Of a stretch of DNA of 64,000 bases, positions 1 through 64,000 are shown piece after piece (positions within the stretch are counted from its first letter, which is position 1; each line of letters begins with the position of its first letter). Source of the stretch: Sphyrna mokarran (Eukaryota). The position numbers and the translations under genes were made by a program. Under the pieces are notes generated by a model. That model was not told the DNA's origin and made no database searches. It saw only the letters and a program-made list of their open reading frames with translations. The stretch covers positions 22,568,001 to 22,632,000 of the forward strand of contig JAGIQG010000031.1 in NCBI GenBank assembly GCA_024679065.1, in the 5' to 3' direction.

Positions 1-330
1 CCCCTCTGCCCAACCCGATTGCTTGTCCCATTCACCTCCTCCCTCCCATTCTGCCTATAATCCCAAATGCAGGGTGGCAGCAGGATACCCCCACCTCTCC
101 GATTGCCCCAATAGGCCTCACCCCCTTTGCCCCACTTGGCACTGCCCAGTGTCCAGTGGGCAATGACATGATGCCACTTGGGCATTGCCCATTGGGCAGT
201 GCTGGGTGCTAGGTTGGCACTGCCCAGAGGCAACCGCACCCCCCCCCCCCCCCCCCCCCCCTTTAACTCTGAGCTCCTTGTGGGGGGCATCCATGGGCCT
301 CTCTTCACTCCAGCTGGGTCAGGCTGCCAG
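1..330. mobile_element. GC-rich non-autonomous DNA-transposon-like repeat (part), with a C23 tract at 239-261
   Basis: Shares ggcactgccc/gggcagtgc/cccattgggca motifs with 21520-22408 and 23505-24295. Confidence 0.5.
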
Positions 331-2859
331 TTTCCTGTTAGAGGTGCTTTTTTGGCTCGGAGCGGACAACGTCGGATATCTAGCAGATGGAGATGCAAGA
401 AGGCTGGGACATCCAGCATGAAGCTTGCTACGTAGCCTCTGCTGATATCTTTCCTATTTGCTGTAGATCTGATTATACTTGTATTTCACATTCGGGACGA
501 ACATGGCAGCTTGTCTTTGGGATCTGTTGCTTACAGCAGTGGAAATCAGTGTGATGGCTATGTAACATGAATGCAAATTCCAGGGAACATTGACTTGAGT
601 ACATTTATTGTACAGATTAATTTTTTCAGCTGCAATTGCTATTTGATGTTTTGAATGCCTGACAACTCAATCACATTGGACTTCTGGAATAATGTACAGA
701 TGGATCAGCATTGGAATTCTGTTGAGATAGTCATCTCTTTGAATGTTGCCCTTTCAAGTGCATGATGTCCAAGCATTCATTTTACAGATGAGTTGAAAGA
801 ATAATTCACCTGACAATTGTGGACAAGCTAAGAAGTTAGGTAGCGTTCACAGTTGTTTTGATTTCAAGTGCTCCTAGACCTAACTGCAGAATTTGATTAC
901 AATCCTGCATGCCTGAGTTAATCTGGAATATGATATGTGCATCAGTAATTGGAAATATATTTTGATTGTGTCAGGCTTCTGGTATTCTAGTGATTGAATA
1001 GGGATTGCACGTAGGAAGCGTGCATGCAGAAGATTGGCTGACTGTTATCTCCAAGCCTGTCCCGTTGGAAATTTCCAAACTGGATGACCAGCTGTCTGTA
1101 TAGCAGGATCCCTGTGAGACGTAAGCACTGAGGCTTGAAACTTTGAAGTACTGCAAATACCACTTAATGCAAGTCACTTTGATAGATGTCATTGCAAAGC
1201 GATTCTATTTAGTTACTTTAAACAAGAATCTTTTGATTGCTTCATAAGAAATACTTCAATTACTTTTGAGCTTTTCAAATAGTTTGTCATCAGATATTGG
1301 CATCTTTTCAGGGTTGGTGAGTGGTGTAGATGGCTTTTGAAGAAAGCCCCATAGTCCAGTAATTTGATATTATTGAAGATAATACTTTGTTCAGAGACGT
1401 GATTCCCTTCAGAAGGGAACACACACAATAGCAGCTGCTAATTGTGAAAGAAGCACAGTCATTCCAGAAGTTTCTCACAACTTTATATGATCCTCATCCA
1501 CGTTATTTTATTTTCTCTTTCTCTTGTATGAGATTTGGAGCACATTTAGCAAGGCTGGTGTTTATTGCCCATCCCTAATTGCCCTTTACCATGTGGCTTG
1601 CTCGGCTGTAACAGGAGACAGTTTAGTATCATGTTGCTGGTCTGGCAGTCACATGTAGGTCAGATGGGGTAAGAATAGCAGATTTCATCCTGTGAAGATA
1701 TTATTGAACTTTTGAGCTTTTACACAAATTGACAATAGTTTCATGGTCATCATGATTTAGATGGGCTTTAAATTCTAGGTTTATCAATCGAATTTAAATT
1801 CCATCAGTTGCCATGGTGTTTTATAGTCATTGCTGAACTTGCCTTTCCAAATAAGATGCAATGAAAATAAAATCCAATTATAAGCTTGCCAATGGCCCTG
1901 TTTGTTCAGATTCTCTGTGTAACTGCAATGCAAATATGATTGTCCCATTTTTGATATCCTTAGACTATTTGTTGTGGAGAAGAAGCCATTGATATTGAAG
2001 GCTGAAATAAATTTTATAACATCTATGATCAATGAGAGAAGGCTTCATGTCAAACTGGATGCAGTTCAGAAGCAGGTTTACAACTCAAATCCTCATACTA
2101 TGACCCATAAATCTTTGTTCTGGTAATTATGCAGGGCTATTGAATGATTTAAATACAGGAGGCAGAGAGAGAGACACACACACACACACACAATATCAAA
2201 GGTTCTCATGTGTCTCTGGGAATGTGGCTTGAGCCACCTGTTGACCAATCAGCAATCTATTCTCACACTGTATAAATTGTTGTTTTCCCTTATACTGGTA
2301 TTCTTGTGAAGTGTCCTGATGAGTGTAAGATAAAAGTGTGTCTCTTTTTCAGCAAAAATCAGATACTGTAGCAATTTCATAATCCTTAGACTCAGGGAAT
2401 AGTCTGGGGTCCCAGGTTCGAATCCCACCATGGCAGAGATGAAATCTGAATTCTGGAATCTGGAATTAAAAGCCTAATGATAACCGCAAAATCATTGTTG
2501 ATTGTCCTAAAAAAAAAGCCCCATCTGGTTCACGAATGTCCTTTAGGGAAGGAAATCTATTGTCCTGACCTGTTCTGCCTATATCTGACTCCAGAGTCAC
2601 AGCAATGTGGTTGACTCTTAAATACCCTCAAGGATAGGCAATAAATTTTGGCAACTCCTACATCCCATGTCCATTTTCTTTAAAATGACAATTTGTTTTA
2701 GATTATTGGTTTATAGTAGACTTTTGTGTACAGTATTGGATATGTATCAACAATTATGGAACACTTGCATATTTTCACCTTTTCAAAATCATTGTGTTTA
2801 TTTTTATTAGGTTTCCTTTCCTTTATATTGGGCTTTTGTTTTAAAGATGTTCTGTAAAA

Positions 2860-3580
2860 TTAGTGGATAGTTCAATGAAAGAAACTTTCAGGGTTATGGG
2901 ATTAGAGTGGGGGAATAGGATTGACTAGATTGCTTTATAGAGAGCCAACATGGACATGATGGGCTTAATACCCCTCAGTAACACCTTAATAACCTCCCAT
3001 CAAGAAGGGAGGGAGGCAGAAAACATCAAATTATAGGCCAGTTGTGGAGAATGTGTTAGAATCGATTATTAGAGACATTACAGCTGGGTACTTACATAAG
3101 TTCAGGTTAATTTGGAAGAATTATTGTGGTTTTTTTGGAAAGGAAGTCATGTTTAAGTAATTTATTGGAGTTCTTTTGAAGGAGTAACATTATTGTGGAC
3201 AGAGGAAACCTGTAGACGAATTGTGCCCAGGTTTTTGGAAAGTATGTTAAGGTGCCACATCAAAAGTTATTGAAAAAAATGAAAGCATATGGTGCAGGAG
3301 GTTAACATATTAACCTGGATTGTAGATTGGCTGGCTGGCTGGCAGGAAGTAGTTTGCATAAATGGCAGAGTGTCAGTGCTGGGGTCTCAATTTATTGCAC
3401 AATTTGCATCAATGACTTAGATGAGAGGAACGAAGATACAGTAGTCAAATTTGCAGGTGACAGAAGTAAGAAAAGAAATTGTGAAGAAAATAAATGGGGT
3501 TTGCAGATTGATATAGAACAAAAATCTGGCAGATGGAATATAATGTGAGAAATTGTGAAGTTGTTCACTTTGGGCAGGGG
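2860..3580 (+). mobile_element. Highly degenerate CR1 LINE fragments
   Basis: RT remnants (INDLDE...KFAGD, HGF..GKSCL.NL-like) and a CR1 tail at 2860-2970. Confidence 0.65.
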
Positions 3581-5294
3581 GGAGCGAGCAGCAGTGGCGA
3601 ATGAAGCGCAGGGAAATCCACAACTTTCACTGTGCTTGTGTGGATGAATATTCCTGGTGTTATATTCTGACAAGAGTTTGGAAAAGGCTAATCACTCAAA
3701 TATTGGCATACTTGCATTGAAATTCAAAGTGTTGAAAGGGAGTACGTCTGTTGTCATATCTTTGAGTGGGCCTTATTCAAAAAAATCCTTTGAAGCTTGT
3801 AATTGTAGTCGTATATCTTTATTTCTCCCCATGCTTTTGATATTGTGACTGTCACTTTGTAAGAGATACTGTTAGAAATTCAGTGGGAAAATGATCCAGG
3901 AAAGAAACCATAGAATCCCTACAGTGCAGAAGGCTCATTGAGTCTGCACTAACTCTGCGAAAGAACACCTACCCAGGTGCACCCCCTCAGTCTATCCCCA
4001 TAGCCTCATTTACATGGTTAATTTACTTAACCTGCACGTCTTTGGAGTGTGGCAGGAAATTGGAGCACCCGAAGGATATGGGGAAAACATGTAAACTCCA
4101 CACAGACAGTCACCCAAGTTCCTGGTGCTGTGAGGCAGCAGTGCTAACCACTGCGCACCATGCTGCTGGCAGAACAAAAATGGAAAAAATCCTCAACACC
4201 AATCAGTCAACTTTGGATATTGCTATTTCATAGATTCTTCTTTCAAGTTATAAAATGCTCAGTGAAGACCAATTTAAATGACAATTTTTTGAGCGAACTG
4301 TATTGTCTAATTTGTATTGCTCATTGCATGTTATAAAAGAGGAATTTCATTGTCCCAATCGAGTTGGATTAATGGCAGTCTTTCTTGAATGAGCACCATG
4401 GGTTCAACTCCCTGTTCAATTTTAGCTTATATGCTTGGTGCAGTGAACATTTCATTGTGTTTGTGAAGTAGATTAAGAGATGTGAGATGGTCTGAAGGAT
4501 TTTGATATGACTTGTGTATTTAGCTTGTCTGTATTTCATTGTTAAACCAGTCCAGATTGCTATTTTAACACATGCTAGAAAATCCACACCTTATTTGCAT
4601 ATCAAGAGTCAATATTTCACATTGAAAATAATTGAAAACTAAAATTGTTAATTGTCAACAAAAAAAGAAGTAAAAATTGGTGTCTGGCCACCAAAGCTAA
4701 GGGAGTATGAGGAACATCTATCAGCAGAGGCAATGGCCTGGTTACATTAATGTTAGACTATTAATCTGGAAACTGAGGCAATATTCCAGAGATCTGGATT
4801 CAAATCCCGCCACAGCAGGTGGTGGAATTTGAATTCATAAAAAAAAATTTGGAATTAAGAATCTGCTGATGAGCATGAAACTATTGTCGATTGTCAGAAA
4901 AACCGATCTGGTTCACTCATGTCCTTTAGGGAAGGAAATCTGCCATCGTCACCTGGTCTGCCCTCTATATGACTCCAAAGCCACAGCAATATGGTTGATT
5001 CTCAACTGTCCTGGGGCAACTGGGGATAGGCAATAAATGATGGCCCAGCCAGCAAATGTCCCACGAATGAGTAAAAAAAAATCTCTTCTTACAGTTGACT
5101 TGGTCTGTGAGTGTAAGAGTTCAGGCCTTGAATTTGCTTACATAACTGCAGCAATACTGATGCACTTGCATGATAAAGAGTGATGTTCTGTGCTCTGGCA
5201 CAAATGTATGAGACAAATTAGCTTCTCCTGTGCTGTAAGATTTTGGGATAAATCATGGTGTTTTGATGACACTTTGCTTTCCTTCCTTCAATAG

Positions 5295-5359
5295 GGTGTC
5301 TGCCGATTGCCAGATGATAGTGATGGTGTTGATTATCCATTCAGGAGAATTGATATTCG
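5295..5359 (+). CDS. POLB: DNA polymerase beta, internal coding exon (equivalent to human exon 12)
   Basis: Acceptor ttccttcaatAG, donor cg|GTGAGT; 65 nt; GVCRLPDDSDGVDYPFRRIDIR matches human [22 protein letters not shown] and includes the third catalytic Asp (D256). Too short for the ORF track. Confidence 0.96.
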
Positions 5360-5686
5360 GTGAGTTAACTGCATAATACTCGAATATTGCAAATTCAAAA
5401 GTCACCAAGGATGGGGTGCAATGCCCACAACTCTCAGCTATCTAATCTGTCTGGTCAGAACTCCAAGGTGGTCATCAAATTTGCTACAAATTTGTCAAAA
5501 TATTCTGGGAATAGTTGATTAGTGAAATTAGTCCATGTTGCTTGCTTTTCTTGAGTGATTTGCCTATATATAAAAACTGTTAATCATCCTACTTTTCATT
5601 AATCTCAGAAAGAAGGTTAGGAACCATGTAAAATCTAAATTGACTGCAAGTGCAAACTTTATATCCCTACTGGGAAATGGTGCACA

Positions 5687-6017
5687 GAGCGGCATGGTGG
5701 CACAGTGTTTAGCACTGCTGCCTCACAGCTCCAAAGACCTGGGTTCGATTCCTAACTTGGGTGACTCTGTGTGGAATTTGCACATTCTGCCTGTGTCTGC
5801 GTGGGTTTCCTCCAGATGCTCCGGTTTCCTCCCACATTCCAAAGATAAGGGAGTTAATTGGCCGTGCTAAATTGTCCCTTAGTGCCCTGGGATTCATCGG
5901 TTAAAGGGATTAGTGGGGTAAATATGTGGGGTGATGGGGATAGGACCTGAGTGGGATTGTTGTTGGTGCAAACTCGAGGGGCCGATGGCCTCCTTCTGCA
6001 CTGTAGGGTTTCTATGA
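5687..6017 (+). mobile_element. tRNA-derived V-SINE (HE1-like) with CR1-type tail (type A)
   Basis: A box tggcacagtg.ttag, B box ggttcgattcc, V core gtgtctgcgtgggtttcctcc...ccggtttcctcccac, tail gggccgatggcctccttctgcactgtaggg. Other type A copies: 3908-4166(-), 15157-15462(+), 17120-17372(+), 35427-35737(-), 35851-36318(-), 42546-42860(-), 49139-49421(+), 54235-54555(-), 60333-60607(+). Confidence 0.9.
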
Positions 6018-9000
6018 CTTAGAAAAAGTAACAAAAAGGCTATAATATCCTCCATTATCATTAAGTAAATTCTAACATTTTTTCCTTCTGTTTGTAATGT
6101 GTCTTGAACTGATTCTTTTTTACATTAAAATTGTTCTCTGTATCGAAGTCGCTGAATAAACAAATGCACATCACTTTCTTGGAAATAATATAATGTTATA
6201 AGCACCTGGCCGTCTCTGGCCACAGTGATCATTTAGATGGTTAAATGATCGCAAGTAATAATTAATCTTGAATGCTAATATCTACAGTCTATGTTTCTCT
6301 GATATTTCTTTTTGCTGATAACTCCTCTCAGTTGCTTTCCTTCTCTGTTTGGATCAATTCTATGACCTGTTTCCCTTTAGCCTCAAATAAATTCTGTTGA
6401 AACATCCTGCCTCTGCCAGCCCATTGTTAGAGCAATCCAAAACAAAACCCATTGCTTATGCTTTTTTGTTCATAGTCTTATTTTTTTTGCTGCTTCAAAC
6501 GTTTATTCAGTTTTCCAGTAAAAGCTGTAATGTCTCAAGGACACCTTGTGGCAAATATTCCATGCTCCAGCACTCCTCTACATAAGAATCCTTGTCTTTC
6601 TCTCTCTCTCTTCAATCTCTTTGTGATATTAAAATTGATGAGTTTTTGTTACTGGATGCAAAATCAAAGGTATAGTCTTTCCTTAGCTACCCTATTAAAA
6701 TCCGAACAAATTTTAAAATATTGTTAAGTCTTTTCTTGGCTTTTAAAACCAATTCCTGCCCATGTGTGCCAGTCTATTCAATCAACTGTAATTTGAACAA
6801 TTGAGGGTCAGCACTTCTGACTAGATAAGGTCACAATTGACCCACACTGCAGAAGGAACCAGAAAACACTCCATATTTGTCCTATTGCAAACACATTGGT
6901 TTGTTCTAGACCTCTTGCTGTTCTCCTCTAGATGGATTATGGATGTTTTGGCAGGACTGTTACAAAATGCTGAAGACTCCAAGAAACTTCTTTCACAGAC
7001 TATATTAAAAGACTGCCAAATTCAAGACCAATTGCTGAGGCCTATCGTTAATCTGAAAATTGTACTGCAACATTTTCTACCAGAAGTTATAATGGAGATG
7101 TGGTGACACTGCCTGAACAATCCTTTTACCTGGATATTGTCTTATTTCTTAAATTAGTCACCCATAGTGTTAAACTTTTTAATCCTATGGTTTGGATGTG
7201 CTTTTTAAAAGAAAAATAATTGGATGTAGTGCTATTTCAAATCTCTCCTCATAACTCTTGATTGCTGGCATCAGGAATCAATGTTGTATGCTCTTGATGG
7301 CTTACATTTCTCTTCCATAGTCTGTTATTCAACTGTACCTAAATTTAACCATTTCTCATACAATGACTGCTTCTTTATTCTATGCCATATATTTTGTTTC
7401 ATTCATTCATGGTATGTAGGTGTTGTTGGCTAATTACCCTTGTAATGGTGGTCTTGGGCAGACTTTTTGAGCTGTTGCAGTCCATGCATACATTCATATG
7501 CATACATGCAGATAAGAAGGGAGTTCCTGGATTTTGACCCAGCGATGGTGAAGGAGAATGGATATTTCTTGTCAAGTTAGGATGCTGAGTGACTTGGAGG
7601 GAACTTCTAGGTGGTGGTGTCCTCATGTGTCTGATACCCTTGTGTTTCCAGATGGTCATGGTCGTGGGTTTGGAAGCTGCTGTCTAAGGAACCTTGAGTT
7701 GCTGCAGTGCATCTTTAGATGGTATAATGTGCTGCATTGTGTGCCCTGGTAGAGGGATTGAATGTTTGTGGAAGAATGGCAATCAAGAGGGGCTGCTTTG
7801 TCTTGGATGGCGTTAGCTCCTTGAGTGTTGATGGGAGCTGCACTCGTCCAGGTAAATGGAAAGTATCCCATCATATTGGAACCTCTAAGTCATTTTGTTT
7901 AGTCAGTATTGTCATTCCTTGGTATTCCTCCCAGGGTGTTGAACCTCACAGCTCTCCACGTTAAATTGTACCAGCTATTTATCTACCCATCCCAGGAAGC
8001 CATTGATCTTCCTGACACCTTTTACTATCCTGCTTGTTGTTTATCAAACTCCTTGTTTCTGTGTTGTGCATTCCTATTTTCTCCTGTTTTCTTCGGTGAC
8101 TCTTTTGTGCACTGGAGCGTGGTGACTCCTTGCAAGCTGTGACCAGTATAACCTCTAATTCTATCTTTTACCCTCGTCCTATGCTTTTAAAACTATATTC
8201 CAACTCTTAAATTTTGTAACAATGCTTTAATTCAATCTCTTAATCTCAATCCGGCATCCTCCCACTGTCCAAAGGTGGATTGGCCATGCCAAATTGCCTT
8301 TAGTGTCAGGGGGACTAGCAAGGATAAATGCATGGGGTTATGGAGATAGGACTGTGGTCGGTACAGACTTGATGACTGAATGGCCTCTTCTGCACTATTG
8401 AATTCTATGATTTGTGATCTAGTATTAAGTTGATTTTTCTCTACACCCTAGCTCCAACTTTAACAAAACATTCTGCATCTTCTTTCCTTTTCCATGAACG
8501 GGATAGCGCACAAGAAACAATGCTTTTCGCTGTATTCTAATACATGTGACAATAATAAATAAAATAAAGTTAGCTGCTAATGTTGCTGATGAATTTAAGT
8601 ATTGATCTTAGCAGTAATTTATCCTTGATTGCCTTAGTTACAAGGCTGAGAGTACCAAACGCCTATGTTTTAAGAAATCAGTCTGAACTGGATTTAAAGG
8701 CTCAATTTAAAAATTAATTTTGGACAGTAGGGTAAAGATGCTGCATTTTCAGAGAAAGCTAAGTTCAAAGGGAATGAGATATAGAGACAGACATACATAC
8801 AAACCCATGGCCTTTGTTTTTTATCTGTACTCCCTTCAAATGTGATTCCAACCTAAACATCCAAAGTCTGTCTAACACAGATTCTTGACCTAGGTCCCAA
8901 GAACTGAATGTGTGAATGCAGTGTAGTTTGATTCTGAGTTTTCCAGTTCAAGAAGATTCACAATGGTTAGCAGTGCTGCCTCACAGTGCCAGCAAACTAG

Positions 9001-10879
9001 AGTTAATTCCCAGCTTGCACATTCTCCCCATGTGTGTGGGTTTCCTCCAGGTGATCTGGTTTTCTTCCACAGTCCAAAGATGTGCAGGTTAGGTGCATTG
9101 GCCCTGCTAAATTCTCCCTCTGTACCTGAACAGGCACCAGAGTGTGGCAACTAGGGGATTTTCATAGTAACTTCATTGCAATATTCATGTAAGCCTACTT
9201 GTGACAGTAATAAATAAACTTTACTTGAAAAGAAAATTGGTCTCAGTATTCTTGAGTTAGAATAGAAAACTGCCTATTCCTGCTGAAGAATATGGATGAA
9301 AGGAGAAAGACAGGAAATGTCTCAGTCTTGATATCCTCCCACCTGACTAACCGTCCTGCCAATACAAATTACCAAGATTACGTGAACAATGGTCATTTTG
9401 TTGTGGTGCAAGATAGTTGCTGGCATCTATTGAATCATAATCCAGCATTAATCCTGCCTTCAGGAGAACAGTAATGATGGGGGGAATATAGACAGGATGC
9501 TGAAAAGGAAGTGCATAAATCTCTACTAAACCAGCTAAATTTATATAAAGCTAAGGTTTGGGCAAAGCTAAATGCTGAAGGTCTTTCAGTTAATGCTAGA
9601 ATAATTGACTACGGCTTTTCCTCCATGCAATTAATAATTGCCAATTCATGATGGTCATGGTTGACTTGTAATTAATACATGGAAACTATAGCTAGAACAT
9701 ATTGCTCAATTATTCCTGACTTGGCATCTGATTCTATTTACTTTATGTCTTCAAGTAGCCATTCAAATAATAGATTGATGGTGGTCTTGTATTTGTGGCC
9801 TGGAACTCCTAGTTGGAGATGCTTTGTGTGTGTGGCCTCTAAGATGAAAAGTAATATTTTTAAAAGTAGCCAAATATTCCAGCTACATTTCAGTTTCTGC
9901 CATGTGTGTTGTAAGGGCTGCCACATAAGCCACTGGTCACAGTATAAGGGATTTTGTGTTTATTAGATTATTATTTCATAAATTCAAGATAAGTTACTTT
10001 TACTAGGGAATTTACAAGAATATAAGCTATTCTTATACCTTATGGGAGTGCCACAGAACAGTGATATCTAAGACTGACAGGTTATCAATTGCCACCAAGG
10101 TTGCCTGCTTCACAGTTTCAGAAGTCCAAGTGAAAAGCATTGTGGGATGTAATCCACACATTTTGCAGTGATTCAAGAAGGCAGCTTCTTGAGAACAAAT
10201 AGAGATGAGCAATAAAGATCCACAGTGCCAACAATGTCTGAGAAAAGATGTTTGGCATCCCCATCATGACAAATCTAAGGGCATGAATGAAGTTTACGTT
10301 TTTGGAGACTCTTCAAGTAGCCATTAAATTGCACACAAGGAAAAGCTGCTGTCAGTTGATCCCTCCCTCACCACTGGTCTTGCTGCCTCCATCTATTCCT
10401 ATTTTATTGGCACTTTGGTCATTACTCTACAAACTTCCCAAATATGCTGATTTACATTCTATTCCTTCATTTCTGTCCAGCTCTAATGCAATCCTTTGTC
10501 ATTGCAGTTTTTCCCCATTCTATTGTCTTTGTCATCCTGAACTTTTTCATCAGGCTTTAAAACTTAGCAATATCTAATCAGTGATCTTTGTTTTGACTTG
10601 GCCTCTTGAACTTTATTAAATGTTGGTAATAACTTTTCTCATACCTTGGCTCATCAGCTGCGTTTCTAACAAAAGAAGTTGCTGAGCATTGTATTTTTCC
10701 TTCTCTCACTATGAGAGCTCATTTGGAAGCATTCTGTTTCAGTTAGTGCCTGTCTTTTCTCTCTTTAACTGTCAAAAAACATGAACATAATTATTTGTTT
10801 AGTGCTGGAGTTTGTTCTATCATTTTATAAAATAATCATTATTTGCTTAATTAGTGCTTCGCTTTAAATAGAATCAGTG

Positions 10880-11470
10880 AGAAACAACATGGAAACAGGC
10901 CCTTCGGCCCAACTTGTCCATGCCAACCAGGTTTCTGAAATTGAACTAGTTCTATTTGCTTGTATTTGGTCCAAATCCCTCTAAACCTTTCCCATCTATG
11001 CATGTGTCCAATTGTGTCTTAAATATTATAATTGTACCAGCCTCTATCATCCCCTCTGTGTGAAAAAGTTGCCCGTCAGGTTCTTTATAAATATTTCCTT
11101 GGTCAGCTTAAATCTATGCACTGTAGTTTTGGACTCAGCTACCCTGGGGAAAAACTGTGGCTATTCACCGTATCTTTGCTCCTCATGATTTTATAAATCT
11201 CTAGAAGGTCACCCTTCATCCCCCTCTGCTCCAGAGAAAAAGGTTGCAGCCTATCCGACCTCTCCTTATGATTCAAACCTTCCAGTCCTGGTGACATCCT
11301 TGTCAATCTTCTTTGCACCCTTTAATAACTTGCTTCCTATAGCAGGGTGACCAGGATTGTTCATAGTACTCCAAATGTGGCACTATCAATGTCTTGTAGA
11401 ATTGTAACATAACATCCCAACTACTGTACTCAGTGCTCTGACCAATGAAAGCAAGTGTTCCAAACACCTT
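10880..11470 (-). mobile_element. CR1 LINE 3' fragment
   Basis: Tail ggaaacaggcccttcggccc followed by degenerate ORF2 end on the - strand. Confidence 0.8.
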
Positions 11471-13974
11471 CTTCCTCATTCTTTTTTGCTATTACTCAAT
11501 TCAGTAAATCTTCCCTTGTGATATCAGCCACCATTTTATAATACCTCTTGGTGAATCTCTCCTATGTTTTGTCAAATTTGCTGCATTAGGACAGATGTCA
11601 TACAGAGTTGAGATGGGGTTAACAGTATATAGTCTGTTGCTGCATGTATTTTTTTCAAGAGCCTCATGATTACAGATTTTACTTAATAGTTTTGAATCAT
11701 CTCAGTGTTACTTCTGTTTTTGAAAGGAACAATTCATATAGGTTAAAAGTATTATTTTCATCCAATTCTCCATTGATTCAAGTCTGAAATTAAAGTATTC
11801 TGCAATTTCAGGAGATAGAAGATCACCAGATATAAAGGAGAGATCTCCATGGATTTGGCATATCTTTATTGTTTGTGCTTGTTGAAAGTTTTGGCTATTG
11901 CATATGGGCACTTGTAGGTGGCGTAATGTGACCTTGAAATTTAGACACACAGCTCTGACTTTTCAGGCACCAGATATCCTCCTAAATTGTCAATATGATT
12001 TAAAGTTTATTTATTAGTCACAAGTAAGGCTCACGTTAACACTGTAATTAAGTTATTGTGAAATTCCCCTCGTTGCCTTAGTCCGACTGGTTCGGGTCAA
12101 TGCACCTAACCAGGGCATCTTTGAGAGGAAACTGGAGCACGCAGCCAAAGGGAAAATGTGCAAACTCCACATAGACAGGGGCTCAAGCTGGGAATCGAAC
12201 CCAGGTCTTTGGCACTGTGAGGCAGCAGTGCTCGCCACTGGGCCACCATGCCGCCCAAGAAAACGATATTATGGCTGCTCAATTTGGCCCCAATATTGGG
12301 AGCACCTTGGACTCAGGAAAGCAACAGTGTAGTTCATTTAATTTTTAATCTTCATTTAGTTATTTTCATTCATCAATTAAATCTACTCCCTTTTTTGCAA
12401 TGCTTCTCCTGAAAGGGAACTGGCCCATTTGAACATTGACTGCTGGCAGCATTACTCCAGTTCCAAAATAAAACCAGTCTTTCCAACGTAAAAGAATGGA
12501 CAGCCAAAACATAAATGAGAGGTAATTTACCTGGCACTGAAGAAAAGTAAATCAAGCTCCAGAAAATGAAAAGCTAACAGACAGATTGAGTGAGATAAGA
12601 ATAATCAGTTGGATTTTAGAAATGGGCAAGATAAAGCAAGACCTTTTAAGTGTATAGATACCGAGAATGAGGATGTTTACTCGAATATGATGTTTTGTTG
12701 GCTTCTTCTGGGAGCTAACAGGGGCAACTTCAAGTGATTAAATTTATGGAGACTTTTCTGTGTGTAAGGCACTTCCAACAAGCATATTGCCATAATAGAT
12801 TTATCATCAACTTTACCATTCTAATGTAAGGTATGTTTTCTTTTTAACTGCATTCTCATGCATGATTTCCCAGAGAAGCTTATAAGTTTAGGTCGGCTGA
12901 ATCATTGTGGTTTTTGTCTTATCCTTGTTTAGCCAAAGTGCAGTGGACCTCCCATCCTCATTATTCTTCATTGTTTAAATTTACATCCGAATTGAATCTC
13001 CCTACGAGGCTGACCACTTTCCTCAACCTTGGTGCAACTAACAATTTTCAATTTCAAGCCAATTAAAATCAGCTTGAGCTGTATTCAATTTCTTTTTGAA
13101 AAGAAATTAAGATTTTTTAAAGGAAGCTCATGAGAGTCTGCTCAGTATAATTAGAAATATAATCATTAATTAAGAGGTATTGTTATTTTAAAGAGGATCC
13201 TATTCAGTTGTTAAAGAAATAATGGGACTGGTTGATTCAGCTTTAGATGGTTTTGATGCTTCATCCTATTGCCATTAATATAAAACATCCTCAAGTTACT
13301 TATTTCCTCCATTTCATTTTAAAATAATATTACCTTATTCTTTGGATCTGACCCATAATGCAATTATTTACTTGACCAGCCCAAAGTTGTTAAAATGAAG
13401 TTTAGTCTGCAAGAAGTTAACGCTAATTGCTGCGGTTTCTAAGGAGATCATGAACAAAATAATCACATAATTTGTGTTCAATTGTATGTCATTTTGTAAA
13501 GCTCTTGTGTCTGTAATATGCATATTTAACAGTAAAAGCACAGTTTTACCAAGTATGTATGCTGCTCAGTTGAAACCGCCATCAAGCAATAAGTCATGGG
13601 GGTGGAACTTATTCTATGTCAGACTAAGTCGCTTCAGTCCGAGTTAGTGTTGGATATATCCAGTCAAGCTTGAGCAGCCATGGTCTAATCCTTCATGGAG
13701 CACTCAGTTCGTATTTGTGTTGAATTCCCACAGATGTTCCAATATTCTGGATATATTGCTGAAATCAAGAACTATGGTTATTCCTGTTTTTATTCTTAAA
13801 AGCTGTTTCCAATTGCCAGTGTTTCAGAAATTAGACAAGTTATAGTTGTATGCAGCCATGCTATGTTACCCAGTTTGAATGGACTTGGAATTCGAATATC
13901 TCCCCTGTTCTTATCTAATGTTGTGTTTGTTACTCTGGACTGATATTGCTCACTGTGCGCTACTGTCCTTGCAG

Positions 13975-14114
13975 GCTTATTCCAAAAGATCAGTATTTCT
14001 GTGGCGTGCTTTATTTCACTGGCAGTGATCTTTTTAACAAGAACATGAGGACCCAGGCACTCGAAAAAGGCTTCACTTTGAATGAGTATACAATTCGCCC
14101 ACTGGGAAGCACAG
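13975..14114 (+). CDS. POLB: DNA polymerase beta, internal coding exon (equivalent to human exon 13)
   Basis: gtccttgcAG|g ... acag|GTATGA; 140 nt; [47 protein letters not shown] with PolX YFTGS and NEY motifs; phase fits both neighbouring exons. Confidence 0.98.
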
Positions 14115-16309
14115 GTATGATGATATATACAACTGAATGATATTGGAAATATTGGAGTTATCACAGCCTGCAAATATCCCTTTACTAAAACATTCCTTTT
14201 TTCAAAAAATGTGTCGATTAAATGCAAAACATATGTCTAATTTTCAATTAATTCTAGTTTTAAGAAGACTTTAAAGGGAAGGACATCATTACCCTGGTAG
14301 GGTGTTTACAAACTGAACTAATTTTTCGTTCTTGCATTGTATTTTGGGTTAAATCAAATCAGCGTGTACTTTTATTGCATGCAGTTGGTTAGAAGAGACA
14401 AAATGATTTATGTTTACGGTATTTCACAAGTATTTTACGTGTATTTTACATGTAAAATAACCGTGATTAATTGCAGAATGTGTGAAGCTCGTGATTCCTA
14501 TGTGGTGATTTTGGCTAACTTTCTTCAGTCACCCTCACACATCACTTGAAACATATCTACGTTAGGAGATAGACAACCAGTGACATGAGCTGTTGTGATT
14601 ATTTTACTGTATTACCTTAGTGTTTTTTTAATCGATCGTGGAATAGGAGCACTGCTAGCAGGGGCAATATTGGTTGCCCATCACTAATTGTCCTTAAGAA
14701 AGTCATGGTGTGCCGCCTTATTGAACTGCTGCAGTATATGTAGAACGAGAGAGAGAGTTAAAATAATGTGGCAAAATTACTAGTGTTGACAATGCTGGAT
14801 CTTGATATAAATCAAAATGCATGTGTTGAACTTTAATTCATCATACTTCTGCAGGAATTGTTAAACAGTACTAGATCTCAATTTATTTTTCTTTTTCCGT
14901 TCAAAGACTTGGAGGTTTAGAAATTCAGATTCAATCAAATGGCATATTTCTTCTTGAGACTACTAGAGGTTAATAAAGTACCAGTTATGGTAGAACTATT
15001 TAGCCCTGCTTGAAACCAAAATGTTTGACCTCTTGAGATTAAGAAAGGACAATGAAAAAAAATGAAAACATAAAATGCTGGAAATGTGCAGTAGGAAAGA
15101 GAAACGGAGTTAATGCTTCTTCTACTCATCCTCAGTCCAACTGCTTTTAATAATAAGGGCGAAACGGTGGCACAATGGTTGGCACTGCTGTCTTGCAGTG
15201 CCAGGGACTTAGGTTCAATACTGGCCTCGGGTTCAATACTGCAGACTCCACACTGTGTGGAGTCTGCATATTTTCCTTGTGTCTGCATGGGTTTCCACCG
15301 GGTGCTCCAGTTTCTTCCCACAGTCTAAAGATATGCGGGTTAGATTGATTGGCCATGTTAGATTGCCCATTTAGTATTGAGAGATTAGTAAGGTAAATAC
15401 ATGGGCTTACAGGAATACAGCCTGGGTGAGATTGTTGCCGATGCTGACTAGTCATTCTATGAGTCTTGATTCTAATTATAGCCAAATGATGTCAATTAAG
15501 ATTAATCAATTACATTGAAGCAAGGATTCATTCAACAGAAAATATTTAAGAAGTTTCCTTCAGATAAAGATAATGACATGTAGATAATCAAGTTGCAGTG
15601 GAGAAAGACATCACTAGGCCAATGTACCTAGATAGATCTTCATCTAGAACTATCTATTCTAGTACCTGTTCTTTCCTCATGTCAGAAGCAATGGAGGATT
15701 AAGCAAATGACCAACACTGAGGTTGAATTACAGTTTGCAAAAGCAACTACTGAGACGAGGAGAAAGAATAAGGAACATAGAATAAGCAATCAAGGGTAAA
15801 ATATCTTTGTTGGAGCAACTGCACATTAATTTGGAAGTGGCAAGACAGGTTAACAAAGCTGATAATAAAGTATGTGAGATCTTAGGTTTTATAAATAGAG
15901 ATATGAAATATACAAATGCCAGGATGTTATGCTGTACCTCCATAAAACATTAATTTGACAACCACGTTCAACATGTTCAAATGCAACAAGATCTGAACAA
16001 TATCCAGGCTTGGGATTACAACTTCACGCCACACAAATGCTAGGCAATGAACATCACCACTAAGACATTCTAACCAGCACCTCTTGGCATTGAATCCCCC
16101 ACTGTCAACATCCTTGGGATTACCATTGATCAGAAACTCAACTGAACTCACCACGTAACCACAGTGGCTACAAGAGCTAGGTCAGAGGTGAAGAATACTG
16201 CGGCAAATAACTCACCTCCTGACTCCCCAAAGCCACTACTGAAGACTTTGGAGAGGGTATTTCGATTGGGTGAAAATAAAAGGCCATTTAAGATGAGTTT
16301 GAGTGCATT

Positions 16310-16690
16310 GCATTTGAATTTATATAGTGCCTTTCATGACCACAAGACATCCAAAGGCACTTGACAGTCAATGAAGTTTTGAAGTATGGTTACCGTTATA
16401 ATATCGGAAATGCAGCAGCAAGTTTGCGCACAGGAAGCCCCCACGTATATCAATGTGATAATGGTTAGACGATACATCTTGGTTATGTTGATTTAGGAGT
16501 AAATATTGGCTAGGACATAATGATTAACGCTCAACTTTTCAAAATAGTGATTTCACATCTGCTAGATAGAACAGACAGCACTGCTGCAACTCTGCATCAG
16601 TCTTGATTTTTCTCTTAAGTCCCAGAGTGGGTGTTGAACCCACAACTTTGTGAGAAATGACAGTGTTACTCATTGTGCCATAGCTGATGC
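16310..16690 (-). mobile_element. Old DeuSINE-like element (SacSINE1/AmnSINE1-like)
   Basis: On the - strand: tRNA-like head, ...ctgtgcgcaaacttgctgc..., tail gaaaggcactatataa. Family call is from memory. Related pieces at 42920-43170(+), 47200-47400(+), 58628-59955(-). Confidence 0.6.
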
Positions 16691-18684
16691 TAAAGCACAT
16701 GTTTGCAAATGATATAGTGGCAACTTATCCGGTACCTTTAAAGATTTGTGTACATATACCCCAGGCTTCTCTTTGCCCACATAATCTGTAAAATTAATCA
16801 TTTAATTAACATTGCTTCTCCTCATTCTTCCGACCAAAGAATACTTCTCTGCATTGAATTTCATCTGGTGCATTGCTACCGTTTTAGTAATCTACAGATG
16901 TCCTCCTGAAGTCTGTTAATCTCTCATCATTGATACTGCATTTCCAGGCTTGGTATTATTATCTGCAAACTTTGAAATTATGCCTGGCATATCCAAAGTC
17001 CACACCTTTAATCCAAATCAAATAAAGACCATTAACATATGGAGAATGCCTTTCCTGAGTCTGAAAGGCAGCCATTCAAATCACTCTGCTCTACTTTCTG
17101 TCCCTTCGTTAAGTGGTATCTGAGTTTGCAGATTTTCCCCATGTCTGTGTGGGTTTCCCCTGGTGCTCCAATTTCCTCCCACAGTCCAAAGATGTGCAAG
17201 GTAGGCCCATTTACAATGCTAAATTACCCCTTAGTGCCTCAGGATGCATTGGTTAGAGAGATTGGGAGAGCAAATATGTGGGGTTACGGGAATAGAGCCT
17301 GGCTGGGATTGTTGTCTGTGTAGATACGCTGGGCCGAATGACTTCCTTCTGCAGCATAGGGTATCTGTGTTTCTAGTGGGTTGTCATAAATATAAGAAAG
17401 TCACCAGTAAACCCAATAATGAAATAATGAATATTTAACGCATAGAATGAGAATTCCTGTTAACAGCAGCAGTATCTTCTTGATCCACCAGTGGCCAATG
17501 GTGTGTCACCACACTGCTGCGAAACACACTACAGGGACTGCAGAAAATCCAGCCTGATGGAACTTTTCTGTTATACTACAAAAGTAGTGTTAAACTGACT
17601 AATAAAATACTGAATCTTCACGTCCTGTTTTTTAGACTGAACTCGGTAAACTTGTTGTATATTATGGTTTTAATTATGGGGTAAAAATAAGTTTATTATC
17701 ATGGAAGTTTACGGCTACTTGACTTTGATGAAACAGGGTGGCAAAATATTAATCTTTTTAGTGGATTAGCACTTAGAAAAAGGTTTGCTATTGGTGCAAT
17801 ATTGCAAACTGTAATCTAATTGCAACCAGACGAGACCATGTTGATGTTTCAAGAATGTGTTTTCCTACATGTTGCAAGATGATCTCTGCTCACAGCTAGC
17901 CATTTCTCTGGTGTCAAATCAGAGTTGAACCTCCAATTATAAACTGATTACATGTTATCAAGTCTGTCTTCAACTCTACTGGCAAGGCTTTCAGTATATT
18001 TATACAATGCATAACTCTGCTTTGAAGACCAAATTGAGAAAATGCTTGGAGTTTGTGATTCCCAGCTGTTAGAAGACCATCACAGCTAGATTCTTACCAC
18101 TGCTTTAGAGTTTTAAATAACTCTACCATATTTTAGAACAAGATAACTTCTTTTTATTCATTCGTGGGACATCGGCATTGCTGTCTCGAGTTGCCCTTGT
18201 TTAGAGGGCACTTGAGAATCAATCACGTTGCAGCAGAATATAAAATATAACTGATGGTGGCAGTACAGAATTATATTGTGTGTGTGCATATAAGATCTGT
18301 CCTGGCTTTGTTTCTAGTGAGTGGATGGTTATTCTGTTTTTTATTTAATGATCAAATTCACTAATAAGATATAATCAAAAGTTTTTTTTTAAGTTTATTT
18401 ATTAATGTCCCAAGTAAGGTGTCCATTAATGAAGTTGCTATAAAATTCCTCTAGTCGCCACACTCCAGTGCCTGTTCAGGCCAATGCACTGAACCAGCAC
18501 ATCTTCCAGAAGTTGGAAGGAAACCAGAGCACCCAGAGGAAATACATGCAGACACAGAGAGAATGTGCAAACTCCACACAGACAGTGACCCAAACCAGGA
18601 ATCAAACTGGGGTGCTATGAAACAGCAGTGTTAACACTATGCTACTGTGCCACCCCACTGGGAAGGGAAAGGCACAAACGCAGT

Positions 18685-18856
18685 GGCTGGAATTTTCCAA
18701 ATGTTCCACCAGCAGAATTTTCTGGTCCTGTTAACAATGAAATCCCCACACCAAGAAATCCCGATGGCACAGTAGGACCAGAAGATCCCACTGACCAATG
18801 ACGGGCTACCTTTCCTGCTGCAAAACACATCATGGTAGCAGTGGAAAACACTGCCC
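18685..18856. mobile_element. MITE-like element with GGCNGGAATTTTCC-type terminal inverted repeats
   Basis: tggctggaattttcca ... tggaaaacactgccca; similar ends at 17450-17555, 36690-36810, 43528-43640, 55648-55863. Confidence 0.55.
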
Positions 18857-19750
18857 ATGAGTATGATGCTTAAAGGAACTGCATACTTTTCTCAAGACCT
18901 TAGCTCAGTATGCATTCCTGTTGATAAAAATCAGAAAATTCTCAACATGAGCAGCATTTTGCACTCATATTTGATAGTGATAAAGCCCATTCATAAAATT
19001 CATTCAATGTTTTTAATCTTTTCATGCAGTCAATCTCTCAGAAAAGCAAACTTCTATTTATATGCCACATCAAAGACACTTATTTCTTTAACAGCTTGCT
19101 GTTAACAAACTGTGAAGTCAGAACTCTCCACTGGAATTAATTGTACATTGTGCAACTCGGACAGGCATTCATAATGCCATCATGATAGTCCTTGGGAAAA
19201 TATCGATAAAGAGCTCTGTTGAAACTGCATGACTCATCATTGCTTTTTTTACTCTAACCTGTAAATCAAAGCAGCCCAACAGAAGATTTTTATAGTTGCA
19301 GCCTTTTTTTAAGCTTAGAGAGTGTGGCATTTAAATTTTTTCAGATATTGGCTGTTATAATGACCCTGTACACTTTTCAAGGACATTTACATCTATCCAT
19401 CAATTTATTACTTCCACTCTGCGGCTCTTGAACTTACCAGAATGATATCTGTTTGATCTCAGCTGAGTTCAAATAGCTCTGCTAAGATTGGGAAAGAAAT
19501 ACCTGGGATCAAAACAATCATTTAGACAATTTTGAGATGCATTTCTTAGCCCAAATATGTATAGATTAGGTGGATTAGCCATCGTAAATACACAGAGTTA
19601 TGGTCATAGGGTGGAGGGGAGGGCCTGAGTAAATTGAGGCATAAAACAAGAGTAAAAGATAGAATTCAAAGATATGTTGGCCCAGAATTGCCACACTTTG
19701 GCGCTACCTTGGTTTCATTTTCCGGGCTTTCGACTATGGAAGCTTTGGCC

Positions 19751-21231
19751 GAACAAGTATTCGAGGTCACCGTTGCAGATGTCAGAGCAGCCTTCTCAAA
19801 GGTCAACCTATGGAAAGTGACCAGCCCAGATGGAGGTATCCAGATGAGCACCCAGATCCTGCGCGGATCAGCTGGTGGAGGTATTCACAGACATCTTCAA
19901 CCTCTCTGATGACAACCTGAGGCCCCTATTTGCTTCAAGAAGATGACTATCATCCTGGTACTAAAGAAAAGCCAGGCAGCTTGCCTTAGTGACTATCAGT
20001 GACTGACATCCCTCGTCATGAAGTGCTTTGAATCAATTCCAGCATCCCAGATTGCCTGGCTCCACTACAGTTCACCTACTGCTGCAACAGGTCCAGAGTA
20101 AACACTATCTCTCTGGCCCTGCACTTAACCCTGGAGTATCTAGATAACAAAGATACCTATGTCAGATTCCTATTTATCAATTGCAGCTCAGCCTTCAACA
20201 CAGTTATTCCTACGAAGCTCCAAGCTCCTTGACCTGGGGCTTGACTCTCCCTTTGCAACTGGATCCTGAACTTCCTAACCCACTGATCGCAATCAGTATG
20301 CATAGGCAACAACACTTCCTCCATAACCATCCTCAACACTGGTGCCTCACAAGGGCTGTGCCCTCAGCCTCTTATTGAATTCCTTATATACATATGACTC
20401 TGGCCAAATTCCCCTCCAATTCAATTTTCAAGTATGCTGATGACATCATCATAGTGGGTCAGATCTCAAACAATGATGAGACAGAGTATGGGGAAGAGAT
20501 AGAGAATTTGGTGAACTGGTATGATGACAATAATTTCTCCCTCAATATCAACGAAACGAAAGAGATAGTCATCGATTTCAGGGAGCGTAGTGGAGGACGT
20601 GCCCCTATGTACATCAATAGGGACAAAGTAGAAATGGTCGAGAGCTTCAGGATTCTAGGTGTCTGTGTTACTAACAACCTGTCCTGGTCCCTCCATGACG
20701 ACACTATAGTTAAGAAAGCCCACCAACACATCTATTTCCTCAAGAAATTTGGCATATCAACCATAATTCTTTCCAACTTTTACAGATGCACCTTAGAAAG
20801 CATTCTTTTTGGTTGTATCACAGCTTGGTATGATTCCTGCTTTGTCCAAGACTGCAAGAAAGCAGTTGTGAATGAAGCGCAGTCCATAACTCACTCCTGT
20901 CTCCCACCCTGCGTCAGAAAAGCAGCCAGCATAATTAAGGACTTTGCGCACCCTGGATATACTCTCTTTCACCTTCTTACATCGGGAAAAAAGGTGCCAG
21001 TACTAACTGACTCAAGAATAGTTTCTTCCCTTTTGCCATCAGACTTTTAAATGGACCTATTTCGCATTAAGTTGATCTTTTGATGCACCCTAGCTATCTA
21101 TGACTGTGAGACTACATTCTACACCTTCTCCTTTCCTACTCTGTATATGGTGTGCTTTGTCAGTATAGTGAGCAAGAAACAATATTTTTCACTGTATACT
21201 AATACAAGTGAAAATAATAAATCAAATCAAA
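19751..21231 (+). mobile_element. Rex1/Babar non-LTR retrotransposon, 5'-truncated and degenerate (RT domain and 3' UTR)
   Basis: FKYADDIIIVGQISNNDETEY...LNINETKEIVIDFR; ends in (aaatc)n tail; sits between two halves of a SINE (19560-19630, 21232-21295). Confidence 0.88.
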
Positions 21232-21519
21232 GGTGCTTTTTCGTAGAATTGGTGCAAACTTGAATGGCCTCCTTCTGCCCTGGAGGGATTCTGTGCGCAA
21301 CACTCCAGTGGTGTTATGGTCTCCTAGGTTGTTTTGATCTCAGCTTCCACATATGTCTGCTTCTCCAACCCTGGAACTTGGAGACCATCCTTGTTCTTTG
21401 CTTTAATTAGTTGTTGTCACATTCATCTTCTTGGGTTCAGCCGCTTTCATGGGTTACTTCTCATTCTCAGACTTACATTCAAGTAACAACCTGACTTCCT
21501 CTTATTTCTACCAAATTGC

Positions 21520-22408
21520 ACAGGCAAGAATTTGTCGGGCAACAATCTTGACAATAGATTTCTGTCTGTTCGAGTTTATTGGATAGCTAATGTGTGGTTC
21601 AGAATAACACAACGGGTCATGGATTGACAACCATTGAATAAAGAACAATAAATTAGCAGAAAGAAATTCTTGTCAGGGGCATCTTCGCACTGCCCATTGG
21701 GCATGGGACAGTGCCAAGGGGTGGAGCATGTAGGGATGGGGCTTAGGAGGTGGAGGGGTTCCTGCTGCCACTGCATAGGGATTGCTGGGGGAAGCAGGGA
21801 GGCCAGTGTTCGGGGCAGGCTAGAGGAGAGGAGTTCAGCCAGAGGGTGTAGTCAGCCTGCTGGGGGCAGGTCGACATTGCGGGAGGATGGGTTTGAAATG
21901 CTGAGGTGGGGGTGGGTGGTGGGGTTGTAGTTGGGGGGAGGGGTTGGTTGTGGGGGTGCGGGTAGGTGGTGGGATCCGGCTGGAGATCGCGGTGGACTGG
22001 GAAGGTAGGAGGTGGGAGTGTGGTCAAGGCTGGATTCAAATGTTTGTGGGGGGCCAGCAATTGGGCCGGGGGAGTGAGGGAGAAGAGTCGGCAATGTGGG
22101 GGTTGCGCAGCTGCCCGTGATCAAACTGGCCAGCAATTGTGAGGCCATCTCTATGAGGGCACTGCATATGCACTGATCTAGGCACTGACGGACCAGCGCA
22201 TGCATAGCAGCCCGCTGAGTGCCCCTATTTCAGCCCTTCCAGCTGGGATAGACCTGCCCCTTGAAATTTAATGATATTCAGACTAGTGGCCTCCCACACT
22301 GAATGTGGGAGATTCTCCTCTGAACTCCCACTGAAAAAAACCAGTGTGAATTACTCCAGTTTTTCACCTGAATTCGACATTGAGAGTTTTTTGGGAGAAT
22401 TCCGCCCA
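21520..22408. mobile_element. GC-rich non-autonomous DNA transposon, probably PIF/Harbinger-type
   Basis: Ends in ggagaattccgccc (TIR-like), G-rich interior, shares motifs with 1-330. Confidence 0.5.
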
Positions 22409-22419
22409 TGGAGTTCATT

Positions 22420-23495
22420 TGGAGTGCAGATCTGTGTTGGATTGTTTGCAGACTCTGACATGTGTTTTGTTGACTCATAATTAATGGATCCGAAATTCCA
22501 GAGCCCTGTAATCTCAGAGGCACGTCCAAAATCAGATGTAATTGAAAAGCCTTTCATTCTGCACAAAACGTTTCGGTTTCAATAAAAATAGAAGCATTGA
22601 ATTCACAACTGCTCACTAACCTCTAATTGTACTTGATAAAAATATCTCCCTAATGAAATAAAGAAGGCAGTTGCTAAAGGGTTTCTGCATCTTCGACTCA
22701 ATTTAAAATGTACTGCAATGTTGTCCAATCGCTGCATCTTTTCACTTCTTATGGACTCTCTGTGAATAATCATTTTTGCTAAATTGTTTTCTTCTAAATT
22801 TCAGAAGGTATACTCTTCTCACCTTGCAACAGTTAAAAGATTTCATAATTAAGTCAACAGCTGTCAAGCAAGCTGTTACATGTTCACTTGGGCAATGCCA
22901 TTCTTGAACTGATTGAAGAGCTTCTTGATATTGGCGCATTATCCCAATACCTTTCCCTTTGGAAGGAATCAGTATTGGATTGTTGCATGAGAATTTATCA
23001 GTTGTAGTTGTAATAAAACAGTTGGAACCTTCAATAGAGCAGAAAAATAAGAAGCTTTTACAGATGAAAGCTGTTTACAGTGAAATCTTGCAAAAAAAAT
23101 TCTGAGTGCTGAAAAAGCAAGAAAACGGAAGAGAGTGGTGCTGGGTTTTTTTTTCAGCGAGTCACAATTTAACAGCACTCTGTCCATAAAAGATTCCTGT
23201 TATGATTCTCATCTGTAAGCAGGGGAGCCTAAGCTCACCAGTGAAGCCTCCTTTATTTCATTAGGAAGATTTTTTAGCGAATACAGTTCTAAGTTAATGA
23301 TCAGTCGTGAATCCAATGCTTCTGTTTTTGTTGAAACCAAAAGGTTTTGTGCAGAGAGAAAGACTTTCCAATTATATCTCATTATCATTGTGCCTCTGAG
23401 AATACAAAGCTCTGGAATATCAGATCCATTCATTGTGAGTCAACAAAACTCATGTCAAAATCTGCAAACAACCCAGCACAGATTTGCAGTCCATC
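22420..23495. repeat. Long inverted repeat: arms ~22420-22670 and ~23245-23495, spacer ~570 bp
   Basis: Hand alignment gave 32 mismatches in 192 ungapped nt (~83%); also visible as near-identical peptides on opposite strands of the ORF track (VPLRLQGSGISDPLIMSQQN vs VPLRIQSSGISDPFIVSQQN). Confidence 0.92.
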
Positions 23496-23504
23496 TGCAA
23501 AATG

Positions 23505-24295
23505 CTTGTGGCGCCAATATGCTGGTGCCCCGATTTCTGAGTGAACTGGGAGATCTCCTGGTATTCCCCCCACCTGCCCAATAGATATTGTGTGTATCTC
23601 CTACTCCCCAAATGCTGATTGCTCCCTGTACTGGTTCCCCCCACATCCCTGTCTGCAGAGTTACTCCTCCCCATGCTGATCACCACCCCTGCACAGCTCT
23701 CGCCCCACTGATACTCCCCTGTCTGCAGAAAACTCTGTCTCTACCCCGCCGACTGATTACTACCCCATCTGCAGAGTTCTCGCCTGCCAATCACTAGCCT
23801 GTAGTTTCCCTCACCCCGACCCCTGCTGATCACCTCTATCTGTAGAGCTCCCCCTTGCAGAGCTTCCCTCTCCTCACTCCTGTGGAGCTCCAACGTCGTC
23901 TCACCCTGTCAGTTCCAGGTGGGCACTGCCAATATGGCACAATCTCAAGGGCACTGTCCACTATTGCTGCCCACTATTCAGGGATTTCAGTGGCCTCCGA
24001 TCCATCCAGTAAGGCCATCATGCCTGGCTTCCACTGTTGAAGACCGGCTGTGATTCTCACCAGTGTGAAGCTTGACCAGTGAGGGGATAAGTGTAAATAA
24101 GTCCAAACAATAGCGTCCAGGACTCATCAATGACAATATTAAAATCAGGGCAAGAAGTCGATTTCACCAGCGAAGCAGTAGGATTGTGTGAGCAAGAAAA
24201 TGGATGCAAACCCAATTTTTTAGGCCTCTCATACAATCTTATCACCCCCCTGCTTGCTGAACAACGGGTGGGACAAGGTCATACGATTGTTAACT
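23505..24295. mobile_element. GC-rich non-autonomous element with internal cccc(t/a)tctgcagag minisatellite
   Basis: C-rich repeated units at 23580-23890; gggcactgcc motifs as in 1-330. Confidence 0.45.
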
Positions 24296-24719
24296 CTGGA
24301 ATAGCTTTCAGTCTCCAGTGGAAATTTTATCTTTATATAAATGTGTAGCAGGGATCTTTTGCAGAATAACATCATTGTGTCTCAGAGAAAGTTATGATGG
24401 AGATCTGGGACAAATACATTTGGGAATTACAAAATGAACTTGCTGGTATAAACGCAAAAGTAGATAAAATTATTGTTTTCAAATAATTGGCTTATGGTTT
24501 CAAAGATAGTCTTTTCCTCTGAAGGTATTGCAGGTGCTGCATTAAATTATGTCAAAGCATCAATAAACTTGTATCTAATTTCTGTCATGTTTCAGTGAAA
24601 CATAATTTATTCTTGTACATAGCTGCGGAAATTTAAGCCAACCTTGCGAGCATCTCATTTAAAATATCAGACCCCTTGTATGGAACTTTTATTTGCATTA
24701 ATTAAATACACTTCTTAAA

Positions 24720-25870
24720 CTGGTGGTTACTTTCCACAGAATTCGCAGCCTCTGACATGTTTTTGTAGCCACTGTATTGATATGGCTGGCTCCTGTTCGG
24801 TTTCTGGTCAATTTTGTTCCCCCCAGTGAGGGATTGAATGATGATAATGCTATTGAATGTCAAGGAGAGATAATGGGGTCCCCTTTTGTTAGAGATGGTC
24901 ATTGCCTTGCACTTATGTGGCATGAATGTTACTTGATACGTATTAGGCCAAGCCGAAATGTTACCCAGGTCTTGCTGCATGTAGTATATTGATGATAGTG
25001 AACAGTGCAGAATTTTTTGCATTTATCACTGAACATCCCACTTCTGACTTTGAGTGAAAGTCAGTGATAAAGCAACTGTATATGGGTGGGCCCAGGACAT
25101 TACCCTGAGGAAATCCTGTGATGTCCTGGGACTGAGGTGATTGATTTCCAACAGCCACAGCCATATTCCTTTGTGCTAGTTATGACTCCAAGCAGTGAAG
25201 AATTTTCCCCCAGTTTTGTTAAGAATCCTTGATGCCTAACGTTGGTCAAAAGCTGCTTTGATGTCAAGAGCAGTTATTCTCACCTCATTTCCAGAATTCA
25301 GCTCTTTTGTTTATGTTTGGACTGAGTCTGTAACAAGGTTATGAGCTGAGTGGACTTGGCAGAACCCAAACTGAGTGTCAGTGAGCTAGTTTTTACCAAG
25401 TATATGCCACTTGATAGCACTATGAATGACAGTCTCCATTGCTTTGCTAATGATTTAGACTGATGGGCAGTAAAGGCTCAGTTAGGTTTGTCCTGTTTCT
25501 TGTGTATAGACAACTTCCTCCTGCTGTATAACACCATTCTGCCATCTCTCATGGGCCTGTCCTATAGGTGGATTAGGACATGCCTAGGGATGGCCATGGT
25601 GGTATTTGGGATATTATCTGTGTCTGTTTCTGTGAGTATGACTATGCCAGCCATTGGTGGACTGATCTGTAAGGCAACTCTTCCAATTCTGGCACAAGCC
25701 TCCAGATGTTAGTAAGGATAACTTTGCCGAGTCAACAGGGCTGGATTTGCCATTGTCATTTCTAGTATCTAGGTCAATGCTGGGAGATATGTCTGGGTTT
25801 GTTCCTTTTAGTAAAATTCCAGCAGATCTGAGTGACTTGCTAGAAGGCAAATAAGAGTCAACTACATTAC
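24720..25870 (-). mobile_element. Degenerate CR1-group non-LTR element of a second family (RT domain)
   Basis: ITGFPQGNVLGPPIYSCFITD (PQG motif) and QQDLGNISAW...QVTFMPHKCKAMTISNKR; related pieces at 15970-16240 and 45980-46740. Confidence 0.8.
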
Positions 25871-26271
25871 TATGGGTGCAGAGTAAATAAAGCAGGGTTA
25901 CATTAGTTACTTTCCAATTCACTGGAACTCTTCCAGAGTCTGTAGAATGCTGGAAAATGATCACCAATGTGTCCATTATTTCTAGGGCCACTTCCATCAG
26001 GGCTCAGCTATCATGTCCCACACAACTTTCTATTAGTTCAGTCATGAAGAAAACCCACTTGAGCATGGTGCCACAAATTCCCTTGCATCTTGGTGATATG
26101 TCCTGTGACTAAAAGTACTCTTCAGGGAGGGGATAGAAGAGAATTATTGACCTAATTTATGCAAATAAATTTCAGGGGATTAAAGTTGAAGTAGCTTTTA
26201 TTTTTAGTCTTTATTTTAGCTTTAATATTGTAAAAAAAAATAATGCCCACCTTCATCCTCAATTGATTATG

Positions 26272-26622
26272 GCAAGGCAGTGGTCTAATGGTATTATCGC
26301 TGGACTATTAAACCAGAAAATCAGCTAATGCTCTGGAGACCCAAGTTCGAATCCTGTCAAAGCAGATGGTGAAATTTGAATTCAATAAAAAAAATCTGGA
26401 GTTAAGAATCTATTCATGACCATGAAACCACTGTTGATTGTCAGAAAAATCCATCTAGTTTCACTAATGTCCTTTAGGGAAGGAAATCTGCTGTCCTTAA
26501 CCCAGCCTGGCCTACATGTGATTCCAGAGCGACAGCAATGTGGTTGATTTTCAACTGCCTTCAGGCAACCAGGGTTGGGCAATAAATGCTGGCCAGCCAG
26601 CAACGTCCCACAGATGAATAAA
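26272..26622 (+). mobile_element. tRNA-derived SINE type C, ending ~55 bp before the last POLB acceptor
   Basis: B box gttcgaatcc, core cactaatgtcctttagggaaggaaatctg, tail ggcaataaatgctggccagccagc. Other copies: 1530-1820(-), 2400-2680(+), 4730-5080(+), 28660-28830(-), 39968-40320(+), 59521-59840(-), 59960-60320(-). Confidence 0.85.
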
Positions 26623-26677
26623 ATGTTCAGTAGAATGGTGTCTATATGATTAACATCTTACTGTGTGTTAACTGCAG

Positions 26678-26772
26678 GAGTGCCAGGAGAACCACTACCT
26701 GTGGAAAGTGAAAAGGACATATTCGACTACATAGGCTGGCAATATCGAGAGCCACGAGAGCGAAGTGAGTGA
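26678..26772 (+). CDS. POLB: DNA polymerase beta, last coding exon (equivalent to human exon 14)
   Basis: aactgcAG|ga; (G)[30 protein letters not shown] vs human [31 protein letters not shown]; 95 nt ending in TGA. Confidence 0.97.
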
Positions 26773-27008
26773 GTGTTACCTGAGGGTTACTCTCAGAACC
26801 TCTTAATAGAAGACGTCTCTGAAATTCCAAGGGATGGAGAATGCGATGAGTCTTGATAAATGTAGAACTAGCTGAAATGTTCATAAGGATTTCTCAGTTG
26901 CTTGCTAAAGAACTTTGTAAACGCATAGATGGCTCGTATATTATGCATGAAGTTAAAATGTCTTTGTAGAGAACACCAGCTTTTCTATAAAGGTCTGTGA
27001 GTAATAGC

Positions 27009-27057
27009 AATAAACCATTCTGAAGATTGATTGGTGTCACATTTAATAACAAATAAA
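27009..27057 (+). terminator. Candidate POLB polyadenylation signals (AATAAA at 27009 and 27052)
   Basis: Two AATAAA hexamers about 240-280 nt after the POLB stop; which is used cannot be told from sequence. Confidence 0.6.
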
Positions 27058-29099
27058 AAATGCAATATTAAATACAAAATATGATTAATGAATACTGTTT
27101 GTAAAACTAGCAAGACTAAAGGAATGCAGATATAGAGGTCAGCTGACCTTCAACGACACAAACTACAATGACCGTTATTATTGGACCTTTTCCACAGTTC
27201 AGGTAATTTAACATATAATATCCTAACATCACCCTTTGGCTTGTTTTTTAAAATGCTTGTAATACAGTCTATGAATTATGTGTTTCAAGAACTCATTACA
27301 AAGCCAACAAGAGTCGGCACAAATCTTAGTGGCTTACACTTTGCAAGCCTTAGATAATGTGCTATATACACCGATAAAAGCTTCACAAGTATTTACATTC
27401 AGTGGCTGTGAATGATATTCAAAGCTCCTGTATATATGGCATACAGTGAACAAAGGTTCATACTGCACTCTCACCTCGTTCTCTATGGCAGTGTATGTTG
27501 CCATAGAGTTGTGAATGCTGCAAGTAACCTGCAGTAGTGCATGGAACACAACTTCCATGCAATTGGTGCAAGCATCATGCAATTCATCTTTAATATTGAG
27601 TGGCGTTTCTTTGAGTGCAGTGAGCTGATTCTAGCATAACTAGTTTATTTATTGTGTTCCTTAAAATATAGCAGACATTGTGTTGCAGTGAGTTAAAAGT
27701 TGGGCAGTTTAAAATGAAAGAAAATAGATGTATCATATTATTAGTGTAGAATTGCAGGCGCTTTCCGAATACACGGGAAGTTTTGATATGCTGCGCATAT
27801 TCTGCAGACGCGATGCAATGATTGAGGAAGAAAAGATGATAACTGTATATGAAAAATTACCTGAACACACAAGATCTTAAGTTTGTGATATTGTAAGAAA
27901 CTAATAAGAACTAGCAAAATATTTTCAGCTACAAGACCAGGATTTGAAGGTAAACTCCATTTTGGAGCTGGGGCTGTAATACATAATTTTGATTATTCAC
28001 CATAAACTAACCATAGTGATGGTATGGAGCAAAATGTGCTTTGTGATGGGAAAGGCACCTTGAATTTTATTGAATCTCAGGAGATGAATATTTGGCAGTT
28101 TTGGAAAACTCCAATAAACTTCGAGGTTACTGATTAACTGATAGTTGTTCTGGTATAAGTAGTTATTTGTGAACACTTCTGTAAAGTTTGTCAAACTGGT
28201 TAATTAGTAATCCAATAATTTACTTGTATCTTTCAGGCTTTCACACATTTTAGCCCATTTATAATACAGACAGAAGATTATGCGTATGAATCCAAACTTT
28301 CTCAAACAATTTCAAAATTAATGTAAAGCTGTTAAGAAGAGCTCGCAGGGGAAGGGAAGACTGTCCTTCACTACAGGAAATTGCAGCAAGACTTCCTTGG
28401 AATTGGGGTTAAATTGTATCTGTACAGGTTTGAAGTGAGGAATTATTGGTTAAATGCCATACAACTTTGAACTGATCTGATATGTGATTATGGATAGGTC
28501 CTGCCCAACATGTCAGTAGATATAGTATTTGAAATGGCACAAGCTTTTCTGCAGGTGTTTAATAGATTACTCTCTACAATCCCTGAACAGAACCTGCCAT
28601 TTCCTGCACGTTTGCTCACAGTCCAAGACTTCCACTTTGATTTATTTTAAAATGTATTATTTAATGGGAGGTGAGCGTCACTGACAGAGCCAGCATTTTT
28701 GGCCCACACCTCATTATCCTTGACCTGTGTGACTTGCTAGGCCATTTCAAAGAACAATTGAGAACTAACTACTTTGTTGTCGGCCAGACGAGGGAAGGAT
28801 AGCAGATTTCCTCCCCTGATGGACATTAAGAGATGAAGCACCACCGTTGCTTGGTGGTGCTGAATAGCTTTCTTGCACCTAGTCTATATTTAAGATGCTT
28901 TATCTGAGTAATGTTCATCATGTGTGATGTGTGTTACAATCATTTTCAAACATGTATGACAAATAATGACACACATCATTCTATAATTAACAGGGTAACG
29001 GATTACATTGATGGTGTTAAAGTATTCTTATAAAAGGCTGCATTTTTTTTTGATTTTTAGTTTTTAAATAACATTTCACCATACATGACCCATCAATTG

Positions 29100-29630
29100 T
29101 ATTGGACAATAAAATCAAGATGTTTGCACTATTGTGAGCAGTTTTGGGCCCTGTTTCTAAGGAAGGATGTGTTGGACTTGGAAAGAGTTCAAAAGAGGTT
29201 CACAAGAATGATCCCTGGAATGAAAATTTAGTCATATGAGGAATGGTTGAGGACCCTAGGTCTGTACTCATTGGAGTGGATCTTACAGGATACTGCGAGG
29301 CCCAAATACAGTGGATGTGGGGAGGATGTCTGTGCTGGTAGGAAAATCTCCAATTAGAGGGCACAACCTCAGGTAAAGGGACGATTCTTTAAAATAGAGA
29401 TGAGGAGGAATTTCTTCAGCCAGAGAATAGTGAACCCATGGAACTCTTTGCCATGGAAGCTGTGGAGCCCAGGTCAGTGAGTGTCTTTAAGACAGAGATA
29501 GATAGGTTCTTAATTAGTAAGGGGATCAGAGGTTATGGAGAAAGGGCCGGAGAATGGGGATGAGAAAAATATCAACCATGATTGAGACTCAATGGGCCGA
29601 GTGGCCTAACCTTGATCCTATGTTTTATGA
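29100..29630 (+). mobile_element. CR1 LINE 3' fragment, short-UTR type
   Basis: Degenerate ORF2 end and tail gggccgagtggcctaa...ctatg; matches 63205-63563. Confidence 0.85.
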
Positions 29631-31389
29631 TTTTATGTTTTGTATAAGGAGTCTTCATAATGCTGCACAAAAAGCTCATGCTCTCCAAGAGTTAGCCTAT
29701 GTGTACCCAGCCCTCAGTAACTAATTAGTCATATTGAAAGATGAATTTAACAGACAACTTTGCAGGAAATGTTGTTTTGAATAGTACATTATTCTAAATC
29801 TGCATAATGTGTCATGGAACAGTCGGATGTAGAGATGCATCTTCATTTGTAACATGGTGGTTTTGGGGTGGGAAGGGAATAGATTGGCAAGCACAGGTCA
29901 TAGGAGGGGGAGAGAGAAAGAGAGAAAGTTGACGGGCAAAACATCTTGAGCAGCTCTATTGCATCTGCTCTGACTGGCTGCTATGTGGAGAATATACACC
30001 CTGAAACTGATGAATATGTAAAGAAATGAATTCTATGGATTTGAAGACTTGTCAGATGCTACAACTTCACAGAAGCTTGAGAGAAAATCACCATGTTGTT
30101 TCAGGGCTGAAGAATGAAACAGTAAAAGGTAACATTAGATTTAAACTGTGGAGTATCGGCAAGAGACAGGATGTGAAGAGAAGAATTGGTGAATTCTTGG
30201 TAATACTGATGTCAGTCAAATATTATTAATGAGTTTCAGCAAATTAATAAGACAAATTACATAATTAATTTTCTTCCGTGTGTATTTTTTTTTGATCAGG
30301 TGAAATGGATGCTAAACACGTAGAGGATGGTATCCAAATATTTTCAGACACTAGTTCAAAAGCAGAGTAAAAATCATTCAGATCTTGATGTGATTCATAA
30401 TCCCATGACTTTGGCAATTGTGTGACACTTTCCAGACTAACCCTAAAATAAAATTAATTCCTTAATCACAGAAGAATTTTCTTTATCAGTACTTTTAGTT
30501 ACCGAGATCTGGGTATGCACAGGCTCCCTGTAGGAGAAACTGTAAGATTAAAAAATATTGCAGCTTTATATTAGAGAGAAAATAAATGGCAGCCAGTGGT
30601 TACAGATGTGAAATACAAGCCAGTAAACAATGAAAGAAACAGGGTAATGCTTCACCTGTGGACCCTTCATCAATTCTATCATAGCCTCGCCCAAATTGCG
30701 AATTTCGTTTTTACCAGTTCAGCTGACCTGCCAAACAGTTTCAACATTTCAGTTTAAAGTTTATTTATTAGTGTCATAAGCAAGTTTACATTACACTGCA
30801 ATGAAGTTACTGTGAAAATCCCCTAGTCACCACACTTGGGCAGCTGTTCGGGTACACAGAGAGAATTTAGCACCTATCCAGCACATCTTTTGGACTGTAG
30901 GAGGAAATACTTGCAGATGGGGGGAGAATGTGCAAACTTTACATAGACAGTAACCCAAGCTAGGAATCGAACCCGGGTCTTCTGGCACTGTGAGGTAACA
31001 GTGCCATCCCATGCTTTAATTTAACACTTTTAGCATGTTTCGGTAATTCAAAGTAGTTTTCTGCTCTCACCCTCCCAAGCTAGGGATGTTTTCACCTTTT
31101 ATGTATGATTCAGATTGCTTTGCACAAACACAGCTCAAGTTGAAAAGGACACAATGTCAAACTATACTGCTGGACTATTTTCTCATCTCAAATGACCTTT
31201 GTATGGAACTTTCCCTTACTTGATTGAAATACTGCATTGGTTGGTTCTGCCCTAAATCTGTGTTCTCTGTTACTTCTTGAGACTGGGACACCATCTTAGT
31301 CTACCAAATAATTTTGACACAATCAGTTAATATTTCTTCCGACACATACACCATGTTAGACTTCAAGTGCTTCACCTCACAAAGCTCAT

Positions 31390-31395
31390 TTTAAT
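31390..31395 (-). terminator. Candidate DKK4 polyadenylation signal (ATTAAA)
   Basis: ATTAAA on the - strand about 130 nt after the DKK4 stop; variant hexamer only. Confidence 0.35.
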
Positions 31396-31525
31396 AACTT
31401 TTGTGTCCATTCTGATGCATTTTATGTTTTGTTTAAGATTTAAATTTAGTTTTAACTGGTGCAAAAACTGATCTTAGCAATTTGTGATGTTATTAAACCA
31501 AGAGTTTGGACCTGGGTCTCTTTCC

Positions 31526-31776
31526 CTAGACAGGTTGGCAGACCCGTAGCCTGTTATTTTTTGATGAGCCTTGGTTTTGGTTACGGCAGGCTAATCCTGG
31601 GCCACAGTTGCATCGTTGAAAGATCTCTGGTCCCTGTGGGCCTTCTTTACGAGCCCGTTTCGAGCAAACCTGCCCCTTTTCCAGTACAGGCCGACAAATC
31701 TTTGACCAGTGGTAACGAGCACAACACAATCCAGGAGAACAGTCTGATGTTCGCAAGCATGTCTCTCCTTCCAATC
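31526..31776 (-). CDS. DKK4: Dickkopf-4 exon 4 (colipase-fold CRD2) to stop
   Basis: tgttgcAG|ga; (G)[82 protein letters not shown]; 10 Cys; CLRT, Q.PEIFQRC and RLRVCQ are DKK4-like; adjacent to POLB as in human. Confidence 0.96.
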
Positions 31777-32019
31777 CTGCAACATGTAAAGAATATTTCT
31801 TATCAGTATAATCTAACAAGAATAATGCATTTGATAGTCAGCTGGTACGGTACATGCTGAACAGGTCAAGGAAAAAAATTTCCCCTTCCACCTGCCCCTA
31901 GTAGTGTGTAGTTGATGAATCAATCAATGCCAGCTATCTGTGTACAATACCCAGTAGAATAAAGAAATAATTCATTTGGAAATGGTATTTTATGGTTTTG
32001 TGTGTGTCAACTCACAAAA

Positions 32020-32530
32020 GTTGAGTTACCAAGTTTCTGGTCACCCCTTCATAGAAAGGATATTATTAAACTAGAAGTGCAGAAAAGATTTACTAGAGTG
32101 CTACCGGGACTTGATGCTTTGAGTTATTAAGAGAGGCTGGATAGACTGGGACTTTTTTCTCTGGAGCGTAGAAGGTTGACAGGTGATCTTACAAAAGTCT
32201 ATAAAGTAATGAGGGACATAAATCAGCTAAATAGTCAATATCATTTCCCAAACATTGGGGAGTCTTAAGACTGGAGGGCATAGGTTTAATGTGAGAGGGG
32301 AGAGATTAAAAAAGGGACCAGAGGGGCAGTTCTTTCACACACAAGGTGGTGAGTGCCCAGAATGAGCTGCCAGAGACAGTAGCAAAATTTTTGTCTTTTA
32401 AAAGCCACTTAGACAGTTACATGGGTAAGATGGGTAGAGAGGGATTTGGGACTAGCTTAGCGGTTAAACAAAGGGATGTCCTGGACAAGTTGGGTCAAAG
32501 GGCCTGTTTCTATGCTGTGAACCTCTGTGA
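32020..32530 (+). mobile_element. CR1 LINE 3' fragment
   Basis: Degenerate FWSP...LGLFSLERRRL-GDL coding remnant and tail aagggcctgtttctatgctgt. Confidence 0.8.
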
Positions 32531-33336
32531 CAAAGTGAAACTGAGCAATTCACTGTGAACCCATTCATACAAGCTATTGAATCCGGTGTCAGCTACTGAA
32601 CATTTACTCTTCCAAAGACAGAATCTTCATGTGTTTATTCACTGCCTTTGTATCAATTCACCAGAATCATTTATCTTTCTAAAGTTCATCTTGTATTTTA
32701 TTTTGAATTACAGACAAGGAAATGTACCTTCAAATCCTCCCAAATGACACTTCAGTCGTTCATGGTTCCTTTTAACATACCATTCCAAATGAATTGCTCT
32801 TGCATTTCATCTGACAAAGGCATATATATCTCTATAGCTTTAGAGCATAAATTTCTAATATTAAGAAAGAAGTTGCATTTATGTAGCTAAAAGAGCTTGA
32901 AGTTCTACCTTGTATCTAAGTCTTTGTCAAACTTGAGCATATATGTGTGTCATGGTTTCAATGTAAAGTACTCACTTGGAGGTGAGACTGACTCATTTTA
33001 GTTGGTTAATGTACTCATTAGCAAACTTGCATTAATTTAAATGGTTTACAATTATTTTCAGCTTCATACAGATTTCATTCCAAATGTTTCCCTGTGTTAA
33101 CACCTATCAACGGTATTTCAGTTTGCCCTGCTGTTTATCCTTTTGAGATAGGAAATAAATACTTCAAGAATTGGCTCACAAAATCCAGGAGAGAACTTCA
33201 CAAATTCATTAGCAACATCACAGAGAAATTATTTCATGAAATTAGGTCACCCTAAAACTAACCAAGAACTGGTGTATGAGATGCACTTTCAACATATGCT
33301 ACTGCAAGGTTAATAGTCTGAGAATGACCCTACAGT

Positions 33337-34580
33337 GAACAAAGAGCAACACAGCACGGGAAACAGGCCCTTCAGCCCAACGAGCCCGCGCTGCCGTCCT
33401 AATGTCTTAATGACATATCCATGACTTTAGGCTATGCCTATTGTGCAAGATTCCCATATAGGGACCAATATAGGGACAATTTGTTACCCAATCAGCCTAA
33501 GAGCACATTTTTGGGATGTGGGAGGAAACCGGAGCACCCGGAGAAAACCCACGCAACCACGGGGAGAACGCGCAAACTCCCGCAGACACAGGCCCAAATC
33601 CATGTGTCTGCACAGCAACAGCGATAGTCTCTGAGCTGTCATGTTGCCCATCAGATGGTCCAGTTTAAGCATACACTAACGACTTGAAGCACTAGGCCAC
33701 TCCTGAAGCAACATCCAAGAGCAGCCCTCGCACGACCTGCCGAATGCATGCACCTTGTTGGTCAACAAGGTGGACCGAATTGCCTGTGGAAACAAATAAG
33801 ATATTTAGACAGTCCTGCTACATCCCTCTATCTGCAGACCGCTCATGTGGCTGTCCAAGAGACCCTTAAACAACCCTAGCGTGCCTGCTCCCACCACCTT
33901 ACTCGGCAGTGCATTCCACACCCCCACTACCCTTTGTGCCCTCTAATATTCGTCTTATACATAGCCCCCCTCACCCTAAGGCCGTGACCCCTCGTTCTAT
34001 CCATTTCTAATGGTGGAAAAAGCTTACCACTATTTACTCTATCTATACCCTTTATAATCTTATATACCTCTATTAGATCCGCTCTCAGCCGACGTCTTTC
34101 AAGGGAAAGCAACCCCAGTGCGTTCAATCTTTCCTCATAAGACAGCCCTTCCATACCAGGCAGCATCCTGGTAAATCTCCTCTGCACTCTCTCCAAGGCC
34201 TCCACATCCTTCTGGTAGTATGGCGACCAGAACTGGACACAGTACTCCAAGTGAGGCCTAACCAATGTTCTATACACTTGCAACATCAGACTCCTACTCT
34301 TGTATTCTATTACCCCTTCCTATGAAGGCTAGCATAGCTTTCTTTATCACATTCTCCACCTGTACTGACACCTTCAGAGACTTGTGAACCTGCAGAGAGA
34401 CTTGTCTCTCTGCGTCTCTATATTCCGGATAGTTTTACCTTTTATCCTATAACTCCCCTCTACATTATTCCGGCCAAAATGCATCACCTCGCATTTATCT
34501 GGATTAAATTCCATTTGCCATCTATCTGCCCAATCTACCAGCCTATCTATGTCCTGTTGTATTGCCTGGCACTGCTCCAG
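33337..34580 (-). mobile_element. CR1 LINE 3' portion with long 3' UTR containing the V-SINE core domain
   Basis: ORF2 C-terminus LVRPHLEYCVQFWSPYY...LERRRLRADLIEVYKI and WADRWQMEFNPDKCEVMHFG; about 470-nt UTR. Confidence 0.92.
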
Positions 34581-34626
34581 TGGCACAGTGAAAACGAAGA
34601 TTCCACAGTTAAATATTTATGGTAAG

Positions 34627-34872
34627 ATGAAAAGGTAAGAACTTTGTAATCATATCTCCATAATGAGTTTTGTATTTTTCAATGCTTAACTGTGATCATA
34701 GTGCTAGGTTGCACCAGTGCCATCTATTTATTGCACTATTTATTGCAGAATGAAAAGGTAAGAATTTCGTAATCATATCTCTGTGATGAGTTTTGTATTT
34801 TTCTCTGCTCAAATAGCAACAATGTGTTTGACTTTAACTGTGATTACAGCACTAGATGGCACTAATGCAACA
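34627..34872. repeat. Imperfect direct duplication (~120 bp) with an internally inverted 19-mer
   Basis: atgaaaaggtaagaa...gtaatcatatctc...atgagttttgtattttt occurs twice; 34708-34726 is the reverse complement (17/19) of 34853-34871. Confidence 0.85.
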
Positions 34873-35960
34873 CTGACTTAATTTGGTAGATTTAGAGAAG
34901 TACAGACAAAGGTAAACATCCACTAACATGAAGTTAATTCTATTTTAGTAGAGTTGCATGAATATTCAATTAAGGACACAACTGATGGTCAATTGGATGA
35001 GCAAAAGTTGTGCTCATAAAACACTCGGGGACACATCATTATGGGTGATATTGGAACTACATCAAAATGTAGCTCGAACATCAGCTGGATAGTGTTCAAA
35101 AATAGAAATTGGAACATTAATCCGGAGTTTCTCTACACCTTAACTTTGTTTCTTGTTCCTTATTCATTTGTGTTATTCTGTTAAAGGGTTTTGCTACCAA
35201 AAATAGGTTAAATTTTTCAGAAAATATAGGATGTTTAAATGTTGGTAATTAGGTGTGTCTTTCCCATCTTTTTGTTCAATTTTGAACAATTTCTAAAAAT
35301 AATATTAACAAAAGGAAAGGTGGTCTGGGCAGTTTGATTGCCTATGGAGTGGGAGATGATTTTTACAAATGATTTTACTCTGTAATTGCAGTAAATTCAG
35401 GGTGCTCTTCTGGCAGACTTACAGATTCATAGAATTTTAATGTGCAGAACCACCATTTGGTTCATCAATTCTGCACTGATCACAATCCCACCCAGGCCCA
35501 ATGCCCATAACTCCATACATTTTACCCCAGCTAGTCCCCCTGACATGGTAGGACAATTTAGCATGGCCAATTCACCTAACCTGCATATCTTTGGATTGTG
35601 GAAGAACCTGGAGGAAACCCACTTAGACATGGGGAGAATGTGCAAATTCCATGCAGACAGTGACCCAAACTGGAGAATCAAATCTGGGTCTCTGATGCTG
35701 TGAGGCAGCAATGCTAACCAGTGTGCCACCGTATTGTCCAATTATTTGATCAATCTTTGTTTGGTCTTCTATCCTGCTGTCTTCCCCTTTGACTCAAATT
35801 TTATCTGATAACATCATGTTTAGTACATTGGGACATTGTACATTGCTAATTATAGAATCCTATTTGTCCCATCAAGTCTGCAAAAGAATATCTTATCCAG
35901 GCTCAACCCCTTGCTCTAGCTCATAACCCAGAAATATTTATCTCACTAATCCCCCTAATT

Positions 35961-36175
35961 TTGGGACATTAAGGGGCAATTTAGTATAGCTAATCCACCA
36001 ACCTACACATCTTGGGACACCAAGGGGCAAATTTAGCATGCCTAATTCACCTAACCCACACATCTTTGGACACTGAGGGGCAACTTAGCACAGCTAATTC
36101 ACCTAACCTACACATCCTGGGATGCTAAGGGGCAATTTAGCATGGGACAATTCACCTAACCTACTCATATTTGGC
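35961..36175. repeat. Four ~51-bp tandem units inside a V-SINE
   Basis: Unit ~ggacactaaggggcaatttagcatggctaattcacctaacctacacatcttt, present four times. Confidence 0.85.
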
Positions 36176-37669
36176 CTATAGGAAAAAACCGGACTACATG
36201 GAGGAAATCCACACAGACACTGCAAGAACATCCAAACTTTGTACAGACTGTCACCCAGGCTGCAATTGGACCTGGTTACCGGCACTGTGAGACAGCAGTG
36301 CTAACCATTGTGCCACCTCTATGTAAATGTAAATTATTGCTGGTAGCTGTGTGTACTGTGACACAATCAAAAAGATAAAACTCCATGAAGCATTAGGAGC
36401 CTATATTAGTTGATGTTATGTTATTATTTAGTAGTCTCTGTGTAACACTTCAGCAAAGCCTAATAGTCCACAGAAAATATCTCAGCATCAATGTTTTAAT
36501 CATTTGTGACCATGCTTGACAGACAAATTAGGAGTATTACATATTAAAAAGTCTTGCATATTATCACTCTATTGAGAATATTTCAGATGTATGAAACTTA
36601 ATAGCCGGTGAAATTGGCTTTCAAACCCTTAAAAAAAACATTGCTATCATTGGAATAATTGGACACTGACAACATCAGATGAGGAAATTTGGCCTAAACC
36701 TTACCAACTCATCCATCCCACAATTGGCTAGGTTCCCAGAGTGTAAATCTCCCTTGGCCTTAGGTGGGATTTTACAATCTCACCTGACTGAGGCCATAAA
36801 ATCCTGCCCATTGTGTTTATATTGGTCAACAATGAATGCCTCAGTTTAATCCCACCTTCCAGCTCTGTGTCATTGGCCCTTCCAAATCATGGCTTTACAA
36901 ATAGACATCCAAGCTCCTTTTAAATGTGGTGAGAGCTTCTATCTCTATCACACTTTCAAGCAGCGAGTTCCAGCTCCCTTACCACCTTTAAGTTTAAAAA
37001 AACTGTTTCATTATCAACGCTCTAAATTTAAGTTTACTTATTAGTGTTACTAGTCGGCTTACATTAACACTGCAATGAAAACACTACTGCGAAAATCCCC
37101 TTAGTCACCATCCTCCAGTGCCTGTTTGGTTACACTGAGGGTGAATTTAGCATGGCCAATGCACTTAACCAGCATGTCTTTTGAAATGTGAGAGGAAATT
37201 GGAGCACCTGGAGGAAACCCATGCCAACATGGGGAAAACTGCACAGTGACCCAAGCTGGGAATCAAACCAGGTCGTTGTTACTGTGAGGCAGTAGTGCAT
37301 GCCTCTGTGCTGCCCTAATCCTTTAGCACTTACTTCCAATCTATTATTCATCTCTCTATTATTCACATCCAATCTCTCCTCAAGCTATGGTCTAACTAGT
37401 TAGTGGTGTGTATACTTCAAGCAAAACTCCCTTGCTCTTGAAGTCTGTGCTTTGTCCCAGCCAAATACAAAGTCAAATACTAACCACAGAAGTAGTGATC
37501 TTTTAGCTATTCAGCCAGTCCATGCTTGATTGAACCCCAATGAACTCTGCCACAAAGCAATGATCCAACTGGGAATTTATAGAAAAGAAATGTTTTTCCA
37601 ACCTCTCTAATTAAGTACTAATACAAAAAATTTGATCTAAAACATTCAGGGTTCCCAAACAAATCTTGA

Positions 37670-37998
37670 ATTCTATCTATCTACACTTCCACTGCTTTGG
37701 CAAAGCAACCAGTATAAATAAAGGCCCTACGGACTTTCTCTCTCCACTTTCTTCCGTCAAGAAAAAGATGCAAAAGTGTGAGGTCACATATCAATGACTC
37801 AAAAACAGCTTTTTCCCTGCTGCTGTCAAACTTCTGATTGGACTTACCTTGTATTAAGTTAATCTTTCTCTACACCTTAGCTATGACTGTAACACTGTCT
37901 CTATGAACAATTTTCCTATTTGTATAGCACACAAGAAACAATATACTTTTCTCTAAATGCTAATACATGTGACAGGAACAATTCAATTCAAATCAAAT
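37670..37998 (+). mobile_element. Rex1/Babar 3' fragment
   Basis: Same 3' UTR as 20900-21231 (taagttaatctttctctacacc...tacatgtgac...aaatcaaatc). Confidence 0.8.
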
Positions 37999-38854
37999 CT
38001 GTGCTAAATGAATTAGTGTCCACTTCAATGGGGGTGCTCCAGTTAGCCTAAATGCTTGTGCACTAGTGAGTGGCAAAATTAAGGTTCTCAACAGTGATCG
38101 TGATTCAGCACAAAGTGAGAACAAGATCAGACTTGGCTATGGAACCTCCTGCCGACATTCCAGTATAACAAATGGGTATGTGGATGAATATCAGATTGTA
38201 ATTGTTGCTTATGAAACCTCAGCAGAGCTTCCACAAGCTATTCTAATCTGCAGTGTAACATGAGTAGAAGATGAGAGGAAACCCCAGTGAAATAGCATGT
38301 AACAGATGCTGAGGAATCCCCCACCCCTCAACAATTTTGCCTGTGTCTTTAGGAGACAAAGGAAGATAATTGATCATGGTGGCGCCAATGTGAAAGCTTC
38401 TAGAAAAAAACATGCCTGATGCAGCCAAACAGAAACCTTACCACCTCTGATTAAATGTATGAGATGTTGATCTGGTTTGGTATTGATTGCAATACCAAAT
38501 TGCAATTGATCCAATATTTGGATGGATAATGAATAATGGGATCTGTGAATTAATCTTGACACAGTACCATTTTACTGAAAAGTATCCTGTAACACCACCT
38601 GATTGTCCTTTCCACCAGTAGCTAGATTACATAGAAAATCCATCAGATGATTTGAGTCTTAGACCAAAACCAGCCCGTGATTTACTTAACAGAGAATAGC
38701 TAAATGGACAATGCTCAAATCAACACTGTGTTCTTGGTAATTTGCTACCGTTTTTGATTAATGAAGTTCAAAGTTGCACCCCGAACCAATTTCCAACATA
38801 ACCAGCTTCATGAAAATGGTTGCTAACGTCTTGAATGCTGAAAGGTTACCATGG

Positions 38855-39365
38855 CTGATTTGATTTATTATTGTCACATGTATTAACATACAGTGAAAAG
38901 TATTGTTTCTTGCACACTATACAAAGCATACCATTCGCAGAGAAGGTAACGAGAGAGTGCAGAACGTAGTGTTATAGTCGTAGCTAGGATGTAGAAAAAG
39001 ATCAACTTAGTGCAAGGTAAGCCCATTCAAAAGTCTGACAGCAGCAGGGAAGATACTGTTCTTGAATCAGTTGGTACGTGACCTCCGACTTTTTGTATCT
39101 TTTCCCGATGGAAGAAGGTAGAAGAGAGAATGTCCGGGATGCTGACAGCTTTACTGAGACAGTGGGAAGTGTAGACAGTGTCAGTGGATGGAAGGCTGGT
39201 TTGTGTGACGGATTGGGTTTCATTTACAACCTTGTGGTCTTAGGCAGAGCAGGAGCCGTACCAAGCTGTGATACAACCAGAAAGATTTCTATGGTCGTCT
39301 GTAAAAGTTGGTGAGAGTTGTAACTGACATGCCAAATTTCCTTAGTCTTCTGAGAAAGTAGAGGC
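38855..39365 (-). mobile_element. Rex1/Babar 3' fragment
   Basis: Reverse complement of the Rex 3' end (gatttgatttattattgtcacatgtatt...). Confidence 0.85.
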
Positions 39366-40794
39366 AGTGGATCACCTGGACCATTTACTACCTGACAATT
39401 AAAGCCTATGTCAAAGGTTACTAACCACAGAGATTGAGGCAATCATTGACTTTGTCCCTGCTCATAGGCCTCCGACACTAATGTCAATCAGCCTCATCAC
39501 CTCAGGCTGGTTTGCTTTTTTAATATAATTTGAGATCCTTTGAAAACATGTTAGAACAAAAATTATGAAGAAACTAAAGTATTTTTAATTATATGGATCA
39601 GCTGCCATTTCTTGATATCAAAGACTAACAATGTTTATTGAATCCTTGCGGTTGAGATGCTTCAGAATAAAAACCCTGGCCATTTAAATAGTTAACATTA
39701 ACCAGAAGGGGATCAAAATTCCAGTGTACATTGATTGAATTTCACGTTCACTGACTGAACTTCTGTATTTCTGAGAATCAATAAAAACCAATGTTTATCA
39801 CATCTGTATTAAACAATTTCAAAATACCAATGAACTAAGGTGGAAAAGATCCTTTATTTGTGACAGGATTTCTCAGTGTACAATCAAGAGTTAAGCAAAA
39901 ACTTGTGCAGTCTGTTGTCAGGTTGATGGCCACTTCACATTCTAAGTAATTCATTTCAACTGGGGAGAGGATGGCCCAGTGATATTATTACTGGTTTATT
40001 AATACAGAAACTCAGCTAAATTGGGACCTGAGTTCGAATCCCAGCATGACAGGTGGTGGAATTTGAATTCAATAAAAAAAAGTCTGGAATAAAGAATCTA
40101 CTGATGACCTTGAAACCATTGTTGATTGTCAGAAAAACCCATCAGGGTCACTAATGTTGTTGAGGGTAAGAAATCTACCGTCCTTACCCAGTCTGGCCTA
40201 CATGCGACTCCAGAACCACAGCAACTGTAGTTGACTCTCAACTGCCCTCAGGCAACTAGGGACGGACAATAAATGCTGGCCAGCCAGCAATGTCCATGAA
40301 AGGTGAATACATAAAAAAAAACTTGGGAGAAGAAAATAATGCAGGAACGTGAATAAGTGAAAGATAAATCTGTATCTCATATTGATTTTTATCTGAAAAG
40401 CAAATTCCAGTATTACGATGGCAATTGGAAAGAAAATACGTTAAGTTGATACTTTTCCATAAGTGTTTATGGAGATCTTGCCACTAAGTTCTGCAGGCTT
40501 TTTCACTTAGGGTTTGGCTTGATTACCTTGTGGAGGGCAGCGACACTCCAATGCAGTGATGGTTGTTTTAATAATGGGCCTGATTCCAAGCCCTGTAGTT
40601 TAACATGTGGTGAGACGTTCAGAAGCTTCACCGCACTCCAAAAGCAAACTCTCCACAAATTTAAGAAACTATAAACTTGTGGGATTAATTCACAAGATGC
40701 GTTGATAAAGTTGTGGCTTGGGGTTAATGATTGCCACAAGATGCTGGAAAAGTGCTTTGTCTCTGTATTAAGTATGCTTACGAGATAAAGAGGG

Positions 40795-41290
40795 GACAAC
40801 AGGGACAAAGTAAAAATAGTTGAGAGTTTCAAGTCTTCAGGTGTCCAGATCACCAAAAACCTGCCCTTGCTCCTCTCATGCTGATTCTATATGAATGCCT
40901 ACCAACACCTGTACTTTCTCAGAAGACTAAGGAAATTTAGCATGTCATAGAAAGCATTCTTTCTGGTTATATTACAGCTTGGTATGGTTCTTGCTTTGCC
41001 TAAGACCACAAGGAACTACAAAAGGTCATGAATGTAGCCTAATCCATTAAGCAAACCAGCCTCCCATCCACTGACTCTGTCTACACTTCCTGCTGCCTTG
41101 ATAAAACAGCTAGCAAAATTAAGGACCCCACGCACACCAGACAAACTCTCTTCCACTTTCTTCCATCAGGAAAAAGATATAAAAGTCTGAGATCATGTAC
41201 CAACTGATTCAAGAACAGCTTCTTCCCTGCTACCATCAGATTTCTAAATGAACCTAACTTGCATTAAGTTGATCTTTCTCTACACCCTCG
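40795..41290 (+). mobile_element. Rex1/Babar fragment
   Basis: Colinear with 20620-21095 of the long copy. Confidence 0.8.
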
Positions 41291-41344
41291 CAATGCCCTG
41301 GCCAATCAGCCCTCCCGCCAATCTTTTTGACAGCAGGTAATCAT

Positions 41345-41740
41345 GAGCAATCTCTTTGGCAAACCAAATAAACTAACTCAAATTGACAAGGGGACAAATT
41401 AAAAGGGGTAGCTCAAATGAAAAGGGGCAGCCACCTGAAACAAATTGGAAAAGAAATTTAAAATGTCAGATTAAAATATGATTAAAGGGGTCAATAATGC
41501 ACCTCAGTTCTTGCGGTGCCCAGCGGGCGTGGACAGAACAGACAGTGCCCTCGGATACCGCATGCTCCTTCTCCAGGGACATCCAGTCGTGAATATAGCC
41601 ACAGTACAGGGCAAACAGTTGGGTCGGATGACGACCCTCCACACTCCTTGATCTCCCACTGCTTGGACTTGTAGATGGAAAGCTTTGCCAGGCTTGTGAG
41701 CAGGTTCACAAGGAGGTCCTCCTTTCCTTGGCTCTCCCAT
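41345..41740 (-). mobile_element. L1/Tx1-clade retrotransposon 3' end
   Basis: Frameshifted EDLLVNLLTSLAKLSIYKSK ... GYIHDWMSLEKEHAVSEGTVCSVHARWAPQELRCIIDP, recalled as a typical Tx1-like ORF2 C-terminus. Confidence 0.7.
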
Positions 41741-43798
41741 CAAGACAGGCCGTGAAAAACTGCATTCAAGTGGTCTCTTGATGAGTTCAATTGCCTGCTT
41801 GATTATCAGAAGGCACACGTCTAACTGTCACAAGCCCCTGCCAGCAAAATGTTGCACGTTGGCACGATGATATCAGGTCATGCACCTGACATATTTCCAT
41901 GCGATTTCATGTGCATCCAGGTCGGCTGCACACCTGCTCAAGCAACGTCAATTTCTGGCCCAACTCTTGGTAAGTGTTTTTGAAATGTTGTTACATCTAT
42001 CGGAAATCTCTTTCCCCCTCCTTAACTCCCACATTTCCATTATTTGTTCTCATGCACCTACCTTTCCACTCTCTAACACAGCAATCCTTCTTTGTGTTCT
42101 GCCCTTACCCAAAGTACTGGCTGACTCTTCCAACATGTTTTGTTAACTTAAGTCCCTTGTAAACAAATGCGATATCTTTTCTGAGGTCCACAGATACCTT
42201 GCCATTTTTTTAACTGCAGGTAGCAATGCTGAGTGTAAGACGTCAAACAGTACTTAGATGTGCCTAGCCAGTGAGCTATTAAACTATGACATGTAAAACA
42301 TAATAAATCAATTACATTTTCTTGCACCAGTAATTGCCACAGGATTTGTGTCTTCAACATTGAAGGAGATAATGAATATTGGATTTCCACAGCTATAAAA
42401 ATAAATTGTTTGGGCCTCATTCAAGCCAGATGGTAAGTAATTAAAAGTCTCATTGCCATTAAATACTGTGATTACAGACTACCACCAGGAGAGCATTTAT
42501 TGTGATTGTTGAGATAATATTCAGGTTTAGTGCTAACACTTGTATCATAGAATTCCTACAATGCAGAAGGGCGTCATTCAGTCCATCGAGTCTGCACCGA
42601 CCACAATCCTACCCAGGCCCTATTCCCACAACCCCACATATTTACCCTGCTAATCCCCCCGACACTAGAGTCAATTTTGCATGGCCAGTCAACCTAAGCC
42701 ACATGTCTTTGGATTGAGGGAGGGAAGTGGAACACCCGGAGGAAACCCACGCAGACATGGGGAGAAAGTGCAAACTGCACAGATAGTGACCCAAGCTGGG
42801 AATTAAACCCAGATTCCTGGTGCTGCGAGGCAGCAGTGCTGACCACTGTGCCACCATGCCACATCAGAAGGTTGTTATTTTAAGGTCCACCCTAAGACTA
42901 GGGATGACACATTAGTGATGTAGCAAGCTCATACTGCATTGTTGGAGGCCAAGTTTGCTCTTACAGACAGACACACAAGATCTGCCAGACTAAAGGAGAG
43001 TGGAGCTGCTCACTGTCAGAGTAACATTTATCCTCCTCCCATATTACTAAATCAAATGTTCTTGTCATTGGGCTCACTGCTTGTTTTGGGATCTTACTGT
43101 ACACATTTCTTGGCCACTTTTACCTGCATTGCAACCGTGACTTACATCTGAAAAATACTTAAGTGGTGAGAGAATAGAATCCTAACAAGGAGGTCACCTT
43201 GACTGGAAACATTGGCCAGAATGTTACAATTGTAACACTGTGGGCAGCACAGTGGTTGACCCTGCTGCCTCACAGGTTCAGGAATCCAGGTTCAATTCCC
43301 GGCTTGGGTCACTGTCTGTGTGAAGTCTACATGTTCTCCCCATGTCTGCGTGGATTTCCTCTGGGTACTCCAGTTTCCTCCAACATTTTGAAAAACATGC
43401 TGGTTAGGTGCATTGATCCAAACAGGTGTCAAACATGGCAACCAGGGGAATTTCACAAGAACTTGATTGCAGTGTTAATGTAAGCCTTACTTGTGACACT
43501 AATAAATATACTTTACAGCTGTTCATGCAGGTGGGATTTTCCCATCCCGCTGCGCTGAACAGAGATTTAGCGGGTGCCAAATTCTCTGACTTTGCCAAAG
43601 CGGGAGTCGCACGGTGTGAACGGGCAGCACAATCATGCCCATTTGCTCTATTCTCTCTCCAGAGATGCTGTCAGACCTGCTGAGAATTTCCTAGATTTTT
43701 CTGCTTTTGTTTCAGATTCCAGCTGAAACAACACTTAATTGGCTATAAAATTGTTTTTGAGTTGTCTTGATAGTAGTTTTGGAGGATGTCGAGAGGCT

Positions 43799-44072
43799 TG
43801 GCATGGTAGCTCAGTGGTTAGCATTGTTGTCTCACAGAACCTGGGACCCAAGTTCGATTCCCAGCATAGGTCACTGTCTGTGCAGAGTCTGCATGTTCTC
43901 CCTGTGTCTGCGTGGGTTTCCGCCAGATGCTCTGGTTTCCTCTGACAGACGTGTTGGTTAGGTGCATTGACCCAAACAAGCACTGAGTGTGGCGACTAGG
44001 GGAATTCAACAATAACTTCATTGCAGTGTTAATGTAAGCCTTACTTGTGCGTCATGAATAATAAATTTTACT
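43799..44072 (+). mobile_element. tRNA-derived V-SINE with alternative tail (type B)
   Basis: Same head and core, but tail gtgtggcgactagggga.ttcacagtaacttcattgcagtgttaatgtaagcctacttgtgac. Other type B copies: 8959-9222(+), 12002-12256(-), 18390-18656(-), 30755-31012(-), 37028-37315(-), 43241-43513(+), 46741-47014(+), 55180-55442(+), 56356-56622(+), 60878-61171(-). Confidence 0.9.
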
Positions 44073-44444
44073 TTTCACTTTAAAAGGTGCTTTGCAACCG
44101 CATTTATCAAACGATTTGAATAACTTTTGCTGTTATGAGTGAAGGCAGGGGAGGGGAGGGTGAATTAGTATTCTGCCAGTCTCAGAAATTACATTTAACA
44201 CGGGTTCCTGGAATCCTTGTTAAAAGATCACCTGTCAAATTGGTCGTAACGATAGAAAAAAGATGTTGAGTGGTTAAGGTCTCCATTGTTTTGAGCAGGA
44301 TTAAAGCACCTAGTGTGACCATGGATGTGTCCAGATCTGTATACTCTCCAAGAGCTCCAATGTCATGTGGTAGGGGGAGAGAGGGAGGTGGAGTAAAAAC
44401 TAGCTAAGGCAGAAGTGGCACAAATCGACAGTGGGCGTTATTAC

Positions 44445-44612
44445 CTTTGCTGATTTGTGCTGTGTCCAGCTTTTCCTTTTGATTCTTCTGTCGCATTTCC
44501 TTCATTTTCCCAGCACTGGGTTTCTTGGGCCTGTTGCTACCCTTCGCTTTCTGTGTTTGTGTTGCCTCAGATGGCACCTCCGCCGCCTGTCCTTCTGATC
44601 GTACGCACACAT
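44445..44612 (-). CDS. DKK4: Dickkopf-4 exon 3 (end of CRD1 and basic linker)
   Basis: cgtctcAG|at ... aaag|GTAATA; 168 nt, phase 1-1; (D)VCVRSEGQAAEVPSEATQTQKAKGSNRPKKPSAGKMKEMRQKNQKEKLDTAQISK(G); supplies the tenth CRD1 Cys as in human NDVC. Confidence 0.9.
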
Positions 44613-45712
44613 CTGAGACGGAAGGAACAAAACACACGTCTGTCAAAAACTGCCAACGCCCTCTCCTTCCCCACCTTCTCCCCCGCAGCTTCCATCTTCC
44701 CAAGGGATCAATCTTCTCAAAATAATTTCAAGTGTTTTACCACAAATCGTGTTCACAAGAACGGGCTGCTTTTGAAAGTAACTTTATTGTCTGACACTTT
44801 AAATAGGGGTAGGTGTAGACTTACGCTGGATGCAGCTGGATGAAAAAAAAACAGTGCCTTCAGCTATTTGAGGGTGGTGGCGTGGGGTGGGGGTCGCGGA
44901 AAGCAGATTAAGAATAAAGATACTTTATTTTTTTCAAAGGTGTATTCCCAAGCAAATTCCTGATGAAATATGAGCAGAGTTAAAGATTCTCAACTTTATA
45001 CAGGACTCAACTTCACAAGAGGAGACAGCCAATTTCCTGTGAGAATAAGCAGGTTGGCCATAGAAATTGAATTTGGTTATTACAAGTGTGTTCTTCCCCA
45101 TATCCCGTGTATGTATGATATAGATTATTATCTCATGTCGCAATGCTTTTTTTCCTTATTGTCAGTCTGTTTTTCAGCACGATCTTCCCAGTCAGAAAGC
45201 AGCTGCCCTCTTCACAAGCCCCTGCTAGTGTAACAAATGGTCAATACATCATTTCCTTCAATCCTCCTTTCTCACTCCTCTCTGCTCCTGATAGCTCATC
45301 CTCATCCTCATCAGCCAACTCAAGAACAGCTTCTTCTCTGCTGGCATCAGATTTTGAATGGACCTATCTCGCACTAAGTTAATTTTTCTCTACACCATAG
45401 CTTTGACCGTAACTTCCCTACGACGTCCCTAGGAATCAAAGCTGGCATCTACCCAGAGTGTAGAGTTATCTCTGTTTGTAGCCTGACGTCTATTCAAAAG
45501 AGATGCTGATTACACGATCCCTGAAAGGTGTGTGGTTTCCAGCACCATGTTAGAAAAAGATTCTTTACCATATGCTGCAGGATATACTTGTTTATCAAAT
45601 ACCCATATTGATTATCCTTTTGGCTTGACGGACCCATCTCTGGATCTTTCCGTGTAACAGTTAGCCACATTTTGTTAAAGATAATTGATGAGGGAAGAGC
45701 TGCCTTTAATGA

Positions 45713-45901
45713 GGGTGGACACAGTAAGAAGTTTCACAACACCAGGATAAAGTCCCAATAGGTTTATTTGGAATCACAAGCTTTCAGAGTGCTTGCTCCT
45801 TCATCAACCTAATGAAGGAGCAGCACTCCAAAATCTCATGATTTCAAATAAACCTGTTGGACTTTACCCTGATGTTGTGAGATTTCTTACTGTGCCCACC
45901 C
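45713..45901. mobile_element. Palindromic Penelope-type remnant with two decayed hammerhead cores
   Basis: About 90-bp arms (gggtggacacagtaagaa.../...ttcttactgtgcccaccc); centre reads ctaatgaaggagcagcactccaaaa (+) and ttgatgaaggagcaagcactctgaaa (-). Confidence 0.75.
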
Positions 45902-48900
45902 CAGTCTAATGCCAGCATCTCCACATCTTGAATGAAGGTCACCATTCATCAGAATCTTAACAGGATCAGCCAAATATGTACTGTTGCTACAAGAGCAGAT
46001 TACAGGCTGAAAATTCTGAGAATAATTGCCTCCTGACTCCACAGAGCTTGTCCACCACCTGTAAGGTACAAATCAAATGTGTGATGGAATACTGTTCACT
46101 TGCCTGCATGAGTAAATTCCGTCAACACTCGAGTTCAACAAAGCAGCTTGCTGGATTTTCACTCCATCCAGCAGCTTAGACACTCACCTCCTCCACTACT
46201 GCACCTCTGTATGTCATGTTAAAGAAGAAATTCCCCCAAGCCCCCTTTGCCAGCATCTTCCAAACCTGTGAACCACTGCCACTGAGAAGGACAAGGTCAG
46301 AATATGCTCTTCTCACACAAATTCCCCTTCAAGGCTCATAACATCCTGGCTTGGAATTATTTTTGTTTTATTTATTCATTAATGGTATATGGATGTCGCT
46401 GTCTTGGCCAGTATTTATTGCCCATCCCTAATTGCCTTTAAGAAGGTGGTGGTGAGTCTATGTGTTGTAGTTACACCCACAATGCTTTTAGGGAAGGAGT
46501 TGCAGATTTTTACATAGTGACAGTGAAGGATCAGTAGTATAGTTCCAAGTCAGGATCATGTATGTCTTTGAGGGAGACTTGCCAGTGGCGATGTTAACAC
46601 GCATCGCTGTTCCTTCACTGTCACTGGGTCAGAAGCTCCCTCCCTAACAGCATGGAAGGTGGATCTACACCACATGTACTGCAGCGGTTCAAATGGGATT
46701 CAGCAATACTTTCGCAAGGACAATCTGAGATGGCAAGAAAGGGCAGCATGGTAGCATAGAACACTGCTGCTTCACAGTGCCAGGGACTTGGGTTCAACTC
46801 CCAGCTCGGGTCACTGTCTGTGTGGCGTCTGCACTTTTCACTGTGTCTGCTTGGGTTTCCTCTAGGTGCTCCAGTTCCTCCCATAGTCTGAAAGATGTGC
46901 TGGTTATGTTCTTTTAACCCCAACAGGCACTAGACTGTGGCTACTAGGGGAATTTCACAGAAACTTCATTGCAGTGTTAATGTAAGCCTTACTTGTGACA
47001 AATAAATAAACTTTTAGGAAATGCTGGTTATGAGTGATTAAAAAAGAAAAGAAAGCCGTGAGTGTAAGTATCAAAGGATCGGAGTGGGAATTGCAGACTA
47101 CTTTATTTATTGAGTTGGCAAAGCTGACAATGTACATCCAAAAATGAGACAAATTTACTCAGTTCTCACTCATTTTCCCACTTACTGAACAAAACGCTGC
47201 ACCACTGGAGAGACAATACTAAGCGCTTCACTGTGGGTCAATTGAAGGAGCATTGCATCTGACGGGGGAGGGGGAGAGGGTGACAATACTGAATGAGTGT
47301 TGTCAGTCGAGCAGTACTACAGACTGCACCATTGAATGCACAGTCCTTGTGAGAAATCTGTTGGTGTTTTAAAGATGTCTCTGAGAAAGGGGCAAATTTT
47401 GAAGTCACTTACTATACCATACAATATTCCAGACTGTATAGTGTTACAGTACTTCAATTTTCACATTGATTTTTTGGTCTGGGAATGTATCTCTGACTTT
47501 AACATTGATACCTCTGGATAACGGTTCTTCACTGAAAGGGGTTTTGCTTAAAGTGCTGATTTTCAGGAACTTAAAACTGTCACTTTAAGTGGGGACTCAC
47601 TTTGAGTCAGCTTGATGATGGAGTATAAAGAGGAAACTTAAATCATTCACAGCATTGGTAATTGGCCCGACTGTACAGAAACTGACTTTTGATTTTAGTA
47701 TCTGACTGTTGTTTGAGCCCTCTGAAGAATTCTTAAAAGTCAAACTCACTGTACACCTGAGTTTGCGTACATCAAAGGTACATGTAATGAATAAGACCTC
47801 ATGATGTATTTATTCCAAAATTTTTTGAAAGCAGTCTAGTCACATCAGTGGTTGCAGTTGCTTACTTCAAAGATACTTCTCTTTTCAACCAAGACTTCCT
47901 GATTCAACAGTCTTTGAATCCTTTGAGAATTCGATTTATTAATCCTCTTTCTGTGTAATAATTAATAGATCCCTCTGCATAAAGAAAATAATCTTGGCTG
48001 ATGTCCCAGTCATTTATCTCCTTGAACAACAATTTTGTGTTGATAAAGGTTAGAAATTTGAAGCAGAAGATGAGCCAAGATTCTTCTGTGTCACGTCACC
48101 GCTTATCTTGGATAGCCCATGCTCCAAGACACAAGAAAGTTGATGTATTAACCCTTAACTTGGCAGGGTGTTCTACAATAGGCACTTAGATCTTGCTAGC
48201 CTGAAAGTCAGGTTTTACTGAAGGAGTGCTTCACTGTCGAGGAGACACCATCAGACTTAAGAGCTTGATTTACTGCTAAGACATGGTAATACAGCTCGAG
48301 GAACATTTCAAGTATATACCCCCTTCACTCATGTAAGTGGCAGATTTGCTGCACTTTGTACTTCCATTCTCTTTCTGCCAGCAACTAAGGATGTTGACTG
48401 AGCTATCTTTTCTTTACATTTTCCCTGCTCCTAAAGAATTATGTTAAAAGCCAGGGTCACAGAACAAAGAAAAGAGTCTCCGTTAAATAATTGCATATTC
48501 ATCAATTCTGTGCTTGGCAGGCAATGGGGTTTGAGCGTCAGTGAAATTATTTTAACCATTTCTCGGCTTTTGGGTGAATTTGGGCGACAGTCAGTTTGAT
48601 GGAATGATATGATTTCCATTTCCCCCAATCTTTGGTGCATCATTTCAAAAGTGGATCTTGAGCAAGACTTTGGTTGGATTTGTGGCTCTCAGCAAACAGT
48701 GAGAAGGCAACACCAGACAACATGAACTTCACTTTCTGTCAGGGGGTATGGAGAACGCACTAGAGTATAGCGTTAAGCACAGTTAAGAAGTCTGACAACA
48801 CCAAGTTAAAGTTCAATAGGTTTATTTGGTCGCAAGTTAAGTCTAGCATTAAGGCAGAGGATCAGCCATGATCATTTTAAGTGATGGAGAATGCTCAAAT

Positions 48901-49606
48901 GATTGATTCCTAGTCTTATCTTCTATATTTCTATGAACTGGGGTATTACTTTAATACTGATGTTCTGATGGTTACTCCAGCTTCAAAGCAACAACCACCC
49001 AGCCATTCAATTAGCTAGTAGTGACCTAAGGAGTCAGATTGCAGGTTTCCATTGACTTCAAGTCAAATGATTGAGCTACATTAACACTAGTGCAGTTCCT
49101 TATGTTGGAATAGTCCAAGGAGAGTTTTACTCTGGATGTGGGTGGCACAGTGGCCAATACTGCTGTCTCACAGTGCCAGGGGCCCAGATTCGATTCCCAG
49201 CTTGGGTCACTGCCTGTGCGAAGTTTGCATGTTTTCCCCCTGTGTCTGCGTGAGTTTCCTCCGGGTGCTCCGGTTTCCTCCCAAAGACGTGCAGGCCATG
49301 CTAAATTGTCCCTTAGTGTCGGGGGGAGTGCATGGGGTTATTGGGTAGGGCCTGGGTAGGATTGTTGTAGATTCAGAATCAATGGGCCTAATGGCTTTCT
49401 TCTGCACTGTAGGACGCTATGTGTCCTGTGTTATTTCAACACTATTTGAATTGTCCAGCTTCCCCACAGAAGGACTGATACGTGGTAAACAGCTAGACCC
49501 AGTTTGACTGGAATCCTTTCGGACTGTAATATACATTGAACCTACTTCACTTTAACATGGCACTGCCTGGTGAAATGTCATGCTGCTGCTGCTGCTGATT
49601 TCTTAC

Positions 49607-49757
49607 CGTTTAAGCAGTGGCTCCCGGAGCAGCACATTTCGTCCCACTGGCACCGTCTCCTTAGCTTCCTGCAAGCAGAGCAGATGGGTTGCTCATGGTG
49701 TGAAGTGAGGCAAAATCTCCCAGGGCCACAATCAGCATCAGCCAGACACCGAGACTC
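49607..49757 (-). CDS. DKK4: Dickkopf-4 exon 2 (cysteine-rich domain 1)
   Basis: ttttcAG|gag ... aacg|GTAAGA; 151 nt; ESRCLADADCGPGRFCLTSHHEQPICSACRKLRRRCQWDEMCCSGSHCLN; Cys spacing as in human DKK4 CRD1. Confidence 0.95.
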
Positions 49758-49829
49758 CTGAAAAATGAATCAAAAACATCAATTCAGTGAAGAATTAGAT
49801 TGAAGCTCCAAAACACATCAGTGGTTAAA

Positions 49830-50475
49830 CCATAACACAAAAGACAAAGGAGCAGATTTAGGCCACTCGGCCCATCGAGTCTGCTCCGCCATTCAATCAG
49901 GGCTGATATTTTTGTCATCCTCAATCTCCTGCCCTTTTTCCCATAACCGCAATTCCCTTATTAATCAAGAACCTAACTGTCTCTGTCTTAAAGACACTCA
50001 ATGACCTGACCTCTGCAGCCTTCTGTGGCAAAGAGTTCCACAGATTTATCACTCCCTTACTGAAGAAAGGAGAGCCCAAAACTATGAATGCAAAGGCTTG
50101 GAAGGCATGGTGCATCCAGATTTTGTCTGCCTTGAGCTACCTCCACTCCTGTGATCCTCCCACCATCCATGGCAACCTGACTTGTAATTCATCATAATGG
50201 TCTTTGTTACAATTAACAATAATGTGAAAACATGTAGAGAAGAACAGAAGAACTTGCACTTTTTTGCTCCAGAATATGGAGCTGTAACAAATGTAACTTC
50301 TGTTTTAAAGGATCGTCCCCTTAGCCTGAGGTTATGCCCTCTGGTTCTAGTTTTTCCTGTTAGCGGAACCATCCTGTCCACGTCCATTCTATCCAGGCCC
50401 TGTACTATCCTTTAAGTTTGAATAAGATCTCCGCTTATCCTTCTGAACTCCAACGAGTACAGACTCAGAGTCCTC
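49830..50475 (-). mobile_element. CR1 3' fragment interrupted by another insertion at ~50080-50290
   Basis: KTRTRGHNLRLRGRSFKTE and FFSKGVINLWNSLPQKA remnants on either side of the interruption. Confidence 0.75.
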
Positions 50476-50496
50476 ATTAAGAAAAAGAGGGAAGGT

Positions 50497-50624
50497 CCCT
50501 CTATACTGTCCCCATCAAACACTCCCAGGACAGGTACAGCATGGGGTTAGATACAGAGTAAAGCTCACTCTACACTGCCCCCATCAAACACTCCCAGGAC
50601 AGGTACAGAACAGGGTCAGATACA
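50497..50624. repeat. Two units of a 69-bp minisatellite
   Basis: ctcta.actg.ccccatcaaacactcccaggacaggtacag in units starting at 50497 and 50566. Confidence 0.85.
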
Positions 50625-52136
50625 ATCATAACTAGGGTGTGGAGAAAAATCAACTTAATGTAAGTCGATCCATTCAAAAGCAGGAAAGAAGCTGTTCTTG
50701 AGTCCTTTGGTATATAACCTCAGACTTTTGTTTTTTTTCCCAATGGAATATATAGAGAATATCCAGCTAAGAAGTCCGGTTTTCCAGATGGTTAAAGATC
50801 TCCGAGCAATAAATTGTAGGGCAGACTTTGTGTCGGATGTTTATCTGTGCAGCCAGCAGGTGGTGTTTTTTAATGCTTGCTCAAAGTTGTGAATTGTCTG
50901 CAGTCAGTGGCCCAGGTAATGATTTAAAACCCAATCTTCCATCTACACTAACCACATCCATTGAGCTCTTTGGTCCAATTCAGTAACTTCCTGGAATAAT
51001 TACACCGCTGCATGGATTGTGCTGTTCCACCAACTTAACATCTTTTACTCGTGTGTGTTTGAACAGAAAGTCAAACTGAAAGCTACATTTTTCAGACAGC
51101 ACATTTGAGTGACAGGTCTTTCTTGTTGGGATCATGCATTCTGTGTGGTTCCAGTGAGAAATGGATGGGAGATTCATGCATTTCATTTCTGTCTGTGCAG
51201 ATCACCCATCCTCCTTCTGACCAGAAAGGCTTGACTTAGACGTGCAGCGCAAATTATTCTTCAAATCCTGTCCATCTAATTTTAACCCCTTCCCTGAGCA
51301 GTGCAAAGAACAAATCACTCCACCCCCCCAGTCAAAATCAATTTGACACCAAACTGCAGGAATGTGGCAATAGGGTGAAATACAGAAAGCTGGGATGGAG
51401 CACAAATAATGAGCATGGTCCAGTAGGGCCGAATGGCCTGCTTCTGTCTTGTGAGCAAAAGATGGACAGTGTAGAGCATAGCAAATCCTGTAGCTGGATT
51501 CACATTTGTGCAAGATTAGTGTAACAGGCCAGGGCAAATCTTACCCCGATCTGTTCTCTGGAGAGAAACTAGATTGAAAAGACATGGAGGGTTTGGACTG
51601 ACAGAGTTACTGTGCTTCTGTGTGTTTTCCTTTTGCTGTGTCAGAGTGATTACAAGCTATTATTGCAATAATGTCATATACTGATTTTATTTTAAAAGGA
51701 CCAACTGATCAAAATCTGCACAAGTTGTTTTATCTTAGGTTACAATTTTGTGTTTTCGAAAGCGTTTCAACAGTTTCATGGATGAGATGGATGCAGAGGG
51801 ATATGGGCCAAATTCAGGCAATTGGGACGAGCTTAGTGGTTTAAAAAAAGGGCAGACAAGTTGGGCTGAAGGATCTGTTTCCATACTGTAAACTTCTATG
51901 ACTCCATGACTATGATTCTGTCTTCTGCCTGTTACTTATTTCTAGACTGCTGTTTTCACCCTTGTATATGGAGGGGAGCATTCTCTCCCCTCCACTTTCA
52001 CACTTTCTTGGATATTTTGCTGTTCAGTTTCTCTCTTCCTCTCAATTTTAAGTTTATTGATTCATGTCACAAGTAGGCTTACATTAACAATGTGCTGAAG
52101 TTGCTGTTGTATTGCTCTCAGACCATGCCTGTAGCT

Positions 52137-52268
52137 NNNNNNNNNNNNNNNNNNNNNNNNNNNNNNNNNNNNNNNNNNNNNNNNNNNNNNNNNNNNNNNN
52201 NNNNNNNNNNNNNNNNNNNNNNNNNNNNNNNNNNNNNNNNNNNNNNNNNNNNNNNNNNNNNNNNNNNN
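52137..52268. other. Assembly gap (132 N) in DKK4 intron 1
   Basis: Run of N. Confidence 1.
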
Positions 52269-52989
52269 ATTTCTGGCTGCCTCTGTCTCTCTGTGTCTGT
52301 CTCTCTCATTCAGACTCTGCTTTCATCAAACAGGCGCTTCCTTTAAACCAGATGCTACTGACAAATGCTGGATGTTTACAATTCAATGGCATTGGGGTGG
52401 ACACCATGCTGCAGTTTAATCTGTGCTCATTTAAATAAAATCTGCCTTGCTCCTTCTGAAACTCAGAAGGTTGGAGCCACACTGTCTGAAAGATGGTGGA
52501 GTCAGGCTGCATGGGAACATGTAACAGTGTATTTATTACAGGAGGTGAGGTCGTTAGCAGCACAAAAGGAAGGTGGGTTCGGGTGTTATCATTTGATGGA
52601 TTGCAGTTTGGACGGTTACAGACACCACTTTGGGAGAGTTTTCACAGTTGAAAGATTCGCAGCCAAGCCAGGCAACACTTCAACAGTATACAGAAGTTTC
52701 ATGTGTTTGTGAACTCTCATCCTTACTGATCATGAATATCATTCCAATGTTCTACAGATCTGGATGCTCCAATGTGTTTCTAATAGAGGCCATTTACAAA
52801 AATAAAAAATGCTCTTGGAGGCTATCACCAGGGAAAAAAGCAGATCTTCACATGGGCTATTCAAAGAAAGTTGTTGAAAGTAAATCATATCTGATTAGCT
52901 TGATTGATTTTCTTTATAAGCTAACAGAGAACATGGATCAACTTAATGTAGTAGATCCATGTGGACCATCAATAGCAACATAACTGTAC

Positions 52990-53690
52990 TCTAACATAAT
53001 CCACAACCTCATGGCTCAGCATATTCCCCACTCAAACAGAGGTCAACCCTGGTTCAATGGAGAGTACAGGAGGGCATGGCAGGAGCAGCACCAAGCATAC
53101 CTAAGAATGAGGTGTCAACCTGCTGAAGCTACCAAACAGGACTACTTGCATGCCAAACAGCAAGTGACAGACAAAACTAAGTGATCTCACAACCACCAAC
53201 ATGCCTGAATGAGTGCACCTCCAACAATTCTCAAGAATCTTGATACCATCCAGGACAAAGCAGCCTCATTTGATTGGCACCCCATCAACAAACATTCACT
53301 CCCTCCACCACTACCAACACCCAGCAACAGAATTGTGTAATATCTAGAATGTATACTGCAGCAATTTACCAAAGATCCTTAGAGAGCCCCCTCCAAACCC
53401 ACAACCACTTCCATCTAGAAGAACAAAGGCAGCAGATATGTGGGAATACCACCATCTGCAACTTCTCCTCCAAGCCACTCACTATCCTGACTTGGAAATA
53501 TATCGCTGTTCCTTCACAGTTGCTGGGCCAAAATCCTGGAATTCCCAGTCTAATGGCATTGTGGGTCAACCCACAGAACATGGACTGCAGTGATTCAAGA
53601 AGGCAGCTCACCACTACCTTCTCAAGGGCAACTAGGGATAAATGCTAGCCAGCCAGTGACACCCATGTCTGACGAATGAATTAAAAATAT
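52990..53690 (+). mobile_element. 3' end of the second LINE family, tail shared with SINE type C
   Basis: Ends ttcaagaaggcagctcaccac...ggcaactagggat...aaatgctagccagccag...gaatgaattaaaaa; - strand copy at 7398-7875. Confidence 0.8.
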
Positions 53691-56600
53691 GTATCTTATT
53701 TTTCAGAAAACATTTTGACAAAATGACATACAGGTGATCAAGCCTATGGAATGAATGGGAAATATAGAAACAAAATTGGCGAATGACAGGAAAGAAAATA
53801 TTGTGGCTGGAAGGTATTCAGGCTGGTCGATTGTCTGTACTGTATCCCAACACTTCTCAGTGACCTGGACATTGATGTTCTGAGCAATGTTATAAAGTCT
53901 GCAGATGATGCATTTGGCAGAGTAGCAGACAGTAATGAGGATAGTCACAGCCTTTAGGAAGGTGCAGTGAGCAGAAACATGGCAGATGGAGCTCAGTTCA
54001 GAGAAGTGTGAAGTGATGCACTTATGGAAAAACAGTTCTATAAATGGCACCATTTTCAACAGTATAGATGAGCTGAGAGACCTTGGTGTCCCTATACAAG
54101 TTGATAAGATTGTTAAAAGGCAAGTGAATTACTTGGGTTTATAAAAAGAAGAATAAAGTAAATCTCATGGGAACTGTAAGGCATCAGCTGGAGAAATGAA
54201 GATAATTCTAGGCCCCATATTTCAGCAAAGCTTATAGAATCATAGAATCCCTACAGTGCCGGAAAAGGCCATTCTGCCCATCAAACCTGCACCAAAAACA
54301 ACCCCACCCAGATCTTTATTTCCGTAATCCCACCCTGCTAATTCCCTTGACAGCAGGGGACAATTTTACCAAAGCCAATCAACCTAACCCATACACCTTT
54401 GGAATGTGGGAGGAAACCAAAGCACCCAGAGGAAACCCATGCAGACACAGGGAAAATGTGCAAACCCCGCACAGAAGGTGACCCAAGCCGGAAATCCATC
54501 CCGGATCCTTGGCGCTATGGGGCAACAATGCTAACCACTGAGCCATCATGTGCCATCATAGCAACTTTCCAAAGAGTAAGGGTACATAGAGGAAATTTCC
54601 ATGAGAGGAAGTTTCCCAAGATGTTCCCAGAGATGGGGAATTTCAGTTCTGAGGGGAAGTTGGGAAAGTTAGGACTTATGCTGGGAACAAAGACAGTTCA
54701 CAGTTTAAAATTTCTTTATTTGTGTCACAAGTAGGCTTGCATTAACACTGCAATGAAGTTACTATGAAAAATCCCTTAGAGGCAACTGAATAGAGGACTT
54801 TCAAAATGATGAGAGGTTCTGATGGAGTCGATAGAGAGTAAGCGAATTTACAATCATTGGGAAAAGATCTGAGGGTAAATGAGGAGAGATTTGAGATCTG
54901 CGATGTGCTGGCAACTGATTCCATTAATATTTTTTAAATTAGAGGAATTGACCAGGTTCCAGACATAATAAAGCAGGGTTTTTTTGTGAACAATATAGCT
55001 GCAATCACCACCCTCATGCTGTTTTACTCAGAACTCCTTGCACTGGCATGTGGGACTGGTTGCAATGCCTGAACTTACCCACTTCAGTCACTTGGCTATT
55101 ATATGATCCAGTGTTTAAATAGCATACAGTTAACATGGTGATCATTAGCAGCATCGGACGACCACAAACAGGACTTATAGGGTGGCATAATGGCACAGTA
55201 GTTAGCATTGATGCCTTACAGCGCCAGGGATCCGAGTTCGACTCCTGGCTTGGGAAACCATCTCCCCATGTCTGCAAGGGTTTCCCCTGGGTGCTCCGGC
55301 TTACTCCCACACTCCAAAGACATACGGGTTAGATGTATTGACCTGAACAGGCACCAGAGTGTGGCAAATAGTGGATTTTCACAGTAACCTCATTGCAATT
55401 TTAATGTAAGCCTACTTGTGATTATTAAATAAACTTTACTTTTGAGCATCTGTGCTTATAATCCACAAACTCTTGACTGTTAAATTCCAGCCATATCCGA
55501 TTCACACCACTATGTCCGTAATTGTAAAACCTTTTTTTTAAACACAATTCATCTGGACCTGATCTTCACGTTTCCTAGACAAACTGTTTTTACAACAATC
55601 CATTCATGGGGTACCATTAGACTTTTAATTCCAGATTTCCATCGATCGTGCTGCAAATTTTGGCCATTCTCTACGCCTCCCCCCCCACCCCTCCCACCAC
55701 CACCCGTGAACAGCTAGCCAAGACAGATGTGGCTATGGCTGGAATGCTGACGACATACCCTCCCCGATTCCAAGGGCAGGCGAGACTCAGAGATCAGCAT
55801 TCTCTGTGGGCCTCGGATGGCATCGTATGAACCTTGGGCAAACATGCCAGTGAAATTTCACCCTATGTGAGGCTTCCATATCTTCTGGCCAGTAACCAAC
55901 AGATTTGCAAAATGTGTTGGGAGGGACTCAGTGTTTCCCTCCTGTTATTCCCCGTTTGACTCAAGACAGTGTTTGACAATTTGACGCACTCCTCCATTAT
56001 CAACTCAGCTTACGCAGTCACCTCCTTGGAAGAGTCAATTTCAGCACCAATTGCAATTTCCGCTTGGAGGACCGCAAATTGTTCTCGCAAGTGAACCTGA
56101 TAGTGGTGGGGCTTTTATTTCATTGAGCCAAGACCCAGTTTTACCTGTTGGTGTTATCATGGGGGATGAGTATTAATCAAAATTAATGAGAATTGATCAA
56201 AAGCTCAACCTTATCTTTGGACTGAGGTATGGATAGGACTATTCGAATAGTTATTTCATTGAGGGTCGTGTTCACAGGCAGGATGAGTCATCAAATCCCT
56301 CCAGTGCTGAAGGAGGCCATTCGAACTACTGGGTCTGCACTGACTCTCTGACAGAGGCACAGTGGTTAGCACTGCTGCCTCATAGCTCCAGAGACCTGGG
56401 TTCGATTCCTAGCTTGGGCTTTTTCTGTGTGGAGTGTGCATGTTCTCATCGTATCTGTGAGGGTTTCCTCTGGGTGCTCCGATTTCCTCCAACAGTGTGA
56501 AAGACTTGCTGGTTAGGTACATTGATCTGAACAGGCACCAGAGTGTGGTGATGAGGGGAATTTCACAGTAAATTCATTGCAGTGTTGATGTAAGCTTTTC

Positions 56601-57273
56601 TTGTGACAAATAAATAAACTATATTTTAGAATCTTACCCTAGCCCTATCCCCATAACCCCACACATTTACCATGGCTAATCAATCAACCCAAAAAAAATC
56701 AGGACATTAAGGAGCAATTTAGTATGGCCATAACACAAAAATCCCAATTAACTCATTTTTATTAAGTGTGTGTAGCTTAGTAGATTGTATGCAGTGACTA
56801 GGGGATTTTCACAATAACTTAATTTCAGTGTTAACATAAGGACTCACATCATTCCAATTAGGATTGACACAGAGAACGATCATTATCTTGGAGGTTCGGG
56901 TTATGATGAATATAAAGATAATTTTGCAACTATCAAAATTTTCTTACCCCCAAAAGAACCACAAGTTGCATCTCATGCCCAACTTTTAATGGCAATTCTC
57001 GGTGTACATCACAATTCTGTAAGAGTGGTACAGTTTAAAATGCCTGCAAGTCCACTTTCCTCTGTGATTCTCATTAGATTGACTTTAAGTTCTATCTAGA
57101 GCTACCCTGTCTACTTGAACAGCAGCAAGGATGTGTTCGGCATTTGATGTCTCAATGATCTTCTTAAATTTTGCATTAAATTTTTAAGCCCTAAATTTGC
57201 CCCAAAACTTTGCTGAAGTTTTTTAAAATTATTTATTCGTGTCACAAGTAGGCTTACATTCATTTGCAATGAA

Positions 57274-57648
57274 ACGCAAACCAGGTTCCATTGATTCTGT
57301 CTACGCTTCCCACTGCCCCAGAAAAGCAGCCAGCATAATTAAGGACCCCACGCACGCAGACATTCTCTCTCTCACCTTCTTTCATTAGGGAAAAGATATA
57401 GATGTCTGAGGTCACGTACCAACCGATTCAAGAACAGCTTCTTACCTGCTGCTGTCAGAATTTTGAATGGATCTACCTTACATTAAGTTGATCTTTCCCT
57501 ACACCCTACCTCTGACTGTAACACTATATTCTGCACTCTCTCATTTCCTTCTCAATGAACAGTATGCTTTGTCTCTAGCATGCAAGAAACAATACTTTTC
57601 ACTGTATGCTAATACATGTGACAATAACAAATCAAATCAGATCAAAAT
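57274..57648 (+). mobile_element. Rex1/Babar 3' fragment inserted in a SINE tail, with target-site duplication
   Basis: caatgaa repeated at 57267-57273 and 57649-57655; the flanks rejoin into the SINE tail. Confidence 0.85.
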
Positions 57649-57939
57649 CAATGAAGTTACTGTGAAAAATCTCTTACTAACTTTATTAACTGAAAGTCAT
57701 TCTGAATATTTGCTGAAGTCAGACCCTGGAGGTTACAGCCAGAGGTTGAACTAACAGCATTAGGAGTTAAGGTTGGTTGAGCCACCCAAAAAATCCTGAG
57801 CCCAACTTCTCACCTGAATGTATTTCGTTCCTGTCTGTTTTGGGGGTAATCAGGTTTCCAGAACCTGCCCACCGGATGGTGGGTACGACAATGATTTGTG
57901 TGTTCTCTATGCACTGGGAGAACTCTGGAACTCACTCAC

Positions 57940-58059
57940 CTGCTTAGTGGGGACTTGTTCGATTTCGGTGGAACTCCTGATGGTGTTTGAATCCAGCACC
58001 AAGGCGCTGAGGTGAGCCAAGAGGCAGCCAAGGAACAACAGCATCACCGCACAGCCCAT
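57940..58059 (-). CDS. DKK4: Dickkopf-4 exon 1 (signal peptide and NxI motif)
   Basis: Kozak gccATGG; MGCAVMLLFLGCLLAHLSALVLDSNTIRSSTEIEQVPTKQ, donor cag|GTGAGT; resembles human DKK4 ...GALVLDFNNIRSSAD; NTI is the NxI LRP6-binding motif. Confidence 0.93.
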
Positions 58060-58199
58060 GGCTCAAAAGTAGTTGCAGAGAAAAGCAGGGAAAATTTAAA
58101 ATAACTATTCCAGCGCTCACTCTAACGTGGATGAAGGAACCAGCCACTTTATCTCTTTGGCACAGGTCCTCTTGTGTCTGTCCCGATTTAAGGAGATAA

Positions 58200-58600
58200 C
58201 CGTTTCTTATAGTCCCGCCAGCCCCCTCCTCCTCTGACGTGTGGAGGTGCTTCCCTGAAACCCCGGACGCGAGGAGGGACAGCCACTGTTTGAACTTCTG
58301 TTAAAAAACAAAGTGTTTCCGAATAAATGAAGCCCCGGGCACTTCCCATCACCGCACACCACAACAGAAAGAGCTATTCCAGATAGCCCCCCGCCCCCTT
58401 CCCATTTCCCCCTTCTTTCTTGCTGTCTGAGACAACAAATGAGTTTGGCACAAGCCAAGCACCACTTCAAACGTTCCTGCGGTCACTGCACCCTGTAATT
58501 AATGAGTGGGAAGGTGAGAGATGTCCTTCCAGTATACAGCTGGCTGCTGCTCGCCGCTTTAGGAGGAAGTACCTGGTAAGGTGAGAGGAGTTTCAAAGAC
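58200..58600 (-). promoter_or_regulatory. DKK4 proximal promoter
   Basis: Repeat-free and locally GC/CpG-richer; TATAAG on - strand (58206-58211) about 150 nt above the ATG; TGACGT (58235), GC box CCCCGCCCC (~58388), kB-like GGGCACTTCCC (58337), TCF/LEF CTTTGAA on - strand (58592-58598). Confidence 0.6.
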
Positions 58601-58707
58601 TGTGCAGACTAGTTTAAAGAAAAAAACCTTGTAAATAGATTTCTCTTACTACTTTCCAAACCTCAGGGCATCGACTTTACAGCCAATCAAATGCTTTTTG
58701 AAGTGCC

Positions 58708-59429
58708 TTGATTTAATTTGATTTGATTTATTATTGTCACACGTATTGGGATACAGTGAAAAGTATTGTTTGATTTATTATTGTCACGTGTATTGGGATA
58801 CAGTGAAAAGTATTGTTTGATTTATTATTGTCACACGTATTGGGATACAGTGAAAAGTATTGTTTGATTTATTATTATCACATGTATTGTGATACAGTGA
58901 AAAGTATTGTTTGATTTATTATTGTCACGTGTATTGGGATACAGTGAAAAGTACTGTTTCTTGCATGATACAGACAAAGCATATCATTCGTAGAATACAT
59001 AGGGGAGAAGGAAAGGAGAGAGTGCAGATTACAGTGTTGAAGTCACAGCTAGAGTGTAGACAAAGGTCAGCTTAATATATGGCAGGTTCATTCTATAGTC
59101 AGATGGCAGAGAGAAGAAGCTGTTCTTGAGTCAGTTGGTACGTGACCTCAGACTTTTGTATTTTTTTCTCGACGGAAGAAGGTGAAAGAGAGTATGTATG
59201 ATGTCTGGGGTCCTTATTATTCTGACTGCTTTCCTTGATGCAGTGGAAAGTTTAGATGGAGTCAATAGATGGGAACCTGCTTTAGGAGGCTGATGGATTA
59301 GGCTATGTTCACAACCCTTGGGGTCTAGTCAGAGCAGGAGCCATACTAAGCTGTAATACAACCAGAAAGGATGCTTTCTATGGTGCAGTTGTAAAAGTTG
59401 GTGAGAGTTATAGCTGACATTCCAAATTT
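58708..59429 (-). mobile_element. Rex1/Babar 3' fragment with reiterated 3' terminus
   Basis: Matches 38855-39365; terminal 47-mer present five times. Confidence 0.88.
58724..58958. repeat. Tandem array, 5 x 47 bp
   Basis: Unit tgatttattattgtcacacgtattgggatacagtgaaaagtattgtt starting at 58724, 58771, 58818, 58865, 58912; no spacers. Confidence 0.97.
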
Positions 59430-61417
59430 GCACTGTTGTTAAAGTAGGAAGCGCAAATTTGCGCACAGGAAGATTTCACATGACATAATTTTGGATTCTA
59501 TTTTATGTTGATTGAGAGATTATTTTTTATTTGTTCGTAGGATGTGGGAGTTGTTGGCTGAGCCAGCATTTAATGCCCATTCCTGAGGATATTTAAGCGT
59601 AATGTCCACTGCTGTGCGTCTGGAATCACATGTCAGCCAGACCAAATAAGGACAGCAGATTTCCTTCCCTAAAGGATATTTGTGAACCAGAAAGGCTTTT
59701 ATGACAATGGTTTCATTGTCACCATTAGACTTTACATTTCAGATTAATTGAATTCAAATTTCACCATCTGTCATGGTGGGCTTTGAACCCTGATCCCCAG
59801 AGCATTACCCTGGGTCTCTTAATTACTAGTCCAGTGACTATATCATTCATAAATATCAGCCAGGTCACCAACGTCCCTGCAGTTCTTCATATAGTATATT
59901 CATATTCACATGAAAGGGCAGCTGTAACATCTCACTCACAAAAAGCACTCTTCCTAAATTTCATTTGTTTGGATGTCAGTGCCACTGTTACTGGCAAGGC
60001 CAGCATTCATTTCCTTCCGTAATTGCACTTAAGAAACTGGCAGTGAGCCACCTTCTCCAACCACTGCAGTCATCTGCAGTTTGATATAAATGAGATCTTT
60101 TCAGAGAATAGTTAAAGTTGACCACATTGCTGTAGGTCTGGAGTCATATGTCAGCCAGACCAGATGAGGATTTCCTTCCCAAATGGGCATTAGTGAACCA
60201 GATGGCTTTGTGTGGTAGTTTCATGATTTGTTTTTAATGAGACGAGTATTTTATTCCAGCTTTATTAATCAAATTTAAAATCCCTGAACTGCCATGATGG
60301 GATTTGAACTCATGGCTCTACTACATTAGTTCAGGTGGCACATTGGCACAGTGGCTCACACTGCTGCCACCCAGGTTCAATTCCAGCCTTGGTCACTGTC
60401 TGTGCAGAGTTTGCCCTTTCTCCCTGTGTCTGCATGGGTTTCCTTCAGGTGTTCCGGTTTCCTCCCAGAGTCCAGAGATGTACGGGTTAGGTGGATTGGC
60501 AATGTGATTAGCAGGGTAAATGTGTGGAGTTATGGAATAGGACATGGGTGGGATTGTGGTTGTTATAAATGGACCGAATGGCCTCGTTTTGCATCGTCGG
60601 GATTCTCAGGGTTACTGGTCAAATAACATAACCATTAGGAAAAATAAGATTGAGGTATTGAAAGGAGGAGAAGTTGTCAGCACAATGGGGGAAGAGTCAA
60701 AGATATGATTTAATGGTAAGGGCAACATTGTTACTTAGGTAGGTTGGGCAGGACCAGGCCGGGAGGTTTCAGCAAGAGTCTAGGGTTGGGGTTGGGTAGG
60801 TGCCAACACTGTGAGCCAGGTTTTCTTCAAAGTCAAAATGACTGACCAGTTACCAATAAGGTCAAAATTGACAAGTTTTAAGTTTATGTATTAGTGTCAC
60901 AAGTAGACTTGGAGTACATTAACACTGCAATGAAGTTACTGTAAAAATCCTCTAGTCGCCACACTCTGGCACCTGTTCGAGTACACTGAGGGAGTATTTA
61001 GCACAGCCAATGCATTTAACCAGCACATCTTTTGAATTGTGGGAGGAAACCAGAGCCCCCGGAGGATACTCACGTAGACATGAGGAGAATGTGCCTCCTC
61101 TGCAAAGACCCAAGCCAGGAATCGAACCTGAGTCCCTGGCACTGTGAGGCAGCAGTACCAACCACTTTGCCAAGGGCTGTATTTGCCAGTGAATGGACAT
61201 TTCACAGGGAAATGCAGAGCTATTGTCCAATGGGTAAAGTCCGAAGTGATAACGGGGATTTGGGACAGACAAGAAGTGGCTCTGATATATAAATGGATTT
61301 ACCCATGACTGGGATAAGGAGAGGATTAAGGATAGGTGGGGATGGAAATTGAAGGTGAAAAACTACCTGAGATGGGAGGAATGAAATGTACCATGACTGG
61401 GTGACAGGGGAAGAGAG

Positions 61418-62438
61418 GAACAAAGAACAAAACAGCACGGGAAACAGGCCCTTCGGCCCAACGAGCCCGCGCTGCCACCCCGATGTTCCCACCTCTACCC
61501 GTGATCCCTGTCTACGTTTGTAGATCTATGGATTAAAAACCAAATTTGAGAAAATTTAGGGAGAATTTGTTTTGCCGATTAGCCTAAGAGCACACTTTTG
61601 GGATGTGGGAGGAAACCGGAGCACCCGGAGAAAACCCACGCAAGCATGGGGAGAATGCGCAAACTCCCACAGGCCCAAATCCACGTATCTGCACAGCACA
61701 GCGATAGTCACTGAGATGCCATGTTGCCCATCAAATGGTCCAGGTCAAGCGTACACTTAATGACATGAAGCACTAGGATACTCTCGAAAAAGATCCAACA
61801 GCAGCCCTCTCACGACCCATTGCGTGTATGCCCTTGTTAGACAACAAGGTGGATCAAAGCCCTGTAGGATAAAAACAAGTAAATCAATATCATCATCTAT
61901 TCACACACTTCCCAGGGACTCCCAAGGCTCATGATCCCTATTTTAAATCAATTTTCTATACCCCTCCATTCCCATTCTGTTCATGTGCCCATCTAAATAT
62001 TTCTTAAATAACTCTACAGTGCCTGCCTCCACCACTTTACTTGGCAGCACATTCCATACCCTCACCACCCTCTGAGTGAAAAAACTCCCTCTAACTTCCA
62101 AATTATATCTTACCCCCCTCACCCTAAGCCCGTGACCTCTCATGCTATTCGAGTCCATCCTAGGAAAAAGCTTAATCCTGTTTACTCTATCAATACCCGT
62201 CATAATCTTGTACACCTCTATAAGATCTCCTCTAAGTCTACGTCTTTCTAAGGAAAACAGCCCCAATTTGCCTAACCTCTCCTCGTAACTCAGACCTTCC
62301 ATACCAGGCAGCATCCTGGTAAATCTCCTCTGCACTCTCTCCAGACTCTCCACGTACTTCCGGTAGTAAGGCGACCAGAACTGGACACAGTATTCCAAAT
62401 GAGGTCTAACCAACGTTTTATACAACTGCAACATTAAC
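61418..62438 (-). mobile_element. CR1 LINE 3' portion with long 3' UTR containing the V-SINE core domain (second subfamily)
   Basis: Uninterrupted ORF2 C-terminus (ORF 61943-62464); UTR colinear with 33337-33800. Confidence 0.93.
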
Positions 62439-63204
62439 CAACAGGACATTGACAAGGCCGTCAATGCAGTAGGCTTGACTGTGGGGTAACAGTCCTGCCA
62501 TCAATCTCAAAGAGAAAATGGATGATAATGAGAACATGCAGGATGTGTTATATAAAAATTATTAAAGCCAGACCTGACCCCACACGGGTCTCCATCATTT
62601 AGAAGTATTAGGGTAGCTGTTTCATTGCCACATTGGCGCCATGAATTTAGGGAGCAGTGGATTTTCACAGGGGATCCCACTTCCCAGCCCTGTTTAGTGA
62701 CTTTGTTGGGAACATATGTATGAACGATTGTTGCTGGTTTAATTTATAGCCTCCACAATACATGATTTCCATTCATGAGCAGAATGCTAATCAGCCAATT
62801 TAATGGATGCCAAGCGTGTTACCGTCTTCATATAGAAGTGCAAAATTATTTTCCTGTGCTCTTTTTTGATGAAACATGTGATGTCCTTAATCTGCAGCTG
62901 GGGTGTCAAGTGACTCAGTGATGGGTTTCTACGCTAGCATAGTGCCGCTGTTTAGCTCAGTTACTTGGCTGAAGGATGGCTGTTCATTCAGGATTCAGAA
63001 ACCGTTAAGAAGTCTGCAGCACATCTGTCGGTGTCTGGAGGAGAAAGAGAGGTTAATGTCTCAGTAGGGCATAGTCACCAGATCTCAACATGAAACTGTT
63101 CACCTCTCTATCTCTGAAAGGCATTGATTTTATCTGAATTTACCACACTACTATCAGGAAGAGGGATGTCAATTCTGCAAAATGGAGGAGAAGAGAGGGA
63201 ATAG

Positions 63205-63563
63205 TGCACAGGATACTGCGAGGCCTGGATAGAGTGGACGTGGAGAGGGTGTTTCTGCTTGTAGGAAATACTAGAACCAGTGGGCACAACTTCAGGCTAG
63301 AGGGATGATCCTTTAAAACAAGAGATGAGGAGGAATTTCTTGAGCCAGAGAGTGGTGAATCTGTGGAACTCTTTGCCGCAGAAGGAGGCCAGGTCATTGA
63401 GTATCTTTAAGACAGAGATAGATAGGTTCTTGATTAATAAGGAGATCAGGCATTATGGAAATGGGGTTGAGAAAAATATCAGCCATGACTGAATGGCAGA
63501 GCAGACTTGATGGGCTGAGTGGCCTAATTCTGCTCCTATGTCTTCTGGTCATATGGTCTTATG
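63205..63563 (+). mobile_element. CR1 LINE 3' fragment, short-UTR type
   Basis: Matches 29285-29630; ends ...cctatgtcttctggtcatatggtcttatg. Confidence 0.85.
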
Positions 63564-64000
63564 GAGTGTCAAGCTATAGGGGGAAGATGAGACAGAGGGA
63601 GGTGAAGATTTCCAGATCTTAACATCCTGGATTACATTGAGTTATAATCCAAGGTAAATAATAATCCATGATTCCAGAGTTAAGATGACTAGGTTGGTGG
63701 AGAGTTGCACTGGGCTAATTTGTGCTAAAACTACACATAAATTTTATTTCAGCTATTCCAAAGTATTACTGGGATAATTATTGCTGTATACATTATTCCA
63801 GCACAATGTCCTGATGCACACAATCTGCCTCACTTTCTCGTGATGTTCCTTGGGTCTGGATTTAGGGAGCACTGCTCTTTCTTATGAATCATTTTCATTT
63901 TTACCAAACATGGAACTCACAACCACTAGAAGCTCTTGAGGTCAACAGCACTTCAGGGAAAAATACATGAGAGAGTTAACAGAGGTGATCATATCTTTTG

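Follow-up and report, generated by a model that had tools for sequence, protein, structure and literature searches.

The window analysed here, a stretch of 64,000 nucleotides of Sphyrna mokarran DNA (contig JAGIQG010000031.1), holds two LINE copies, which we take to be CR1-type, at 33337-34580 and 61418-62438 on the minus strand, where a sequence-only reading of the same DNA had placed them and with the ORF2 peptides that it had quoted. Their 3' UTRs, of 468 and 525 nt, proved to be colinear, as that reading had also proposed, each running from a conserved block through the core of a V-SINE and a variable spacer into the CR1 tail. The features of the two copies are as follows.

33805..34580 (-): copy A, 5'-truncated, frameshifted 3' end of the CR1 ORF2, with its stop at 33807-33805
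33784..33804 (-): copy A, 3' splice site (AG at 33785-33784) with its polypyrimidine tract, used in the spliced retrocopy L236
33650..33783 (-): copy A, structured block forming the start of the terminal exon, fold z -3.8, without an Rfam match
33581..33649 (-): copy A, worn remnant of the tRNA-type SINE head, with a mutated A box and the B box lost through an 18-nt deletion
33471..33580 (-): copy A, V highly conserved domain
33396..33470 (-): copy A, spacer that evolves fast
33337..33395 (-): copy A, CR1 tail with its hairpin and terminal microsatellite
61943..62438 (-): copy B, 5'-truncated 3' end of the CR1 ORF2, with its stop at 61945-61943
61862..61942 (-): copy B, spacer from stop to acceptor, with a polypyrimidine tract and AG (61863-61862) at its end
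61730..61861 (-): copy B, structured block
61668..61729 (-): copy B, worn remnant of the SINE head
61557..61667 (-): copy B, V highly conserved domain
61477..61556 (-): copy B, spacer
61418..61476 (-): copy B, CR1 tail

The identification of the V core holds, since by eye it agrees with the published V_HCD consensus across its ~120 nt, as that consensus is drawn in the supplement (Fig. S1) of PMC6887750. Two further CR1 ends in the window, at about 29550 and 63470, are without the module, again as previously claimed. The window also contains free V-SINEs of two families, which share head and core and have unrelated tails (for example 5686-6017 for one; 43239-43516, 46740-47014 and 56351-56630 for the other); in a 664-kb sample made up of the window and 60 arbitrary 10-kb stretches, 65 copies carried a CR1-type tail and 48 an AATAAA-rich one. 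At 36103-36317 lies a V-SINE copy whose post-core segment is tandemly repeated several times, and at 58708-58959 a 47-nt tandem repeat built from the terminal part of a different interspersed repeat family, which is itself present at 8419-8572, 20744-21231, 38855-39364 and 57274-57651.

The arrangement is not peculiar to these two loci. For each window copy, all 30 loci fetched (the best of 8553 and 14445 candidates) join an ORF2 end to the same UTR within differing flanks, with identities of 92-96% and 93-94% to the respective window copy, so that independent SINE insertions, which the sequence-only reading had kept in view, can be rejected. At one subfamily A locus, L025, the spacer is interrupted by another CR1. 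A 24-mer from the UTR gave 5450 exact matches in the 2.77-Gb genome against 0 for a control, and 30 of 30 position-ordered examples matched subfamily A or B across the module; copies thus number in the thousands. Of 84 CR1 C-termini in the 664-kb sample, 8 are succeeded by the module, the others mostly having a short UTR that leads straight into the tail.

Four subfamilies carry the module, namely A and B, to which the two window copies belong, C, and the older D. Subfamily C (L186-L205) is the youngest, with about 98% identity among its best hits, and ends in an A-run in place of the microsatellite of A, B and D. Subfamily D, which rests on eight worn copies selected by an A-like pattern, shows 82-93% identity to its own majority sequence. 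In a phylogeny of the 330 nt at the 3' end of ORF2, built from 64 of 87 rows after exclusion of 23 short ones, the module bearers form one branch (support 99/99) nested among 54 rows without the module; when D is added they remain a single clade (100/99, with 11 rows bearing the module and 54 without it), within which D branches first, although with modest support (88/77). The module has a single origin in one CR1 lineage. There is a hint that this lineage spreads beyond the present genome: a fraction of 0.09-0.56 of the words of copy A is present in sequencing runs of seven further organisms, and contigs from two of the seven cover the block, one of them having a head nearer to that of the SINE.

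Full-length A copies are about 4.6 kb long. CR1 elements have a separate upstream ORF1 of a zinc-binding, esterase type, and the majority sequence of 18 full-length A copies has a 303-codon ORF1 that overlaps ORF2, the latter being open in the majority through its last 691 codons. In L091, ORF2 matches the APE endonuclease (PF03372/PF14529) and reverse transcriptase (PF00078) families of Pfam above the cut-off, and a weak GDSL match (E 0.0004) falls under it. No copy with both ORFs unbroken was found among 15 extended copies. In L091:4098-7373, ORF1 and ORF2 are joined in one frame of 1092 codons by a frameshift private to that copy, and a second frameshift breaks the C-terminus. The ends seen are of CR1 type, with 5' truncation and a 3' hairpin followed by a microsatellite. 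The 5' UTRs of L167, L169, L170, L171 and L177, all from the 5' ends of full-length A copies, carry head-to-tail monomers of ~200 nt, up to about four in number, each monomer of the A copies carrying a TATA-like box and a splice donor; they are reminiscent of the promoter monomers of mouse L1.

Upstream of the V core, where the sequence-only reading had seen no tRNA head, the LINE carries a worn version of the tRNA-type head of the free SINE. The remnant scores above 1997 of 2000 shuffles and all 722 other windows in A, and above 1998 of 2000 shuffles and all 588 other windows in B; in C it is weak (120 of 2000). A search with a head-only profile returned the expected place as its sole match (E 0.07-0.14). 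In D the head is complete, being colinear with that of the SINE over the full 88 nt and identical at 61 of 87 positions. Scored against patterns of the Pol III A and B boxes, the free SINEs have no mismatches, whereas every LINE subfamily has two in the A box; the B box is altered in D and has been removed from B, A and C by a common 18-nt deletion. The embedded V-SINE has its V domain and tRNA-related head, and is without intact Pol III A and B boxes. Homology between the spacer and the 3' part of the SINE was not above that of shuffles, so the tail may have arrived together with the SINE or belong to the LINE from the start. The block was matched only in LINE-type or truncated LINE copies, and the module is not an independent unit of retroposition.

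Because D holds the complete 88-nt head, the LINE must have captured a whole V-SINE rather than been its source, and capture ran from SINE to LINE, followed by stepwise loss of the promoter, with the boxes mutated in D and the deletion shared by B, A and C. The sequence-only reading had left both directions open; its proposal that a LINE lineage captured and kept the domain stands, the module being a fixed and constrained part of the UTR, and its other proposal, that the V domain originated in the LINE, is refuted by subfamily D. An origin from LINEs has been argued for some SINE bodies in the accessible part of PMC5786205, but here the module is confined to one nested CR1 clade and comes with a worn tRNA head, and V domains range from cnidarians to frogs according to the accessible part of PMC4824008; we give a LINE origin practically no weight.

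We then compared divergence of the V core with that at four-fold degenerate ORF2 sites, as the sequence-only reading had advised. The differences were 4/89 in the core against 58/171 at four-fold sites for A-B, 4/89 against 18/125 for A-C, 8/89 against 36/96 for B-C, 6/85 against 11/32 for D-A, 5/85 against 10/29 for D-B and 9/85 against 11/30 for D-C. The core is thus 3-7 times slower in every one of the six pairs (P between 1e-8 and 0.022, in tests that are not independent, since the pairs share branches), and a module drifting at the neutral rate, the other outcome considered there, does not fit these values. The CR1 tail is as slow as the V core, and the spacer between them, with many gaps, evolves at the neutral pace or faster. 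Compared with four-fold sites, the head is slower in three of the six pairs (the exceptions being A-C, D-A and D-C), as is the block (the exceptions being A-C, B-C and D-C), for which the rate in D is biased by the selection of D copies with an A-like pattern. In subfamily C the block has changed faster than four-fold sites.

These rates bear directly on the idea that the module is a neutral passenger, a SINE and its flank that were carried along by 3' transduction and never removed. The MER6 MITE carries a V-SINE without its head, for which the accessible part of PMC6887750 shows no role, and the block keeps near the neutral pace in three of six pairs. The slowness of the core in every pair, at the significance given above, speaks against it, and because of these rate tests we regard the idea as already largely refuted and very improbable.

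A predicted fold common to the free SINE and the LINE offers a candidate for what is being conserved. Three hairpin arms are enclosed by a stem in which the 5' end of the head pairs with the core, and a hairpin containing an internal loop lies 3' of the enclosed arms. The base pairs of the SINE are kept at 35 of 40 in A, 36 of 39 in B and 35 of 40 in C, compared with 28-30 when substitutions are placed at random, and at 43 of 49 in D compared with 37.9 (P 0.008, 0.0004, 0.002 and 0.011 for A, B, C and D, respectively), the kept pairs including two-sided changes from G-C to A-U. The 18-nt deletion removed only the tip of one arm in the predicted fold. In published frog V-SINEs, judged by eye from the supplement of PMC6887750, the closing stem likewise varies between G-C and G-U in a pair-keeping manner. 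The thermodynamic picture is more mixed: the head-plus-core of the free SINEs does not fold better than shuffled sequence (z -0.08 and +0.6), that of subfamily C folds weakly (z -1.3), and the minimum-energy folds are missing the closing stem in A, taken in isolation, and the V hairpin in D. The Vhc stem-loop of invertebrate SINEs is apparently not preserved in fish V-SINEs, as far as the accessible part of PMC4758252 describes them. The substitutions preserve the predicted head-plus-core fold of the SINE and, because the promoter signals have been lost while the core and the predicted fold have been kept, the V core likely works as part of a folded RNA.

The block of ~135 nt that precedes the head folds well (z -3.8, -2.8 and -2.8). 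It was found only with this LINE. A search of 33300-33900 against Rfam, at E values up to 10, gave nothing meaningful (best E 1.3) and no match to a ribozyme or other Rfam family. A similar-looking loop motif had led us to consider an HDV/CPEB3-like ribozyme, which was rejected since, judged by eye on the alignment, its stems and catalytic C are not kept in all subfamilies.

The core could also have stayed constant without any function in the LINE, if it were continually refreshed by template switching, either with the abundant RNA of V-SINEs or from one subfamily to another. Free V-SINEs are plentiful (165 matches against 10 linked to LINEs in 664 kb), a role in tail exchange has been proposed for V domains in the accessible part of PMC4758252, and the branch rates of block and head are uneven. 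The LINE core differs from the free SINE core at 6 of 66 positions. Within the initial 66 nt of the core, all four subfamilies have three states in common that neither SINE family shows, and the altered head is likewise unlike theirs. The three LINE-wide states make refreshment from free SINEs unlikely; in addition, a neutral spacer lies among the conserved parts (head, core and tail), and base pairs are maintained through two-sided changes. On this evidence we rate refreshment as quite improbable.

The module also has a property that the sequence-only reading had missed, in that it is a splice-ready terminal exon. It begins with a pyrimidine tract and a CAG|G acceptor, which by a simple score ranks first among all AG sites (485 in A, 202 in B and 131 in C) and persists behind at least six differing spacers between the stop codon and the block. 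Subfamily A has a consensus donor, CTG|GTGAGT, 47 nt past the common 5' start. The junction predicted from this donor was then searched for, and gave one exact match in the genome, with none for a control. The matching locus, L236, has the usual 5' start, the 47-nt exon 1 and the whole module to its microsatellite end, at 97.6% identity, and is without exactly the 4124-nt GT-AG interval that holds both ORFs; it has no clear target-site duplication, and it is the only junction-spanning match among the 40 scored of 478 candidates. One exact retrocopy thus shows that in subfamily A, as read from the genome, the module can be spliced as a terminal exon to a short 5' exon.

Such copies are rare. 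Unspliced donor junctions gave 50 exact matches, at 47 full-length loci, and because these stand against a single L236 we conclude that the splice sites work in A and that the spliced RNA is seldom copied. The junction from the second donor gave no genome matches, nor did a B junction guessed from the weak donor of that subfamily. In RNA-like contigs from four runs in which the block is covered, and which give neither strand nor level, the splice joint was absent from the 15 of 57 joints listed. There was no pile-up of 5' truncations at the acceptor (0 of 30 non-canonical copies). Two loci, L213 and L227, start at the acceptor and there carry the three letters that close exon 1; these are possibly spliced copies truncated just past the junction, though too short to tell. 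In L210 and L066, internal deletions fuse ORF2 to the module through short shared letters rather than splice sites.

It is conceivable that the spliced non-coding RNA of ~500 nt is itself the selected product, the placing of the ORFs in an intron serving to yield a Pol II 'SINE-like' RNA that would regulate, decoy or help the LINE. In each subfamily the strongest acceptor adjoins the stop codon, despite turnover of the spacer ahead of it, a consensus donor lies 47 nt past the common start in A, and the spliced form exists. Against this, a single spliced copy compares with 47 full-length loci that are unspliced and with truncated copies in the thousands; the B donor is weak and its junction was not found, and spliced L1 copies are dead ends in the account of PMC5860796 accessible to us. 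We consider both the selected product and the functions suggested for it unlikely.

The interpretation that we prefer, with a probability of roughly 0.62, is that the captured head-plus-V core is a cis-acting structured RNA inside the terminal exon. One CR1 lineage would have taken up a whole V-SINE behind ORF2, lost the A and B promoter boxes of the SINE and kept the head-plus-V-core sequence, whose predicted multi-branched RNA likely acts in cis on the LINE's own transcript through its stability, its export or the assembly of its particle. Within this explanation we lean towards a scaffold for host proteins that aids survival or nuclear exit of the unspliced RNA, although we would put the odds of that a little short of even. 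Loss of the promoter may have been favoured if an internal Pol III promoter would otherwise give rise to a short competitor RNA ending in the same tail. The spliced RNA of ~500 nt would be mostly a by-product or a brake, because both ORFs are absent from it and it is rarely copied. A more far-reaching version, tentative and on balance doubtful, is that the V domain is one half of an ancient multi-branched fold with the tRNA head that is independent of Pol III, and that a CR1 clade domesticated this fold as a terminal exon and, with its ORFs intronic, switches between genome RNA and a structured non-coding RNA of ~500 nt that controls or assists its own spread.

The central domains of SINEs have been conserved for more than 500 million years for reasons that are not yet settled, according to the accessible parts of PMC4824008, PMC4758252, PMC6887750 and PMC11481361. 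Here a V domain is found in an autonomous-type element, free of Pol III, and the series of free SINE, D, B, A and C reveals which of its bases and pairs matter. Its capture argues for a role at the RNA level inside a mobile element over one in the host or as a promoter, and the question of the conserved core becomes testable by a retrotransposition assay. The case also shows a LINE that took in its own parasite and acquired an exon structure. We found no report of a LINE with a V domain, or with splicing of this kind, in the accessible literature, and the accessible part of PMC5786205 states that no LINE sequences resembling conserved SINE bodies had been found.

Several known systems share parts of this arrangement. 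The V-SINE HE1, whose partner LINE is HER1, occurs in sharks and rays (PMC3747384, in its accessible part); its tRNA head, V domain and CR1-type tail are like those seen here, and the free SINE family T1 has the same build. The LINE studied here, which may be HER1 itself or another lineage, holds the head and V domain in addition to the shared tail. MER6/MER6A is similar in being a mobile element with a captured, promoter-less V-SINE, but in the accessible account (PMC6887750) it is a DNA transposon, non-autonomous and dead, that lacks an RNA stage and for which constraint is not shown, whereas the LINE with the module is a young, autonomous-type retrotransposon with a constrained RNA. A core hairpin of ~40 nt with an internal loop is predicted here, as in the Vhc stem-loop of invertebrate SINEs (PMC4758252); the accessible part of that paper describes no head-core pairing, and no Vhc in fish V-SINEs, whereas a pairing of head with core is predicted here. 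The spliced retrocopy resembles the SpIREs of L1 in being spliced LINE RNA retrotransposed as a dead-end copy, but the SpIREs splice within the 5' UTR or into ORF1 (PMC5860796, in its accessible part), whereas here one intron spans both ORFs and its acceptor, at the start of the captured module, is kept across subfamilies. Finally, L236 keeps only the 5' and 3' ends of its LINE, as do the bipartite non-autonomous LINEs (PMC5786205), for which the accessible text gives ORF-less forms only from RTE, Ingi, Vingi and R2; unlike these, L236 is a CR1, was made by splicing and is a single copy.
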